DNA of 64,000 nucleotides from Octopus vulgaris. Taxonomy: Eukaryota. Positions 1-64,000 of this stretch are shown piece after piece. The position numbers and the translations under genes are program-made. Under the pieces are notes generated by a model that saw only the letters and a list, made by a program, of their open reading frames with translations, was not told the DNA's origin and ran no database searches. Where the stretch lies: NCBI GenBank assembly GCA_951406725.2, contig OX597826.1, forward strand, positions 38,378,001-38,442,000, in the 5' to 3' direction. Every line of letters begins with the position of its first letter. Within the stretch, counting starts at the first letter, position 1.

Positions 1-621
1 TTTAAATGCAACCACTGAGAAACAAGAACAGTATCGTAATGTTTGGAGCATTTGATATGAAACTCTTCATTGTAATAAAGTATTCTAAAAAAAAACTGCA
101 ACTGTTCAGAGAGAAAATACTTTCTTGGCACCTCCTTCTCTGCTTTTCTTTTAATGTTTCCAATTTTTCATTAACAAAGACCATCATTCAGTAATTTAGA
201 GATTAAAGACTCCTTCCTTTCTCTATTTTCTCTTGTTTTCAATTAATGGTCTCTACAAAGGATTATTGAATATGATTAGGGGTGAGTTTCAGGGGTTTCA
301 TTGCTGTTGTGTATTTCCCTGATTAGTCCTGTTCAAGACAGAAAATCAGTAGAGTCATTACAACCTCAGATAGAATGGTCTGACAATATTTACCCTTCTT
401 CTTTGTGCTCTTCATCATCACCATTGTTTTAACAACCACTTTTCCATACTTGCATGGATCAGATGGAGTTTCTTGAGGCAGTTTTTCCATAGTTGAATGC
501 TTATCCTGTCACCAAACCTCACCTGTTTCCAAGCAAGGTTATATTTCGTCATGGCCAGACAGGTTTTTGCAAGCTATTGGAAATGATTGACACGGCTTAT
601 ATGACAGTGACTCTCATTTAC

Positions 622-905
622 ATCATCATCATTGTTTAATGTCCGCTTACCATGGTGGCATGGGTTGGATGGTTCAACTGGGGTCTGGGAAGCTAGGAGG
701 CTGCACCAGGCTCCAGTCTGATCTGGCAGTGTTTCTACAGCTGGATGCCTTCCTAATGCCAACCACTCCGAGAGTGTAGTGGGTGCTTTTTACGTGCCAC
801 TGGCACAGGGGCCAGAGGAGGTTGGCAATGACCACGATTGGTTGGTGCTTTTTACGTGCCACCGGCATGGAATCCCGTCGAGGCGTCACTGGAATCAGCC
901 AATTT
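622..905 (-). mobile_element. RTE-associated SINE-like repeat (CAT-tailed family)
   Basis: Shares the motif ggctgcaccaggctccagtctgatctggcagtgtttctacagctggatgcc...aaccactccgagagtgtagtgggtgc with copies at 12950, 16260, 43150, 54430 and 55230; (CAT)n tail. Confidence 0.75.
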
Positions 906-1415
906 TGGATGGTGCTTAACTATCACAAAATTTTGAGACAAGGAGATACATACGCACTTACACGCACATATATACTTCTGGTTTCGTAGAAGAAGGACAT
1001 GTTTCCTTCGTTCTGGGAAAAAGAAAAAACAAACAATAAAGGGATTGCATAAATCGATGAAATAATCTGCTAGAACTGATAAAAATGTAGAACTTGTTGT
1101 CTCATAGCGGTCTACTAGGATATATTAGTTAAAAACCGTAATATATTCCGCTTCAAGCCAAATATAATACATTAAAGTTAATTACGCATGCAAGATACTC
1201 CATCAAAAAAGCACATGGTGGCAATTTGTAAGTTTATTTCCAGCCGACTGTATGAAGCAAAAAGAATTGTTTTCTTTTCTTTTTTTAAAGAAAACTTCTT
1301 CGTATAGGGACACGGATTTGGAATTTTGCCTTTTGCGAATAAGTATCCTTTTCGTTTGATTAATTTCCTGTAATTCAATGTAACTTTCTGAATTAGGACC
1401 TCATGTTTGTTTACA

Positions 1416-2935
1416 TTCTGTGAATAATCTTCTTTCAATTTCTGTTGCAGCGCCCACTTCACTTTTATCAATTTCTTGCTATATCTCTTTAAAATTATTC
1501 AGAAATCCTTTTCATTTGTTTAAAATTGTTTCATTTTAAACAGATTATTTAGAAATGTAATTGTAAAAAATTATTTAGAAATATAATCATAAAAAGAGAA
1601 CTTTCGTAGTTACAGATAGGTATATATTTATTTGTTACTTTATTTATATATATATTTACTTATTTGTTACTTTATTTATATATTGTACTATCCAAGTAGA
1701 ATCTTTTGCATAACTTCTTCTCTTTCATTACTTTCTCTCTCTCTGTCTCTTCACCTTCGCCCACTTCGCTTTTATCAAATTCTCACTATATCTCTTTAAA
1801 ATTATTAAGAAATCCTTTTCATTTGTTTAAAATTGTTTCATTTAAAAAAAAAATTGTCCCGTCACTTAGCGGTTCGGCAAAAGAGACCGATAGAATAAGT
1901 ACTGGGCTTACAAAGAATAAGTCCCGGGATCGATTTGCTCGACTAAAGGCGGTGCTCCAGCATGGCCGCAGTCAAACGACTGAAACAAGTAAAAGAGTAA
2001 AAGAGTAAATATAATCGTAAAATGTTATTTAGAAATATAATCGTAAAATGTTATTTAGAAATATAATCGTAAAATGTTATTTAGAGATATAATCGTAAAA
2101 AGAGAACTTTCGTAGTCACAGATAGGTATATATTTATAATTAGTTTAGAAGAGAACTTTCGTAGTTGCAGATAGGTATATATTTATTTGTTACTTTATTT
2201 ATATATATATATATTTATTTGTTACTTTATTTATATATTCTACTATCCAGGTAGAATCTTTTGCATAACTTCTCTTTCATTACTTTCTCTCTCGCTGTCT
2301 CTTCACCTCTCTCTGTCATATCATCTTTCTCCTCTCAGCCTCTCAATCTTCCTAAATATATAGACACGAACATTAGAAATATAGTCGTAATTAGTTTAGA
2401 AGAGAACTTTCGTAGTTGCAGATAGGTATATATTTATTTGTTACTTTATTTATATATATATATATATTTATTTATTTGTTACTTTATTTATATATTCTAC
2501 TATCCAGGTAGAATCTTTTGCATAACTTCATCTTTCTTTTCTTTCTCTCTCTGTCTCTTCACTTCTCTCTATCACACCATCTTTCTTCTCTCAGCTTCTC
2601 AATCTTCCTAAATATATAGACGCAAACATTCTCCTGTCACTCTCTCTCACTTTCTTCTTATCTTCTCTCAGCCGCTCAATCTTTTGCATAACTTCCTCTC
2701 TTTCATTTCTTCCTCTCTCTGTCTCTTCACTTCTCTCCATCACGCCTCTTTCTCTGTCTCTTCACTTCTCTCTGTCACACCATCTTTCTTCTCTAGCCTC
2801 TCAATCTTCCTAAACATATAGACGCGAACATTCTCCTCTCACTCTCTCTTAATCTCTTCTTATCTTCTCTCAGCCGCTCAATCTCTCTAAATGCATAGAC
2901 ACTTTCTTTCTCTATTTCTTCTCTACCCTCTATCA
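1416..2935. repeat. Degenerate nested tandem repeats (AT-rich and CT-rich units)
   Basis: agagaactttcgtagttgcagataggtatatattta recurs at ~1595, 2101, 2150 and 2401; aaatataatcgtaaaatgttatttag occurs three times at 2008-2100; CT-rich blocks repeat at 2260-2930. Confidence 0.8.
1856..2008 (+). mobile_element. 3' fragment of tRNA-derived SINE
   Basis: Matches the 3' half of the SINE at 4458-4872 (gcggttcggcaaaagagaccgatagaataagtac...ctgaaacaagtaaaagag). Confidence 0.8.
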
Positions 2936-2993
2936 CACTGTTAAATTTTAAATATAATTAGATAGATAAATAAATAAAATATCCAAAAAAAAA

Positions 2994-3995
2994 ATGTCCA
3001 GAACCTGGAGGAGCATGGAATTGGCATTGTTTTTAAGAGCCTGGTACTGTGCTGATGGAGATAACCCAAACAACATAATTACAGCTGCAGTGAAGAGCAA
3101 TGATTACACCAGGACGGTAGCACAGATAGAGCGAAAGAAGCAGGAGTTTATATGCTCCTATGCACTCATGAGATCCCATATCAGCACTCTTGATGCCATC
3201 TTTGACAACGAACAAAGCAAAGATGACAAGGATGGAGGCAGGGATGCAGATGAAAGATGTCACCTCCACTTGGTAGACACCTAGGACAACAAAGAAGATT
3301 CGAGCGAGAAACCTGCCCGGGAAGTAAACCCAAGTGCAAGTACCCCTACCAGCATCAAAAGGCAAAACCATGGAGATGAAAGAGCCAAAAAAGAAGTAAA
3401 AGAAGGAAAAACTAAAAGAAAAACAAAAGATGAAACAGCCAAAGAAGGAAAAACTAAAACTCAAACAAAAACAAAAGATGAAACAGCCGAGGAAAGAAGC
3501 AAACCTGACTATCCATATACCAAAAGGGATAGAAAGAGACAGCACACACGAATGTGTAAATTCTACCTGAAAGGTGTCTGCTGGCATGGAGAGGAAGGTG
3601 CAGGCTGCTGTTTTGCACACCAAAGACCCCGCCACATAAACATGAAACAGGGCGGAAACCACCTGCCAAAATTAAAAGGAAAGGACTACGCACCACCTGC
3701 CCCAGATGTGGTGCGTGTTACAAACCATCAACATGTTATTGAAAGGGCAGTTGTTGAACAAGAATCTTTTTTGTGCATAGCACAAAAGATTGTACAGCAG
3801 CCAACCTGGCTCCACCAAACTCAAAATCACAGATGGGACTATCCACAATACACAAGACCTCCACAGTAAATAGACTAAAGGTGGACACCACTGGCAACAA
3901 CACACACATCACCTCGATGCTCCTACTGAACATCAGAGGACTGCTAACACTCAGTAACAGGACAAAAATCCCTTTCTTGAGAGACCTTGTTTGTT
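2994..3995 (+). mobile_element. Degraded 5' part of a LINE: ORF1 with CCCH zinc finger plus start of ORF2 endonuclease
   Basis: Broken ORF with CKFYLKGVCWHGEEGAGCCFAH (C3H-type finger), followed by MLLLNIRGLLTLSNRTKIPFLRDL, typical of an APE endonuclease N-terminus (NxRGL..K). Stops and frameshifts present. Confidence 0.6.
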
Positions 3996-4026
3996 GCATG
4001 CAATCAAGCCTTATGCATAGCACTTA

Positions 4027-4190
4027 CAACAGGCTTCTTTCAGTTTCCGTCTACCAAATCCACTCACAAGGATTTGATCAGCCCAAGGCTAAAGTAGAAG
4101 ACACTTACCCAATGTTCCACACAGTGGGACTGAACCCGGAACCATGTGGCTGGTTAGCAAGCTACTTACCACACAGCCACTCCTGCGCCT
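4027..4190 (-). mobile_element. tRNA-derived SINE 5' fragment
   Basis: Reverse complement of the SINE head at 4458-4620 (A/B-box-like tggctgtgtggtaag / ggttcagtccc). Confidence 0.7.
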
Positions 4191-4414
4191 ATATTTTTTG
4201 GCAATTTTTCTCCTCAACAACAAACTTTCTAAGTCCAGGACTAAGAGGAGTGGAGTGAGTGTGTGCTTCCTTGTCTTGGCATCATGCACTAATTAATTGT
4301 CAACAAATACCAACAACATACAAATGTGAAAGCCTGTTAGAACCCAGGGAAAATATCATCCAACTTGGAAAAGTGTAAGGGTTAGTGTAAAGAAGAGCAG
4401 CCAAAATTTGAAGC

Positions 4415-4456
<42 letters not shown>

Positions 4457-4457
4457 C

Positions 4458-4869
4458 ATTGTAGGTGCAGGAGTAGCTATGTGGGAAGTAACTTGCTTAC
4501 CAACCACATGGTTCTGGGTTCATTCGCACTGCGTGGCACCTTGGGCAATTGTCTTCTACTATAGCCTCAAGCTGACCAAAATCTTGTGAGTGGATATGGT
4601 AGACAGAAACTGAAAGAAGCCCGTTGTATATATGTGTATATATATGTATGTATGTATGTGTGTGTATATGTTTGTGTGTCTGTGTTTGTCCCCCCAACAA
4701 CGCTTGACAACTGATGCTGGTGTGTTTATGTCCCCATAACATAGCAGTTCGGCAAAAGAGACCGATAGAATAAGTACTAGGCTTCCAAAGAATAAATCTT
4801 GGGGTCGATTTGCTCGACTAAAGGCGGTGCTCCAGCATGGCTGCAGTCAAATGACTGAAACAAGTAAAG

Positions 4870-4872
<3 letters not shown>
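4458..4872 (+). mobile_element. Full-length tRNA-derived SINE between (ATT)n tracts
   Basis: tRNA-like head, internal (TA/TG)n tract, conserved tail; many partial copies in the window; duplicated at 13663-14070. Confidence 0.8.
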
Positions 4873-4905
<33 letters not shown>

Positions 4906-5187
4906 GTTATTATTTTTATTATTATTATAAGAGAAGTACATTTGACAGAATTGTTGAAGCTTTGAAGATGAAGCCCTATTGGGCCTGATGTTTAAGTTTT
5001 GTTTCTGTCACAGAAGGAAATTGGAGTATGTGTGTATATATATATATATCAAAATAGGCAACAAGGATATCAAGAGGTAATGCAGTACGATCGTTTCATG
5101 CATTCCACAGGCATATAGCATTATGGCATAATGGTTAAGAGCATGGGCAACTAATCCCAAGATTCTGAGTTCGATTTCAGGCAGTGA

Positions 5188-5234
<47 letters not shown>

Positions 5235-5281
5235 TCAAAAAATAGCTTAGGAATGAGAACCCAGGTTCAAAATTTCCCCAA

Positions 5282-5329
5282 GACACCTGATGAAACCTGG
5301 AGGGTATATCAGCCGAAACATTGTGTTAA
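5282..5329 (+). ncRNA. Minimal Penelope-type hammerhead ribozyme (degenerate) downstream of a tRNA-like head
   Basis: gacac-CTGATGA-a-acctg...cagcc-GAAAC-ATT-gtgtt: stem I gacac/gtgtt; stem II partly broken; GAAACGTT palindrome altered to GAAACATT. Confidence 0.65.
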
Positions 5330-6554
5330 CAACAAACAAGATGAGGACAAATATCCATCAAATGTAAATAATGTCAATAATGTGCACCAACCATATCCAA
5401 GTTTTTGTAAGATTTTGGATTTGCATCTAAAGTTGCTATGAATTCTACAACTGAGACAAGTTGAATAACCTTCACATTCAACACAAAACAGTGTCTTAGT
5501 CTACATGGACACAGATGTTCCATACCTAATTTAAAATATACAAATGTTGTCATTCTATCAAAACAGTGTATGCCATATTGAAAACAAATGTATTTCTATG
5601 CAGTTTACTCTATTTTTCTCTCTCCTCTCTCTCTCTCTCTTCTCTCTTCTCTTATTTTCTTTCCTTCCTTATGTTTTCTTCATTATTAACTACATTAATT
5701 ACATGCATCACTATACATATTAACCTGGATTAGTTAAATGTCATTCACACTTGTCTCCAAATCACTAAGCTACAAGCAGTGATATTGCTATCCTTTCCTG
5801 TCAACAAATCATCCACTGATTTTGCACCTTCAAAGAAAAGCAGTTGAGGGTTTATGGAAAAAAGGGCACCTAACAGTAAAGCAGTGCTTCAATATACTGA
5901 ACTGGATATATCTGATATCATACTAATATGTTTTGAAGCATAAGCCCTTTGACACTGCATATACAGCGATTGGTGTGTGCATCTCTGCATATGTTGAAGT
6001 GTATGTGTGTGTGTGTTTCTCCACATACATTGTAGTAGTGCACTTGTAGATTATTGTAATTGCAGTGAATGCTTATTTGTCATACAATCTTTATGTAGGA
6101 CATGCAGTGAACTAGACAGATTTTTTTAAATGTCAGGCAAACATATTCAAAACATACGATGTTAAAGTAAAAAGCATCTGACAAGTTTTATGGGGCAAAC
6201 TTGATCACCAAATGAAAGTTTCAACAATAACTGTTATGTTTTTATGAAAAATGTAATTTGACTCTTTTTGCTATAAAATTTGTATTTGGAACTTAAATTA
6301 ACATAGACCTTGATGGAAGGTTTTAATTTACATCTCTTTGAAACAAGAAATTTATATTTTAGAATCAGGAGTAATCTCAGAATGGGCTTGCATCAAAAGG
6401 GTTAGTGGGTGATAGGGGTAAATAGATGATGATTCATCAATTATGAGTTGGGTTAGGGTAGTGTTTGTAAGTGTTTGTCATTTGAAACAGGTCACATATT
6501 TGTGTTTAGGGTCCTCGGTCCTTTTTTCCCCCTATCAGTGTTCATACTCGACAG

Positions 6555-6906
6555 AGTGTAAGTACCTTGAGAGAGAAGTTGGACCTAAGAAGCATCAGTT
6601 GCGGTGTGCAAGAGAGATGTTTGCGCTGGTATGGCCATGTGGCGAGAATGGATGAAGATAGGTGTGTGAAAGTGCCACACCCTAGCTGTTGAGGGAACCT
6701 GTGGAAGAGGCAGACCCAGGAAAACCTGGGATGAGGTGGTGAAGCACGACCTTTGAACTTTAGGTCTCACCGAGGAAATGACTAGAGACCGAGACCTTTA
6801 GAAGTATGCTGTGCGTGAGAAGACTCGGCAGAACAAGTGAGATCATAATCCATGGCCTCAGTCCACTTATGCATACCTTTCCTTCTTGGGACACAAAACT
6901 CTACTT
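6555..6906 (+). mobile_element. RTE-clade LINE 3' end fragment
   Basis: Encodes VEGTCGRGRPRKTWDEVVKHDL, the typical RTE C-terminal GRP.K.W motif. Confidence 0.75.
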
Positions 6907-7787
6907 ACACTTTTCCAAGTTGGATGATATTTTGGTTCATATTAGCCAGATGACAACAGTACACATCAGAATTAATGGTCTGGTTTTGTGGGAAAAGCTC
7001 ATAATAAATTAGTGCCTTTATGATCTCACCAAACACAAAGCATAGCTTTTTTGGAATGGATATCCATCTTTAGTTGCTGTTTTGGGGGATTCTTACACAA
7101 ACTCCAGGTTCTTTTTCGCACTACATTTTCGTACACAATCCATTTTTCATCTCCATTCAAAAGTTGTTTCAAAAAAGGCATGCTTCAATTCCGTTTCAAA
7201 AGCATATTCCAAATGGAATACCAGTCCATGCAATTCTTTTCTGAGAGTTTGTGAGGGACCCATATTTTATGGCGAGAAATGTATTCTAGATTCACTAGGT
7301 GTTCATGAGCCATACTTTTAGAAACTTCCTACTCCTCTGCAAGTTCTCTAGTCATGATATTTGAGTTTCTTCGATTTTTGCCTTCAAAACCTCTTCATCC
7401 AATTTTGAAGGCCTTCCACTGAGGTTATCATCTTCCAGCCTAAACTCCGCAGCTTTAAATTTCATGAACCATTTGATTCACCTTCCGCATCATCATCATC
7501 CTCATGAACTTCACAAATGCTTTTGCAAGTCTTTGCAGCATTTTCTCCTTTTTTTAAAAAAGAAAAGCATTACAATGCGAATATGAGATTTTTGGTTATC
7601 CATTTCAAATGTCAATGAAGGGTAGTCGGAATGAAAGATAAATCTATTTTTAGTCAAAAACAAAGAAGAGATGCACTACCACTTCAAATAACGCCAAACT
7701 TTTAACTGTGTTACGTTTCAGGTGTGTTCAATGAAGTGTTAAAAGATTTAGCTTAAAAACAGACAGAACTTGCCGGACAACCTAATA
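6907..7787 (-). mobile_element. Mariner/Tc1 transposon relic
   Basis: Terminal TATTAGGTTGTCCGGCAAG on the minus strand; degraded transposase N-terminus GENAAKTCKSICEVHE. Confidence 0.7.
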
Positions 7788-8145
7788 TTATCTGGTATTT
7801 CAATATTTCAGGGTTAGGAACCCAATCTTCAGGAAATCTATGGAGATGTTGATTGCTAACTTCTCTGGTCTGTAGTGTGTTATGAAGCAGAAAAGTTGCC
7901 TATCAACATTTATGTATATCTCTAGCCACATTTCGTTCTTTAGTCGCTACCTTCACTTAATATTATGTATATATATAATACTATATATATATATAATATT
8001 TATCGCACACATACTCACACGGCAGTAACTTTCGCCAACCGAATTCAATCACAAAGCTTCGGTCCGCTCGAGGCTATAGCAGAAGACACCTGCCCAAAGT
8101 GCCATGCAGTGTATATATATATAATGTTATATATATATATATATA

Positions 8146-8911
8146 TTCGAAGCCTTTAATCTTCAGTCAAGAACCGGATCATCCTTGCAATTTCAGCTGA
8201 TTAATCTTGAGATTGCTCCAATCTGGCCAGCCCCAAGGAAAAACTAAGCTAAGAGCATTTGATTCCTTGGAAAAAGGATCAAATGTGTATGAAACAAGGA
8301 CAGAAAAACGGACGATGTTACACGATTATAAATACAAAAAAATACAAAAAAATAATACGAATATAAATGCAAAAAAAACAATAATAATAATAATAATAAT
8401 AACAGGACACAACAACAGGTGTCTTTCAACCAGATATGAATTGAACTCAGCTGGCGTATTGAGTGAGAATTAAGCCTTACAGCAGATGAAAACAACGATG
8501 TTACCGTGCCAGTGGTCACGAGAGAAAAAGAGGAGCAAAGGAATTAAGGAGGGGGAGAAGAGAGTGAAAAAGAGGAACAAAGAGATTAAGGAGGAGGAGA
8601 AGAAAGAGAGTGTGCAGCCCGAAGAATCAAGGATTGGCAAGAAAAATGAAAGACAGGACAGTGAAGTGCAAAGTAAGAAAGGCAAATATATATATGAATA
8701 CAAAATGGGACAAGAACGCAAAACATTCAAATAGACGATACAAAAATCACGGGCGGGTCATTCGAAGCCTCTAATCTTCAGTCAAGAACCGGATCATCCT
8801 CGCAATTTTGGCTGATTAATCTTGAGATTGCTCCGATCTGGCCAGGCCCAAGGAAAAACTAAGCTACGAGCATTAGATTTCTTGGAAAAAGGATCGAATG
8901 TATATGAAACA
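8146..8911 (-). mobile_element. Diverged relative of the 780-bp array family (~615-bp unit with two rearranged-hammerhead repeats)
   Basis: Motif ttcgaagcc...tcttcagtcaagaaccggatcatcc...gattaatcttgagattgctcc at 8146-8219 and again at 8761-8834; (TA)n on both flanks. Confidence 0.8.
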
Positions 8912-9505
8912 ATATATATATGAAGGTTTGTCAAAACGTAATGCCATTTTGTTTAGGACAGGTATAATTACCAACACAGGAACATGTATCATACATCCCT
9001 ACCTCTCAACATAGTCACTGTTTCTCTCAATAATAATGTTCCACCTTCGAATGAGAGCATGTATCCTTGCCCCATAAAATCCTGTTGACTCTTCTTTGAG
9101 CCACTTCTTGAAGTGAAAACAGTTTGGGGTCAAAAACATGTCTGGAGTATTTTCTTTGAACTTTAAATATAGTTTGGTATAGTGAGAGAAAAAGAGAGGG
9201 AGTGTAGTTGTCTGTTATCTAAAGAAGATTTTTTTCCCTGTGGGTTTCTGCTGTATTTGCCAGCTTAAAAGCATTTATTGAATAGGTTTTATGTCCACTT
9301 GTGTGTGTGTGTTAAAGAAGGCAAAATATAAAACAAAAATAATGGTGTTCAGTAGTTGGTTCAATATACTGGCCACAGGAATTTCTGTCCAGGAAAGTTG
9401 TACATCTTCTTCTTTCTCTCACATACCCACTCTCTCTTATCATTACTCCCATCAACTCTCCTACATTTCTTTGTCTCACTTTCTCTCCCTCTCTTTTTCT
9501 TTCTG

Positions 9506-9537
<32 letters not shown>

Positions 9538-9773
9538 CGCCCCCCCCCCCCTCCCCATGTCCCTATGCCTACTATTACTCTCACCCCAGCACAATGAAGT
9601 GTCATTTAATAGTGAGAAAGGGGGTCAAAGTGTGACACACTGACACAGAAATTAGTTTTTGCATTTATTATATTAGATATATTCTTTTATGTATTTTAGC
9701 CAGGTGGATATGATCATGCTGGAGCACCTATAGATAGATAGACAGACAGACAGATAGATAGATATTAGCTTAA

Positions 9774-9993
9774 CCCTTTAGTGTTTAAACCGGCTATATC
9801 CGGCCCAAATAGTCTACTCATTTTATGCTCAAACTGGCCAGAACCAGTATCTCACACCTACCCTGCAATGTCATTCTAAAAATAAATAATTACATCTTTC
9901 AAATCTTGCAGCTACAAGATAATACCTGGTTAATTTTTTTAAATGTAAATGAATAAGGATTACTTCTGACATATTAATTTGAACGCTAAAGGG
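9774..9993. mobile_element. piggyBac-type MITE
   Basis: TTAA-CCCTTTAG ... CTAAAGGG-TTAA termini; related copies at 48284-48494 and 56652-56872. Confidence 0.8.
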
Positions 9994-10487
9994 TTAAAAG
10001 CCACACTCAGTGCAAACTTTTAAGATGGCTTATTGATCATGCTGCTCACAACTAAATACCTTATATAAGAGAAATGTTTTGAAAATTATTTTAGTTGTGT
10101 CTCGCCCCTCCTCAATCCCATTTTTATCCGCTCCAATGCTTTCGAATGGCAACCCACAACTATTGATTGTTGTTCAGGTGAGGATAACTATTCATGTCTG
10201 GTTAACTATTCATGTGAGGTTTATGACCATGAGAAAGAATAACTGAGAAGATTTCTTTCATTAACAAACCTTCTCATAATGAAAACACATTAGCAGATGA
10301 CACATTTCAATACTGCCATAAGCAATATCCATTTCACAGCATTTTGTTTCTTTACCTTTCATTATCCAGATTTCATTTCAAAACTTTTCACTGTTGTTCA
10401 TACATTTTTTTTTCATCACTGTTAAAGTTGTCCCTAATTTTGTAAATATCTTTTGAGGATTATACTACTTCTTAAAACACACCAAAA

Positions 10488-10900
10488 ATGTCTTCAGAAG
10501 ACTCTACAGATGCTGGAATTTCTTCAAATGCATTTGCTGTGTTCATCCTTATATTATTTGGAATCATTCGTTTTGTCTATCTGCTTTCGAATCCCATCAA
10601 ACAAGCCTTAGATACTTGCAGACTGAAACTCCTATCCTTTGTATTGGCAAGGTACTGGTGCATGGTACTGGAAAAGTATAAAGAAGAACTGGACAACTTC
10701 TTCCAGCCTCTTCACATGAAAAAGAAAGAAATTTCTGAAAATCTCGACGTTTTGGAAATTGGTATCGGAGATGGTACGAATTTCCCTTATTATCCGGAAG
10801 ACTGCAATGTACATGCTTTGGACATAGACGATACTTGTGAAGCAGTAGTGCAGAATAACATAAAGAAATATCCGCACCTGATGTTCAAAAAGTTCTACTG
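10488..10900 (+). CDS. METTL7A: METTL7/TMT1-like thiol methyltransferase, first coding exon (appears truncated)
   Basis: N-terminal hydrophobic anchor, SAM motif VLEIGIGDGTNFPYYP, then VHALD...KKYPHLMFKKF, colinear with METTL7A LLEVGCGTGANFKFYP...NRHLQFERF. Similarity stops near 10900. Confidence 0.75.
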
Positions 10901-11816
10901 TTCTTTCTTGTGATTTCGACATTTACTGTTTCATTAAATTATGTTACCCAAAATCCCAAAGAAATATTCTTCTTCCTTGTGTTGTATTTATTGCTTGACC
11001 ACCTAACTCTGACCCCTCTTTCTCAGCCTCACTGTCTCTCTCTCTCTCTCTCTTCGATTTACCACCTGATTCGCCAACATTTCCCCCCTAACCCTAACTC
11101 TATATAAACCAATGCATGCTCTGTTTCCCTTACTCGATTTTCAATTCCTCTGCAGAAAGAATATGAATTTCAGAAGATGCTCAGATAAGAAAATTAGTCT
11201 TTTCAACCTCGTTCATATACTCCTGTTGGTACTATTTAAGAAGAGTTGTCCCGGTGCGCGCACTCATGTACTTGTGTATCCGCGCTAGCTAGTCGTGACT
11301 AGTCGATCCTTATTTTGTGTTTTATTTACTTTGTTTAAAAAAATTATTTACTTTGTGCAAAAAAATTGGATCTTTTCCTTTTGAACGGCACTTTGTAACA
11401 TAATTTCTAGGAAACTAAAAAGTTTTAAACTTCGTATACTGGTAGAATGTGTTTATAAAACGTCATTTTCTCTTGGCTTTATTGAGAAAATTCTAAAGGT
11501 TGTAACATATTTCATCTAAAATTTCTTGCATTTCGGCAATTTTAACCAATCAATTACCTCCATTGACGTAAATAACATTCTGTGCAAAATGAATATATCC
11601 CTCCTTTAAGGAACAGATTGGGTTTATTTACATTTGTGAAGAAAAAAAGATACCCTTCCCCAACCCCTAACCCTAAATCTAAAATAGATTGAAATGCAAT
11701 AGATCAATACTAGGGCCATAATTATGGGTGACATTTTCATTTGACACCGCTATAAAAAAATCCCATTTTCCATAGCAGTGTTGTATGAAATTGTCACCCA
11801 TAAAAAATTGCAGTAG
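10896..11816. mobile_element. Unclassified insertion abutting the truncated METTL7 exon
   Basis: Repeat-like sequence with CCCTAA runs, an imperfect ~32-bp-arm hairpin at 11723-11802, and short terminal CTACTG/CAGTAG. Confidence 0.35.
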
Positions 11817-12949
11817 AGTCCAGTCAAATGGACGACCATGTTGAAGTGGCTACAAATATTACTTGTCAGCACAGCTACTGTGTTGATTTTAAAACTAGCA
11901 TTTTTTTCTTTGTTATTCAACTATTATTTTATTCAGTTAAAGATGTCTTATTATTTAAACAACAACCATAACTAGGTGAATAGTCACTCCTTTTTGTGTA
12001 CTACTTTCTTGGTCTTGGTTGTTACTGCTACTTGAAATAGCTCAAGAGCCAAGATTAGTTTTGTTTGACTAAAATGGCTGCCAGCTTACTGTTCTGTGGT
12101 TAGTCAGAACAAAGCTGGTAAAAACCTGTTGAAATGTCTGCTACAAACAGGTGGTGCTATTAAGTTAGACATGGCCTGGGCCAATAATGGCCGAAACCTA
12201 TCAAAGTATCAAAGTATCAAACAGGTTGTTTAACTAGTTAGTGAATGTGCCTCTGCAAGGTTGCTTGTCTTCAAAATTCCTCTCAAAACATACTGTACTG
12301 TCTTAAAATATGAGACAACCATGCAAGTACAATCATGTAGTTTAATTAGGACTGACTTCTCTGCTGTATTTCTTCATGAAACATTCAAATATCTGCTGTG
12401 TGTCTGTCCTTGTTTGTTTGTTTGTATGTGTGTATCTATTATGTAATATAAAATCTTACTGATGAACATGGAAATCCTGTCTATATTTAGTTTGATAGCT
12501 TAAATCTCACCATACTTCTGATATCAAGAATGTACTGCCGAATGCAGCTTCATTTGCAAAGCTATTCTACATGGTATTCTGAATATGTAATTGGAATTTT
12601 CAAATGTGGTTAAGAAGTTTCTTTCCCAACCAAAAGCACACACACACACACACACACATACAGTGAGCTTCTTACAGTTTCCATCTACCTCATCCACTCA
12701 CAAGGCTTTGAATGGCTCAAAGTTAAAGCAGATGAAACTTGCTCAAGTTGTTACACAGCTGGGACCAATTCTGGAATCACATGATTGTGATGCCAGCATC
12801 TTCATTGTACAGCTATACCTGCAACTATGTTTGTTAACTTCTTTGCATCTTCAAAAGTATGTGAAATACAAGATCTCTTACTTAAAAAACAGGAATGGTT
12901 TAGCGACAGGAAGAGTATCCAGCTGTAAACAATGCCTCAGTCATCATCA

Positions 12950-13310
12950 TCATCATCATTGTCATTGAACGTCTGTTTGCCATGCTGGCACGGGTTGAAC
13001 GGTTTGACTGAGGACTGGTGAGCCAGAAGGCTGCACCAGGCTCCAATCTGATCTGGCAGAGTTTCTACTGCTGGATGCCCTTCCTAATGCCAACCACTCC
13101 GAGAGTGTAGTGGGTGCTTTTACGTTCCACTGGCACGAGAGCCAGTCAGGTGATTCTGGCAACGACCACACTCAAAGGGTGTTTTATACGTACTACGTGC
13201 ACAGGAGTCAGTCTGGTGGTACTGGAAACGACCATGCTTGAATGTTGTTTTTCACATGCCACCGGTACATGTGCCAGTAAGGCGATGCTGGCAACAATCA
13301 CTGGCGATGT
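12950..13310 (-). mobile_element. RTE-associated SINE-like repeat
   Basis: Same family as 622-905. Confidence 0.7.
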
Positions 13311-14099
13311 AGTCTAATGAATGATAGCATAGAATAACAGACAATTGTTGACCATCTTGATGTGTTTTTAAGGGATAATATTTTGTCTATTTATGTTTTT
13401 ATGTATCCTACCAGTTGCAGAGATAAAATGGTTTGGATTAACATGAACTTTCCATGATTGCTGGAGAGAGAACAGGAATCTTATTAAATGTCTCAAGAGA
13501 TCATAAAGTTTTGGAGTGTCGTGAATGTTTGGACCAGGCTTAGGATAGGAGGAAATAGTATTCCAAGTTGAATTGAATCTGTACAGATATTTGTTAAAGT
13601 AAAAGTAGTGTAGGGGTTATGGTCCCTTACTTAATTTGATTAATGTTTGAAGACTGTTGCTTATTGTAGGTGCAGGAGTAGCTATGTGGTAAGTAACTTG
13701 CTTACCAACCACATGGTTCCGGGTTCATTCGCACTGCGTGGCACCTTGGGCAAGTGTCTTCTACTATAGCCTCAAGCTGACCAAAATCTTGTGAGTGGAT
13801 TTGGTAGACGGAAACTGAAAGAAGCCCGTTGTATATTTGTGTATATATATGTATGTGTGTGTATATGTTTGTGTGTCTGTGTTTGTCCCCCCAACAACGC
13901 TTGACAACTGATGCTGGTGTGTTTATGTCCCCATAACTTAGCAGTTCGGCAAAAGAGAGCGATAGAATAAGTACTAGGCTTCCAAAGAATAAATCTTGGG
14001 GTCGATTTGCTCGACTAAAGGCGGTGCTCCAGCATGGCCACAGTCAAATGACTGAAACAAGTAAAGAGTATTATTACTATTATTATTATTATTATTATT

Positions 14100-14612
14100 G
14101 AGTGAGCGAGCAGAGCATGCCATCAAAGTGACACTGGGGTAAAATATACGAAGCCCAGTATACCCATCATGACTACCCGTCTGATAAGGGCACACCAGGC
14201 ACATGCATCACAACCATATGTGCGCGAAATGGTGATCTCATATCAAGATAAACAGCACATGACCTTGCAGGTGGAGCCCAGTTAGAATTTTCTTCAGATC
14301 GAGTAACCCATCCCACTCAAAAGGTCCCTGAATAAGGGTTGTTTAAGGACATTGAACGAAACACCCATGTTTCCAGAGGTGAATTATTCAAACCCCAAAG
14401 AATCCTTCTCAACACATGGCTATGATGCTCCCCCACTACTTCTGCTCGTGATCAGAGATGCACATATCGTCAGCCACTAAGGGACATGCTCAACTGGTTA
14501 AGGTCAAACAACTGACAAGCAAATCTGTGGTATTGAGCAGAATATTTGCTGTAGCCCATCTTTTATACCAAGACAAAACAATGTACATGATAACACTTCC
14601 AATCAGTTAAGA

Positions 14613-14614
<2 letters not shown>
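14100..14614 (+). mobile_element. Non-coding element inserted in an (ATT)n tract
   Basis: Absent from duplication copy A (empty ATT tract at 4873-4928); an inverted copy lies at 50782-51398, also within (AAT)n. Confidence 0.85.
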
Positions 14615-14672
<58 letters not shown>

Positions 14673-14935
14673 TTATAAGAGAAGTACATTTGACAGAATT
14701 GTTGAAGCTTTGAAGATGAAGCCCTATTGGGCCTGATGTTTAAGTTTTGTTTCTGTCACAGAAGGAAATTGGAGTATGTGTGTATATATATATATATCAA
14801 AATAGGCAACAAGGATATCAAGAGGTAATGCAGTACGATCGTTTCATGCATTCCACAGGCATATAGCATTATGGCATAATGGTTAAGAGCATGGGCAACT
14901 AATCCCAAGATTCTGAGTTCGATTTCAGGCAGTGA

Positions 14936-14979
<44 letters not shown>

Positions 14980-15026
14980 TCAAAAAATAGCTTAGGAATG
15001 AGAACCCAGGTTCAAAATTTCCCCAA

Positions 15027-15074
15027 GACACCTGATGAAACCTGGAGGGTATATCAGCCGAAACATTGTGTTAA
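15027..15074 (+). ncRNA. Minimal Penelope-type hammerhead (degenerate), duplicate of 5282-5329
   Basis: Identical CTGATGA...GAAAC motif. Confidence 0.65.
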
Positions 15075-15854
15075 CAACAAACAAGATGAGGACAAATATC
15101 CATCAAATGTAAATAATGTCAATAATGTGCACCAACCATATCCAAGTTTTTGTAAGATTTTGGATTTGCATCTAAAGTTGCTATGAATTCTACAACTGAG
15201 ACAAGTTGAATAACCTTCACATTCAACACAAAACAGTGTCTTAGTCTACATGGACACAGATGTTCCATACCTAATTTAAAATATACAAATGTTGTCATTC
15301 TATCAAAACAGTGTATGCCATATTGAAAACAAATGTATTTCTATGCAGTTTACTCTATTTTTCTCTCTCCTCTCTCTTCTTCTCTCTTCTCTTATTTTCT
15401 TTCCTTCCTTATGTTTTCTTCATTATTAACTACATTAATTACATGCATCACTATACATATTAACCTGGATTAGTTAAATGTCATTCACACTTGTCTCCAA
15501 ATCACTAAGCTACAAGCAGTGATATTGCTATCCTTTCCTGTCAACAAATCATCCACTGATTTTGCACCTTCAAAGAAAAGCAGTTAAGGGTTTATGGAAG
15601 AAAAGGCACCTAACAGTAAAGCAGTGCTTCAATATACTGAACTGGATATATCTGATATCATACTAATAAGTTTTTGAAGCATAAACCCTTTGACACTGCA
15701 TATACAGCGATTGGTGTGTGCATCTCTGCATATGTTGAAGTGTATGTGTGTGTGTGTTTCTCCACATACATTGTAGTAGTGCACTTGTAGATTATTGTAA
15801 TTGTGTTTAGGGTCCTCGGCCCTTTTTTCCCCTATCAGTGTTCATACTCGACAG

Positions 15855-16660
15855 AGTGTAAGTACCTTGAGAGAGAAGTTGGACCTAAGAAGCATCAGTT
15901 GCGGTGTGCAATAGAGATGTTTGCGCTGGTATGGCCATGTGGCGAGAATGGATGAAGATAGGTGTGTGAAAAAGTGCCACACCCTAGCTGTTGAGGGAAC
16001 CTGTGGAAGAGGCAGACCCAGGAAAACCTGGGATGAGGTGGTGAAGCACGACCTTTGAACTTTAGGTCTCACCGAGGAAATGACTAGAGACCGAGACCTT
16101 TAGAAGTATGCTGTGCGTGAGAAGACCCGGCAGAACAAGTGAGACCATAATCCATGGCCTCAGTCCACTTATGCATACCTTTCCTTCTTGGGACACAAAA
16201 CTCTACTTGTGAAGACCTGTTGAGGCAAGTGAAAATCAAAAAATCAAAAAATCAAAAATCAAAATCGATCAACGTGAATGGAAATTGTAGCTGAGATACC
16301 AGTGCCGGTGGCACATAAGAGAACCATCTGAACGTGGCCGTTGCCAGCGCCGCCCCGACTGGCTTCCGTGCCGGTGGCACGTAAAAAGCACCATCCGATC
16401 GTGGCCATTTGCCTGCCTCGCCTGGCCTCCGTGCCAGTGGCACGTGAAAAGCACCATCCGACCGTGGCCGTTTGCCAGCCTCGTCTGGCACGTAAAAAGC
16501 CCCCACTACACTCATGGAGTGGTTGGCGTTAGGAAGGGCATCCAGCCGTAGAAACATTGCCAGATCAGACTGGGCCTGGTGCAGCCTTCTGGCTTCCCAG
16601 ACCCCAGTTGCACCGTCTAACTCATGCCAGCATGGAAAGCGGACGCTAAACGATGATGAT
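15855..16660 (+). mobile_element. RTE 3' end fused to SINE-like repeat with (GAT)n tail
   Basis: GRPRKTW motif, then internal tandem gtgccggtggcacgtaaaaagcaccatccga repeats and tail aaacgatgatgat. Confidence 0.75.
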
Positions 16661-18064
16661 TCCCCTTTATTCCTATTCTGCTTTACTGGACACCTATAAC
16701 CATTCAGTGTTTTAAAAATTCTATTGTGTTTTTATAATTAAATATTAGGAATTGTATAAAAGATAATTGTTAAAATATTTTTTTGTGTTGTAGGAGTATA
16801 AACAATCTATTGCTAATGTATTTTAACAACAAAATCAAATATAGACTGCTAAGAGACATCTGGATCCTGATTAAGAACTGTAGGATCTTGCAGGCATGAA
16901 GTGGATTCGATCCACCTTAGCCAACTTTAAATCAAAAGTTCAACAGAACTTTTCTCATTGTGGAACAATGGTTTTTCTGTGACAGCAGTTTAACATTTGC
17001 CAGATTGCCTTTGGCTAGGCCGAAATAATGTCTTCACCACTTGACCCTTATAACCTCTACTACTTCACCAAAAATCAGAATAGAGATAACAAGACCACCA
17101 ACTAAATCTATCATTCTCAATGATATGTCTATCCTTCTGGATAGTTAGTTATAAAAGCAAGAGCACCCCAAGCAAAAATCAGTTAGTCACTTTGGTGATG
17201 ACTCAACGAGTTCAGTCACATGGTGATAACCCAACCAATTCAGTCACTTTGGTGACAACTCATTGAGAATGAAGTCTGACTAGCCAGCTAGAACCTTGGT
17301 CAGAGGGAGAAATGAAGTTTACTGTCAGCAACTTTTACAAGTGATTTGTTTATATTTAGAATGACATTGTAGAGTATGTGCAAGAGACTACATTTGGCCG
17401 GTTTAGACATAAAACAGAATATTTGGGCCAAATAGGGCCAGTTTTAATGCTAGAGCGTTAATCCAGATTGGTCATACACTCATCATCTTTTTGTGATAAT
17501 CCCGTCATTTCTTCCAACCATAGAATATCTCATACTCAATAATGCAACATCCTCTTGCTTCTTTAGGATGTATCATATGTGATACGAGGGAGAATAGGCT
17601 GTTATATCCTACTGGCCAAGATGTCATGTAAAGGCTGCACTATTTGTGCAGGTTCCTGCATGGTGAGCAGGTTTGGTTCTTTGTGGGAGCTGCAGACCTG
17701 GATCAAGCAGACAGGGAAGTGCTACTTCTAATAAAGTTGGTGAAATGGAGGGCAAAGTTGGGGGCAGGGGGACAGCCTGAGTGAATGGGCAATTGTACAC
17801 TTGTTGACCAGAAAATCAAAACTGGAAGTAGCTAGCTATCCTTCCTTATCAAGGTAATTCTGAGCCTGTGGGGTTATTTGATTGACCCCTTAGTGACATT
17901 CCCTCCTATTCTAAAGACATTCTAAAGAATTTTGTTTAATGTGTATATTTTTTAATTTTTCTTTCAGTTTCAGTGCAAACCTTCACAGTTCTTGTCTTTG
18001 TAATGTCTTCTCATCCATTGTCCTTGTGGCAAATCATTGTTTTATTTCTTTTTGTTTCTTGCAG

Positions 18065-18295
18065 GGTGGAATTTTCATATACTGGGAACATATTGAATCA
18101 ACCAACTCTGCAGTTAAGTTTTTACAAGCTTTGCTGCATGGGACATGGAAGTTTCTGTTTGGCAACTGCCACCTGACTCGACGACCCTGGGAAACTATGG
18201 AATCAACTGGTTTTTCTACACTAAAATACACTAAGATCTGTGTTGATACCATGCCAATGATAAACACAACACTGGTGGGCAGTGCCACAAAATAA
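18065..18295 (+). CDS. METTL7A: METTL7/TMT1-like methyltransferase, last coding exon
   Basis: Acceptor ttcttgcag|GGT; GGIFIYWEH...FLQALLHGTWKFLFGNCHLTRRPWETMESTGFSTL...GSATK* matches METTL7A GGAFYFMEH...WQQVLDPAWHLLFDGCNLTRESW...GYAVK. Confidence 0.85.
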   Translation, partial: GGIFIYWEHIESTNSAVKFLQALLHGTWKFLFGNCHLTRRPWETMESTGFSTLKYTKICVDTMPMINTTLVGSATK

Positions 18296-18566
18296 TGGTT
18301 TCCAATCTGTAATAGATTGTCCTCTTTTTCTCTATTCTTCCAATCTTCTTTCCATCTTTTATCCGTTTTTATCTCTCCTCCTCCTCCCATTCTGTCACTG
18401 TCTCCCCTCTTCCTGTCTGTCTTTATTGATTCCTCCTCCTCCTCCCTTTTTGTCATTATCTCCCTTCTCTGCCTGTACTTCACCTCTACTTTTCTTTCAA
18501 CTTTTACACATCCACAATCTCATTCAAAGCAAATTCTAATATGAAAAGGAAGAGAATAATTAATAA

Positions 18567-20780
18567 TCTCTTATTATAAAAGGCAGATTTTATCTGCCTC
18601 CCTTTGTCAGTTATAGAAATCTACAATATAGGATTTCTTCAATTACAATTTACTTAGCATTTTTAAGAGTAGAATGCATCGGGTTTTGCCAGGTCCACTT
18701 TTTAAAATTTAAACTCCAATTAAGCAAAATTTACAGAAAACTCACATTCTGGTGTGTATGTCAAATGCTTTTCTTAATGTGTTTTACACCACACGCACAC
18801 GCACACACACAGTGTGCAACGAATAAAATGAAAGTAATTCACCTTTTGTAGTGAGTGACTCTTTCAGTCTGCCACTTCCTCTTTACACACATAGACACGC
18901 AAATATATAAATAAAATTGTAAGCTAACGTGCGTGTGTGTGTGTGTGACGGTGCGTGTGTGTGTGTGTGCGTGCGTGTGCGTGAGTGTGTGACTGGAAAG
19001 TATTTTAGGACGAATATAAGACCTATATCGGCGATGTTTCGCTTGTCGTAGCACAGGTTTCCGTCGATTTCCGTAAAAAACTTTTATTTTTTTACATAAG
19101 TAATGAGAGCGAAAGAGACTAAGAGAAAGCGATTGTATGACGAGAGAAGTTCTTTTGAAGTTACCATGCATGGGACGCATTGATGTACATGTGTGTGTGT
19201 GTGTGTGTTTGATGGAGTGTGGGAGACAGACAGTATGTTGTGTAAGTGAAGTGCTTCTGTTAGTGTGTGTGAAGAGACAGAGAGTAATGTGTGAAAGAGA
19301 GAGATAACTGAAATTTTTTACTCGGTTTATGTGTATATGTATGTATGCATGTATGTGTGTGTGTGTGTGTATGTATGGCCGATTCAGTGTTTACATTTTT
19401 TACGGAAATCGACGGAAACGTGTGCTACGACAAGCGAAACATCGCCCCTATATCCAAGTAGTAGAAAGATCGCCCAAAAGCGTATATAGATATTTAAATG
19501 TATTTGTATATTCATCTATACACAGATGTATGTATAATGTGTGTGTATATATTTCCATACACGTAACCATTCACTCCGCACAAAGGTTTTTAGGACGAAA
19601 ATAAGATCTAAAGTTATCTCTAAGTAGCACAGAGATCGCCCAAAAGTGTATATAGATATATAAATGTATTTATATATTCATCTATGCACACATGTATGTA
19701 TAATGTGTGTGTATATATTTCCATAGAGGTAACCATTCACTCCATACAAAGTTTTTTAGCACAAAAATAAGATCTAAAGTTATCTCTAAGAAACAGAAAG
19801 ATCGCCCAAAAGTGTATATAGATATTTAAATGTATTTATATATTCATCTATACACACATGTATGTATAATGTGCGCGTATATATTTCCATAGAGGTAACC
19901 ATTCAATCCATACAAAGTTTTTTAGGACGAAAATATTTATATATAAAAGAAAGGTTGTGTGTCTGTCTACTCCGATTTAGATTCCTAACTACTCCCACAT
20001 TTTGCGATGCAGTTTAACCAAAACCGGGTATCTTATAGTCGTGATTCATATCGAGCCCTTCTGGGTATTAGCGCACGTCTACGATGAGTCTATGATTTTA
20101 CAAATAATTTACCATCATTTTTTTCCATTTTAATGCATATTTTTTAAAATAAACGGAAGTAACTCTCAAACTTCACACCAATATGCGTGCTCATATGCGA
20201 CGTAATATCACATCAGCAGCATTTCCTCACACCCTCCTTGCACTTGGCGAAGGCAAAATACCAGGGGATGAAAATGGTAATATTGCCATCGATTCCATTT
20301 GTACCATTGTTAAGACGCCTTCTGATCTCAGAGATGCAGTGTTCCCAGATCTACAAGCTAATTATCAGAATATGGATTGGATTGGCAAAAAGGCTATACT
20401 GGCCCCGAGGAATAAAACTGTTCACCATATTAATGATGAAATGCTAAAACTCATTCCTGGGGAAGTCTATGTATATCAGTCTATCGATACAACTCCTGAC
20501 CCAGAGGACGTCATCAACTATCCAATAGAGGTACTCAATTCCTTTGAGCACCCCGGACTACCACCACACTTTCTCAAACTTAAAGTTGGTGCCCCTATAA
20601 TGCTCATCAGAAATTTGGTTCCCCCAAAACAATGCAATGGCACACGTTTGATCGTTAAGTCCTTATCTCCCACCGTAAGCTTATATCAATATTTGCCTGA
20701 ATAATCATCATAATTCAGTGCAATCATTAACAGTACTTTCAAGCAATTCAGCCCCGAGCAACGCCGGGCAATTCTGCTAG
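18567..20780 (+). mobile_element. Non-autonomous Helitron carrying a Pif1 helicase fragment
   Basis: 5' A|TC start; 3' hairpin cccgagcaacgccggg followed by CTAG|T at 20777-20781; helicase fragment inside. Confidence 0.8.
20183..20704 (+). pseudogene. Helitron Pif1-like helicase fragment
   Basis: KAILAPRNKTVHHIN, NYPIEVLNS.E.PGLPPH.LKLKVGAPIMLIRNL.P...CNGTRL are diagnostic Helitron helicase motifs. Confidence 0.9.
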
Positions 20781-20887
20781 TTTAAGTATATAAGTGCGTG
20801 TGTGTAACAATAATGAACTTATGGTATACTGTGCTCAGGTGCACTACAGGAGAGAGGGAGATATGTCTATATATAAATGTGTATGTA

Positions 20888-20923
<36 letters not shown>

Positions 20924-20984
20924 ATTCATGGTGGCCTAAATGTATACATGTGTGTACATATACACATGTGTGTGTGTGTGTGTG

Positions 20985-21034
<50 letters not shown>

Positions 21035-21121
21035 GTCTTCTACTATGTTGTAGGGCTGACTGCAGCCCTGTGAGTAGATCAGGTACATGGAAACTGAAAA
21101 ACATCCATATATATGTATGCT

Positions 21122-21155
<34 letters not shown>

Positions 21156-22619
21156 AATATGTATGTATGTATGTATAAAGATTAAAGTAAAAGTTAAAAA
21201 GCAAACCATTGGACATCACTTTAAAAAACACATTTAATTTAGACAGACACTCTGTATATCATTTATCTTCTCTCTAAATTAAATGTATTTTTCAAGTGAT
21301 GCCAAACGATTTGCCTTTTCATTTTTACTTCAATCTTTATCTACCTGCTCAAAGAGAAACCACCTATAGCCACTTCTGATAGGCAATCTCAACATCATAT
21401 GTTCAGTTGCAGTTCAAACCAGAGTTTTAGGGGTAAACCAAACAAAGCACATATAGAACAAACTCATAGATCAGATGCATTGAGATTTTGTCAGTGACCA
21501 CATGACAATGCATCTGTTTCACAACAAATGGTAGTTTGTCTTTGTATGTTTTTCATTGGCTTCCGTGTGTTGTCCATGCTGCAACCCCTATTTATATAGG
21601 GCTACCTGCTTCTCTTACTACTTTTACATACTCACATACACTCATACATGTATGTGTATATGTATGCGTATATTTCTATGTATGTCTATAAATATGAGTT
21701 TGTGTGTGTATATAAATGTGTATGTATGTTTATATATATATATATGTGTGTGTGTGTATTTATATATGCATGTGTCCCCGGATGTGTGGAAAGCAGACCT
21801 TAAATGATGATGGTGAGCCAACAAAGAAAGGGGTGCAGCAGCTACATTTGTCTGTGGTGCAAGGAGCTTAAATATGGTCGAAGGAACTAGGACTGGGCCT
21901 GTGAATCTGAAGGTTCTCTCACTGAAAAGAAAAATACTAATCACAGCCCTTTCTGGGAGAACATTCACCCTCTGAGATTCAAAATTTGTTTTGTGCTATC
22001 TTGCAATTTCACCCCACCCCACCCCCAGGACTTTCTTTGTGTGTGTGTGTGTGTGTGTGCTGGCAGTATCACAACCACCAAAAATGTGAGATAATCACAG
22101 CAAGAATGATCTTTTGAGGATAGTTCTGCTGAATGTGGTGGGGAGTGACCAAGGGTTAAATAACGACCTTCTCACTTCACCCCTCCAACTTGTATTTTGC
22201 ATTTTTCTTGTGTTTCTTTCTCTTCTCCTTTTGTCTCCTTCCATCATTTTATCTCCTTCAATCTAGCCCACCCCACCAACTTTGATTTTTCTCTCCTTTT
22301 TACTCTTTTTTTAAAATATTAATTGAGGTTACTATTTTAAGGCACCTATTTACCATTTTTAGAAGAACAATGAGTTTGTTGCAGGTTTCTCCAATTCTGA
22401 CATAACAGAGAGTATTCTCTGCAAACAAAACATTTTTTCTTGATTTTTTATATTTCTTTTTTTCTCTTTTTGAACCCTTTTAGATAATAATCAATAAATG
22501 GTATGACCTCTTCCACATGTGTTTCTTGTTTTTTCATAATTCTTCATATCCAATATCACAAAACAAATGCGACACCATCCAGTGCAGCAGGATCTCAGAC
22601 AAGGAGGGCTAACTTGATC

Positions 22620-23210
22620 AGTGTCATCTGGTTTGTTTCCATTCAGTCTCACAACCCCATGGTGGGACCTGGTTCAATGCAGTGTCATTACTCTTACCTG
22701 GCATTCAACTTGGTAGCAACTATTTGCACATTAGCATTTCCCTGAGGCTGGGTTTCCAGATCTATGAGCCTCACAAATGCCACTGCAGATTCACTGTACA
22801 TTCTTTCAGCCTCCACCCATTGTCATGCTGGCTGCCTTCCACATCAAGCTACTCTCAACAAGATCATACATGAAAGGCAGCCTAGAGGTCGCAGGCTTCC
22901 CTTCCCATCTCAAGCCAGTAGGCCTAGACTGAGGGGATGGTAAAAGGCATGACAGTTTCATGTTCTGCGGTGGTAGACTCTTTATCTGGGGTGCCATGTG
23001 TTTCAACATCTTCAACAGCAACTTGGTGTGTTAAGCTTCCAGCCAGGCCCCACTTCTCATCAAATCAAGAAGGGCCAACTCTCAAAGTATCGACCACTCT
23101 CTGACAGATTTGTGGTCAAACCTATGGCAGTGGAAACCACCATCCCTACTCACTGCTATCAGAGCAGAGATGGCTATCTGCTAGTATTAGTTAGAGTGGC
23201 TATTCTAGAG
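22620..23210 (+). mobile_element. Degraded C-terminus of a CRE-like (restriction-like endonuclease) non-LTR retrotransposon
   Basis: LRLGFQIYEPHKCHC...LHPLSC, then frameshifted GSLEVAGFPSHLKPVGLD*GDGKRHD...IW and KYRPLSDRFVVKPMAVET. Confidence 0.6.
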
Positions 23211-24228
23211 CATCTCCCACACTATCCTTCAGGCAATGCCTTTCCATTTTGTCTACTGGGACCAAGTGGCAAACTAACATGCTGTGAGGAAGAGGAAAGA
23301 TATTGTACTGGGGTGAGGTAAAGAGAATAGCTCTCTTGTACATCAAACAGCTGATACAATGAAAGAGAGATTGAATGGAAGATATAAATGCCAGAGGGAA
23401 AAGAGACACAACCGCACAGAATGATTAAGAGAAGATTTATTGATATAATGCGTGCCATATATACAGAATAGTAGACAGGCTGTCATGAGAACAAATGTAT
23501 GTGTGCGTGTGTTAAGTACATATAAGAATGGCAATGAAGAAGAAGACAGTGAAAGAGTCTATAACCATTGAAATGAGAAGTTAATATACACAAGAAAGAT
23601 AAGAATACCAATTCATAGTCAATTGTACACAGTAGTTGAAATACTGTATCAAGAAGTCACAGCTATGATGCTGAGCCGGTTACTGGTACAGGTCGTATGT
23701 GAAGTCGTGGCTGTGATGCTGCTGCCTGGGTCACTTGATACAGGAGTTCATGCAGGTTGTATATTTGCTGTTGGTCCATGGTGAAGTAATTTACAAACAG
23801 TGGAGTGATGGAACCTGGGTGAATTGCTTGCTGAGCTGTGTATGTAGAGAGATGATGGTGACAACAAAGTTGATAAGTCTCAACGTAGCTGTTGTGGAGT
23901 GATGTTGTCTGGAGCTGGTGCTGAAACTGGCTGTGTCTTGTGCGGTCAGTTGCAAGACCTTAAAAGGTCTGGAACCAAAAAACTTCAAAACGAGGTAAAG
24001 GTGAATTTTTATAAGGAGCAGTAGGCTCAAATGGGGTTGAGGACAGGTTGTTCCATGTGATTTTAATTATATGTGGCAGTTGGCACAATTGAGTAAGAGA
24101 CAAATTGCCCTAATGCCAACCATTCAGAGTAGTGGACACAACAGGATCCAAATAGTGGCCAAAGGCTAGCAGTTCCCTGGTACGTTCAAAAGCACATAAT
24201 AATATAAAAGCACATATATATATATATA

Positions 24229-27200
24229 TATAGGTAAACAGTAAAAATAATTACAGACATGGACAAGAACATGAAACGCCACAGAGACGACACAAGAACC
24301 ACAGGACGGGACATTCGAAGCCCTCAGTCATCAGTCAAGAACCAGATCATCTTAGCAATTTCGGCTGATTAATCTTGAGATTGCTCCGATATGGGCAGCC
24401 CGCCAAGGGAAATCTAAGCCAAGTGCATTAGATCCCCTGGAAGAAAGCTTCGAATGTATACAACACGAGGACGGAAAACGAACGAAGTACACGAACAAAA
24501 ATACAGAATACGTGACAACAATAAGAATACAAAAACGTAAAAACAATAACGGTAAAATAAAGTATAAAAAATAAACAACAAAACAAAACCAGGACGTAGG
24601 ACAAGGGTCTTTCGACAGGACGAATTGAGTATGGGGCTGGCTTGTGAAGTTGTGCCTAATGGCCACAGGGAGACGAACAAGTACGTGTTGCTTCAGCGGC
24701 TGCTGGAACGAAAAGAGCGCTCAACAGCGGCTAGCGGTCACGTGAGAACAAAAGACAAGAGAAAGGGACAGATGAAAAGAGAGAGAAGGTGGACGAGGGA
24801 GGAGAAGAAAGAGACAGATCGAGGGGGCTGGAGGTGAGAGAGATAGAGAAACGTAGAAGGGGGGGAAAGACGGATGGAGAGGGAAAGAAAGGAGGGGGAA
24901 TAAGGGAGGAGAGAGAGAGAGAGAAAGAAAGATTAAGAGTCGTATCAATGCTTGAGAAAAAATATACTTATCGTATAAGGACAAATGTGGATACGTAGCC
25001 GCCGATTATATAGGTAAACAGTAAAAATAATTACAGACATGGACAAGAACATGAAACGCCACAGAGACGACACAAGAACCACAGGACGGGACATTCGAAG
25101 CCCTCAGTCATCAGTCAAGAACCAGATCATCTTAGCAATTTCGGCTGATTAATCTTGAGATTGCTCCGATATGGGCAGCCCGCCAAGGGAAATCTAAGCC
25201 AAGTGCATTAGATCCCCTGGAAGAAAGCTTCGAATGTATACAACACGAGGACGGAAAACGAACGAAGTACACGAACAAAAATACAGAATACGTGACAACA
25301 ATAAGAATACAAAAACGTAAAAACAATAACGGTAAAATAAAGTATAAAAAATAAACAACAAAACAAAACCAGGACGTAGGACAAGGGTCTTTCGACAGGA
25401 CGAATTGAGTATGGGGCTGGCTTGTGAAGTTGTGCCTAATGGCCACAGGGAGACGAACAAGTACGTGTTGCTTCAGCGGCTGCTGGAACGAAAAGAGCGC
25501 TCAACAGCGGCTAGCGGTCACGTGAGAACAAAAGACAAGAGAAAGGGACAGATGAAAAGAGAGAGAAGGTGGACGAGGGAGGAGAAGAAAGAGACAGATC
25601 GAGGGGGCTGGAGGTGAGAGAGATAGAGAAACGTAGAAGGGGGGGAAAGACGGATGGAGAGGGAAAGAAAGGAGGGGGAATAAGGGAGGAGAGAGAGAGA
25701 GAGAAAGAAAGATTAAGAGTCGTATCAATGCTTGAGAAAAAATATACTTATCGTATAAGGACAAATGTGGATACGTAGCCGCCGATTATATAGGTAAACA
25801 GTAAAAATAATTACAGACATGGACAAGAACATGAAACGCCACAGAGACGACACAAGAACCACAGGACGGGACATTCGAAGCCCTCAGTCATCAGTCAAGA
25901 ACCAGATCATCTTAGCAATTTCGGCTGATTAATCTTGAGATTGCTCCGATATGGGCAGCCCGCCAAGGGAAATCTAAGCCAAGTGCATTAGATCCCCTGG
26001 AAGAAAGCTTCGAATGTATACAACACGAGGACGGAAAACGAACGAAGTACACGAACAAAAATACAGAATACGTGACAACAATAAGAATACAAAAACGTAA
26101 AAACAATAACGGTAAAATAAAGTATAAAAAATAAACAACAAAACAAAACCAGGACGTAGGACAAGGGTCTTTCGACAGGACGAATTGAGTATGGGGCTGG
26201 CTTGTGAAGTTGTGCCTAATGGCCACAGGGAGACGAACAAGTACGTGTTGCTTCAGCGGCTGCTGGAACGAAAAGAGCGCTCAACAGCAGCTAGCGGTCA
26301 CGTGAGAACAAAAGACAAGAGAAAGGGACAGATGAAAAGAGAGAGAAGGTGGACGAGGGAGGAGAAGAAAGAGACAGATCGAGGGGGCTGGAGGTGAGAG
26401 AGATAGAGAAACGTAGAAGGGGGGGAAAGACGGATGGAGAGGGAAAGAAAGGAGGGGGAATAAGGGAGGAGAGAGAGAGAGAGAAAGAAAGATTAAGAGT
26501 CGTATCAATGCTTGAGAAAAAATATACTTATCGTATAAGGACAAATGTGGATACGTAGCCGCCGATTATATAGGTAAACAGTAAAAATAATTACAGACAT
26601 GGACAAGAACATGAAACGCCACAGAGACGACACAAGAACCACAGGACGGGACATTCGAAGCCCTCAGTCATCAGTCAAGAACCAGATCATCTTAGCAATT
26701 TCGGCTGATTAATCTTGAGATTGCTCCGATATGGGCAGCCCGCCAAGGGAAATCTAAGCCAAGTGCATTAGATCCCCTGGAAGAAAGCTTCGAATGTATA
26801 CAACACGAGGACGGAAAACGAACGAAGTACACGAACAAAAATACAGAATACGTGACAACAATAAGAATACAAAAACGTAAAAACAATAACGGTAAAATAA
26901 AGTATAAAAAATAAACAACAAAACAAAACCAGGACGTAGGACAAGGGTCTTTCGACAGGACGAATTGAGTATGGGGCTGGCTTGTGAAGTTGTGCCTAAT
27001 GGCCACAGGGAGACGAACAAGTACGTGTTGCTTCAGCGGCTGCTGGAACGAAAAGAGCGCTCAACAGCGGCTAGCGGTCACGTGAGAACAAAAGACAAGA
27101 GAAAGGGACAGATGAAAAGAGAGAGAAGGTGGACGAGGGAGGAGAAGAAAGAGACAGATCGAGGGGGCTGGAGGTGAGAGAGATAGAGAAACGTAGAAGG

Positions 27201-28538
27201 GGGGGAAAGACGGATGGAGAGGGAAAGAAAGGAGGGGGAATAAGGGAGGAGAGAGAGAGAGAGAAAGAAAGATTAAGAGTCGTATCAATGCTTGAGAAAA
27301 AATATACTTATCGTATAAGGACAAATGTGGATACGTAGCCGCCGATTATATAGGTAAACAGTAAAAATAATTACAGACATGGACAAGAACATGAAACGCC
27401 ACAGAGACGACACAAGAACCACAGGACGGGACATTCGAAGCCCTCAGTCATCAGTCAAGAACCAGATCATCTTAGCAATTTCGGCTGATTAATCTTGAGA
27501 TTGCTCCGATATGGGCAGCCCGCCAAGGGAAATCTAAGCCAAGTGCATTAGATCCCCTGGAAGAAAGCTTCGAATGTATACAACACGAGGACGGAAAACG
27601 AACGAAGTACACGAACAAAAATACAGAATACGTGACAACAATAAGAATACAAAAACGTAAAAACAATAACGGTAAAATAAAGTATAAAAAATAAACAACA
27701 AAACAAAACCAGGACGTAGGACAAGGGTCTTTCGACAGGACGAATTGAGTATGGGGCTGGCTTGTGAAGTTGTGCCTAATGGCCACAGGGAGACGAACAA
27801 GTACGTGTTGCTTCAGCGGCTGCTGGAACGAAAAGAGCGCTCAACAGCGGCTAGCGGTCACGTGAGAACAAAAGACAAGAGAAAGGGACAGATGAAAAGA
27901 GAGAGAAGGTGGACGAGGGAGGAGAAGAAAGAGACAGATCGAGGGGGCTGGAGGTGAGAGAGATAGAGAAACGTAGAAGGGGGGGAAAGACGGATGGAGA
28001 GGGAAAGAAAGGAGGGGGAATAAGGGAGGAGAGAGAGAAAGAGAAAGAAAGATTAAGAGTCGTATCAATGCTTGAGAAAAAATATACTTATCGTATAAGG
28101 ACAAATGTGGATACGTAGCCGCCGATTATATAGGTAAACAGTAAAAATAATTAGACATGGACAAGAACATGAAACGCCACAGAGACGACACAAGAACCAC
28201 AGGACGGGACATTCGAAGCCCTCAGTCATCAGTCAAGAACCAGATCATCTTAGCAATTTCGGCTGATTAATCTTGAGATTGCTCCGATATGGGCAGCCCG
28301 CCAAGGGAAATCTAAGCCAAGTGCATTAGATCCCCTGGAAGAAAGCTTCGAATGTATACAACACGAGGACGGAAAACGAACGAAGTACACGAACAAAAAT
28401 ACAGAATACGTGACAACAATAAGAATACAAAAACGTAAAAACAATAACGGTAAAATAAAGTATAAAAAATAAACAACAAAACAAAACCAGGACGTAGGAC
28501 AAGGGTCTTTCGACAGGACGAATTGAGTATGGGGCTGG
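24229..28538 (-). mobile_element. Tandem array of 5.5 x 780-bp non-coding units, retrozyme-like, with rearranged hammerhead ribozyme
   Basis: Units start at 24229, 25009, 25789, 26569, 27349 and 28129 (last partial). Only ~3 differences seen (26290, 28039, 2-bp deletion near 28153). Flanked by (TA)n. Confidence 0.9.
24319..24385 (-). ncRNA. Candidate non-circularly permuted hammerhead ribozyme (repeated every 780 bp; 6 copies)
   Basis: Minus strand: agcaaUC^ucaaga-uuaauc-agccGAAAuugcu-aagaugaucuggu-ucuugaCUGAUGA-cugag-ggcu. Stem I ucaaga/ucuuga, stem III agcaaU/Auugcu, stem II agcc/ggcu. Confidence 0.7.
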
Positions 28539-28568
28539 AGCATAGATTCGGCTGAAATTCCTCTAATA

Positions 28569-28614
<46 letters not shown>

Positions 28615-28644
28615 TATTAGAGGAATTTCAGCCGAATCTATGCT
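28539..28644. repeat. Perfect inverted repeat centred on (TA)n at the array junction
   Basis: agcatagattcggctgaaattcctctaatatatatg-(TA)n-catatatattagaggaatttcagccgaatctatgct. Confidence 0.95.
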
Positions 28645-30794
28645 ATAATATGATGATTGAAACAGGGCCATTCATTAAATTTAGAAAAAATTTCATGAAG
28701 CATGAAGCATGCAAAAAATAAACAGAATGAACGTTTTTCATGGATGAGGAATGAGTTATTTCAAAAGCATCAATAATGAGGTCATAAAAAAATGCAATCA
28801 AATAGAGCATTGAGGAAAGCCTTGAGAAACGTAAAGAAATCCTGTTACAAAACACTCCCTTAAACTGAAAAATGACAAAGGAGATAATCAGAGCAATACT
28901 ATGTATGTTATTGCGTTACTGAAACCATATCTGTTGGATTTTCTTTTTTTACAGTAAACAAGTTGTCATTGGGCTTGAAACTTGGAACATATTCAAAGAA
29001 AATTAACCTTGTGCTAGAAATGATGGAATTCAAAAGAACTGTGTAAAAAAGCATAAACATCACATGTATCATTTTATCATTGCTCAAACATTTACGTCCA
29101 GTTAAATATTAGGATTCATTTTCTTTATCCTAACATACACTGGTTTCATATTTGAGACAGAATGTTAATTTGAACTGTTGTTTCTAGCAAAACATCCTGT
29201 CTCATCCACACTCACACATCAAATCCACTTCAAAATCAGAAACTACAAACCTTGTTCCGTTACTTTTAGCAAAATTGCTTAATTTACCTTATATCTCTAA
29301 AGAGTTTTCTTCTGTCAAGTATTTCCAAACATTTTGTGTTGCTTTTTAGCTAGAAATTTACTAAATTCCTGAAGGTCCTTTCTTACAAAAAAAATAATAA
29401 ATAAATAATAATAACCACAATAAGTGCAATCAGTTTTTAACGAAGAAAATTTTCTAAACTGTAACTTTTTCCATTGGACTGCTTTTGTTTCTAATAATTT
29501 TTACAGAGAAACAAACGAGCAAGAAGATTCACATTTATTTTTACAGCAATGTATCTTTTTGGAATTTCATTTACAATTTAATTTAATATTTTTCAATTCT
29601 GTTCATTTTAGAGTGCATAATACATATTTATTGTATTTATATGTGTATATCCTAGGATCACCACCCTCAAACAAAATTAACTGAATAGTTTTTAAATATA
29701 TATGAGAGATAGAGGGCTCTGGATATGCCCAAGCCTCTTCCTCCACAATGCAGGATACTGAACAATGTCACACCTGTGCCACACACAATATGCAGAAGGG
29801 AAGAAAATGTTCTGACTGTAACAATTTCTTCCACAATTCTTGTATCAAACTCACTCGACACACCATGGAATCCCTGCACCGGTAGCACTGCTCGTGCTGC
29901 CTAATCTCTGGTGAAGGGAAATCCCTTCCAACACTAAAAGCAGACACAGTGGTATGGCATGGTGGGGACTTGACCCCACTCAGTCTTGATGTGAATCTCC
30001 CACCTCAGGCAGTCACAGAGAATCATCGCCAAAAGTTGCCTGCACTTTTGTGGCCGAAATGCTAGCATTGTCTATAGACCAGGTAGTTGCTACCAACAGC
30101 CCACAAAGCTGGAACAAATTATTCAGTCTTGTAATGCTTGTTCTTTGGTTCCTATTAGCAGGTTGGGGTTCAATTCCCTCCACACAATATTGCATCCTTC
30201 AGCCATTCCTCACCAACTAGCCTCTTGTTTCTCAGGTTGCACACTGGCACCATCATTATGCATGTAGGCCTTGTCCAATTGTGCAAGAAGGCCCCAAGTC
30301 TAGGTCAATCACAAACTAATTGAGAGCACACATGCTGGCCTCAAGAGACACAATGCTCCTACCCACACTGGATATTCTGGACACTGTCCATCTCAAAGAT
30401 CCAGACCCTTCAGCATATATCAAGGATTTCCAAATCTCTGACAGTGACGCAGCCTTCATCATGTTCAGTGATGATGGGCCATTGCGCTGCAAGCTGCAGT
30501 GGTGGAGAAAATGGCCTGCAACCTGGTTACCTCAAAGATTAATCTTACCACACTCCACCAAGGCGGGAGCATGTTTGCTCCAATCTATCATTACTCCAAT
30601 GATCTTCATGGGATATTCCCCGCCATGCCCAAGATTTTCTCATATCAGCCAACCTGACTGCACTGAAGAACAGAGTGTGTGTGTGTGTATGTGTGTCCTG
30701 GTGTAAATGCAGTAAACAACAGAAAAAAGCAATACAAAAGGGACAACGTTTGATAAATACAATATGAACTTAATGCTTTATTTTGGGATTTTTT

Positions 30795-31600
30795 TTTTAC
30801 ATTCTTTCCAGAAGTGAAGATAAATATGGGATGGTTGATAGAGATTGTCTATCAGGTGATGTTAGTGATGAAATTAAGGAAATTAAGGAAGTTATTGGAA
30901 ATGAAAGGTATGAAGTTGGGGAAGGGATAAAATGAGTTGACAAACACGAAGGAATGTAACTCTTCGTAGGAGAAACATTTTGCATCAATTGTTTTGTTGA
31001 TTTGACAGCAGAATGGCTCTGGGGTAAGGGATTAGTGAACTGGGAAAAGATTTGGGTCTTGATGGAACCATTAAATAAGCTGGCATAGTTGATCCTATTC
31101 TTGTACCCATAGTCACTCTAGGAATTGTTCATAGATCTTTTCTGTAAAGGAAAATTATTGAGAGTGCAGAGAGGGTGTGGCAGACAAAGAAGGACAGAGG
31201 TGCTTGGACGAAGAGTGATGCGGAAGTGAAGGAAGTGTTTTGGCAGTGGCATGGAGGCCTTCATTGTGGAGGTTGACAATGTATTAAGAACTGATGTCCA
31301 TGATCAGAATGTAGTGGGAGGGGCCAAGGGATGAGAAGCGAGTAGAAGAGGCAGAGAGCACGGCTGGATGTTGGAGGGAAAGAGAGTGTCAAGGTAGGAG
31401 AGGATGAGTTGTGTGGGGCAGTTACAAGCATAGATGATAAAGTGGCTAGTGTTTTCAGGTTTATGGATCTTAAGGATGAAGTATATGGTGGAGGTGTGAG
31501 GGAGGTAGAAGGGAGATGTGTAGTTTTTAGATGGGGGGGGGGGGCAGAGGGCACAAGATGCCAGAAGAGAGAGTTCTCAGACGGTTTCTCTATGTAAATA
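30795..31600 (-). mobile_element. Penelope-like element relic (RT fragment)
   Basis: Minus strand at ~31383-31495 reads IYFILKIHKPENTSHFIIYACNCPTQLILSYLDTL, matching the Penelope RT motif Y.LPKIHK....RPIVS....PT..IS.YLD. Confidence 0.7.
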
Positions 31601-32237
31601 TATCATAAATTAGTGTTTCAATAAATAGAGATCAATAAATTATGTACCAAATTTAAATAAGTACTGAAGTTGATGTGATCTGAGAATGCAGAGCTTCAGT
31701 ATGGCCAGAATCAAAAAACTGAAAACAATAAAACAAACAAGAAAATAAATAACAATATAACTTTTTGTTTTCTTTATTTCAATGAAGAAATGATTTGACA
31801 GATTTTATTTCAAGTTTATGTTTGTGAAAATGTCGTTGCTTGTTGTACCATTTCTGAAGAGTCAGGAACATTTTCAGATTGACAGAAATAATAAGAATTA
31901 AGATCAAATACATCAAAACTAGAAGAATAAAGGTTAAACACAATATAAAACTTGATCACTAAACAAAACTTTCTATTTTCTCAGAAACAAAAAATCTTTC
32001 TATTTAATGTAAAAAAACACAAAACTAATTAATTAACTAACAAGTGGAGTAATTGAGTGAATTAGTGAGTTTGTTCCTGGTGTTTTCATCAAGGGATTCT
32101 TGAAATGTCTTTTGGTGTGATTTATCACATTTTTATACATCCCTTCTAGTCACAGAGTTGAAATCAGTGCCGGAAATATAGAGCCAGGGTTTCAGTTCCT
32201 TGGTAAGGATACATGTGTGTATGTATAGATAGATATA

Positions 32238-32300
<63 letters not shown>

Positions 32301-33698
32301 ATGTATGCATGTATGTATGTATGCATATATGTATGCATGGATGGATGGACGGATAGGTATGTATGCATATACGTATATTTATACATATATATATGCATGT
32401 GTATGTATATGTATGTCTATGTATATGTATGCATGTGTTACCATTAAACAGTAATTAGAGTACTCAATACAAAGTAGAGCCTAAGATTGATTGGAAATGT
32501 CCATACTAACTTAATCATGTATTGTATTGGTAGACGTTTAATTCAAAACACTGAATAATTTTCATTCATCGGGGCCACCATTTTTATTCAACCAAAACAT
32601 GGCCATTCAAAATTATGTAATGACCAACGTAGTGTAGCACCTCCAAGACTAGTGGGAGAGAGGGAAGGAGGGAGTTATCCTTGAAATGTAAGCCTGGCTT
32701 GAATGCTGCCAACAGAAAAGATTCTACTAAAGGCACTCAAGATGACACATGGCACTTCTAAACTGGACAATAGACTAAATCCATTGTGCAAGTAGGCCAA
32801 GGTGAGGCTTGAACATAAAGTCTAAAGAAATGTAACAAATACCACAAGATCTCTGGTCCAATATTTCTTAAGAGTTCTGTCAATCCTCTGCACTAGATTG
32901 GTCCCGACCCTCAAAAGGATAAAATGCAAAGTTGAGTTTGGCAGAATTTGAACCCAGAGCACAGACTGTTGGAATAAATATTGCAAAGCATTTCATCTCA
33001 AATGACTGCCAATTCACCACCACTGTGCCTCTACATAAACAGTCATAAGAACACACACACACATAATGACATATCTATAAGGTATGTTGCAGCAATTTAG
33101 CTTTTGCTTTCTTACTTTCACTTTGAATAAAGAATATCACTCTCTCTCTCTCACACTCTTTTAGTTTCTCCCTTTCACTTTCTATACACAAGTATGAAAC
33201 CCGTTATGAGTAGATGGTTGTAAGAGTACATCTTCTATTTCCATTTATTGTTTTCCTTTTATGCTCACAAATATCACAGATACATTACACTGTCACTGGA
33301 TATGCTTGTATACATGCACACACACAGACAAACCCTGTCTTTAAGTTCCAGCTCTGTATTCTGGCTGAAAAACATTAGCAGCACTGATGTATGATGCATC
33401 CTGCTTAAGAAACAGTCTGTTTTGCATTGAAACTTCAAGACTGCTAGTAAACATAATGAGGTGTAGATTGCCCCCTACCACTCCCCCTCCATCCACCTAG
33501 GTCAATGACCTAAACAGAATCCAATACTTTTGATCAAAAGGCTCTTCTGTCATGTTTTCTGCTTTTTATCTTGGAGTGTATGTGTGTAGGTGCATTCTTG
33601 TGGTGAAAAATGGTGGTTGTAAACAAGTTGTTATTTAACCCGAGGCTGGCCTTAACTGAGAAGACGTAAAATGAAAGAAATTGCAACCACAAAACATC

Positions 33699-33738
<40 letters not shown>

Positions 33739-34006
33739 CATGCATGAGGAAGGGGAATTGATCTGAATGAGATTTAGCTGCTGTTTCTAACAGGCCAAGT
33801 AAGTACATAAGCATTTATTCAAACCTAATAAGCATTTATTCATAAAAACAGAAAAAAAATGAAGTTTGTTAGAAATTAAAAGTTTGTGATGCACTAATAA
33901 TTCTAAATGTATGAAAGCATGGTATTATATATAATCATTGACCCTAATTTGATGTTTGTTCTTCTAATCAATGCTTATATATGTGTATGTCTGTGTGTAT
34001 ATATAT

Positions 34007-36743
34007 GACTCAGAAATCCACCTGCAGGGCTACATCCTTTTCAGATGTGACAGAGGAAAAAGGCGAGGTGGGGGTGTTGCTGTGTATGTTAAGTCTGAGC
34101 ACAAACCATCCAGCGGTATTCTACCCACTAATGCTCAACCTACAACAAAATTTGATGCCGTCTATTGCAAGCTGAGCCTATCTGAGTTTTGCCTGCCCAT
34201 GTTGGCTGTCTACAGGCCGCCTCTTGCCGACCCCCAGGACGATGCTCATTTACTCGAGGCGATAAGATTCGTTTCAGCTTCGCATGACTGTTTGGTACTA
34301 GGAGACTTCAACGCTCCCACGATCGATTGGCCCGCATCAATTTGTACATCTTCCCAGTTCGGCCAGGCCCTTCTTGACGTGGCTGAAGATTGTTTTCTAT
34401 CGCAACATGTTGAATATCCGACAAGGCATCGGTCTGGGCAGCAGCCATCTATGCTAGATCTGGTATTCTACCGCTATCCAAGATCAGTGTCAGACGTATC
34501 TGTGTGCGCCCCTCTTGCCAAGAGTGATCATGCGGTCCTGAAGTTCGTCATGCACACAACTTTTTCTACGCCCACGACTACTTCGCTGCCACGTAGAGTC
34601 TTCTCTGCAATTAATCTTGAAATTCTAACCGAGGCTTCCGCGCTTCTGGACTGGCGATCCCTGATGACGTTGTCCTCAGTTGACGAACTATGGTCATCCC
34701 TCAAAGCATATGTAATCTGTTTGACTGACCAGGCAGTTCCCGTTGGGCTTCCCAAGAGGAAGAAACACAAGCCCTGGGTGACGAAGAAAGTTAAACGAGA
34801 ACGTTGACTCAGAGATATTGCTTGGGCTGAATTCAAAAATCTGGATTCGACTGCAGCTTTTGAGGTGTACAAAACTCAACGAGACCGAGCCGTGAAAATT
34901 GAAAAGAAAGAACGCTTCAGTTATGAATACAAAATCGCGGCAAATGCCAGTAGCAATCCAAAAACCTTCTTTGCCCATGTCCAGCGGAATTCCCGCTTGA
35001 ACAACCAGATTGCAACGTTGGTAGACTCAACAGGCGTATCGATTGAGGACCCTTATCAACAGAGTCAGTTATTTGCCGAGGCTTTTTCAACTATTTTCAA
35101 ACAAGATGATGGTCGTGAACCCCCTCCATTTGTTAGATCGGTACCTCCAATGCTTCGATTGGTCATCACGCGGGACGAAGTCAAACGTGTTATTCAAGGC
35201 CTCGATGTCAACAAGGGTCACGGCCCTGACGGCATACACCCATGGGTTATCAAAGCGTTGGCTCCGGTCATCTGCGAGCCCTTAACACGACTATTCAATA
35301 TGTCATTGGCGACGGGTGTTATACCTGCAGACTGGAGAACAGCGATAATCTGCCCAATTTTCAAGAAAGGGAGCCGCGAAGACCCGCTTAACTACCGACC
35401 GGTTTCCCTTACATCAATAATCAGCAAGATGTTCGAAACCATCCTTAAGAAAAGTATGATGCTCCACCTCCTAAACACAGCCTCTATCTCTGATTCCCAA
35501 CACGGCTTCGTGCCGAAGAGATCATGCTTGACCAACTTACTAGTAATGGAAGAATTGGTGACGCGCATCCTCGATGATAGTGATGCTGTTGACATCGTTT
35601 TATTGGACTTTGCCAAAGCTTTTGACTCGGTAAACCACCACCTATTACTTGTCAAGCTTCAAGCATATAGTTTCCATCCGGATATTGTACGATGGGTTGG
35701 TGCCTTCCTCTCAGATCGCTCCTTCCAAGTCCAAGTTAATGGTTCGCGGTCCGACGTCTCCAGTGCGAGCAGTGGCGTGCCTCAAGGTTCAGTGCTTGGG
35801 CCCTTGTTGTTCTTAGTCTTCATAAATGACTTGCCCGACGACCTCACGCAACACACCCTTCTATTTGCCAACGATATCAAACTGGTCACTCCTCGCGGTA
35901 ATATAGAGGATCTTCGTCGATGCCTCCACCAAATTTGGAAGTGGTCTAACGATTGGGACCTGTGTCTGAACGTGTCAAAGTGCTGTCATCTGCCTGTCGG
36001 CTCTACTCCTGCAACTCAACTTGATTTCGAGCTGGGTCGTCTGCTGCTGGAGAGGACCGATCAGGTAAAGGACCTGGGTATCTTGGTGGATTCCTCCTTT
36101 TCGCCTTTGGCCCAGTGCGTCCATGCTGCCAACAAAGCACGCGGAATTCTGTTCTTGATTTGACGGTCATTCGGAATGCTCACAGCAGCCATATTCCTAC
36201 CACTCTATGTCACGCTGGTGAGACCCATATTGGAGTATGGGATTCAAGCCTCTTCTCCTTATCTCCTCAAAGACATACAGCATCTCGAAAGAGTCCAGAA
36301 GCTGGCTACCCGCATGGTTCATGGTCTCAAAAATTTGTCCTACGAAGAAAGGCTGAGGACGCTCGACCTTTATTCTCTTGAAAAACGACGCCGCCGTGGT
36401 GATCTCAGTCTCGCCCACAACATCATAAGCGGAAAGTGTAACCTCTCGAAAGAGCTGTTCTTCACTCCTGCTCCAGAGCGTCAGCTGCGGGGTCATTCCG
36501 AAAAGCTCTACCTGCGACGATTTCATCTCAATCGAAGAAGAGGAGCTTTCTCCGTCCGGGTGCGGATCCATGGAACAAGCTGCCTGACGAGATGGTGAAG
36601 ATGCCGACGACCGCTTTGTTCAAAGCCTCCCTGGACCTCAAGTGGCCTGAACTCTTTACATGAACACCACCCTGTACTTAACTCCATGTCCCCCTACATG
36701 GCCTTGGTATTTGCTTTTGAGCCAAATTAACTAACTAACTAAC
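34007..36743 (+). mobile_element. 5'-truncated CR1/L2-group LINE (APE endonuclease + RT), inactivated
   Basis: GDFNAP, SDH, GPDGI, NYRPVSLTS, QHGF, LDFAKAFDSV, GVPQGSVLGP motifs; YADD altered to FAND; stops at 34805 and 36161; frameshift near 36562; (TAAC)n tail. Confidence 0.95.
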
Positions 36744-36744
36744 A

Positions 36745-36820
<76 letters not shown>

Positions 36821-36825
36821 CACAC

Positions 36826-36875
36826 ACGAAACACAGAATTCATATATATAAATATATATGAATTCTGTGTTTCGT
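36826..36875. repeat. Inverted repeat centred on TA run downstream of the LINE
   Basis: acgaaacacagaattcatatatat-aa-atatatatgaattctgtgtttcgt. Confidence 0.9.
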
Positions 36876-39221
36876 AGTTTATGCTCTGATACCTCAATGG
36901 TCCCAAATATCTATTAATGGATACACATCCCCCTACATCAAAGGCTCAACACTTATATATTAATGTAGCAATTGTCAACCAATGTGCTTTGTGGGATTAT
37001 TGTGCCATAGATTGCCCACAGGTGTGCTGCATGTCTTTGAGGTGAGTCAGAAAATACCAGGGTGTTTAGGAAACTTTAGTGTTTTAAGGCACAACATTGG
37101 TGCATATGTGTTTCTTTGAGGCTAAGTGCAACACATACACTCATTTTGTTTTTCTATGTAATAAAAAGAATAAAACATTTAAAATAGTCATGGTATGTCA
37201 TAACAGTTTTGGCAATTTGTTTAGTAAGTTATCGATTAAAACAGCTGAAAATTGTTGCATCAGTGAATCAAGGTTTATATATCAAAGTCTCAAGGGTCAA
37301 GATCCAGATATCAGAGGCTCAAGACATACGTTAAGGGATTAAGAATGATGTAAAAATATGGTCATGATTTAAAAGGTCAGAGTTTATAGTCTGAGAGAGA
37401 CAGAGGAGAGAATGTATTGATTCCAAAACAGTTTTCAAACAATTAATCACATGATAAACATTGATGAGATTAGAGGAGTTGAGTAGAAAGATATTACTGG
37501 AATGTCTGGAAGTGAAAATCAAACAACTTTCAGTCGATAACATTAATTAAAAAATATTAATCTTCTTAGATTTTACATGATTTAAAAGTTGAAAACAGTT
37601 TTAGTTATCATAGCTTGTTACTTTATATCTACTGCTGATATCATGTTGAGTCTTTGGACATTTAAATTCTATATGCTACAGTACAGCTAATGTAGAGAAT
37701 GAGTTCTAGAATTTGGGGGAAATTTTTATCTGGAATGGATGATCAACCTATTATATTTCCACATACAGACACACATACAAACAAGTACATAGAGAGAACA
37801 AAACATCAATATATGCATACATCCCAAATAAATATGTACACTCACAGACACACATACACATCCATGAGTATATCTTCATACACACACACATACACACACC
37901 CATATATATATACACACACACACATATATATACACAAACACAAATATATACACACACACATCAAAATGTAAATGAACATATTCACATATATACAATACTC
38001 AACATAAACATTAAACATTATATACACTTGATATTCGATATATACATAACATTATATATGCATTTGACAATCATGCTCTTTGCCATCACTCTGCTCAACA
38101 AACATACATTAAATATATACATATATACAAATATATTCTCTAAACAAACCAAGCTTATCAATAAATGCCTAATAAACATTCTTAGCTTATTAATACAATC
38201 ATTTGTTTAATTGAGATTTTACAATTCCTAAAATACGACAGAAGCCATTTTGGCTTTTTGTTTTAATTTGAAAGGTCTCTGAGAATTGGAAAGCAGTCTC
38301 CAGTGTGAGATAAAAAGAAGAAAGAATTGAGTGTGAAACCTAAGAGACATCAATTTACTTCATGGTAAAGAATATCTTGAAATATTGAAGTGGGGGGGGA
38401 TGGGGAGGAAAGGGGAATACAATTTGTTAGGGTAACAGAAAATGATCTGGAAAGGTGACATGGACATCGAGGTTATCATGAAACAGAAGGTGGCTGGGGG
38501 GGGGGGCAAAATATTGATTAGTAATTATATCGAGGACTCTATCAAAACAACAAACATTAACATGCATACACACACACACACACACACACATATAAACAAA
38601 CATCACGCATGCACACATATCTATTTACATTGCATCACACAAATCTACATAGTGTCCATACATTATCTTAACAACTTCCACACTTCTACACTTCAAATTG
38701 TAAAGGTAATTTATGGACACCCTGTATACTCCTGCAAGAAGACTGTACAATAATATACAAGGTTAATGATTTGTAAAGAAATGAATTGTAAAGAAATTGT
38801 AAAGAAATGAATTTATTAATTATGAAAAAGTTTCTATGGGAAAGAAGAAGCCATGAAACTGAGACTCTAGAATGTGTGTGTGTGTGCGTGTGTGTGTGTG
38901 TGCGTGCGAGCGTGTGTGTGTGTCTATATGCATGTATGTGTTGTGTGTGTGTGTATTTGTATGTTTGCTGTGTAGTGGCAAACATCACAGGTAGTTAATA
39001 GACTTATACATAACTACTATTGTTGTGTGTGCCCCCCCCTCCCTCTCTCTCTGTCCCTGATCTGGTACATACCCTTCACTAAGACTAGTCGTGGTTCAAC
39101 TAAGTTTGCGAGTCAGACACTTGTTAATAAACATTTTTACTAGATTCCAATCTTGGTCTTATACAGCAGCAGCATCAGTGGAAGAAGGAGATAATGTTGG
39201 AAATACTAAACTTTGGTCTGT

Positions 39222-39321
39222 CTAAAGTGACTTGGTGCCTTTCATTAAAACTGCAGTCTTCTCATTGACTGAACTCACAGGAGGTGTTAAGCGGCTGCTA
39301 AGATTGTTTGCTTTGGAGAAT
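39222..39321 (-). CDS. CEP135: CEP135 terminal coding exon
   Basis: ttgtag acceptor, phase matches; FSKANNLSSRLTPP...GTKSL*; weakly conserved sequence. Confidence 0.7.
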
Positions 39322-42300
39322 CTACAAAATAAAGACATAAAACCACAATTAGATTAGAAAAACTAAAAAGGTTCCTGGCATACAATCAGGTTTTAGTTTT
39401 TAATAGATAAGTCATTGATTTTATTCACTGCTATTTAGAGTTGCAATGAAAGCAATTCAAACAACCAGCACCTACAACTCGAAATGGCTCAAGAAGAGGA
39501 GCAAGGATTGTCCAGTGTATTTAGCTTTAGTTTAACCCTTTCATTCATTACCAACCCGGCTGAAACCGCCTCTGGCTCTGAGTATAAATGTCTTGTTTTC
39601 ATAAGTTTTGAATTAAAATCTTCCACTAAACCTTTGTCACAATTTATGTTCCAAACACTAGCTGAATGATAACAAAGTTATTTTACGAAATTCTTTGTAA
39701 TATTTAAAGTAATTGAAAAAAAACACAAAAGGTTGAGGCTTCTAAGGAGTTATAGAGGGCATCGGTACCATAGGCCACCCCCACCCCCCAATTGAGAACC
39801 TAGTTTGAGTATTTGTAACTCCTCTAAATCCACTCATGGGCCAGAAGGTGATATGAAACTGTGACCAACAAAATCCCTCTCACTAATCTGGAAGACTCTG
39901 CAGGGGCATAAGCACAGCTCCCAACTCTTTGGGACACTCAACAAAAGAGACAAACAATTCTCCTACTACCTCGAAAGGGCCTATAATAGCCACGGGCAGT
40001 GCTTTCACCTCTTTAGGAGAGTCAACAGAGGCTCTAGGTACTTCCCCTACTTCTAGGAGGGCTTAAAAAAGGCCATGGGCACTGCCTCTACCTTAAATAG
40101 ACAAAAAGGAAAGAGATTCATCGTTCTGAGGGATCAACCTTGTTAAACAATGGATTACCATCAAATAATATGTAATCAGCAGTAACTTTGAATGTGTGTT
40201 GAATGGGGACTCTTGTATGGTGGTCTTATATAGTCACTTTGTATGGTGGCCCTGAATGACCTATATGGTCACTTTGTATGGTGGCCCTGAATGACCTCCT
40301 ATATACTCACTTTGTATGATAGCCCTGAATGATCTCCTATATAATCACCTTGTATGGTGGCCATGAATGATTTATATAGTCACTTTGTGTGATGACCCTG
40401 AATGATCTTCTATATAATCACTTTGTATGGAGGCCCTGAATGATCTATATAATAACCCTATATGATGATCCTATACAGAGGCCCTCTATGGTAACCCAAC
40501 ACAAGGACCCAAAACTGTCCCATTTTGCCAATATATAAATATTTAAAAAAAAGAAAAACGTTTGATACTTTTGTTGGTGAAAATATTCTTGATTTTTTTA
40601 GCACTGTATGTTGTGTTGTGGCTTTCATGCTTATGACTTATTGCATAACATCATCATAAATAACATCTTGATGATCTTTCAGAATTTAAACAGGGACCCA
40701 GTCAGTGTTGAGTTTATTAAAAATGTAACCAGAAATAAATGGAATGACAACAAGTGCTGAAGAAAACAGTAAACCAAATACAAAATGACTGAGGAATGAA
40801 ACTCAAAAGTGGGGAAAAATTAAACTTATTTCAACAAAATCAACTGTAGAGAAAATGATAACTTACTTGGACGGACTTGTGGATCTGGAAATACTTGAAT
40901 AATCTCCAGTAATTGGTGGAGAAATACCATGACGACGAAGTTCTTGTACAGCACGCTCACTAATAAGAACAAAAATAGGGACTGTAAGAAGCCTGACGGA
41001 TAATGGCCTGCATGATAAATTCTTCACTACATTCATTGCTAACTCTACCAGTCCTATACATGGTAAACACATCTCTCATAAATCATTCATCTACAGATAG
41101 TTTTCATAGCAGCCACCAAACTACAAATGGTGCTTTATCAAAGGTTTTCTGCAAAGTCAATGAGTGCGATCTTTAGGTAAGAATTCCTTCTGTGGTTGGT
41201 TTACAAGAAAGATGTATCAGTCGTGTCCCACCCTAACACAAACCTGAACAGCATCTTCTTCTCGAAACTAATTCTTTTCCTAATCAGCTCTTTCTATTGC
41301 ATTTATAAGCTGGTCGAAAAAGGAAGATATGGAATCTTAAAGAGTCAACAAAAGCCACAGGTTTAGAGAAACAGTTGACAAACAGGAAGAGGAGAAGGAA
41401 ACTTAGAATACAGAGGGTAGCCTCTTAAGGGTTATCAAATAGATCTTTAGCTGGGGCAAGGTTCAAGGCAGGTGGAAAGGGGACATTTTGGTGGAAGTGT
41501 ACTGTAGATATATCCATACAAAATTAAGAAACAGGATTAGAGAAATTGGAAGAAAGTAGGTAGCAAAGGACATTACAAAGTAGTTAAAAAAATCGGTATT
41601 TATGTGGATGACATCTCTAAGTTATTAAACCAATTCTAGTTTTCTAGTCTAACAAGTCTACATATTTGTACATTCACTTCTATTACTACTTCAGTAAGTT
41701 CAGGGTGAAATCTGACTTGCTGAAGAGGCTATAAGACTAGAACACGTACAGTTATTTCCTTTGCATCTCCATATATATAAACGGTAAAATGTCTGTCTGT
41801 GTGTCCTTTATACAAATCCACAAATTTTCAGTTAGAGGGCTCGCACTTTCTATGGTCATTCAAAACCATCCAAGGGTGGTCGTGCACATCTTTACATTTC
41901 CCCAGTCACCCCGCAAAGCCATTAAAAAATCAATAGAAGTGACGTTTTTGTGAATTTTCTATCCAAAACCCAATCAAAATGCCTGAAACTTGATACGCCA
42001 ATTGAATGCCAGCTCGCTGTATGTGATTGGTTGGAAATTTGGACAGTACTCGCATGTATGTGCACACGCACGCATCTGTATATGCATGCACTAGCACTAA
42101 TATCAGTTTTTGTCTCCCTGCTTAATTAGCTCTAGTTAGATTATTCTGTAATTATAACATTAACTAATTAGTTGTTTTTTTAAGTCTGTAGCAAAATTGA
42201 TGATGAACTTCCCAGGTAGCTATGATTTGGATGATGAGAGAAAAAAAAAGATAAATTTCACAAGTGATTTTATAAAAACTAAAATGTTGCTATTTTAATA

Positions 42301-42581
42301 GCAACTTATCACATACCGTTCGAATTTCTCACTGGTTAGCTGTCGTCGAAATCGTTCTATATCTCCTTCCAGTTCAACATTCCTTGTCCGAAGAGAAGCA
42401 ATGTCTCTGCTCTGGCTTTGACTAAAAAAGACAAAATTCTTTCTTTACAAGAAAATTATTTATCTTTGATGCAGATAATAAACACCCAACAAGCCAAATG
42501 GTGCTTTTAACGTTCCACTGGCACAATTGCCAATCAGGTGGTACTGTCATTGGCCAGGTCAGCAATTTTGATGTGAGTGTA

Positions 42582-42614
<33 letters not shown>

Positions 42615-43456
42615 GGGAAATAAGTAGAAGGGTTTGATAGCAAAATGCAATAAATCCATTTCCACTGGATTGAGGGGAGTAAGTTTTTCTCTTACAAATA
42701 TTTCTTGGGACGCCACACCCATTTTATTTGTGATTATCTAACTCTATAGAAATATGAAAATCACACATTCACCTAAAATCTTGGTATGCAAGATTTCATG
42801 GAAAATCAATGCATTTAATTGATTTTTCGTCCAAACACAATCTTTTTTATTGCCACATATACATACCATAGAGTTGGCTTCATAACTAGGGGACTGCCAT
42901 GTTGGACAAATCGAGCACCCTGATTAACCAGGTGAATATATTTCATTTTGTGGTGAAAGAGTAATGGCGTTTATTGTGTTTTGCGATAAAAGTTACTTTT
43001 TAACACGAAAAAGCTGGAGATATGATTCATAGCGCAAAAAACTAATTATGCAATAAAGTTCCCACTTCCATGGACAATAGATTGATAACAACATCTACAA
43101 AAACATTATTTTGGCACTTATTGCATTTTGCAATCAACCTATTGATATATCATCATCATCACCATCATCCTTTAACGTCTGTTTTTCATGCTGGTATGAG
43201 TTGGATGGTTTGACTGAGGACCGGCAAGCCAGTAGGCTGTACCAGGCTCCAATCTGATTTGGCAAAGTTTCTACAGCTGGATGCCTTTCCTAATGCCAAC
43301 CACTCCAAGCATGTAGTGGGTGCTTTTTACGTGCCACCAGCACAGGAGCCAGTCCAGGGGCACTGGAAGCGATCACATTCAGATAGCACTTTTTACATTC
43401 CACCGGCACGGGGAGCCAGTCATGCGTCACTGGCATCAACTCAAGCTTGAATGGTG

Positions 43457-43500
<44 letters not shown>

Positions 43501-45549
43501 ACACGCATATACACACAATGCACACACATATTTTCTAATGTACTTTGAGGTAGACTATGTGCCTGAAAAAAAATGGATAGATGATCATAGCTGATGTGTC
43601 TTAAATCCTAATTATGCATCACCAAGCCTGACCCAGGGTTAAACAACAATAGCAATATATAACAGACAACCAAGAAATAGTGAGCTAAGGAAACCTGTAT
43701 GTAGTCACTCAACTTGCTAGAAATAAGAGCCAAATTGCTTTTAAATCACTTTATACTTCTTAGAAAATTTATGTGTTAGACAATGTAGCGGCTGGTTCCC
43801 TGGATTTAGGAAAACGATGGGATGGCCATGGCCTACTCAATTTGAGTTAACTTGGGGTTAACCAGCAGCAAAAACAGAAGCAGCAACAACAATAACAGCA
43901 ACAACAGAAGCAGCAGCAACAATAATAGCAAAAACAGATGCAGCAGCAACAGTGGAGGTGCAATGGCCCAATGATTAGGGCAGCAGACTCGCAATCGGAG
44001 GATCGTGGTTTCGATTCCCAGACCAGGCGTTGTGTGTGCTTATTGAGCAAAAACACCTAAAGCTCCACAAGGCTCCGGCAATGGGTGGTGGTGACTCCTG
44101 TTGTACTCTTTCGCTCCAACTTTCTCTCACTCTTTCTTCCTGTTTCTTGTCCCCGACTTCCTATGCAACCGCTGAGCCTGGATGCGCATTCATCCATCCG
44201 TCGATGCTCTCGGTGTCAGGGGTTGACCTGCTTTCTCTTCTGCGGGTCTTACGAATAGCAAAGGACCACGTTTTGGACTTCTCCCATTTTGCGAGCTCTG
44301 GGACGAAGACCGTTCGCTCAACAGCAACAGCAGCAGCAACAACAACAAAAACAGCAATATCAAGACAACGAGGAAGGCTCTAAGCAAAATACTTGATTTG
44401 CTGGACATAGCAGTCGAATCTCCATCAACTCATAACTTCATGTCTTATGGAAAGAACACATTGAATATTGCAGTCCTAGAAACACTACATCTAGAGGTCG
44501 GGGATTAAAAAAATACAAACAAGGTTGTCACTTCTGGAATGCCTCTTGTCCTACGACTAACCTAAGACAAAACAACAACAACGAAATACATTTTCAATAG
44601 ACGTGACTCACAGTTTACTTTCATTAAGAGTCAATCGATCTTTTAACTGTTTCAGCTCAGCATTACGTTCTTGAAATTCCAATTGGGAATGGAATTCCTT
44701 TTCTCTGTTATTCTGAAGCAATTCTTCCAAATTTTTAACACTTTTTCTTTCGGTAGAAAGCTGTTCGCGTAATGTGTCGGCCTCTTGTTTCATATCAAGG
44801 ATTTGGGAATGCAACTGGCAGGAAAATAGAAAATCACTTAATTTTCCATGAGAAGAATTCCATTGAATAAGACAACGATTAGAAAAACACTTCTATATAG
44901 AATTACTACAACAGGTGAAACAGAATATAAAAGAAGAGTAGGTGCCAACACAGGTATGAGGAAACAACAGATCGGATTTTAGAAAGTTGGATGGAAGGCC
45001 TTGCAGTATTTGTTGCAGATCTCCTGGTCTTGGGTTCAAATTCAATAGAGGTTGAATATACCTGTCATCGTTTTGAAGTTGATACATAAAGTGACTGGGG
45101 TCATGCATATCTCTATATACACACATGTAGATAACAGACAAAAACATTCTCTTCGAGGTTTGTATTAAAGGCAAAGAAGTTTTCTTTGAAACTTATATCT
45201 CAGTGAATGAAACAAAAGCACAAATAAAGAATTATCCAAAATATATAAATATATGCATCAATTTGATGAACAGTTTTAGTATAATTGACTGTTATGAACA
45301 TTTAAACTTGTCAACTTCGAAATTTTTAAACATGTTTTTCTAATTCATAATTCTACATTTGTCTGTTATGAACATTTAAACTTGTCAACATTGAAACTTT
45401 TAAAGATGTTTTTCTTATTCATAATTCTAAATTTTTACCATTGATAAACAAAAAATATTGTTGAAACCAGTTTGGTACATATGTAAATAAATTTATTTTA
45501 AACAATTACAAGTTTTTCAAATTTAGGTGCATTTTCAACAACAAATTTG

Positions 45550-45592
<43 letters not shown>

Positions 45593-48500
45593 TCACCCAC
45601 TGATACCAGACATCTCAAAAGTAAATAGGCGATCCTCATTGTGTGTGTGTGATATATAAAGAGAGAGGGGAGGAATTTATTCACTTTCAAGATGTCTGTG
45701 TGTCTATGTATAAATGAACACACTTAATGCACAAGGTACATTCTTTCCCAATTGTGGAATTGCTTCTGTGACACTCCTCCGTAATTGTCCATCTGGCAAA
45801 AACTTCTCCCCTTAGACTTGAAATTCTGCACCAGGAAGCAAAATACCACCCATTTGAGAATCATTGGAACAGGTGCTTGTGTTCTTCCTCATACCACTGA
45901 TATAACATTTATAGAACTGGATTTTTAAAATCTTTGAATTTATTTAAAAACAACTTCAGAAAAGAAAATCTGCTCCTCTTTGGCTTTTGCTTCAACATTT
46001 TAATAAAAGGATTTGAATGAATTTCACTGGTCAGCAAATATTTAACATTAAACTCCCTTACTTGGCCCAAACATTGCCTGGGAATAGAGACTGGACCCCC
46101 TTATCTCCACCCAAACTGCAAAAATATATTACATACACAAAACATTTATTGATGTAATAATTTAATTGAATAAACTTGATTAGTTTAATTAGCCCTACCT
46201 GTTCTTTTTCCACAGAAACAGCTGTAACCTGTCTCTGTAATGACTCTTTGGATGCTTCCAAGCGGCAACAAAGATCTCGAACTGCATTAATATCTTGAGT
46301 CAAGTTTTGTTTCTCATCATCATACTGCTGAAGATTCTCTTCCAGTTTTGACAAAGTACGATTCAAATTGGAAACTTGGAGTTCATAAGCTTGCTGTGCT
46401 CCTAGGTGCTATAAAAGACAAAGGACAATATTGTAGATATCTTCTTGTTTTTCCATCTCACATGATCATAAGATCAGATCTTACGGATGTGTTTGTATTT
46501 TGCAGGGAGAGACTGGACCCAACCAGAAACACTAAAGTGAAATGGGAACTTCTTTTCTTTGATTTTGGAACAGTCCAATCTGGAGTTGCCATTATTGGAT
46601 TCCATCTTATTGTTTGGATGATTTGGAAAATATCACAAAGAATACAAAAGGCTGCACATTTACAAAGTGAAAACAACAAGAGTTTCGTATTTTGGCACAA
46701 GACCAGCAATTTTTTGCAGGGCGGGGGGGGAGACATTTAGTTGATTACATCAAGTTCATTTATTTATTTTTTGGATTAATTATTACGCTACTGGATCAGG
46801 TGCTAAATCTATAAAGAATTGAAGATGTAAAGAAAATGTATTTCAAACTAACCTCATGAATTTCTATATCCATGCGTTCCAGCTTCTCTTTAAGCATTCT
46901 AATTTCAGATTCTTTCGAAATAACTTCTAAACGAAGATTTGAACCCTCAGTCTCCAGTTGATGATTGGTATTTTGGTACTGCTCCGCTTCAGCAGACAAA
47001 GTACGATATTGCTCCAGCATGTCAGAGCGTTCTTGTTCCTGAAAGAGACACGACCAATTTTGCTTTGTTTCAAATTTACTTCAAATCTCTTCTAAATAAG
47101 GAACATTTCCTGACATTAATCTAAAAAATTCACAGAAGTTTCAAGTAAAACACTGACCTTTGATGACAGCAAATCGCCAACTCTTTGCACTTCCATCATG
47201 TAGCTTTGAATTTGCTTCTTTAAAGAATCTTTCTCTTCTAAACAATTTTGCAGATCTTTATTGATAACCTGACAGAAAACATAGGGAAAACATCTTCAAG
47301 TCTCACCAACATATCGCAACACATTAATACAAAACTATTTTGCTTATTCTTCTCATTTTCAGCATATAAATTGCCTCACCATCCATCCATCCATCCAACT
47401 TTAGACATAATTATCTGTAACTTGATACAATAAAGTGTTCCCTGAGGATCCATTATTGTTGAGCATCAAAATGCATTTGGGACATCTATCACAGGGCTCT
47501 AAACAATCAGAATGGTGAAATGCACATAAGACTGCAATTTCACTTGGCTTGATAGGTCTCTGCTCAAGCACAGAATAATGCCAAAGGGGTTGGTCATTCG
47601 TCATTGCTTCCACAAGACCCAACACTCGAAAGGTGCTTTTCACATGCCACTGGCATCGGCCACTTTGTCTCTGTGGGGCCCAATGCTCAAAAGGTGCTTT
47701 TTATGTGCCACTGGCATGGGTGCCAGTTATGTGACACCAGCATCAGCCAGAATTATGCTTTCACTGAGTTTGATGAGCCCTATCAAGCACAGCATATTAC
47801 CAGAGACCTCGGTCACTAGTCATTGCCTCTGTAAGGCCCAAAGCTTGAAGATCATGCTTCACCACCTTATCTATATGTCCAAACTATTAAAGGAGTAGCA
47901 TTAAAATTCTGCAGAACTATTTATTCAAGCAAAAATTTCCTACTTGATTTTCACTTGTCATTACAGCTAAGTCTTCTTGAAGCCGTTTATTCTCACGTAG
48001 AACTGCATCTTTATTGCGACTGGTTTCGTTGAATTCATCAGACATCTTATCAAGCTGCCTCTTTATACTCTTCATCTCACGTTCTTTTAGAGAAAGACTG
48101 CTGTTCACATGTCTACAACAAAAGAAGAATGACAGAATATTACAACAGAAGAAGAACAGAATATTACAACAGAAGAAGAATGACAGAATATTACAACAGA
48201 AGAAGAACAGAATATTATAACAGAAGAAGAATGACAGAATATTACGAGAAAAGAACAACAGAAGAAGAATGACAGAATATTAACCCTTTAGCATTCAGTT
48301 TATTCTGTCAAATGTAATATTTATTTATTCACATTATTTTGTGTTAATCAGACATTATCTCAGAGTTTCAAGATTTCAATAATGTGAGTGCTTATTTTTA
48401 GAATGACATTATAGGATAAGTGTAAGATGCCAGATCTGTCCTATTTGAACATAAAACAGGTAGAATATTTGGGCTGGATATGACTGCTAAAGAGTTAAAA

Positions 48501-50652
48501 CAGAAAAAGAATGACAGAATATTATAACAGAAGAAGAATGACAGAATATTTCAGAGAATATCAAATACTAAAGGATAAGAGAAACTGCAAACGACCAACA
48601 TCACAATTCTATATTCAGCCCAAACCTTCATTTTAATGTCCACATTTCCATGCATGTATGGGTGAGGAAGAATTCACAGGGGTCAATATTCTATAGTCAA
48701 ACATCCTTCTGGTCAACAACCCTGTTTGCAAGCAAAGTAGTATTTCCAAATGGCCAGAAAATGTTTTTACAGAAAGTAAGAAACAAACGACACTGCTTGT
48801 ATGACAGTGACACTCATTTACAACTGTCATGAGATGTCAAGGCAAGGCAACACATACACACACTTTCACACACACACACACATATATATACATTTAATCT
48901 TTTGAACTAATGGGTATATGTCGATTAGTGTGTTGAAGTGATGCGTAGGGTAGTGGCACAGTTAGGGCTGCCTGGTGTCATCTACAGTTGGGGTATATTT
49001 CTATTGGATCTACTACAGGAACTTGGCTGTGTTAGTTGAGATAATAATAATAGTAATTTCTTAAGTAACCAGAAGATGGATTTGGTATTAATCTTTATTT
49101 TGTACAATGGTCATTTCGACCCATCCTGCTACTGTCCCTTATGGGTGGGACTCTGTTCAACATGCTGTGTTGCATCCATTTTGCAGTCTGGGTCTCATCA
49201 GGCACATACATACATAAAGGTTTGTATCTCACTAAAGTTCCTGAGTTTAGGCTGTTGTGTTGTTATGTACCCATCTGATTAGGGAATGAAATAATGCTAC
49301 AATTTTCAATTACTATTATGTTTCTTTAATAAGAATTGCAGGCATTTGGCGATATAGACGAATAACTGTTGATAAAAAAAAAAAATAAATAAATCTGTAG
49401 GGGAAGTGAATGGATGGACAAGGATGGATTGAGTTTCATTGGGTTTAAGACAAAGGAAAGGCACTATAAAAAGGAAAGGGAAGATATATGCAGGCTAGAA
49501 TGTGTAGGGGGCGAAAGGTTGTTTAGCTAGCTTAGGTTGGGATGCATATACATACATTCTCGTACATACATTAACACAACGGACACCCATATGGTCAATT
49601 TTGGCCATAGTTCATATAATTTATGGTTGGAAGACAATCTCACCATAAGCTTGTCATCACAGTTACTGCAAGACTAGGGAAGCTCACAGACAGTCTGACT
49701 CATTCCACATCTATATCACTGAGGGTGAACCACACATCCCTACACCCATATATACACACCCACCTGCATAATACACTCACACATATACATACATACATAC
49801 ATACACATACATACACATGTCAATATGTATATATTTACACATACATATACATACACATACCCACCTACATACATTTTTATACACACACATACACAGGTGT
49901 AATCATATACCCATATATATACGCACACACATCTACACCTTCTTCCACCCTGTCACTTGCTCTCCTTTCCCCTATTCTTACACCTGGGTAACCATGTATC
50001 TTTTATATCCCTCTATCACAATCAAACTTCCCCTCATCCCTTGGCACAAAGCCATTTTCCTCAGCTAATGGGAGGAGGGGTGGAGAGGAGGAGGGGAGAT
50101 GAGGGGAGGAGGAGGGGAGATGAGGGGAGGAGGAGGGGAGATGAGGGGAGGAGGAGGGGGATGATGATGGTGATGATGATGATGAGGAGGAGGAGGAGGA
50201 GGGATTTGTAAAGAAGCTACTCACTCAAGCTGAGATTCAAGCTGACTGATTTGCACTTTAAAGTCACTTATGGTTCTGTCCTGAAAAAGACATAAGAAAA
50301 CAATGAACACACAAGGGAAATAAATTAAATTCAGTGCAACGTTCTAATAAGCATAGAACTTAACTTTCATACTCATGACTAATGAGAGAATAATAACAAC
50401 AATAATGATGGTTTCCTTTATTCATCTTTATTATAAAGATGAAACCAACAGACAACAATGATAGTCAACAATTTGTTTGGAGATTTACATAAAGGACAGG
50501 GAGAAGAAATGGAAAAAACTGTGAAAGGCAATAAAAGTATGCAAAGTATGTGGTCACATGACTGATGCAGTCCTCCTGATAAAGGAGAAACTTCAGCTAG
50601 GGCCAATCAAGGAACCCCACAGGCCCAGGATTATCCTGACCACCAAATGTCC

Positions 50653-50693
<41 letters not shown>

Positions 50694-51416
50694 TGAACAA
50701 TGACAACAGTAATAATAATTCATATTATTTCAGTTTTTATTCTTTCATATTCTTTTAAATATATAATAATAATAATAATAAATGCCCTGATGCAGTACCA
50801 GACAGTGGGTCTCATGGATTCTGATCTTAACTGATTGGAAGTGTTATCATGTACATTTCGCACTGGGGTCGATGTAATTGACTTAATCCCTTTGTCTGTC
50901 CTTGTTTGTCCCCTTTATGTTTAGCCCCTTGTGGGAAATAAAGAAATATATGAAAGATGGGCTACAACAAATATTCTGCTCAATACCACAGATTTGCTTG
51001 TCAGTTGTTTGACCTTAACCAGTTGAGCATGTCCCTTAGTGGCTGACGATATGTGCATCTCTGATCACAAGCAGAAGTAGTGGAGGAGCATCATAGCCAT
51101 GTGTTGAGAGGGATTCTGTAGGGTTTGAATAATTCACCTCTGGAAACATGGGTGTTTCGTTCAACATCCTTAAACAACCCTTACTCAGGGACCTTTTGAG
51201 CAGGATGGGTTACTCGACCAGAAGAAAAATTCTAACAGGGCCCCACCTGCAAGTGCAGCTTATCTTGATATGAGATCACCATGTCGCACACATATAGTTG
51301 TGATGCATGTGCCTAGTGTACCCTTATCAGACGGGTAGTCATGATGGGTATATTTTACTCCAGTGTCACTTTGATGACATGCACTGCTCTCTCACTCAAT
51401 AATAATAATAATAATG

Positions 51417-51448
<32 letters not shown>

Positions 51449-52683
51449 CCTTTCTACGAAAGGCACAAGGCCTGAAATTTGTAGGGAGGGGACAAGTTGA
51501 TTACATTGATCCCTATGTTTAACTGATACTTATTTAATCAACCATGAAAGGATAAAAGACAAAATCAACCTCAGCAGAATTTGAACTCAGAATCTAAAGA
51601 TTAGAAGAAATGCCACTAAGTATTTTACCTGATGTGCTAATGATTCTGACAGTTTGCCACCTTTTTGTTAATAATAATCCTTTCTCCTGTAGGCACAAGG
51701 CCTGAAATTTTGGGGAAGAAATTAAGTTAATTACATCGATCCCCAGTGCATAACTGGTACTTATTTAATTGACTCCGAAAGCATGAAAGGCAAAGTCGAT
51801 ATCGGTGGAATTTGAACTAGTAGAGCTGTTTCACACAAACAATAACAATTCCAAGTTGTGTGGACATAGACAAAATGGAATTATATGAAAACAAAGGGAG
51901 GAGTGGAGATGCAACACAATAAACCAAAAGAAATTAAAAAGAATCTCCAAAATAATTACAGCACATTATAAGCTGACGACATAATGCCAGAGAAATAATT
52001 AACAAACCTTTGCAAGAAGTTCCTCCCTAAAAACAGCCAAACGTTCTGTTTTTTCATCAACAGTCATCTGTAAAGAATCTTTCTCTCGATCCATGGCATT
52101 AATTGTAGACTGAAGCTGGTTGATTTCATTGCGGCTCTGGTGTGAAACTTTCTCATATTCTTGCAGTTGTTCTTCTAAATTGCTTATTTTGTGGGTTTGA
52201 TTATGAATGTCTTCTTCACGGTGGTTTAAACGGCGTTGGATTTCAGACAAAGAACGCTCTGCCTCTTCAGCTAAAAGTCTTTTAAAGAAATAATTTTTCA
52301 TGTTTTATAGAAAAATGAGTCAGTAGATTGGAAAGAATGAGTAAATAGATTCTGAAGAATGAAAAATTCCAAATACGTGTGTGTGTTATTCTCCCACCTG
52401 TATTCTACCTTTACTCTTTATTCTTCTATTTTATTCTTTATAAACTGTGAATATATTTCATTCCTTGTAAACTGTAAATTTTCCTTATCTAAAATGTTCA
52501 TACTTTGTCTCTGATGATGGAATACCAAGTGTGTGGACATGCTAACCTACCACTTGGGTTATCCCAGAAACAGCTGTAAGACTTCATATTCACCTTACCC
52601 TAATTAAATTATTCTAAATGACTTGAGGTACTCGTTCTGCCTTGGTTTTGATTCTTACTCTAATATAATATATATATATATAT

Positions 52684-52737
<54 letters not shown>

Positions 52738-53164
52738 TACATACAGGAATGGTAAAGATAGTGAAGTTAAAGAGAAAGTAGTTCTGAAGAAGTGAGGAAT
52801 TTACCTCTAGTAGCACCTTGTAATGGTGCTAGCATTAGCTATGGTGATGGAGCTGATGGTATGATGGTGGTGCCGATGGTGGTGTTGGTGGTGGTGGTGG
52901 TATGGTAATGATGCTTATAATGGTATAGTGACAGTAGTAGTTGTGGTGGTAATGATAATAGCAAAGCAAACAAAACAAAACCAGCATATCACCACCACCA
53001 CCATCACCATTACCTTCGTCATCACTATCACCATCATCATTACCAATACCACTACCACCATCATCATCATCATCACCAATACCACCAACCACCACCACCA
53101 CCACAATCACCTTCATAATCACAATCATCATTCTCACCATCATCACCTTCATTACAATCACAAT

Positions 53165-53195
<31 letters not shown>

Positions 53196-53583
53196 CTCAC
53201 CTCATTTGTGTTGCTGTCATCCTTTGTTTGGAAAGCTCTTCATGGGAATCCTGATATTGAACTGCCTGATTCTTGATTCGCTCTTCCAACGAATGGACGT
53301 CATCTTTCAGATTGTTCACACGTAACTGTAACTCATCTCGCTCAACTTCACTCTGTTTGTTGTTGTTGTTGTTGTTGTTGTTGTTGCATAAATTACATAA
53401 AAGAAAATGTAAGTAGTGGTAGTAGTAGTAGTAGTAGTTGTAGAGAACCACAAACATGTCTACAGAAGCAAACTCAATAAAGAAACAGAACCCACCAAAA
53501 CAGTCCCGGGTCATTATAATCAACCAAGTTCATTGAAGGTAGGTGCCCCAGCATGGGCACAGACCAATAAATGAAACCAGTAA

Positions 53584-53619
<36 letters not shown>

Positions 53620-53995
53620 CCTTTCTACCATAAGTACAAAGCTTGAAATTTTAAGGGGAGGGGACTAGTTGATTACACTGACCCCAGTGTTTTACTGGTC
53701 ATTTTATAGACCCCAAAAGGATGAAAGGCAAAGACAACCTCAGCAGAATTTGAACACAGAACATAAGGGTGGATGAAATGCTGCTAAGCATTTTGCCCAG
53801 CGTGCTAACAATTCTGCTAGCTTGCCGCCTTAATATAATAATAATAACAATAATAATCAGACAAATACATAACAAAGACACCAGGACTAACAAGTATATA
53901 TAATATACGGAAAATAGCACTACAAGGCACACAGAAGTGTGCTTGGAAGTGCAGTGAAAGCACGTGATAAAGATAAAACCACTGAATAATCTTGA

Positions 53996-54040
<45 letters not shown>

Positions 54041-55678
54041 ACAGATAGTTGCCATGGGACCAAATACCTAATCAAGGGACATTAGGAAGAGCATCCAGCC
54101 AAAACAAACATGCAGCCCTCTGGAGCGCATGCTGGATTTTGTTAAACTGTTCAACTCATGCCAGCATGGAAGGCAGATGATAAAAGGGGATGATGCTGAA
54201 GATGATGCTGATGATGAAATCTCTCTTCTCCAGCCACTAACATTGTTTAAAGGAAGGGCAAACACCAATAAAATTGAATGCAAGTATCACCATAGGCAAT
54301 GCCTCCTCAGAGGGCAAAGAGCAGAACCAGGTATCACATGGTACCTCATCCAATGTCTAATCAGAAACAGGTACCACTGGGCATTCAACCCAAAAGACCC
54401 TGCTTACTTATTTAGCAGTTTTAACAGATCCGTGCCGGTGGCACATAAAAAGCACCATCCGATCGTGGCTGTTGCCAGCCTCGCCTGGCCCCCGTGCCGG
54501 TGGCAAGTAAATAGCACCATCCGACCGTGGCCGTTTGCCAGCCCCGTCTGGCACCTGTGCCGGTGACACGTAAAAAGCACCCACTACACTCACGGAGTGG
54601 TTGGCGTTAGGCAGGGCATCCAGCCGTAGAAACATTGCCAGATCAGACTGGGCCTGGTGCAGCCTTCTGGCCTCCCAGACCCCAGTTGAACCGTCCAACC
54701 CATGCTAGCATGGAAAGCGGACGCTAAATGATGATGATGAAAGCAGACAAAAGTACAAACCAAATAACTCACTAGACTTAACTGGCAACTAAGATCTTCC
54801 ACTTTCTGTTCCAGATGAGCTCGTTCAGTTAACGATGAATCTGTGGACAGCTGGAAAGAAGGAAAAAATCCAAGAAAATATTAAAATATTTTGGGAAATC
54901 GAAATCAATGACTGGCATCTGTGCTAGTGGAGTGCTAAGAGCACCATCCGAGTGTGACTGTTGCTAGAGCAACTGACATTACTGACAGTACTTAACACAA
55001 CAAAGCTTTACATTTTACTTTTGACAAGCTTTTTCTAAAAAAGTGAAACCAGTCAAGTAAATAAACATCTGTTAAAATTGCAATTTCAAACCTTCTTTCA
55101 TATATATTTCCACTCGTGTGCTACCTTACAACTTCACTTTGTTATATATATATATAGGCGTACCTTTCTTGCATTAGACACTAAACTCTGCTTGCGAAGA
55201 CCTGTTAAGGCAAGCGAGACTGAAATCAAATTCAATGACAGAACCACGTGACTGGCATCCATGCTAGTGAAGAGCACCATCCAAGCGTGATCATTATCAG
55301 TGTCGCTTTACTGGTACTTGTACCGGTGGTACGTGAAAAACAACATTCGAGCGAGGGCGTTTCCAGTGCCACTTGACTGGCTCCTGTGCAGGTGACACGT
55401 AAAAACACCATTTGAGCTAGGCTGTTGCCAGTACTGCCTGATTGGCCCTCATGCCAGTGGCACGTAAAAAACACCCACTACACTCTCAGAGTGGTTGGCG
55501 TTAGGAAGGGCATCCAGCTGTAGAAACTCTACCAGATCAGATTGGAGCCTGGTGCAACCATCTGGGTCACCAGTCCCCAATCAAACCGTTCAACCCATGC
55601 CAACATGGAAAGTGGACATTAAACGATGATGATGATGATACACATACGTCTATACATATGCATGTATACATATACATC

Positions 55679-55716
<38 letters not shown>

Positions 55717-58700
55717 TATATACATATAAGAGGGATGACCATAGTGGTCATCCTTCTTATATATATGTAATACAATTTACTGAACTTTCAGGTTTTAATA
55801 TGCTAGACCACTGGTGTTAAATTGATGTTAAATTAATATCCAATTTCTCACCCTCATTTTAAATTTATATATATATATACACATACATAATATGTCTGTA
55901 TGTAATGTGGTGGTGTGTGTAATGAGGTGGTGTGTATATGTTGAGGAGGGTGATTGAATTAACTGGAGCAAGAAAACTAAGTAGAGCAAGGAAAACATGA
56001 AGGAGACAGGTGGAGGTGGAGATTAGGAGGGTTAGTTTGTAAAAGGAGGATGCCCAAAATTGGGCAAGATGGCAAGATGGTGTGAGGGCAATTGCTATGG
56101 CACTGAGGTAGATCCAGCCACGCCCCTTGATAGGGACAAAACCTGGATTTAAAACACTGTAAAGCCGAAATATAACAATCTGCTTAATTATCATCACACA
56201 ACACTTGCAACATACTTTAAACCTGAAAATTTAATCAAGCATCAATATAAATTTCTTAACCTTTTCGTTACTGTATTTCTGTTGAGATGCTCCGTGTTTT
56301 TCTCAATTATTTTAGATATAACAAAGAATCTATTAAAATAACATAGTTATCATTAAGCTAGTGTTAGGAACATTAATTATAACTAAGGTTTGGTGGAAGA
56401 TTTTAATTTGAAACTTATGTAAACAAGACATTTGTACGCCAGAGCCAGTTTCAGCCCCAGGTTCATAATGAAAGGGTTAAACCACCTCATCCTGAAGGGG
56501 CTTAGTGAAGTGTATTCTTGCATTTGGCTGATGTCTTATTTTTGAGAACAACCTCAACAGGTGTTATTAGTGCCCTCTTTTTTCCTATGAATGATAATAA
56601 AAATATAAATTCATTAAAAAAAAATCTTAAGACTGCAGCTCAACTATTTAACCCTTTAGCATTCGGATTAATCTGTCAATAGAAATGCTTATTTGTTCAG
56701 ATTATCTTAAAAGACATCATGTATTATCTCATAGCTCTGGGATTTCAATAATGTGATTGTTTATTTTTAGAATGACATTGTCAGCCAGATGTGAGAGGCT
56801 GGATCTGGCCAGTTTGATTATGAAACAGATAAAATATTTGGGCCAGATGTGGCCAGTTTAAATGGTAAAGGGTTAAGATAAGAAATTACCCGAAGTCTTT
56901 CTTGTAAGCTGTCTCTCTCCGTCATTATTCTCTGAAGGTCAGCTGAGGCATTATCTCGTTCATTCTCTACTTGGCGCAACACGGCTTGAGCAGCTAACGA
57001 TGTTCTGGGTGATTTTGGAGAGCGAAGTATTTCTCGTCTCAATTTCTGGAGTTCCTCCTTGGCCTTTAATGATATGATGAGTTAATTTATTACAGATAAT
57101 TAATTAGAGAGTAATTAAAGTAAATGAAACTGTAGTAGAAGAATGAGATAACAGAAGAAAGAGGCAGAAAATAGGTTTTCATTACATCCACCAACACTGC
57201 TCAGAAACCAATTAAAGGATGGAGATGAAACAGAAAAGCCATAATCCAAACTGTTTTATCAAGAGTTCTTGGAATATATTGTCAAGAATTATTCTACAAT
57301 AAAATTATACAATGGTTTGAACAAATAACAGCACTAAACATTTAACACAATAATAATTCCTTCTGACTTCGGCACAGGACCAATTATTAACGAGTCACCA
57401 GGTAGACAAATGATTCAACTCAACTATCTACTCCAGGTAAACAGGTGAGACAATATTTAATATTGCTATCCTCACCCCCGCCCTGCACCAAATTGAAAAA
57501 ACTGTGTGACTAGAGAACCCACAATTCAGGAGAGGACTCAGTATATTTGGAATGCATTGTATATTAGAATTTACTAAGAACAATATCACACACCCACACA
57601 CCACCACTATCACCATACACACACCACACATACAGGTTGCCCCTGGCAACTGGGAACAAAACAAACTACAATAAAACAAACAAATAAAAAAAAACATCAT
57701 ACAGAAAACTATTTCTCCCAGAAAAATGAGACACATGTTCAAGCAAAAATATCTCTGAAACAGGCCATTAGATAAATCCTCCTTCATTCCCTAATGACGG
57801 CCCCAATGCAGCCAGGAAATAACAGCATACCAGGATCAAGTGGCTCCCACCTATGCCCTCCACCATGCTCATGATGGCAACCCTCAATGTGCCCCTGACA
57901 CTATGGAGGCCACTGTCTGGTTTCATCCCTGATGATGCTCCAAAAGTAGAAATCTACAGGTTTGAAACCCAGAGAGCCAGGAGGGCACATGCTTTTATAG
58001 GTACATGATTACATGGTACTCGCAGAACTTCACAGACATGTGCTCTCCCTCCTCATCACATAGGATCAGCACCTGAGGTCTTTCTGGGCCATATGCCTGA
58101 TGGTAGACTTTGCCACTTTTGTGCCCTCATCACAGACATAAGAAAAAAAATAGGAATGAGATAATTGATAAATGAGAACCAATGAAAGAACTTACTCCAT
58201 CATACATGTCTTTGAGGTTGTCTCGTTCTTTAGTTAACACTTTTACATTAGCACGAACCTACAACAAAATAAAAATGTATTTGTAATAGCAAGAATGATG
58301 ATGACGACGATGAAGAGGAGGAGGTGAAAGTATTGCGGCAAGAAGGTGCAAGTGTAGTTGTGTGGTAAGAGGTTTTGCTCCCCAACCACATGTTTCTAGG
58401 TTCAGTCCCACTACGTGGCACCTTGGGCAAGTGTCTTCTACAGTAACCAGAGGCCAACCAAAGCCTTCTGAATGGATTTGGTAGATGGAAACCAAGAGAA
58501 GCCCATCATGTATATATATATATATAAGAGAATAAAGGGTATGTACACCGCTATATATATATATAAAATACCAAATGGGACAAGAATGCAAAACATTCAG
58601 AAGACAATACAAAAAACACGGACGGGTCATTCGAAGCTTTCAATCTTCAGTCAAGAACCGGATCATCTTCGCAATTTTGGCTGATTAATCTTGATATATA

Positions 58701-61700
58701 TATATATATATATATATATGAATGAATGTGTGTGTGTGTGAGTGTGTGTGAGTGAGTGAGTGCATGTCTATGTCTCATTGTCGTTATATTGCATGACAGT
58801 TGTAAATGAGTGTCACTGTCATACAAGCAGTGTCCTTTCCAATATTCCGTGAAAAACGTACCTGGCCATGGAGGAGAAATATTAACTTGCTTAGAAACAG
58901 GTGATGGTTGGCAACAGGAAAGGCATCCAGCCCTAGAAAATATACCTCTACAAATTCCATCCAACCCATGCAAGCATGGAAAAATGGACATTATAATGAT
59001 GACGATGAAAATGATGATGATGATGATGTGTGTGTATAGGTAAAGAAGCTTGCTTCCAAGCCATGTGGTTTTGAATTCAGTCCTACTGGATGGCATCTTG
59101 GGCAAGTGTCTTTTATTATAGACCTGGGACAACCAAAACCCTGATGAATTTGAAGAAGTTCATCGTGTGTGTGTGCACACACGTATGCGTGAGTGTGTCA
59201 TGCTTACTGATAGTGACAAAGAATCTTTGTTTTGCAAGTTACTTGGAGTCCCTACCAATGCTGGTACCATGTAAAAAGCATCCAGTCCACAATGTAAAGT
59301 GTGGTTAGCATTTGGAAGGGCATTTGTAAACAGCCATCTTTCCCTTTTTCTGACAAGGATGTAGTCAATTTGACTAGTGTGTCTGCCAGAATGGAAGGTG
59401 ACTAGGTGACTGGTAGGTTTCCTGAAGTTAGTATTGCAAACCATAAGATCATTTGCATCGCAGAACTCCAGCAGTCTGGTTCCCTCCTCATTGCGGGAAC
59501 CAAAACCGTAGCCTCCATGTATGCCATGGAAGCCCCCTGTATGTTGTCCAACATGTCCATTGAAGTCACCAGCCACAAAGAGAAGATCCTTGTCATTTTT
59601 CAACGAGGTAGTCTGCAAGAGGGTGTCATGAGGAACCTAGCGGAACCTCCTCTTCACCTTACTTCTTGGAGGCAGCACAAATCGACACATCTCCATTCAA
59701 GCATCTCAACAATCTCACCAGGCCTACCTTTCAGTGTGCCGACGTTGAGAGTGCCAACCCTGAGGGTATGGGAGGTGTGGGCCTGTGAGACCCTGGGACG
59801 GGGGACAGCAGTGTCATGTACCTGAAAAGAAAGCTTGCATTTGGCAGAATTCATAAACAAACAATAGCCTTCAATTCAACCTGCATACACTACACCATCA
59901 TACTTATGCACTATATGATCACTACCTTACATAGGAAATAAACCCTAAGTAGGGGTGGGGATGGCGTAAAGCCTTTAGAAGTGTTCATGGGAGACAACCA
60001 AAGGATGACAGAGGATAGGAACTTCCACAGGTAGAGGGGGTGGGAGGGCGGGTGTACTGCGAATTAGCAAATTTAGACGAGAGCATCTTCTGGATACATA
60101 TTCTTTCAGCAGAGGTATTTAAAATTAAGTAGGGCAATCCGAGTGCGTGCGTTAGTTTATATACAGTGGGGTGGGGAGTCTTGGCGAAGCAAGTGGTAAT
60201 CGAAAGAGAGAGAGAGACAGACATACAGACAGAGTGAGGCTGAGAGAGAGGGAGACAGAGTGAGGCAGAGAGAGAGAGAGGGAGTGCCAGAGTTGGTCAG
60301 AACACGAGGGAGAAAAATATTTTTGGGGATTGGGATTTGGGTACATTATTTAACGAAACAGCAAATTTAGATAATAGTAAAATAGAATTGAAAAATCTTA
60401 GAATTTTTAGTCAGTCAATCTATGACAAAATTAGAGAAATAAGTGGTGGTGTGATAAACTTGAATAAATAAATATGTGGCGATTAAAGGATATGTGTGAA
60501 CTAAGGCTATCTTAAGGCAACAACGAGGAAGACGAAACTATTGAAACTATATTTACATGTTTACATGGTAATGAAATAGATAGAATAATGAAAAGAACTA
60601 ATAAGGGGTTTATGATCTGAGCAGAAACAGAAGAGTAGACAAACAAGGTTGAAAGACAAAATTACTTATTTGATGATCATCTGAGATTCGTATCCTTTTG
60701 GCAGAGGTATTGGTTGTAAAACAATGCCTCAATAATATACTCCTCTGATCCATGTTAGCATGGCAAAATGAATGTAAACACACACACACACACACGCATA
60801 CAATTCTTACCTCGTTCATATGACGTTCAAATTTCTCAAGCATGTCTTTCATCTTGTCCCTTTCTTCTCTTGCTTTCTGTAATTCTTCATCATTGTAATT
60901 CTGGTTCTAACAAGAAATGTTCAGAAACATGAGTGACAAAATCAGAACTGTTCATATGAGCAACATAAAGGGTTGCTATCATCACTAGTAAAGAAAGAGC
61001 CAGCCATCAACTGCAAGCAAGTAGGGTTTGCTAGCATGTACCATGCTTTCACTAATTGTTTTAGGTGCCTGTGGAGTCATGAGCAAACACAGACAACCAA
61101 TCATCCACCTCCCATTTTTTGACCCAGTGGCACATTTAAGATGTGACAGCTGATGTTGGAGAGGGCTGCACCAGCACTTAACAGGTTCTCATGTTCAGGA
61201 GAGGAGACTATAGCAATGAAGTAAAGTGCCTTGCTCAAGGACACAATGTCTTGTCCAGGAATTGAAACCAGGATATTATGATCGTGAGCCCCTAACCCCT
61301 AGGCCAAGTATCTTTGTGACTTACCCATTATAAGTACAAATAATTCATTATGCATCATTTCTGTGTGCTAGGGTAGGTAGGTACTTTGAAAATGCCTCAT
61401 ATAGTAATAACCAAAACCTGCACAGTTCCAAGCTTCCTTTGGCAAGGTATAGCACTTGTTTGGTCACTCTGCCAGGGATGCAGCAAACCCATGGGACGGC
61501 AGCACAGTGGGCAGTGAAGAGGTTAGCAGAAGGGTTCAACTAAGCCAATGGTGCTTCTTACAATGATGCTGAGCAGAGGAATCCAAAGTCAGCAGTCAGG
61601 ATCACTAAGATCAATCAAGAGAGTAACTGCAACACATCTGGTGAAATCAGCTAATAGAAGATTCATTATGAATCAAGTTTCAAATTCAAATATGAATAGA

Positions 61701-63000
61701 ATTGGATGGCAACAGAGAGTCACAGGAATCCATGAAAGAGTGCAGCTGGATGATGATAAGCAATTAAAATTACATCTAATCGAATTAAAGAACTTTTCTC
61801 TCTCTCTCTCAGAATTCAAGTAGACAGTGCCGTGAAAGTGCTGTGGAAGCCCATTCACAGAGTTCCTTTCCTCCAAGAAATAGGAATGGATTAAACCAGA
61901 GGCTGGCAACCTTTTCTCGTGTAGTATACTGTCCAAAGAAACGAGAGAACAAGGTAGACGTACACAGATCCGTTGTACAGCATGGAACAGTTAAAAAGTA
62001 AACTAACCATGGCGAGAACTTATTAGTTTAATGGTTAATTCTAGCTACAAAGAGTAAGGGAGATAACCCTTGCCAGAATGAGGCTAAATATGCATATATT
62101 ATGTTAATTATTGAATTCTAATTAGCTGACTTGAAAGAAAAAGTATTTAGCTTGCTCTCAAATTACATTCTCCTAATATAAAGGGAAACATGAGATAATT
62201 TAATGCAAGGTTCCTTGTGCACTGGAAACTGATGGGATGAATATGGTTGGAATGGCTTCAACCATAGGTTTCTGCAATTAGGGGAGGCTAAGGCTAAATG
62301 GCAAAACTAAAGTAAAAAACTGTCATTTACATTGAAGAAACAACTAATAATCTCTATGTGTGTGTGTATACAAGCAGCATCTGCATTATCACTATATATA
62401 TAGAGAGAGATTTATTACTGAGAGAATTTACTCAGACAGCAAATCCACAAAAGATAATAATTAAGATAGTGTAGAAATACTCATGCAATGAAGAAAAGTC
62501 ATCATTTTATGTGTCTGGGTTACACCATAATTTATGTACTGGAAATATGCTAATTTCTCATTCTCACTATGCATGTACAATATTGTAGACCTACTCAGGG
62601 ATTCTTTTATCGTTAATTTAGCAAGTACAGTGAAGTTTATACTTTGCTGAAGAGACTTAACAAAACTGAAACATGCCTGGAATTATCTCCTACATTAGCA
62701 AAGTTTATTAAAGTAATACAAATTATTGATTAATATTGTCATTTCCTCGTCATGCAATTATTTCTTATTTCATTGGTTATGTTAACACTAAAACTAATTG
62801 AAGTCATTTAAGGTTGACATCCACTTCTTTTAGATATATTTTCTCTCAAAGACAGCAGAAGAATGGAATCTTACCTTGTTAGATTGAGGACGTTTGGGAC
62901 TCGTAGATCTCCTGATAGCTTTCAGCTGTTCGTATTCGGATTTAAAGTAATCCCGTTCTTGCTCCAACAACTGACATATTCGTTCGTAATGAGAAATTGT
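39222..63000 (-). CDS. CEP135: Centrosomal protein of 135 kDa, 3' 16 coding exons (5' part outside window)
   Basis: 16 GT-AG exons splice in frame to 2193 nt (730 aa + stop). Coiled-coil with CEP135 motifs EQERDYFKSE, MLEKFERHM, ENKRLQEDLAVMTSENQ, NLEELLQNNREKEFHS, EKFERERAVQELRRHG. Confidence 0.92.
40213..40490. repeat. ~35-bp minisatellite
   Basis: tatatagtcactttgtatggtggccctgaatgacc in about 7 degenerate copies. Confidence 0.85.
40867..40959 (-). CDS. CEP135: CEP135 exon
   Basis: ERAVQELRRHGISPP; AG/GT boundaries. Confidence 0.9.
41766..42094 (+). mobile_element. Short Helitron-like element
   Basis: A|TCtccatatatataaa...gtctgtctg start typical of Helitron 5' ends; a CTAG at 42091-42094. 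Confidence 0.4.
42317..42421 (-). CDS. CEP135: CEP135 exon
   Basis: QSQSRDIASLRTRNVELEGDIERFRRQLTSEKFE. Confidence 0.9.
42627..43142. mobile_element. Mariner-like non-autonomous element with ~25-bp TIRs
   Basis: ggtttgatagcaaaatgcaataa ... ttattgcattttgcaatcaacc. Confidence 0.6.
43150..43458 (-). mobile_element. RTE-associated SINE-like repeat
   Basis: Same family as 622-905. Confidence 0.7.
43953..44320 (+). mobile_element. tRNA-derived SINE inserted in a (CAG/CAA)n tract
   Basis: A-box tggcccaatgattagg, B-box ggtttcgattccc; flanked on both sides by CAG/CAA repeats. Confidence 0.7.
44612..44814 (-). CDS. CEP135: CEP135 exon
   Basis: LHSQILDMKQEADTLREQLSTERKSVKNLEELLQNNREKEFHSQ...NESKL. 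Confidence 0.92.
46199..46408 (-). CDS. CEP135: CEP135 exon
   Basis: HLGAQQAYELQVSNLNRTLSKLEE...VRDLCCRLEASKESLQRQ. Confidence 0.92.
46853..47038 (-). CDS. CEP135: CEP135 exon
   Basis: EQERSDMLEQYRTLSAEAEQYQ...DIEIHE. Confidence 0.92.
47158..47268 (-). CDS. CEP135: CEP135 exon
   Basis: VINKDLQNCLEEKDSLKKQIQSYMMEVQRVGDLLSSK. Confidence 0.9.
47944..48112 (-). CDS. CEP135: CEP135 exon
   Basis: HVNSSLSLKEREMKSIKRQLD...LRENKRLQEDLAVMTSENQ. Confidence 0.92.
48113..48550. repeat. 23/27-bp minisatellite at the CEP135 acceptor, split by a piggyBac MITE (48284-48494)
   Basis: acaacagaagaagaatgacagaatatt repeats; TTAA-CCCTTTAG...AGAG-TTAA insertion. Confidence 0.85.
50225..50280 (-). CDS. CEP135: CEP135 exon
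   Basis: DRTISDFKVQISQLESQL; ttttcag acceptor, gtgagt donor. Confidence 0.85.
50782..51398 (-). mobile_element. (AAT)n-embedded element, second copy of 14100-14614
   Basis: Reverse complement match, with a nested ~90-bp fragment at ~50858-50949. Confidence 0.85.
51448..51820 (-). mobile_element. Two tandem SINE copies (family also at 53620-53830)
   Basis: Shared tcctttcta...ggcacaaggcctgaaattt...gaaaggcaaagtc...gaatttgaactcag motif. Confidence 0.7.
52008..52278 (-). CDS. CEP135: CEP135 exon
   Basis: LLAEEAERSL...MDREKDSLQMTVDEKTERL...LLAK. Confidence 0.92.
52507..52582 (+). ncRNA. Intact type I hammerhead ribozyme (Penelope pLTR-type)
   Basis: gtct-CTGATGA-[tggaataccaagtg...cacttgggttatccca]-GAAA-cagctg-TA^agac: stem I gtct/agac, long stem II, palindromic stem III ACAGCTGT, GUA cleavage after 52578. 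Confidence 0.85.
52835..53200. repeat. Compound GGT/GAT and CAC/CAT trinucleotide low-complexity tract
   Basis: Directly visible. Confidence 0.9.
53201..53352 (-). CDS. CEP135: CEP135 exon
   Basis: SEVERDELQLRVNNLKDD...MTATQMR; phases match both neighbouring exons. Confidence 0.85.
54430..54740 (+). mobile_element. RTE-associated SINE-like repeat
   Basis: Highly similar to 16365-16660. Confidence 0.75.
54773..54850 (-). CDS. CEP135: CEP135 exon
   Basis: LSTDSSLTERAHLEQKVEDLSCQLSL. Confidence 0.85.
55160..55640 (+). mobile_element. RTE-associated SINE-like repeat
   Basis: Colinear with 16175-16660; (GAT)n tail. Confidence 0.7.
56260..56476. mobile_element. piggyBac-type MITE (second family)
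   Basis: TTAA-CCTTTTCG...GAAAGGG-TTAA; relatives at 63295-63502 and 39536-39720. Confidence 0.75.
56652..56872. mobile_element. piggyBac-type MITE
   Basis: TTAA-CCCTTTAG...TAAAGGG-TTAA. Confidence 0.8.
56890..57063 (-). CDS. CEP135: CEP135 exon
   Basis: AKEELQKLRREILRSPKSP...ERDNASADLQRIMTERDSLQERLR. Confidence 0.9.
58196..58258 (-). CDS. CEP135: CEP135 exon
   Basis: VRANVKVLTKERDNLKDMYDG. Confidence 0.9.
58525..58694 (-). mobile_element. Short copy of the rearranged-hammerhead family nested in a SINE (TA)n tract
   Basis: gacgggtcattcgaagc...tcttcagtcaagaaccggatcatc...gattaatcttga followed directly by (TA)n. Confidence 0.8.
59325..59825 (-). mobile_element. RTE-clade LINE endonuclease fragment
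   Basis: LRVGTLNVGTLKGR...VDLCCLQEVR; FVAGDFNGHVG...GYGFGSRNEEGTRLLEFC...QIDYILVRK. Confidence 0.9.
60811..60906 (-). CDS. CEP135: CEP135 exon
   Basis: NQNYNDEELQKAREERDKMKDMLEKFERHMNE. Confidence 0.9.
62875..63000 (-). CDS. CEP135: CEP135 exon
   Basis: TISHYERICQLLEQERDYFKSEYEQLKAIRRSTSPKRPQSNK. Confidence 0.88.
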
Positions 63001-63294
63001 CTAAAAATACAAATATACAAACAACTATTGGTATGTGGAAACACAACGGAACTTATACGTACATATACATATCTATATAGAAATACACACGCACACACTA
63101 ACAGATACACATTCATACACACACATACAGATATACACTGCTATATATGAAGTTAAGTTTTTTTCTTTTCATTGTCGCGACTAAATTCCTGTATTTGTTC
63201 TGCACAAAAGAAATTCTCAGTTTTAAATAAAAACATTAACCACAACACATTTTGAATGCTTTTCTCTCATCTGGACCTTACAAAATCTACTTAA

Positions 63295-63502
63295 CCCTTT
63301 TGTTGCTGTATTTCTTTGTTTTTCTCAATTACATTAAATATAACAAAGAATTTAGTAAAATAACTTAGTTATCATTCAGCTAGTGTTAGGAACATAAATT
63401 GTGACTAAGGTTTAGTGGAAGATTTTAATTCAAAACTTTAAAAAGTAAGACATTTGTACTACAGAGCCAGAGCCAGTTTTAGCCGGGTTGGTAACAAAAG
63501 GG
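63295..63502. mobile_element. piggyBac-type MITE (second family)
   Basis: TTAA-CCCTTTTG...CAAAAGGG-TTAA. Confidence 0.8.
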
Positions 63503-64000
63503 TTAAACATAAAGTAACACTCACATACATACACACACACACAATCATCATCATCGTCATCCTCCCATTCAGCATCTTCCTATCAAACCTCGTTGCTTCT
63601 TCCCAAAACATTTCTAGTCTTCCCCTTCCACACATTCATTCCATCTTTATCATTTTATACTTTCCCATCCAATTACTTTCCTCCATACACATCACCAACT
63701 CAAATCTTATACTCACACTACACCTCACTCCTCCTGTAGCCAGTCATTCCACACCCAACAGAGCCTCCACCCTCCTCATTACTTTCCAACCGCCACATAT
63801 CCTCCTCTTTCTCAACACCCACGTCCCTCAACAATCCAATATCATACACTATGCACAAACATCATGAAATCTAACGATCAGTCGGCAAGGAAAGCTTTGT
63901 TTTGTTGTTGTTGTTTTTTAATCCCATTCGACCAGGACCCAGCTGACCTCTGCGCAAAAGGCACTCCAGCCATGACCACTACCTCTTTGTATTTGAGTCT

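Follow-up and report, generated by a model that had tools for sequence, protein, structure and literature searches.

A young tandem array of a non-coding (TA)n-targeting retroelement in Octopus vulgaris with a predicted split hammerhead ribozyme

The 64,000-nucleotide stretch of Octopus vulgaris DNA analysed here (the window; contig OX597826.1, positions 38,378,001 to 38,442,000) contains an array that is best explained by one insertion of a young, non-coding element that targets (TA)n tracts. A Penelope-type reverse transcriptase (RT)/endonuclease acting in trans likely moved the element, whose predicted split hammerhead is likely self-cleaving, and the template was likely a unit-length circle that was copied 5.5 times. 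Taken as a whole we consider this account probable. With slightly less confidence, though still leaning towards it, we propose a seventh natural hammerhead wiring, pseudoknotted and opened in the core between A9 and G10.1, that would be active and would occur widely among the retroelements of animals (octopus, squid, coral and ctenophore), with the circular permutation CSG in nematode and spider Naiads. Naiads would therefore have self-cleaving ribozymes overlooked by standard descriptors, and octopus genomes would record both the cleavage site and the rolling-circle copying of an A-to-I-edited RNA circle.

The array and its flanks

The main features of the window are as follows.

24227-28538, minus strand: array in which a non-coding retroelement unit of 780 bp stands 5.53 times head to tail (polarity from the family ends)
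24215-24232, no strand: target (TA)n, continuous with the TATATA of the unit and likely the site of priming (344 exact junctions of this kind genome-wide)
28539-28644, no strand: perfect palindrome with 53-bp arms around (TA)n, directly adjoining the right end of the array
8145-8384, minus strand: older family B relative that also carries the motif, at 78% identity to the unit
8708-8904, minus strand: older relative (family B), 81% identical to the unit
58602-58697, minus strand: short older relative with its 5' end at the predicted cut

Five full units and one partial unit make up the array, with starts at 24227, 25007, 25787, 26567, 27347 and 28127 (spacing 780); the final matching base, 28538, is unit position 414. 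The RNA sense is the minus strand, with the 3' end fixed at 24227 and the 5' end truncated at 28538. A sequence-only reading had described about 5.5 nearly identical 780-bp units with intact CpGs, no credible ORF, one ribozyme-like motif per unit and a left end merging with the host (TA)n, and each of these points is borne out. The units show three differences in all (a substitution in unit 3, a substitution in unit 5 and a 2-bp deletion in unit 6), and the CpG observed/expected ratio is 1.02 in the unit against 0.39 for the remainder of the window. No credible ORF was found in the unit, which has a GC content of 44%: the longest stop-to-stop frame measures 122 aa and its best Pfam E-value of 0.07 lies below the cut-off. 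The array holds six motifs, and its left end runs into the tract at 24215-24232.

The palindrome at the right end, absent from the earlier reading, is likely an inverted copy of the target flank that was made at the 5' junction. Such an inverted flank copy is seen at 1 of 53 other loci and hence is not a family trait. The hairpin in the right flank was also considered as a second ribozyme family, but this could be ruled out, as the flank beside the palindrome (28620-28900) is single-copy DNA.

A dispersed family of insertions

Genome-wide, the unit family, called family A, has 344 exact left (3') junctions in (TA)n tracts and 107 internal junctions. The family thus counts at least 344 young insertions, among which the array is the longest seen. 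The 3' end is fixed in (TA)n, 5' ends vary and multimers are present, in support of the earlier claims that the element is non-autonomous and TA-primed and has a fixed 3' and a variable 5' end. The first 30 insertions by position are 66 to over 1531 bp long (median about 400), and seven of them exceed one unit; 22 of their 29 visible 5' ends enter (TA)n directly. In all, the family behaves like a non-autonomous Penelope-type retroelement.

The array had been taken for a singular event. This is not borne out: under random drop-off, the junction counts predict 0.26 arrays as long as the 5.5-copy one among 344 insertions, and other arrays of three to four units are present in the genome. The array is rather the expected long tail of a dispersed family. 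An intact motif was not found in 80 kb of arbitrarily chosen genome. In contigs of sequencing runs, the motif region is the deepest-covered part of the unit, also in two other organisms; this shows only that relatives exist.

The template of the multimers

Unit divergence is 0.17% inside a locus (55 pairs) versus 1.25% between loci (3910 pairs). Moreover, one four-unit array (L133) carries the same five clustered A-to-G changes (RNA sense) in every unit, and these changes are found nowhere else in the genome. Since all units of this locus have them in common, a single template that was read repeatedly is favoured. Both observations support the claim that multimers were copied from a single-unit template, and such a repeatedly read template would likely be a circle. 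The genome-wide A-to-G excess is not significant (8 versus 9 T-to-C, p 0.07), so the evidence for editing is limited to L133.

Could the multimers have arisen with no circle at all? The enzyme might re-prime on the same linear RNA or copy an uncleaved multimeric transcript, a route that has been proposed for the pseudo-LTR tandems of Penelope. Partial tandems are indeed typical of all Penelope-like elements (PLEs), an anole PLE in vitro used unprocessed RNA as its dominant substrate with internal priming, and 24 of the first 30 insertions by position read through the predicted cut, from which it follows that cleaved linear RNA is not the usual template. Against this stand the unit junctions, which are seamless at 780 bp, and the L133 changes, which would hardly be common to all four units if a multimeric transcript had been edited unit by unit. 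We therefore regard copying without a circle as unlikely, yet as the strongest competitor of the circular template. Re-priming on one linear monomer remains compatible with both the L133 changes and the seamless junctions.

The predicted split hammerhead

Each unit contains a motif that can be read as a hammerhead on the minus strand. Positions are given below for unit 2, followed by the motifs of the other units.

25091-25237, minus strand: predicted split hammerhead of unit 2 (from pairing and covariation)
5' part: P0 5' strand 25237-25223; P1 hairpin 25220-25183; stem II 5' strand 25180-25176; P4a 25174-25168
Cut region: stem III' 25165-25160; C17 25159; cut 25159/25158; stem I 25158-25153
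Middle: stem II 3' strand 25147-25143; GAAA 25142-25139; stem III 25138-25134
3' part: P4b 25128-25122; stem I' 25120-25115; CUGAUGA 25114-25108; P0 3' strand 25105-25091
24311-24457, minus strand: motif of unit 1, predicted cut 24379/24378
25871-26017, minus strand: motif of unit 3, predicted cut 25939/25938
26651-26797, minus strand: motif of unit 4, predicted cut 26719/26718
27431-27577, minus strand: motif of unit 5, predicted cut 27499/27498
28209-28355, minus strand: motif of partial unit 6, predicted cut 28277/28276

The blocks follow each other as cleavage site, GAAA and CUGAUGA, which is the non-circular order SGC. Because the partner of stem II sits upstream, the chain is opened between A9 and G10.1. 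The earlier reading had suggested a permuted ribozyme; an unusual ribozyme is indeed predicted, but instead of one of the circular types I to III it would be a non-circular permutation opened at this point. Readings of the motif as type I, II or III failed on stems or core, and a type I reading after CUGAUGA is without GAAA and has a triplet that is not kept in relatives. Rfam leaves the motif unmatched both at the gathering score and at E<=10. A purpose-made descriptor does detect it, with 0 matches in 2.7 Mb of shuffled sequence.

Support for the wiring comes from 10 family representatives. Stem II with its upstream partner is paired in 49 of 50 cells, stem III in 48 of 50 and stem I in 57 of 60; single positions show as many as five pair types. 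An additional helix, P4, joins the far ends of stems I and II and measures 4-9 bp in all 10. In a seven-row alignment 93% is paired versus 17-47% in slid controls, although the high pairing is partly by construction because the stem anchors were chosen by the analyst. Two-sided changes affect 9 pairs of this alignment, which 0 of 500 shuffles reach, even though the shuffle tests are inflated by relatedness among families; the pair at columns 34/66 was mis-set on a gap column, which concerns 1 cell only. Stems I to III as well as P4 of the predicted fold are shown by this covariation. Less securely, P0 and P1 may be flanking helices that hold A9 beside G10.1: their z-score is -3.9 for the unit and -0.3, 0.2 and 0.6 for families B and C and one Naiad copy, and the score of family G is a TA-tract artefact. 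Plain folding of the motif is no better than shuffles (z -0.66); nested folds cannot show this pseudoknot. The unit is not rod-like (z -0.36).

A precedent is the extrusion of a single base between A9 and G10.1 in natural hammerheads. We know of no natural break of such size at this position, and the split wiring was not found in the published literature. AUC is rare ahead of natural hammerhead cuts. The CUGAnGA block has been assumed to be uninterruptible (Eckert 2023, PMC10085705).

A footprint at the predicted cut

The analysis of genomic 5' ends covered 723 loci on the minus strand in which a TA junction lies 28 nt or less from the GAAA block. No more than 38 of these reach 5 nt or further past the cut (2.9 versus 42.8 per position), which corresponds to an about 15-fold drop in 5' ends of copies just past the predicted cut. 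Inspection of 27 distinct loci placed the end exactly at the cut in 6, at +2 to +10 in 17 and beyond in 4. Two copies of an unrelated Naiad-type family (L117 and L118) also start exactly at the predicted cut of that family. The step may owe part of its size to AT microhomology and to smaller slack upstream, but survives a 4-fold loss of detection. Indirectly, it suggests cleavage after AUC in vivo.

More conventionally, the core could be a regular type-SGC hammerhead in which 4-5 nt are inserted after A9 and stem II has its partner downstream, or else be a non-cleaving structure that stalls the RT. A weaker downstream partner is present in most families: at offset 5 it pairs 4/5 in A, B, A2 and F, and E, E2, G and Naiad have wobble-rich versions at offsets 1-4. 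However, the offsets vary, and families C and D have a weak partner or none. In the unit it is tied up in P0, and the strand directly 3' of CUGAUGA pairs at best 2/5 at offsets 0-2; the conserved partner lies upstream of block S and, as stated above, covaries. An RT stall should fall 3' of the structure, yet in two unrelated sequences the 5' ends lie at the predicted scissile bond. Both variants are accordingly improbable compared with the split wiring.

Penelope-type elements and Naiads

The Penelope relic in the window (about 30.8-31.6 kb) is an old Neptune-type copy with relatives that carry a minimal type I-like core. It had been noted for lying about 2.5 kb from the array, but nothing links the two, and the relic is not the partner. 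The genome does hold a (TA)n-targeting Neptune-type family that is intact; its RT-endonuclease frame measures 753 aa, and its 5 copies are 98.9-99.6% identical. No blastn similarity to the unit was found at five Neptune-type loci from two families (the intact one and that of the relic). The predicted split fold of the unit also occurs about 850 nt behind a Naiad-type RT fragment (L184). The unit and this Naiad relic have the fold in common but not the sequence, and the Naiad RT matches in the genome are all broken or short (150 of 3100 RT candidates scored).

According to Craig et al. 2021 (PMC8557442), Naiads have no canonical hammerheads, and those of cephalopods have been dead for a long time. 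Judged by eye, 9 of 18 published Naiad consensus 3' ends carry the split fold or type CSG, the split fold being seen in those of octopus, bobtail squid, coral and ctenophore. The motif was not seen in the last 450-600 nt of the other nine (Ppac, Sdum, 3_Dst, Mmer, Adux, 1_Chem, CGi, Mcor and Tama).

Proposed mechanism and implications

In the account that we prefer, the predicted hammerhead, an architecture that the unit would have in common with Naiads, likely self-cleaves after AUC, and the monomers would be ligated into a unit-length circle. A nicked (TA)n tract would then prime at the internal UAUAUA, 152 nt downstream of the cut, and synthesis would run round the template until random drop-off, with a chance of about 24% of completing a further unit. 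A Penelope-type family that is still intact may be the driver, for instance the young Neptune-type one of the octopus genome. Least probable of all is that a 1.5-unit insertion was later expanded by unequal crossing-over or over-expanded by the assembler: the near-identity of the units would fit recent local expansion or collapse, but three differences tell them apart, random drop-off alone yields the expectation of 0.26 given above, other arrays of three to four units exist, and the ribozyme and the family would be left unexplained.

If true, the statement that Naiads proliferate without hammerheads would be overturned, and Naiad hammerheads would bear on what the ribozyme does for Penelope-like elements. 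Genome scans gain a new descriptor. The RNA intermediate would have left two genomic records: the 5'-end step at the cut and the L133 array, made from a single edited template.

Comparison with known systems

The non-LTR retrozymes of animals (Cervera and de la Pena 2020, PMC7229834; Li et al., bioRxiv 10.64898/2026.07.22.740005) resemble the unit in their non-coding tandem units with a hammerhead core each, a GC content below 50%, dispersed monomers and multimers and a proposed dependence on PLEs; co-occurring autonomous PLEs are found in the octopus genome as well. The unit had been thought longer than known animal retrozymes of a few hundred nt, but 780 bp falls inside the 51-972 bp reported for animal retrozymes. 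These are, however, defined by a type I hammerhead, whereas that predicted for the unit is a non-circular permutation missed by type I descriptors and Rfam. Strict (TA)n targeting also sets the unit family apart. Retrozymes are further characterised by RNA monomers in linear and circular form; for the unit a circle is likely.

Hammerheads of types SGC and CSG (Eckert et al. 2023, PMC10085705) have the reversed cyclic block order in common with the unit, together with the core (CUGAnGA, GAAA, UH and an intact G10.1-C11.1), a short link between stems I and II and an extra helix joining these stems. The unit differs in that its chain opening would fall inside block C (between A9 and G10.1), a predicted wiring for which the published scheme of six types has no place. 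In type SGC the strand of stem II directly follows CUGAnGA, with an insert of 0-2 nt. Type SGC came from metatranscriptomes and CSG from metagenomes, without a host element and, except for one weak GCS case, none from the genomes of known organisms (PMC10085705), whereas here predicted non-circularly permuted hammerheads are abundant inside retroelements of an animal genome.

Like the unit family, Naiads (Craig et al. 2021, PMC8557442) show (TA)n preference, 5' truncation and partial tandems. Unlike them, the unit is without an ORF (no N-terminal GIY-YIG endonuclease, no C-terminal RT), no sequence similarity is established, and its family is young in a lineage where Naiads were reported dead. 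Among Chlamys elements, non-autonomous ones such as MRC1 (Craig et al. 2021) are PLE derivatives with multicopy head-to-tail insertions as well; these green algal elements have 3' sequence in common with an autonomous partner, whereas for the unit no sequence-sharing partner was found at the five Neptune-type loci compared, with 150 of 3100 RT candidates scored. The fixed 3' end, 5' truncation, partial tandems and microsatellite target of non-autonomous PLEs are all present in the unit family.

Structure of the array

The array consists of head-to-tail units whose starts are spaced 780 bp, the first at 24227; the sixth unit is partial and has its last base at 28538. The units differ at three positions in total, CpG is not depleted (observed/expected ratio of 1.02 in the unit against 0.39 in the rest of the window), and the longest frame of the unit spans 122 aa with no credible Pfam match. 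The left end is fused with a (TA)n tract. The sequence-only reading had described these properties correctly: units of about 780 bp with about three differences, intact CpGs, absence of a credible ORF and merging with the host (TA)n tract.

Features of the window beside and within the array
28539-28644: perfect palindrome of 106 bp (53-bp arms), adjoining the right end of the array (5' junction); flank single-copy
30790-31600, minus strand: degenerate reverse transcriptase (RT) relic of a Neptune-type Penelope-like element (PLE), 2.5 kb from the array
33968-36598, plus strand: LINE-type endonuclease and RT frames (Pfam Exo_endo_phos, RVT_1), stop-interrupted
20153-20704, plus strand: Pif1-type helicase fragment, probably a Helitron relic, beside a 166-bp tandem repeat at 19449-19935
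16302-16489, 54430-54581 and 55326-55475: tandem repeats of about 63 bp, one short interspersed family
24736-24744 and equivalents in each unit: E-box-like CACGTG beside a long pyrimidine tract (RNA sense), possibly an internal promoter

Because its flank is single-copy, the palindrome is most simply read as an inverted copy of the target DNA, likely made at the 5' junction. A similar inverted flank copy is seen at one of 53 other loci; at locus L014 it is the left flank that is inverted. The CACGTG arrangement recurs in the unit's own young family (A) and in families B and D.

Insertion pattern of the family

Searching the 2.8 Gb genome for other arrays and their end points, as had been proposed, was productive: exact matches, which are lower bounds since diverged copies are missed, number at least 344 for the junction of TA and unit start and at least 107 for the internal unit-unit junction. 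The best full-unit matches include 23 further distinct loci, and each of these starts at unit position 1 within a (TA)n tract. Ordered by position, the first 30 insertions measure 66 to more than 1531 bp (median about 400), seven exceed one unit, and the far end runs straight into (TA)n in 22 of the 29 where it is visible. This fixed start combined with variable lengths and far ends suggests that minus-strand RNA would be reverse-transcribed by target priming, always starting at one internal position and breaking off at random towards the 5' end. The chance of completing each further unit is 24%, which gives an expectation of 0.26 for arrays with five junctions; the array in the window is therefore an ordinary tail event of its family. 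The priming at TA that was first proposed is supported; the singularity of the event is not. Older relatives (family B, unit about 850 bp) outnumber the unit's family, with 4043 first-look candidates. A 17-nt motif taken from published octopus Naiad consensus sequences has 365 matches in this genome, which points to an octopus as host.

A predicted split hammerhead

As an array it is what one would expect a known kind of element to produce; the finding is the ribozyme that it contains. An Rfam search of the unit gave no match. Its minus strand contains all three hammerhead blocks with an intact core, beginning with the cleavage site and continuing with GAAA and then CUGAUGA; Eckert et al. 2023 (PMC10085705, seen in part) call this non-circular order SGC. 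Immediately behind CUGAUGA there is no strand that would pair well in stem II; the matching strand is instead located upstream of the cleavage block, and for this reason the predicted hammerhead chain is opened between A9 and G10.1. The permuted motif noted at the outset is borne out, as a non-circular permutation rather than one of the circular types I-III. In the part of Eckert et al. consulted, an interruption at A9/G10.1 is assumed to be impossible. The strand following the upstream stem II partner pairs with the strand preceding stem I' (helix P4), the counterpart of the stem I-II interaction helix in their hammerheads. A 15-bp helix between the strand after A9 and one farther upstream (P0), together with a hairpin immediately before G10.1 (P1), would keep the two ends together; P0/P1 reach a z of -3.9 against shuffled flanks in the unit and have weak support in several other families.

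A descriptor for the split order, run on the fetched loci and on 2.7 Mb of shuffled sequence, matched the unit's family and several others, with no match in the shuffled set. We compared ten representatives (A, B, A2, D, C, F, E, E2, G and Naiad-type) using anchors of our own choice: pairing holds in 49 of 50 cells for stem II, 48 of 50 for stem III and 57 of 60 for stem I, and a single stem position shows as many as five pair types. Core positions are constant, one decayed copy excepted; family G has a single representative, with a mismatch adjoining the cut. In an independent MAFFT alignment of seven closer copies both sides change in nine pairs, which none of 500 shuffles matches, and sliding the stem partners abolishes the covariation, although relatedness of the copies inflates these tests. 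The fold is very probably real.

Further non-coding families with the split fold, often nested next to other (TA)n insertions
C, F, E, E2, G, D, A2: loci L086/L087 2005-2101; L212; L063; L241; L231; L046; L136

Probable cleavage and the template

Cutting of the RNA would create a new 5' end, at which part of the cDNAs should terminate. A TA junction at most 28 nt from the GAAA block is present at 723 minus-strand loci, counted once each, of which 38 reach at least 5 nt past the predicted cut (a density per position of 2.9 compared with 42.8); AT microhomology and smaller slack upstream bias this count, but the step persists under a fourfold loss of detection. The first 100 rows represent 27 distinct loci: six end at the cut, 17 fall short by 2-10 nt and four pass it by 10-15 nt. 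The step is driven mainly by older families, and in young family A 24 of 30 copies read through. Two copies of a Naiad-type family of different sequence start exactly at their own predicted cut. Together these end points, an indirect sign, make cleavage in vivo likely.

Divergence between units is 0.17% within a locus against 1.25% between loci (96 copies); each array therefore descends from one unit. At L133 (G000:C9:63.37 Mb; 63368500-63374000) every one of the four units has the same five A-to-G changes in RNA sense, all lying within 15 nt of the motif; two of these fall in GAAA and would likely inactivate the ribozyme. The probability of such a cluster by chance is about 7e-6, and the variant has no other match in the genome at up to one mismatch. 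The simplest reading of L133 is that a single A-to-I-edited RNA was copied about 3.5 times, the array being possibly a fossil of the edited template. RNA editing is heavy in octopus. No general A-to-G excess was found across copies. The shared changes could also stem from repeated priming on a single linear molecule or from subsequent homogenisation; the pattern fits a circle as Cervera and de la Pena 2014 proposed for PLEs (PMC4209133, seen in part). On balance we favour a circular template, and with a similar leaning the full account: a (TA)n-targeting element mobilised in trans by a Penelope-type enzyme, with a self-cleaving split hammerhead and a unit circle copied 5.5 times.

Penelope-like elements

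Naiads lack canonical hammerheads according to the available text of Craig et al. 2021 (PMC8557442), where eight 'half cores' were flagged. Visual inspection of the final 450-600 nt in 18 of their 54 consensus sequences, named from metadata order, shows the split fold in five (two octopus, bobtail squid, coral and ctenophore; stem II is imperfect in the squid and stem I in the ctenophore), clean type CSG in four and neither form in nine. The CSG and split forms are circular permutations of each other, and in the text consulted type CSG came from two metagenome sequences only (PMC10085705).

Naiad 3' ends with a complete type-CSG hammerhead and stem I-II helix (Supplement File S5, PMC8557442; by eye, names inferred from file order)
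Naiad-3_Nbra, Naiad_Hcon, Naiad_Hpol (nematodes) and Naiad_Smim (spider)

The ribozyme is a strongly covarying, pseudoknotted predicted hammerhead, shared with Naiads, with wiring outside the published scheme.

The suggested search for autonomous Penelope elements sharing the motif succeeded in part: at locus L184 a Naiad-type RT fragment is followed, at a distance of about 850 nt, by the split fold, but the genome's Naiad RT matches are broken or short. A plausible driver in trans is a young (TA)n-targeting Neptune-type family (five copies, 98.9-99.6% identical), though no sequence shared with the unit is detectable and no standard hammerhead core is evident by eye in its 3' region.

Young Neptune-type family
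L229, L230, L233, L235, L236 (e.g. G000:C3:61673500-61680000, minus strand): open 753-aa RT-GIY-YIG frame plus an upstream frame of about 350 aa

The Penelope RT relic reported about 2.5 kb away is indeed present, but belongs to another, older Neptune-type family; its relatives L094-L104 terminate in (TA)n, and their 3' end has a minimal type I-like core.

Comparison with known systems

We found no account of such a wiring, and none of ribozymes of this kind in animals, in the literature on permuted or non-circular hammerheads and on Penelope, Naiad or octopus, where subscription journals are thinly covered and the supplements of Eckert et al. and of the bioRxiv preprint lie outside the scope. 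In the available parts of the sources, hammerheads of a viroid and of PLEs naturally have a single additional base at A9/G10.1 (PMC3705267 and PMC4209133), AUC preceding the cut is rare yet active (PMC1636495), and an anole PLE primes internally with cleavage dispensable in vitro (PMC11167929). The element works like an animal non-LTR retrozyme (PMC7229834; bioRxiv 10.64898/2026.07.22.740005; both seen in part), as first supposed, but fails the type I hammerhead test that defines this group. Its unit had been thought longer than known animal retrozymes; at 780 bp it lies inside the reported 51-972 bp. The ribozyme is akin to types SGC and CSG as far as these are described in the text consulted, but differs in that CUGAnGA and stem II are not adjacent.

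Follow-up and report, generated by a model that had tools for sequence, protein, structure and literature searches.

Insertion ends of a non-coding octopus repeat form a cliff at the predicted cleavage site of a hammerhead-like fold

The 64,000-nt stretch of Octopus vulgaris DNA analysed here (the window) carries coding exons of CEP135 on its minus strand, one of which, at 56890-57063 (-), is 100% identical to CEP135-like of Octopus sinensis. A search of the ESM Atlas with the CEP135 exon returned generic coiled coils only. Between the exons at 60805-60906 (-) and 58193-58258 (-), upstream and downstream of it respectively, lies a 5'-truncated repeat copy at 58525-58694 (-), set between two (TA)n target runs (58511-58524 on the left and 58695-58719 on the right, the latter forming the junction at a predicted ribozyme cut). 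Because CEP135 is encoded on the minus strand and the copy lies between its exons, the ribozyme strand is sense to the gene within an intron, as the initial annotation had placed it. For CEP135 itself, the copy is likely irrelevant. A weak match to Rfam Hammerhead_1 (24.7 bits, with a gathering score of 34) is present at 49100-49207 (-), inside CEP135 and on its sense strand. The window also holds reading frames at 59160-59636 (-) and 36164-36595 (+), which resemble fragments of a LINE endonuclease and of a LINE C-terminal region.

The junction of the copy reads ...ggctgattaatcttga|tatatata with the last base of the element at 58694, which places its end at the predicted hammerhead cut and its RNA-sense 5' end at UCAAGA. 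In the initial annotation this junction, which can be written as ...gattaatcttga|tatata, was set against copies that continue with gattgctcc. This contrast is borne out by eight other copies in the window, which read ...cttga|gattgctcc (8210, 8825, 24378, 25158, 25938, 26718, 27498 and 28276). The junction 12-mer has 11 matches in the window at one mismatch or fewer, compared with 0.63 expected; two of these are one-mismatch matches outside the repeat, leaving nine clear repeat copies. The junction is ambiguous by one base, as the final A may come from the TA run. Positions 58522-58694 align end to end with other genomic copies at 87-89% identity, including a ~30-nt extension at 58525-58551 (-) past the usual 3' end that resembles the optional 'tail' of Penelope elements in the available sections of PMC8557442 and PMC11167929.

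The copies that run through the site fall in two places in the window. A tandem array of 5.5 units of a 780-bp subfamily occupies 24227-28538 (-) and contains six intact predicted sites; the four full units compared differ by 0-1 base. A dispersed copy at 8686-8912 (-) passes the site at 8825|8826, and a longer, more diverged copy at 8145-8685 (-), whose right end is approximate, passes it at 8210|8211. Directly at the end of the array, at 28538-28645, two perfectly matching inverted arms of ~30 bp each flank a TA run; this inverted repeat accounts for strong but sub-threshold miRNA matches in Rfam.

Genome-wide searches showed that the repeat is a non-coding, TA-targeting unit of roughly 700-850 bp. 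Across the 2.8-Gb genome, the 16-mer whose last base is at the site was matched in 5,226 places, and 625 further places of a second subfamily pass the site, so that more than 5,800 copies were counted, all of these counts being lower bounds. The unit has a fixed RNA-sense 3' end, ~125-140 nt downstream of the site, which abuts a TA run in 84 of 117 copies; five copies carry the tail, and 28 were not scored or are of other kinds. The 5' ends are variable and spread over the unit, and tandem and inverted pairs occur. One copy (L034/L118, near 14,210,800-14,211,700 of G000:C1) spans a complete unit, including an intact site, and stops precisely at the following site, as would a copy of a linear template longer than one unit that had been cut at just one of its sites. 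In another copy, which stops at the site, the sequence continues directly with a piece of the element in inverted orientation (L048, around 1500), and inverted pairs are also present at L113/L114 and L012. The lack of coding sequence, the uniform 3' end with truncation at varying 5' positions, the tandem copies, the occasional tail and the microsatellite target are all traits of non-autonomous Penelope-like elements and retrozymes, and they agree with the accounts of Penelope-like elements in the available sections of PMC8557442 and PMC11167929. No partner open reading frame joined to the copies was found in the 180 loci scanned. Frame fragments that we take, from their motifs, to be of Penelope-type reverse transcriptase lie within 1.5 kb of copies at L033, L046 and L112 in either orientation; they probably reflect co-targeting of TA runs, and the likeness of the repeat to Naiad elements is one of architecture only. 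The repeat behaves like a non-autonomous Penelope-like element with a putative autonomous partner.

On the minus strand, the predicted ribozyme elements follow one another in the order GGCUG, a joining-helix strand, GGA, GCAAUC, the cut, UCAAGA, a 5-nt linker, CAGCC, GAAA and UUGC, and then a 3-nt bulge with GAU, a joining-helix strand, UCUUGA and CUGANGA. The blocks are thus arranged in the S-G-C order described by Eckert et al. (PMC10085705, available sections), and the circularly permuted block order of the Rfam hammerhead types I, II and III is absent. The Rfam scan of the window gave no ribozyme match on any repeat copy, and the miRNA matches are TA-run artefacts. Plain folding does not yield the pseudoknotted fold.

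The truncated copy retains the downstream half of this arrangement. UCAAGA at 58689-58694 (-), the stem I strand after the predicted cut, would be the start of the 3' product. It is followed by CAGCC at 58679-58683 (-), the 3' strand of predicted stem II, whose partner GGCUG lies upstream of the cut and is absent from the copy. The G block at 58671-58678 (-) reads AAAA-UUGC in place of GAAA-UUGC. The strand at 58665-58670 (-), a 3-nt bulge followed by GA and U, is by the motif consensus a putative kink-turn-like strand. GAUCCGG at 58658-58664 (-) contributes a strand to the helix that connects stem I with stem II at their outer ends. The C block at 58644-58656 (-) consists of the stem I partner UCUUGA and the core CUGAAGA. 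The initial annotation had considered the copy inert because it lacks the cleavage strand and carries GAAA->AAAA. Both observations hold: the copy ends before the cleavage strand, and the plus strand reads TTTT at 58675-58678, the changed base being the G12 position at 58678. Three strands are missing altogether, namely the cleavage strand, the upstream strand of stem II and one strand of the joining helix. Position G12 has a role in the hammerhead, and with the missing strands and this change the copy would be inert. GAAA->AAAA is a CpG-type change found in 5 of 113 sampled copies, as well as in the window copy at 8686-8912, which passes the site. The truncated copy differs from closely related copies by several CpG-type changes, of which this is one; it was likely acquired by CpG decay once the copy had inserted, and is thus uninformative about the RNA template.

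An alignment of 37 rows was built from 35 of 60 loci and two window copies, the other 25 loci having failed a filter on the flanks and the core. Because the search anchors include the post-cut strand, the linker and CAGCC, invariance in these parts is by construction. CUGANGA is present in 37 of 37 rows, although the filter demanded it in 35 of them, and N, which is A, G, U or C, is its sole variable position; among all 60 screened loci, it is intact in 54, changed in four and lacking with its region in two, as judged by eye. GAAA is present in 34 of 37 rows and UC in all 37, where the search anchor dictates the C. Pairing reaches 99.5% in stem I, 98.9% in stem III and 88% in the joining helix. 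Stem I shows two compensatory pairs between subfamilies (A-U to G-C and A-U to U-A), stem III one (C-G to U-A, three rows) and the joining helix two; these are five events between a few related subfamilies rather than many independent ones.

Stem II would be completed by a strand from an unusual place. Contiguous candidates following A9 were rejected, GGCU being 75% paired and CUGA pairing in 23-30 of 37 rows per pair. The upstream GGCUG pairs with CAGCC in 95.7% of cells but shows no covariation within the repeat family; in the predicted fold, this strand would complete stem II and the core strand would be interrupted after A9. Pairing of the post-A9 strand with an upstream CCUUGG was dropped, since CCUUGG is taken up by a hairpin of its own and the strand after A9 has its partner in an outer stem. 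The element that we take to be kink-turn-like consists of a variable 3-nt bulge, GA in 35 of 37 rows and an opposite GGA in 32 of 37; a bulge takes its place in one subfamily. In several subfamilies, the cleavage strand can be sequestered by a small alternative hairpin (GAUYG-GAG-CRAUC, alignment columns 99-111), which might serve as an off state of the ribozyme.

Comparison with the type-SGC hammerheads (HRIMA-1 and variants; Eckert et al. 2023, PMC10085705, available sections) showed that both place the cleavage strand first, followed by the GAAA block and then the CUGANGA block; in both, stems I and II are separated by a short linker and their outer ends are connected by a helix. Stem II directly follows CUGAnGA in the published family, whereas its 5' strand lies upstream of the cut in the octopus repeat, whose predicted fold leaves the chain open past A9 and connects the joining helix with stem III through a kink-turn-like loop. 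The same sections assume that the core strand cannot be interrupted after A9, and they describe members of the validated family whose stem III leads straight into the joining helix, a precedent for the geometry proposed here. As the octopus hammerhead would work like the SGC type but fails on an uninterrupted block C, it was filed as a variant rather than a member.

The Naiad Penelope-like elements (Craig et al. 2021, PMC8557442, available sections) share with the octopus repeat the (TA)n preference, 5' truncation, partial tandems, inverted copies and an optional tail of 30-40 bp. The octopus repeat has no coding sequence and no sequence identity to Naiad in the ribozyme. However, inspection by eye of the published 3' end of Naiad_Ovul, marked 'HHR_half_core', showed the same wiring ~120 nt from its end in unrelated letters: GACACC/GGUGUC before GAAA, CGGAU/AUCCG, a cut after GUA, CUGCCC/GGGCAG and CUGAUGA. 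This wiring, stem II included, supports the split-core model, which had been drawn from the alignment before that comparison. The sections of PMC8557442 at hand report no canonical hammerhead in Naiads and describe cephalopod Naiads as long inactivated, whereas the array in the window looks young.

The initial annotation had taken the end of the single copy as independent support for in vivo cleavage. One copy proves nothing, and copy ends were therefore counted genome-wide as copies that switch from the consensus to ten A/T bases, on the forward strand only because gapped patterns repeat rows on the reverse strand. In the main subfamily, with bins that use differing anchors and denominators measured for part of them, 240 ends fall 30-12 nt short of the cut (19 positions, 12.6 per position), 553 fall 11-5 nt short (seven positions, 79 per position) and 96 fall 4-2 nt short (three positions, 32 per position). 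The cut class, with ends after G or GA, holds 79 ends over two positions (39.5 per position), and the cut base itself holds ~76 if the 96 of 100 listed rows that keep the terminal A are assigned to it. Beyond the cut, only 25 ends are spread over the next eight positions (3.1 per position), and 109 lie 9-32 nt beyond the cut (~24 positions, 4.5 per position, some A-rich copies that do not end being included). The density thus drops more than tenfold per position directly past the predicted cut (79 in two positions vs. 25 in eight, binomial p ~2e-34). Copy ends are far from the uniform distribution that would have spoken against cleavage. The anticipated peak at UCAAGA is not found, the mode lying 5-11 nt short in an AT-rich stretch, but the enrichment at the cut and its edge are there. 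The cut is not the commonest end but the edge of a cliff, and it is as a cliff at the level of the family, rather than through any one copy, that the proposed origin from self-cleaved RNA finds support.

Counts made without the A/T requirement showed that 425 of 5,226 copies leave the consensus at the cut base and 4,801 (92%) pass the site. Among the first 30 copies leaving there, 23 truly end, six are point mutants and one is unrelated, so that ~6% (4.8-7.2%) of the copies reaching the cut stop exactly there. In 96 copies passing the site, ends beyond it occur at 0.10-0.43% per base; these ends were called against natural full units, and some calls are alignment breaks rather than true ends, so this background is overstated. 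As a rough estimate, between a quarter and a third of the copies reaching the 12-nt zone end within it, given that A/T-joined ends capture about half of the true ends at the site and that the anchors differ. The passage of 92% of copies and the six intact sites in the array indicate that cleavage is not fast and complete, unless templates re-ligate.

The position of the largest end classes in ATTAAT is what would be expected if no cleavage took place, with reverse transcriptase stalling in a structured region, ATTAAT giving the easiest join to (TA)n and the edge at the cut arising as a by-product. The predicted GGCUG/CAGCC helix adjoins the pile-up, and 87 of 100 nearby junctions merge seamlessly into TA. 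However, the pile-up begins after the enzyme has copied CAGCC, and the cut, with one base of microhomology, collects far more ends than the GATT just past it, which offers better AT microhomology. In the next 500 nt beyond the site, AT-rich stretches included, no 12-nt window collects more than 4 of 32 copies. A small GAUUG/CAAUC hairpin does end at the cut base in some subfamilies, with a pairing of ~0.6-0.7 in one of six copies, whereas a subfamily without this hairpin also ends at the cut (6 of 23 enders vs. 15 of 96 passers, no significant difference), and in the RNA upstream of the site, folded for six copies, none of the helices stops there consistently. The junctions differ as well. By eye, 38 of 100 listed cut-class junctions keep the A and then break phase, four end at G and 58 are ambiguous by one base; non-seamless joins to the TA run thus make up 42 of 100 junctions at the cut and 13 of 100 two to four bases short of it (p ~6e-6, from these by-eye tallies). 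Reverse transcriptases add extra bases at the end of a template, and the excess of non-seamless joins fits a template that simply ends at the cut with extra bases added. Stalling and joining alone are an unlikely source of the edge.

A second, older subfamily shows the step in a weaker form. Ten of its 30 loci end at the cut, one ends one base short and nine end two bases short, three of these nine being ambiguous through CpG decay; the remaining ten end in the next eight positions past the cut, five of them at one base. The step has p ~0.001 by the permissive count and p ~0.04 by the strict one (6 vs. 8).

A defined 5' end of any origin would produce the same cliff, and the RNA might instead owe its start at UCAAGA to transcription initiating there or to a protein nuclease. 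On a capped RNA, a C would tend to be added to the cDNA, whereas only ~10 of 100 listed exits show a C after the site, and point mutants are among these. Moreover, the edge falls on the exact base predicted from the independently conserved hammerhead core. Even with the internal start sites that Penelope-type repeats carry (PMC8557442, available sections), we regard such an origin of the end as improbable. Selection against insertions with a complete, active ribozyme could also inflate the share of copies that stop short, in keeping with the sense intronic position and the incompleteness of the copy at 58525-58694; the mapped CEP135 coding exons span 39225-63000, and neither the intact array nor either of the two read-through copies falls within this interval. 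Selection, however, would be expected to give a step where the fold is completed, at least five bases past the cut, and would not concentrate ends in 12 nt; as it also presupposes cleavage, it is a very unlikely explanation of the cliff.

The footprint as a whole is probably driven by a ribozyme, and the copy at 58525-58694 was likely reverse-transcribed from an RNA that had cut itself at the predicted hammerhead site. The ratio of ends at the site to background ends makes a site-specific route its likely origin. In the proposed mechanism, read-through or multimeric transcripts would fold into the S-G-C-ordered hammerhead with stem II completed by the upstream GGCUG, and would cleave after AUC slowly or incompletely, given that the site is passed by most copies and by entire arrays. 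A Penelope-like reverse transcriptase, probably of Naiad type, would prime from nicked (TA)n ~125-140 nt downstream of the cut and, on cleaved templates, would run off the 5'-OH end. The cDNA may then be joined in full, frequently with added A/T, or be trimmed first as far as the closest AT microhomology, which would generate the pile-up. Uncut, circular or re-ligated templates would give rise to the longer copies and the tandem arrays. The slow rates measured for extended type-SGC constructs (0.007-0.13 per min; PMC10085705, available sections) would fit partial cleavage here.

Related elements provide parallels to this mechanism. Animal non-LTR retrozymes and Penelope hammerheads (PMC4209133, PMC11167929 and bioRxiv 10.64898/2026.07.22.740005, all in their available sections) likewise comprise non-coding tandem and dispersed hammerhead repeats linked to Penelope, with internal priming and a tail. 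Unlike the octopus repeat, the hammerheads described there are minimal and dimer-forming, with a very short helix III. The sections available state that evidence of in vivo cleavage is lacking for these hammerheads. For another Penelope element, those of PMC11167929 report that cleavage was not needed in vitro and that no RNA-seq reads began at the site, which counts against the reading proposed here. The accessible part of the bioRxiv paper makes no mention of octopus, cephalopod or 'cleavage site'. In the R2 retrotransposon, an HDV-like ribozyme follows the same logic, self-cleavage defining the 5' junction of the element (PMC3774820, available sections). However, the ribozyme class and the element are different, and the cut is the normal 5' end there, whereas it accounts for a minority of ends in the octopus repeat. 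The literature searched, whose coverage lay outside subscription journals and bioRxiv supplements, held no description of the octopus element or of the end footprint in the text available.

On balance, we lean towards the broader view that a split-core hammerhead, broken between A9 and stem II, S-G-C in order and closed by a kink-turn, is the active ribozyme of Naiad-type elements and their non-coding passengers. The insertion junctions would then record cutting in the germ line in vivo, with cut and with uncut or re-ligated RNAs both retrotransposed. If true, this places an SGC-like, split-core hammerhead in an animal genome, whereas the defining paper (PMC10085705, available sections) found the type only in metatranscriptome and metagenome data and none in the genome of a known organism, and it would explain why Naiads were missed by hammerhead searches. 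Any such family in any assembled genome can be tested cheaply by looking for a cliff of insertion ends at its predicted base. In the octopus, thousands of insertion junctions would amount to a germ-line record of ribozyme cutting at nucleotide resolution.
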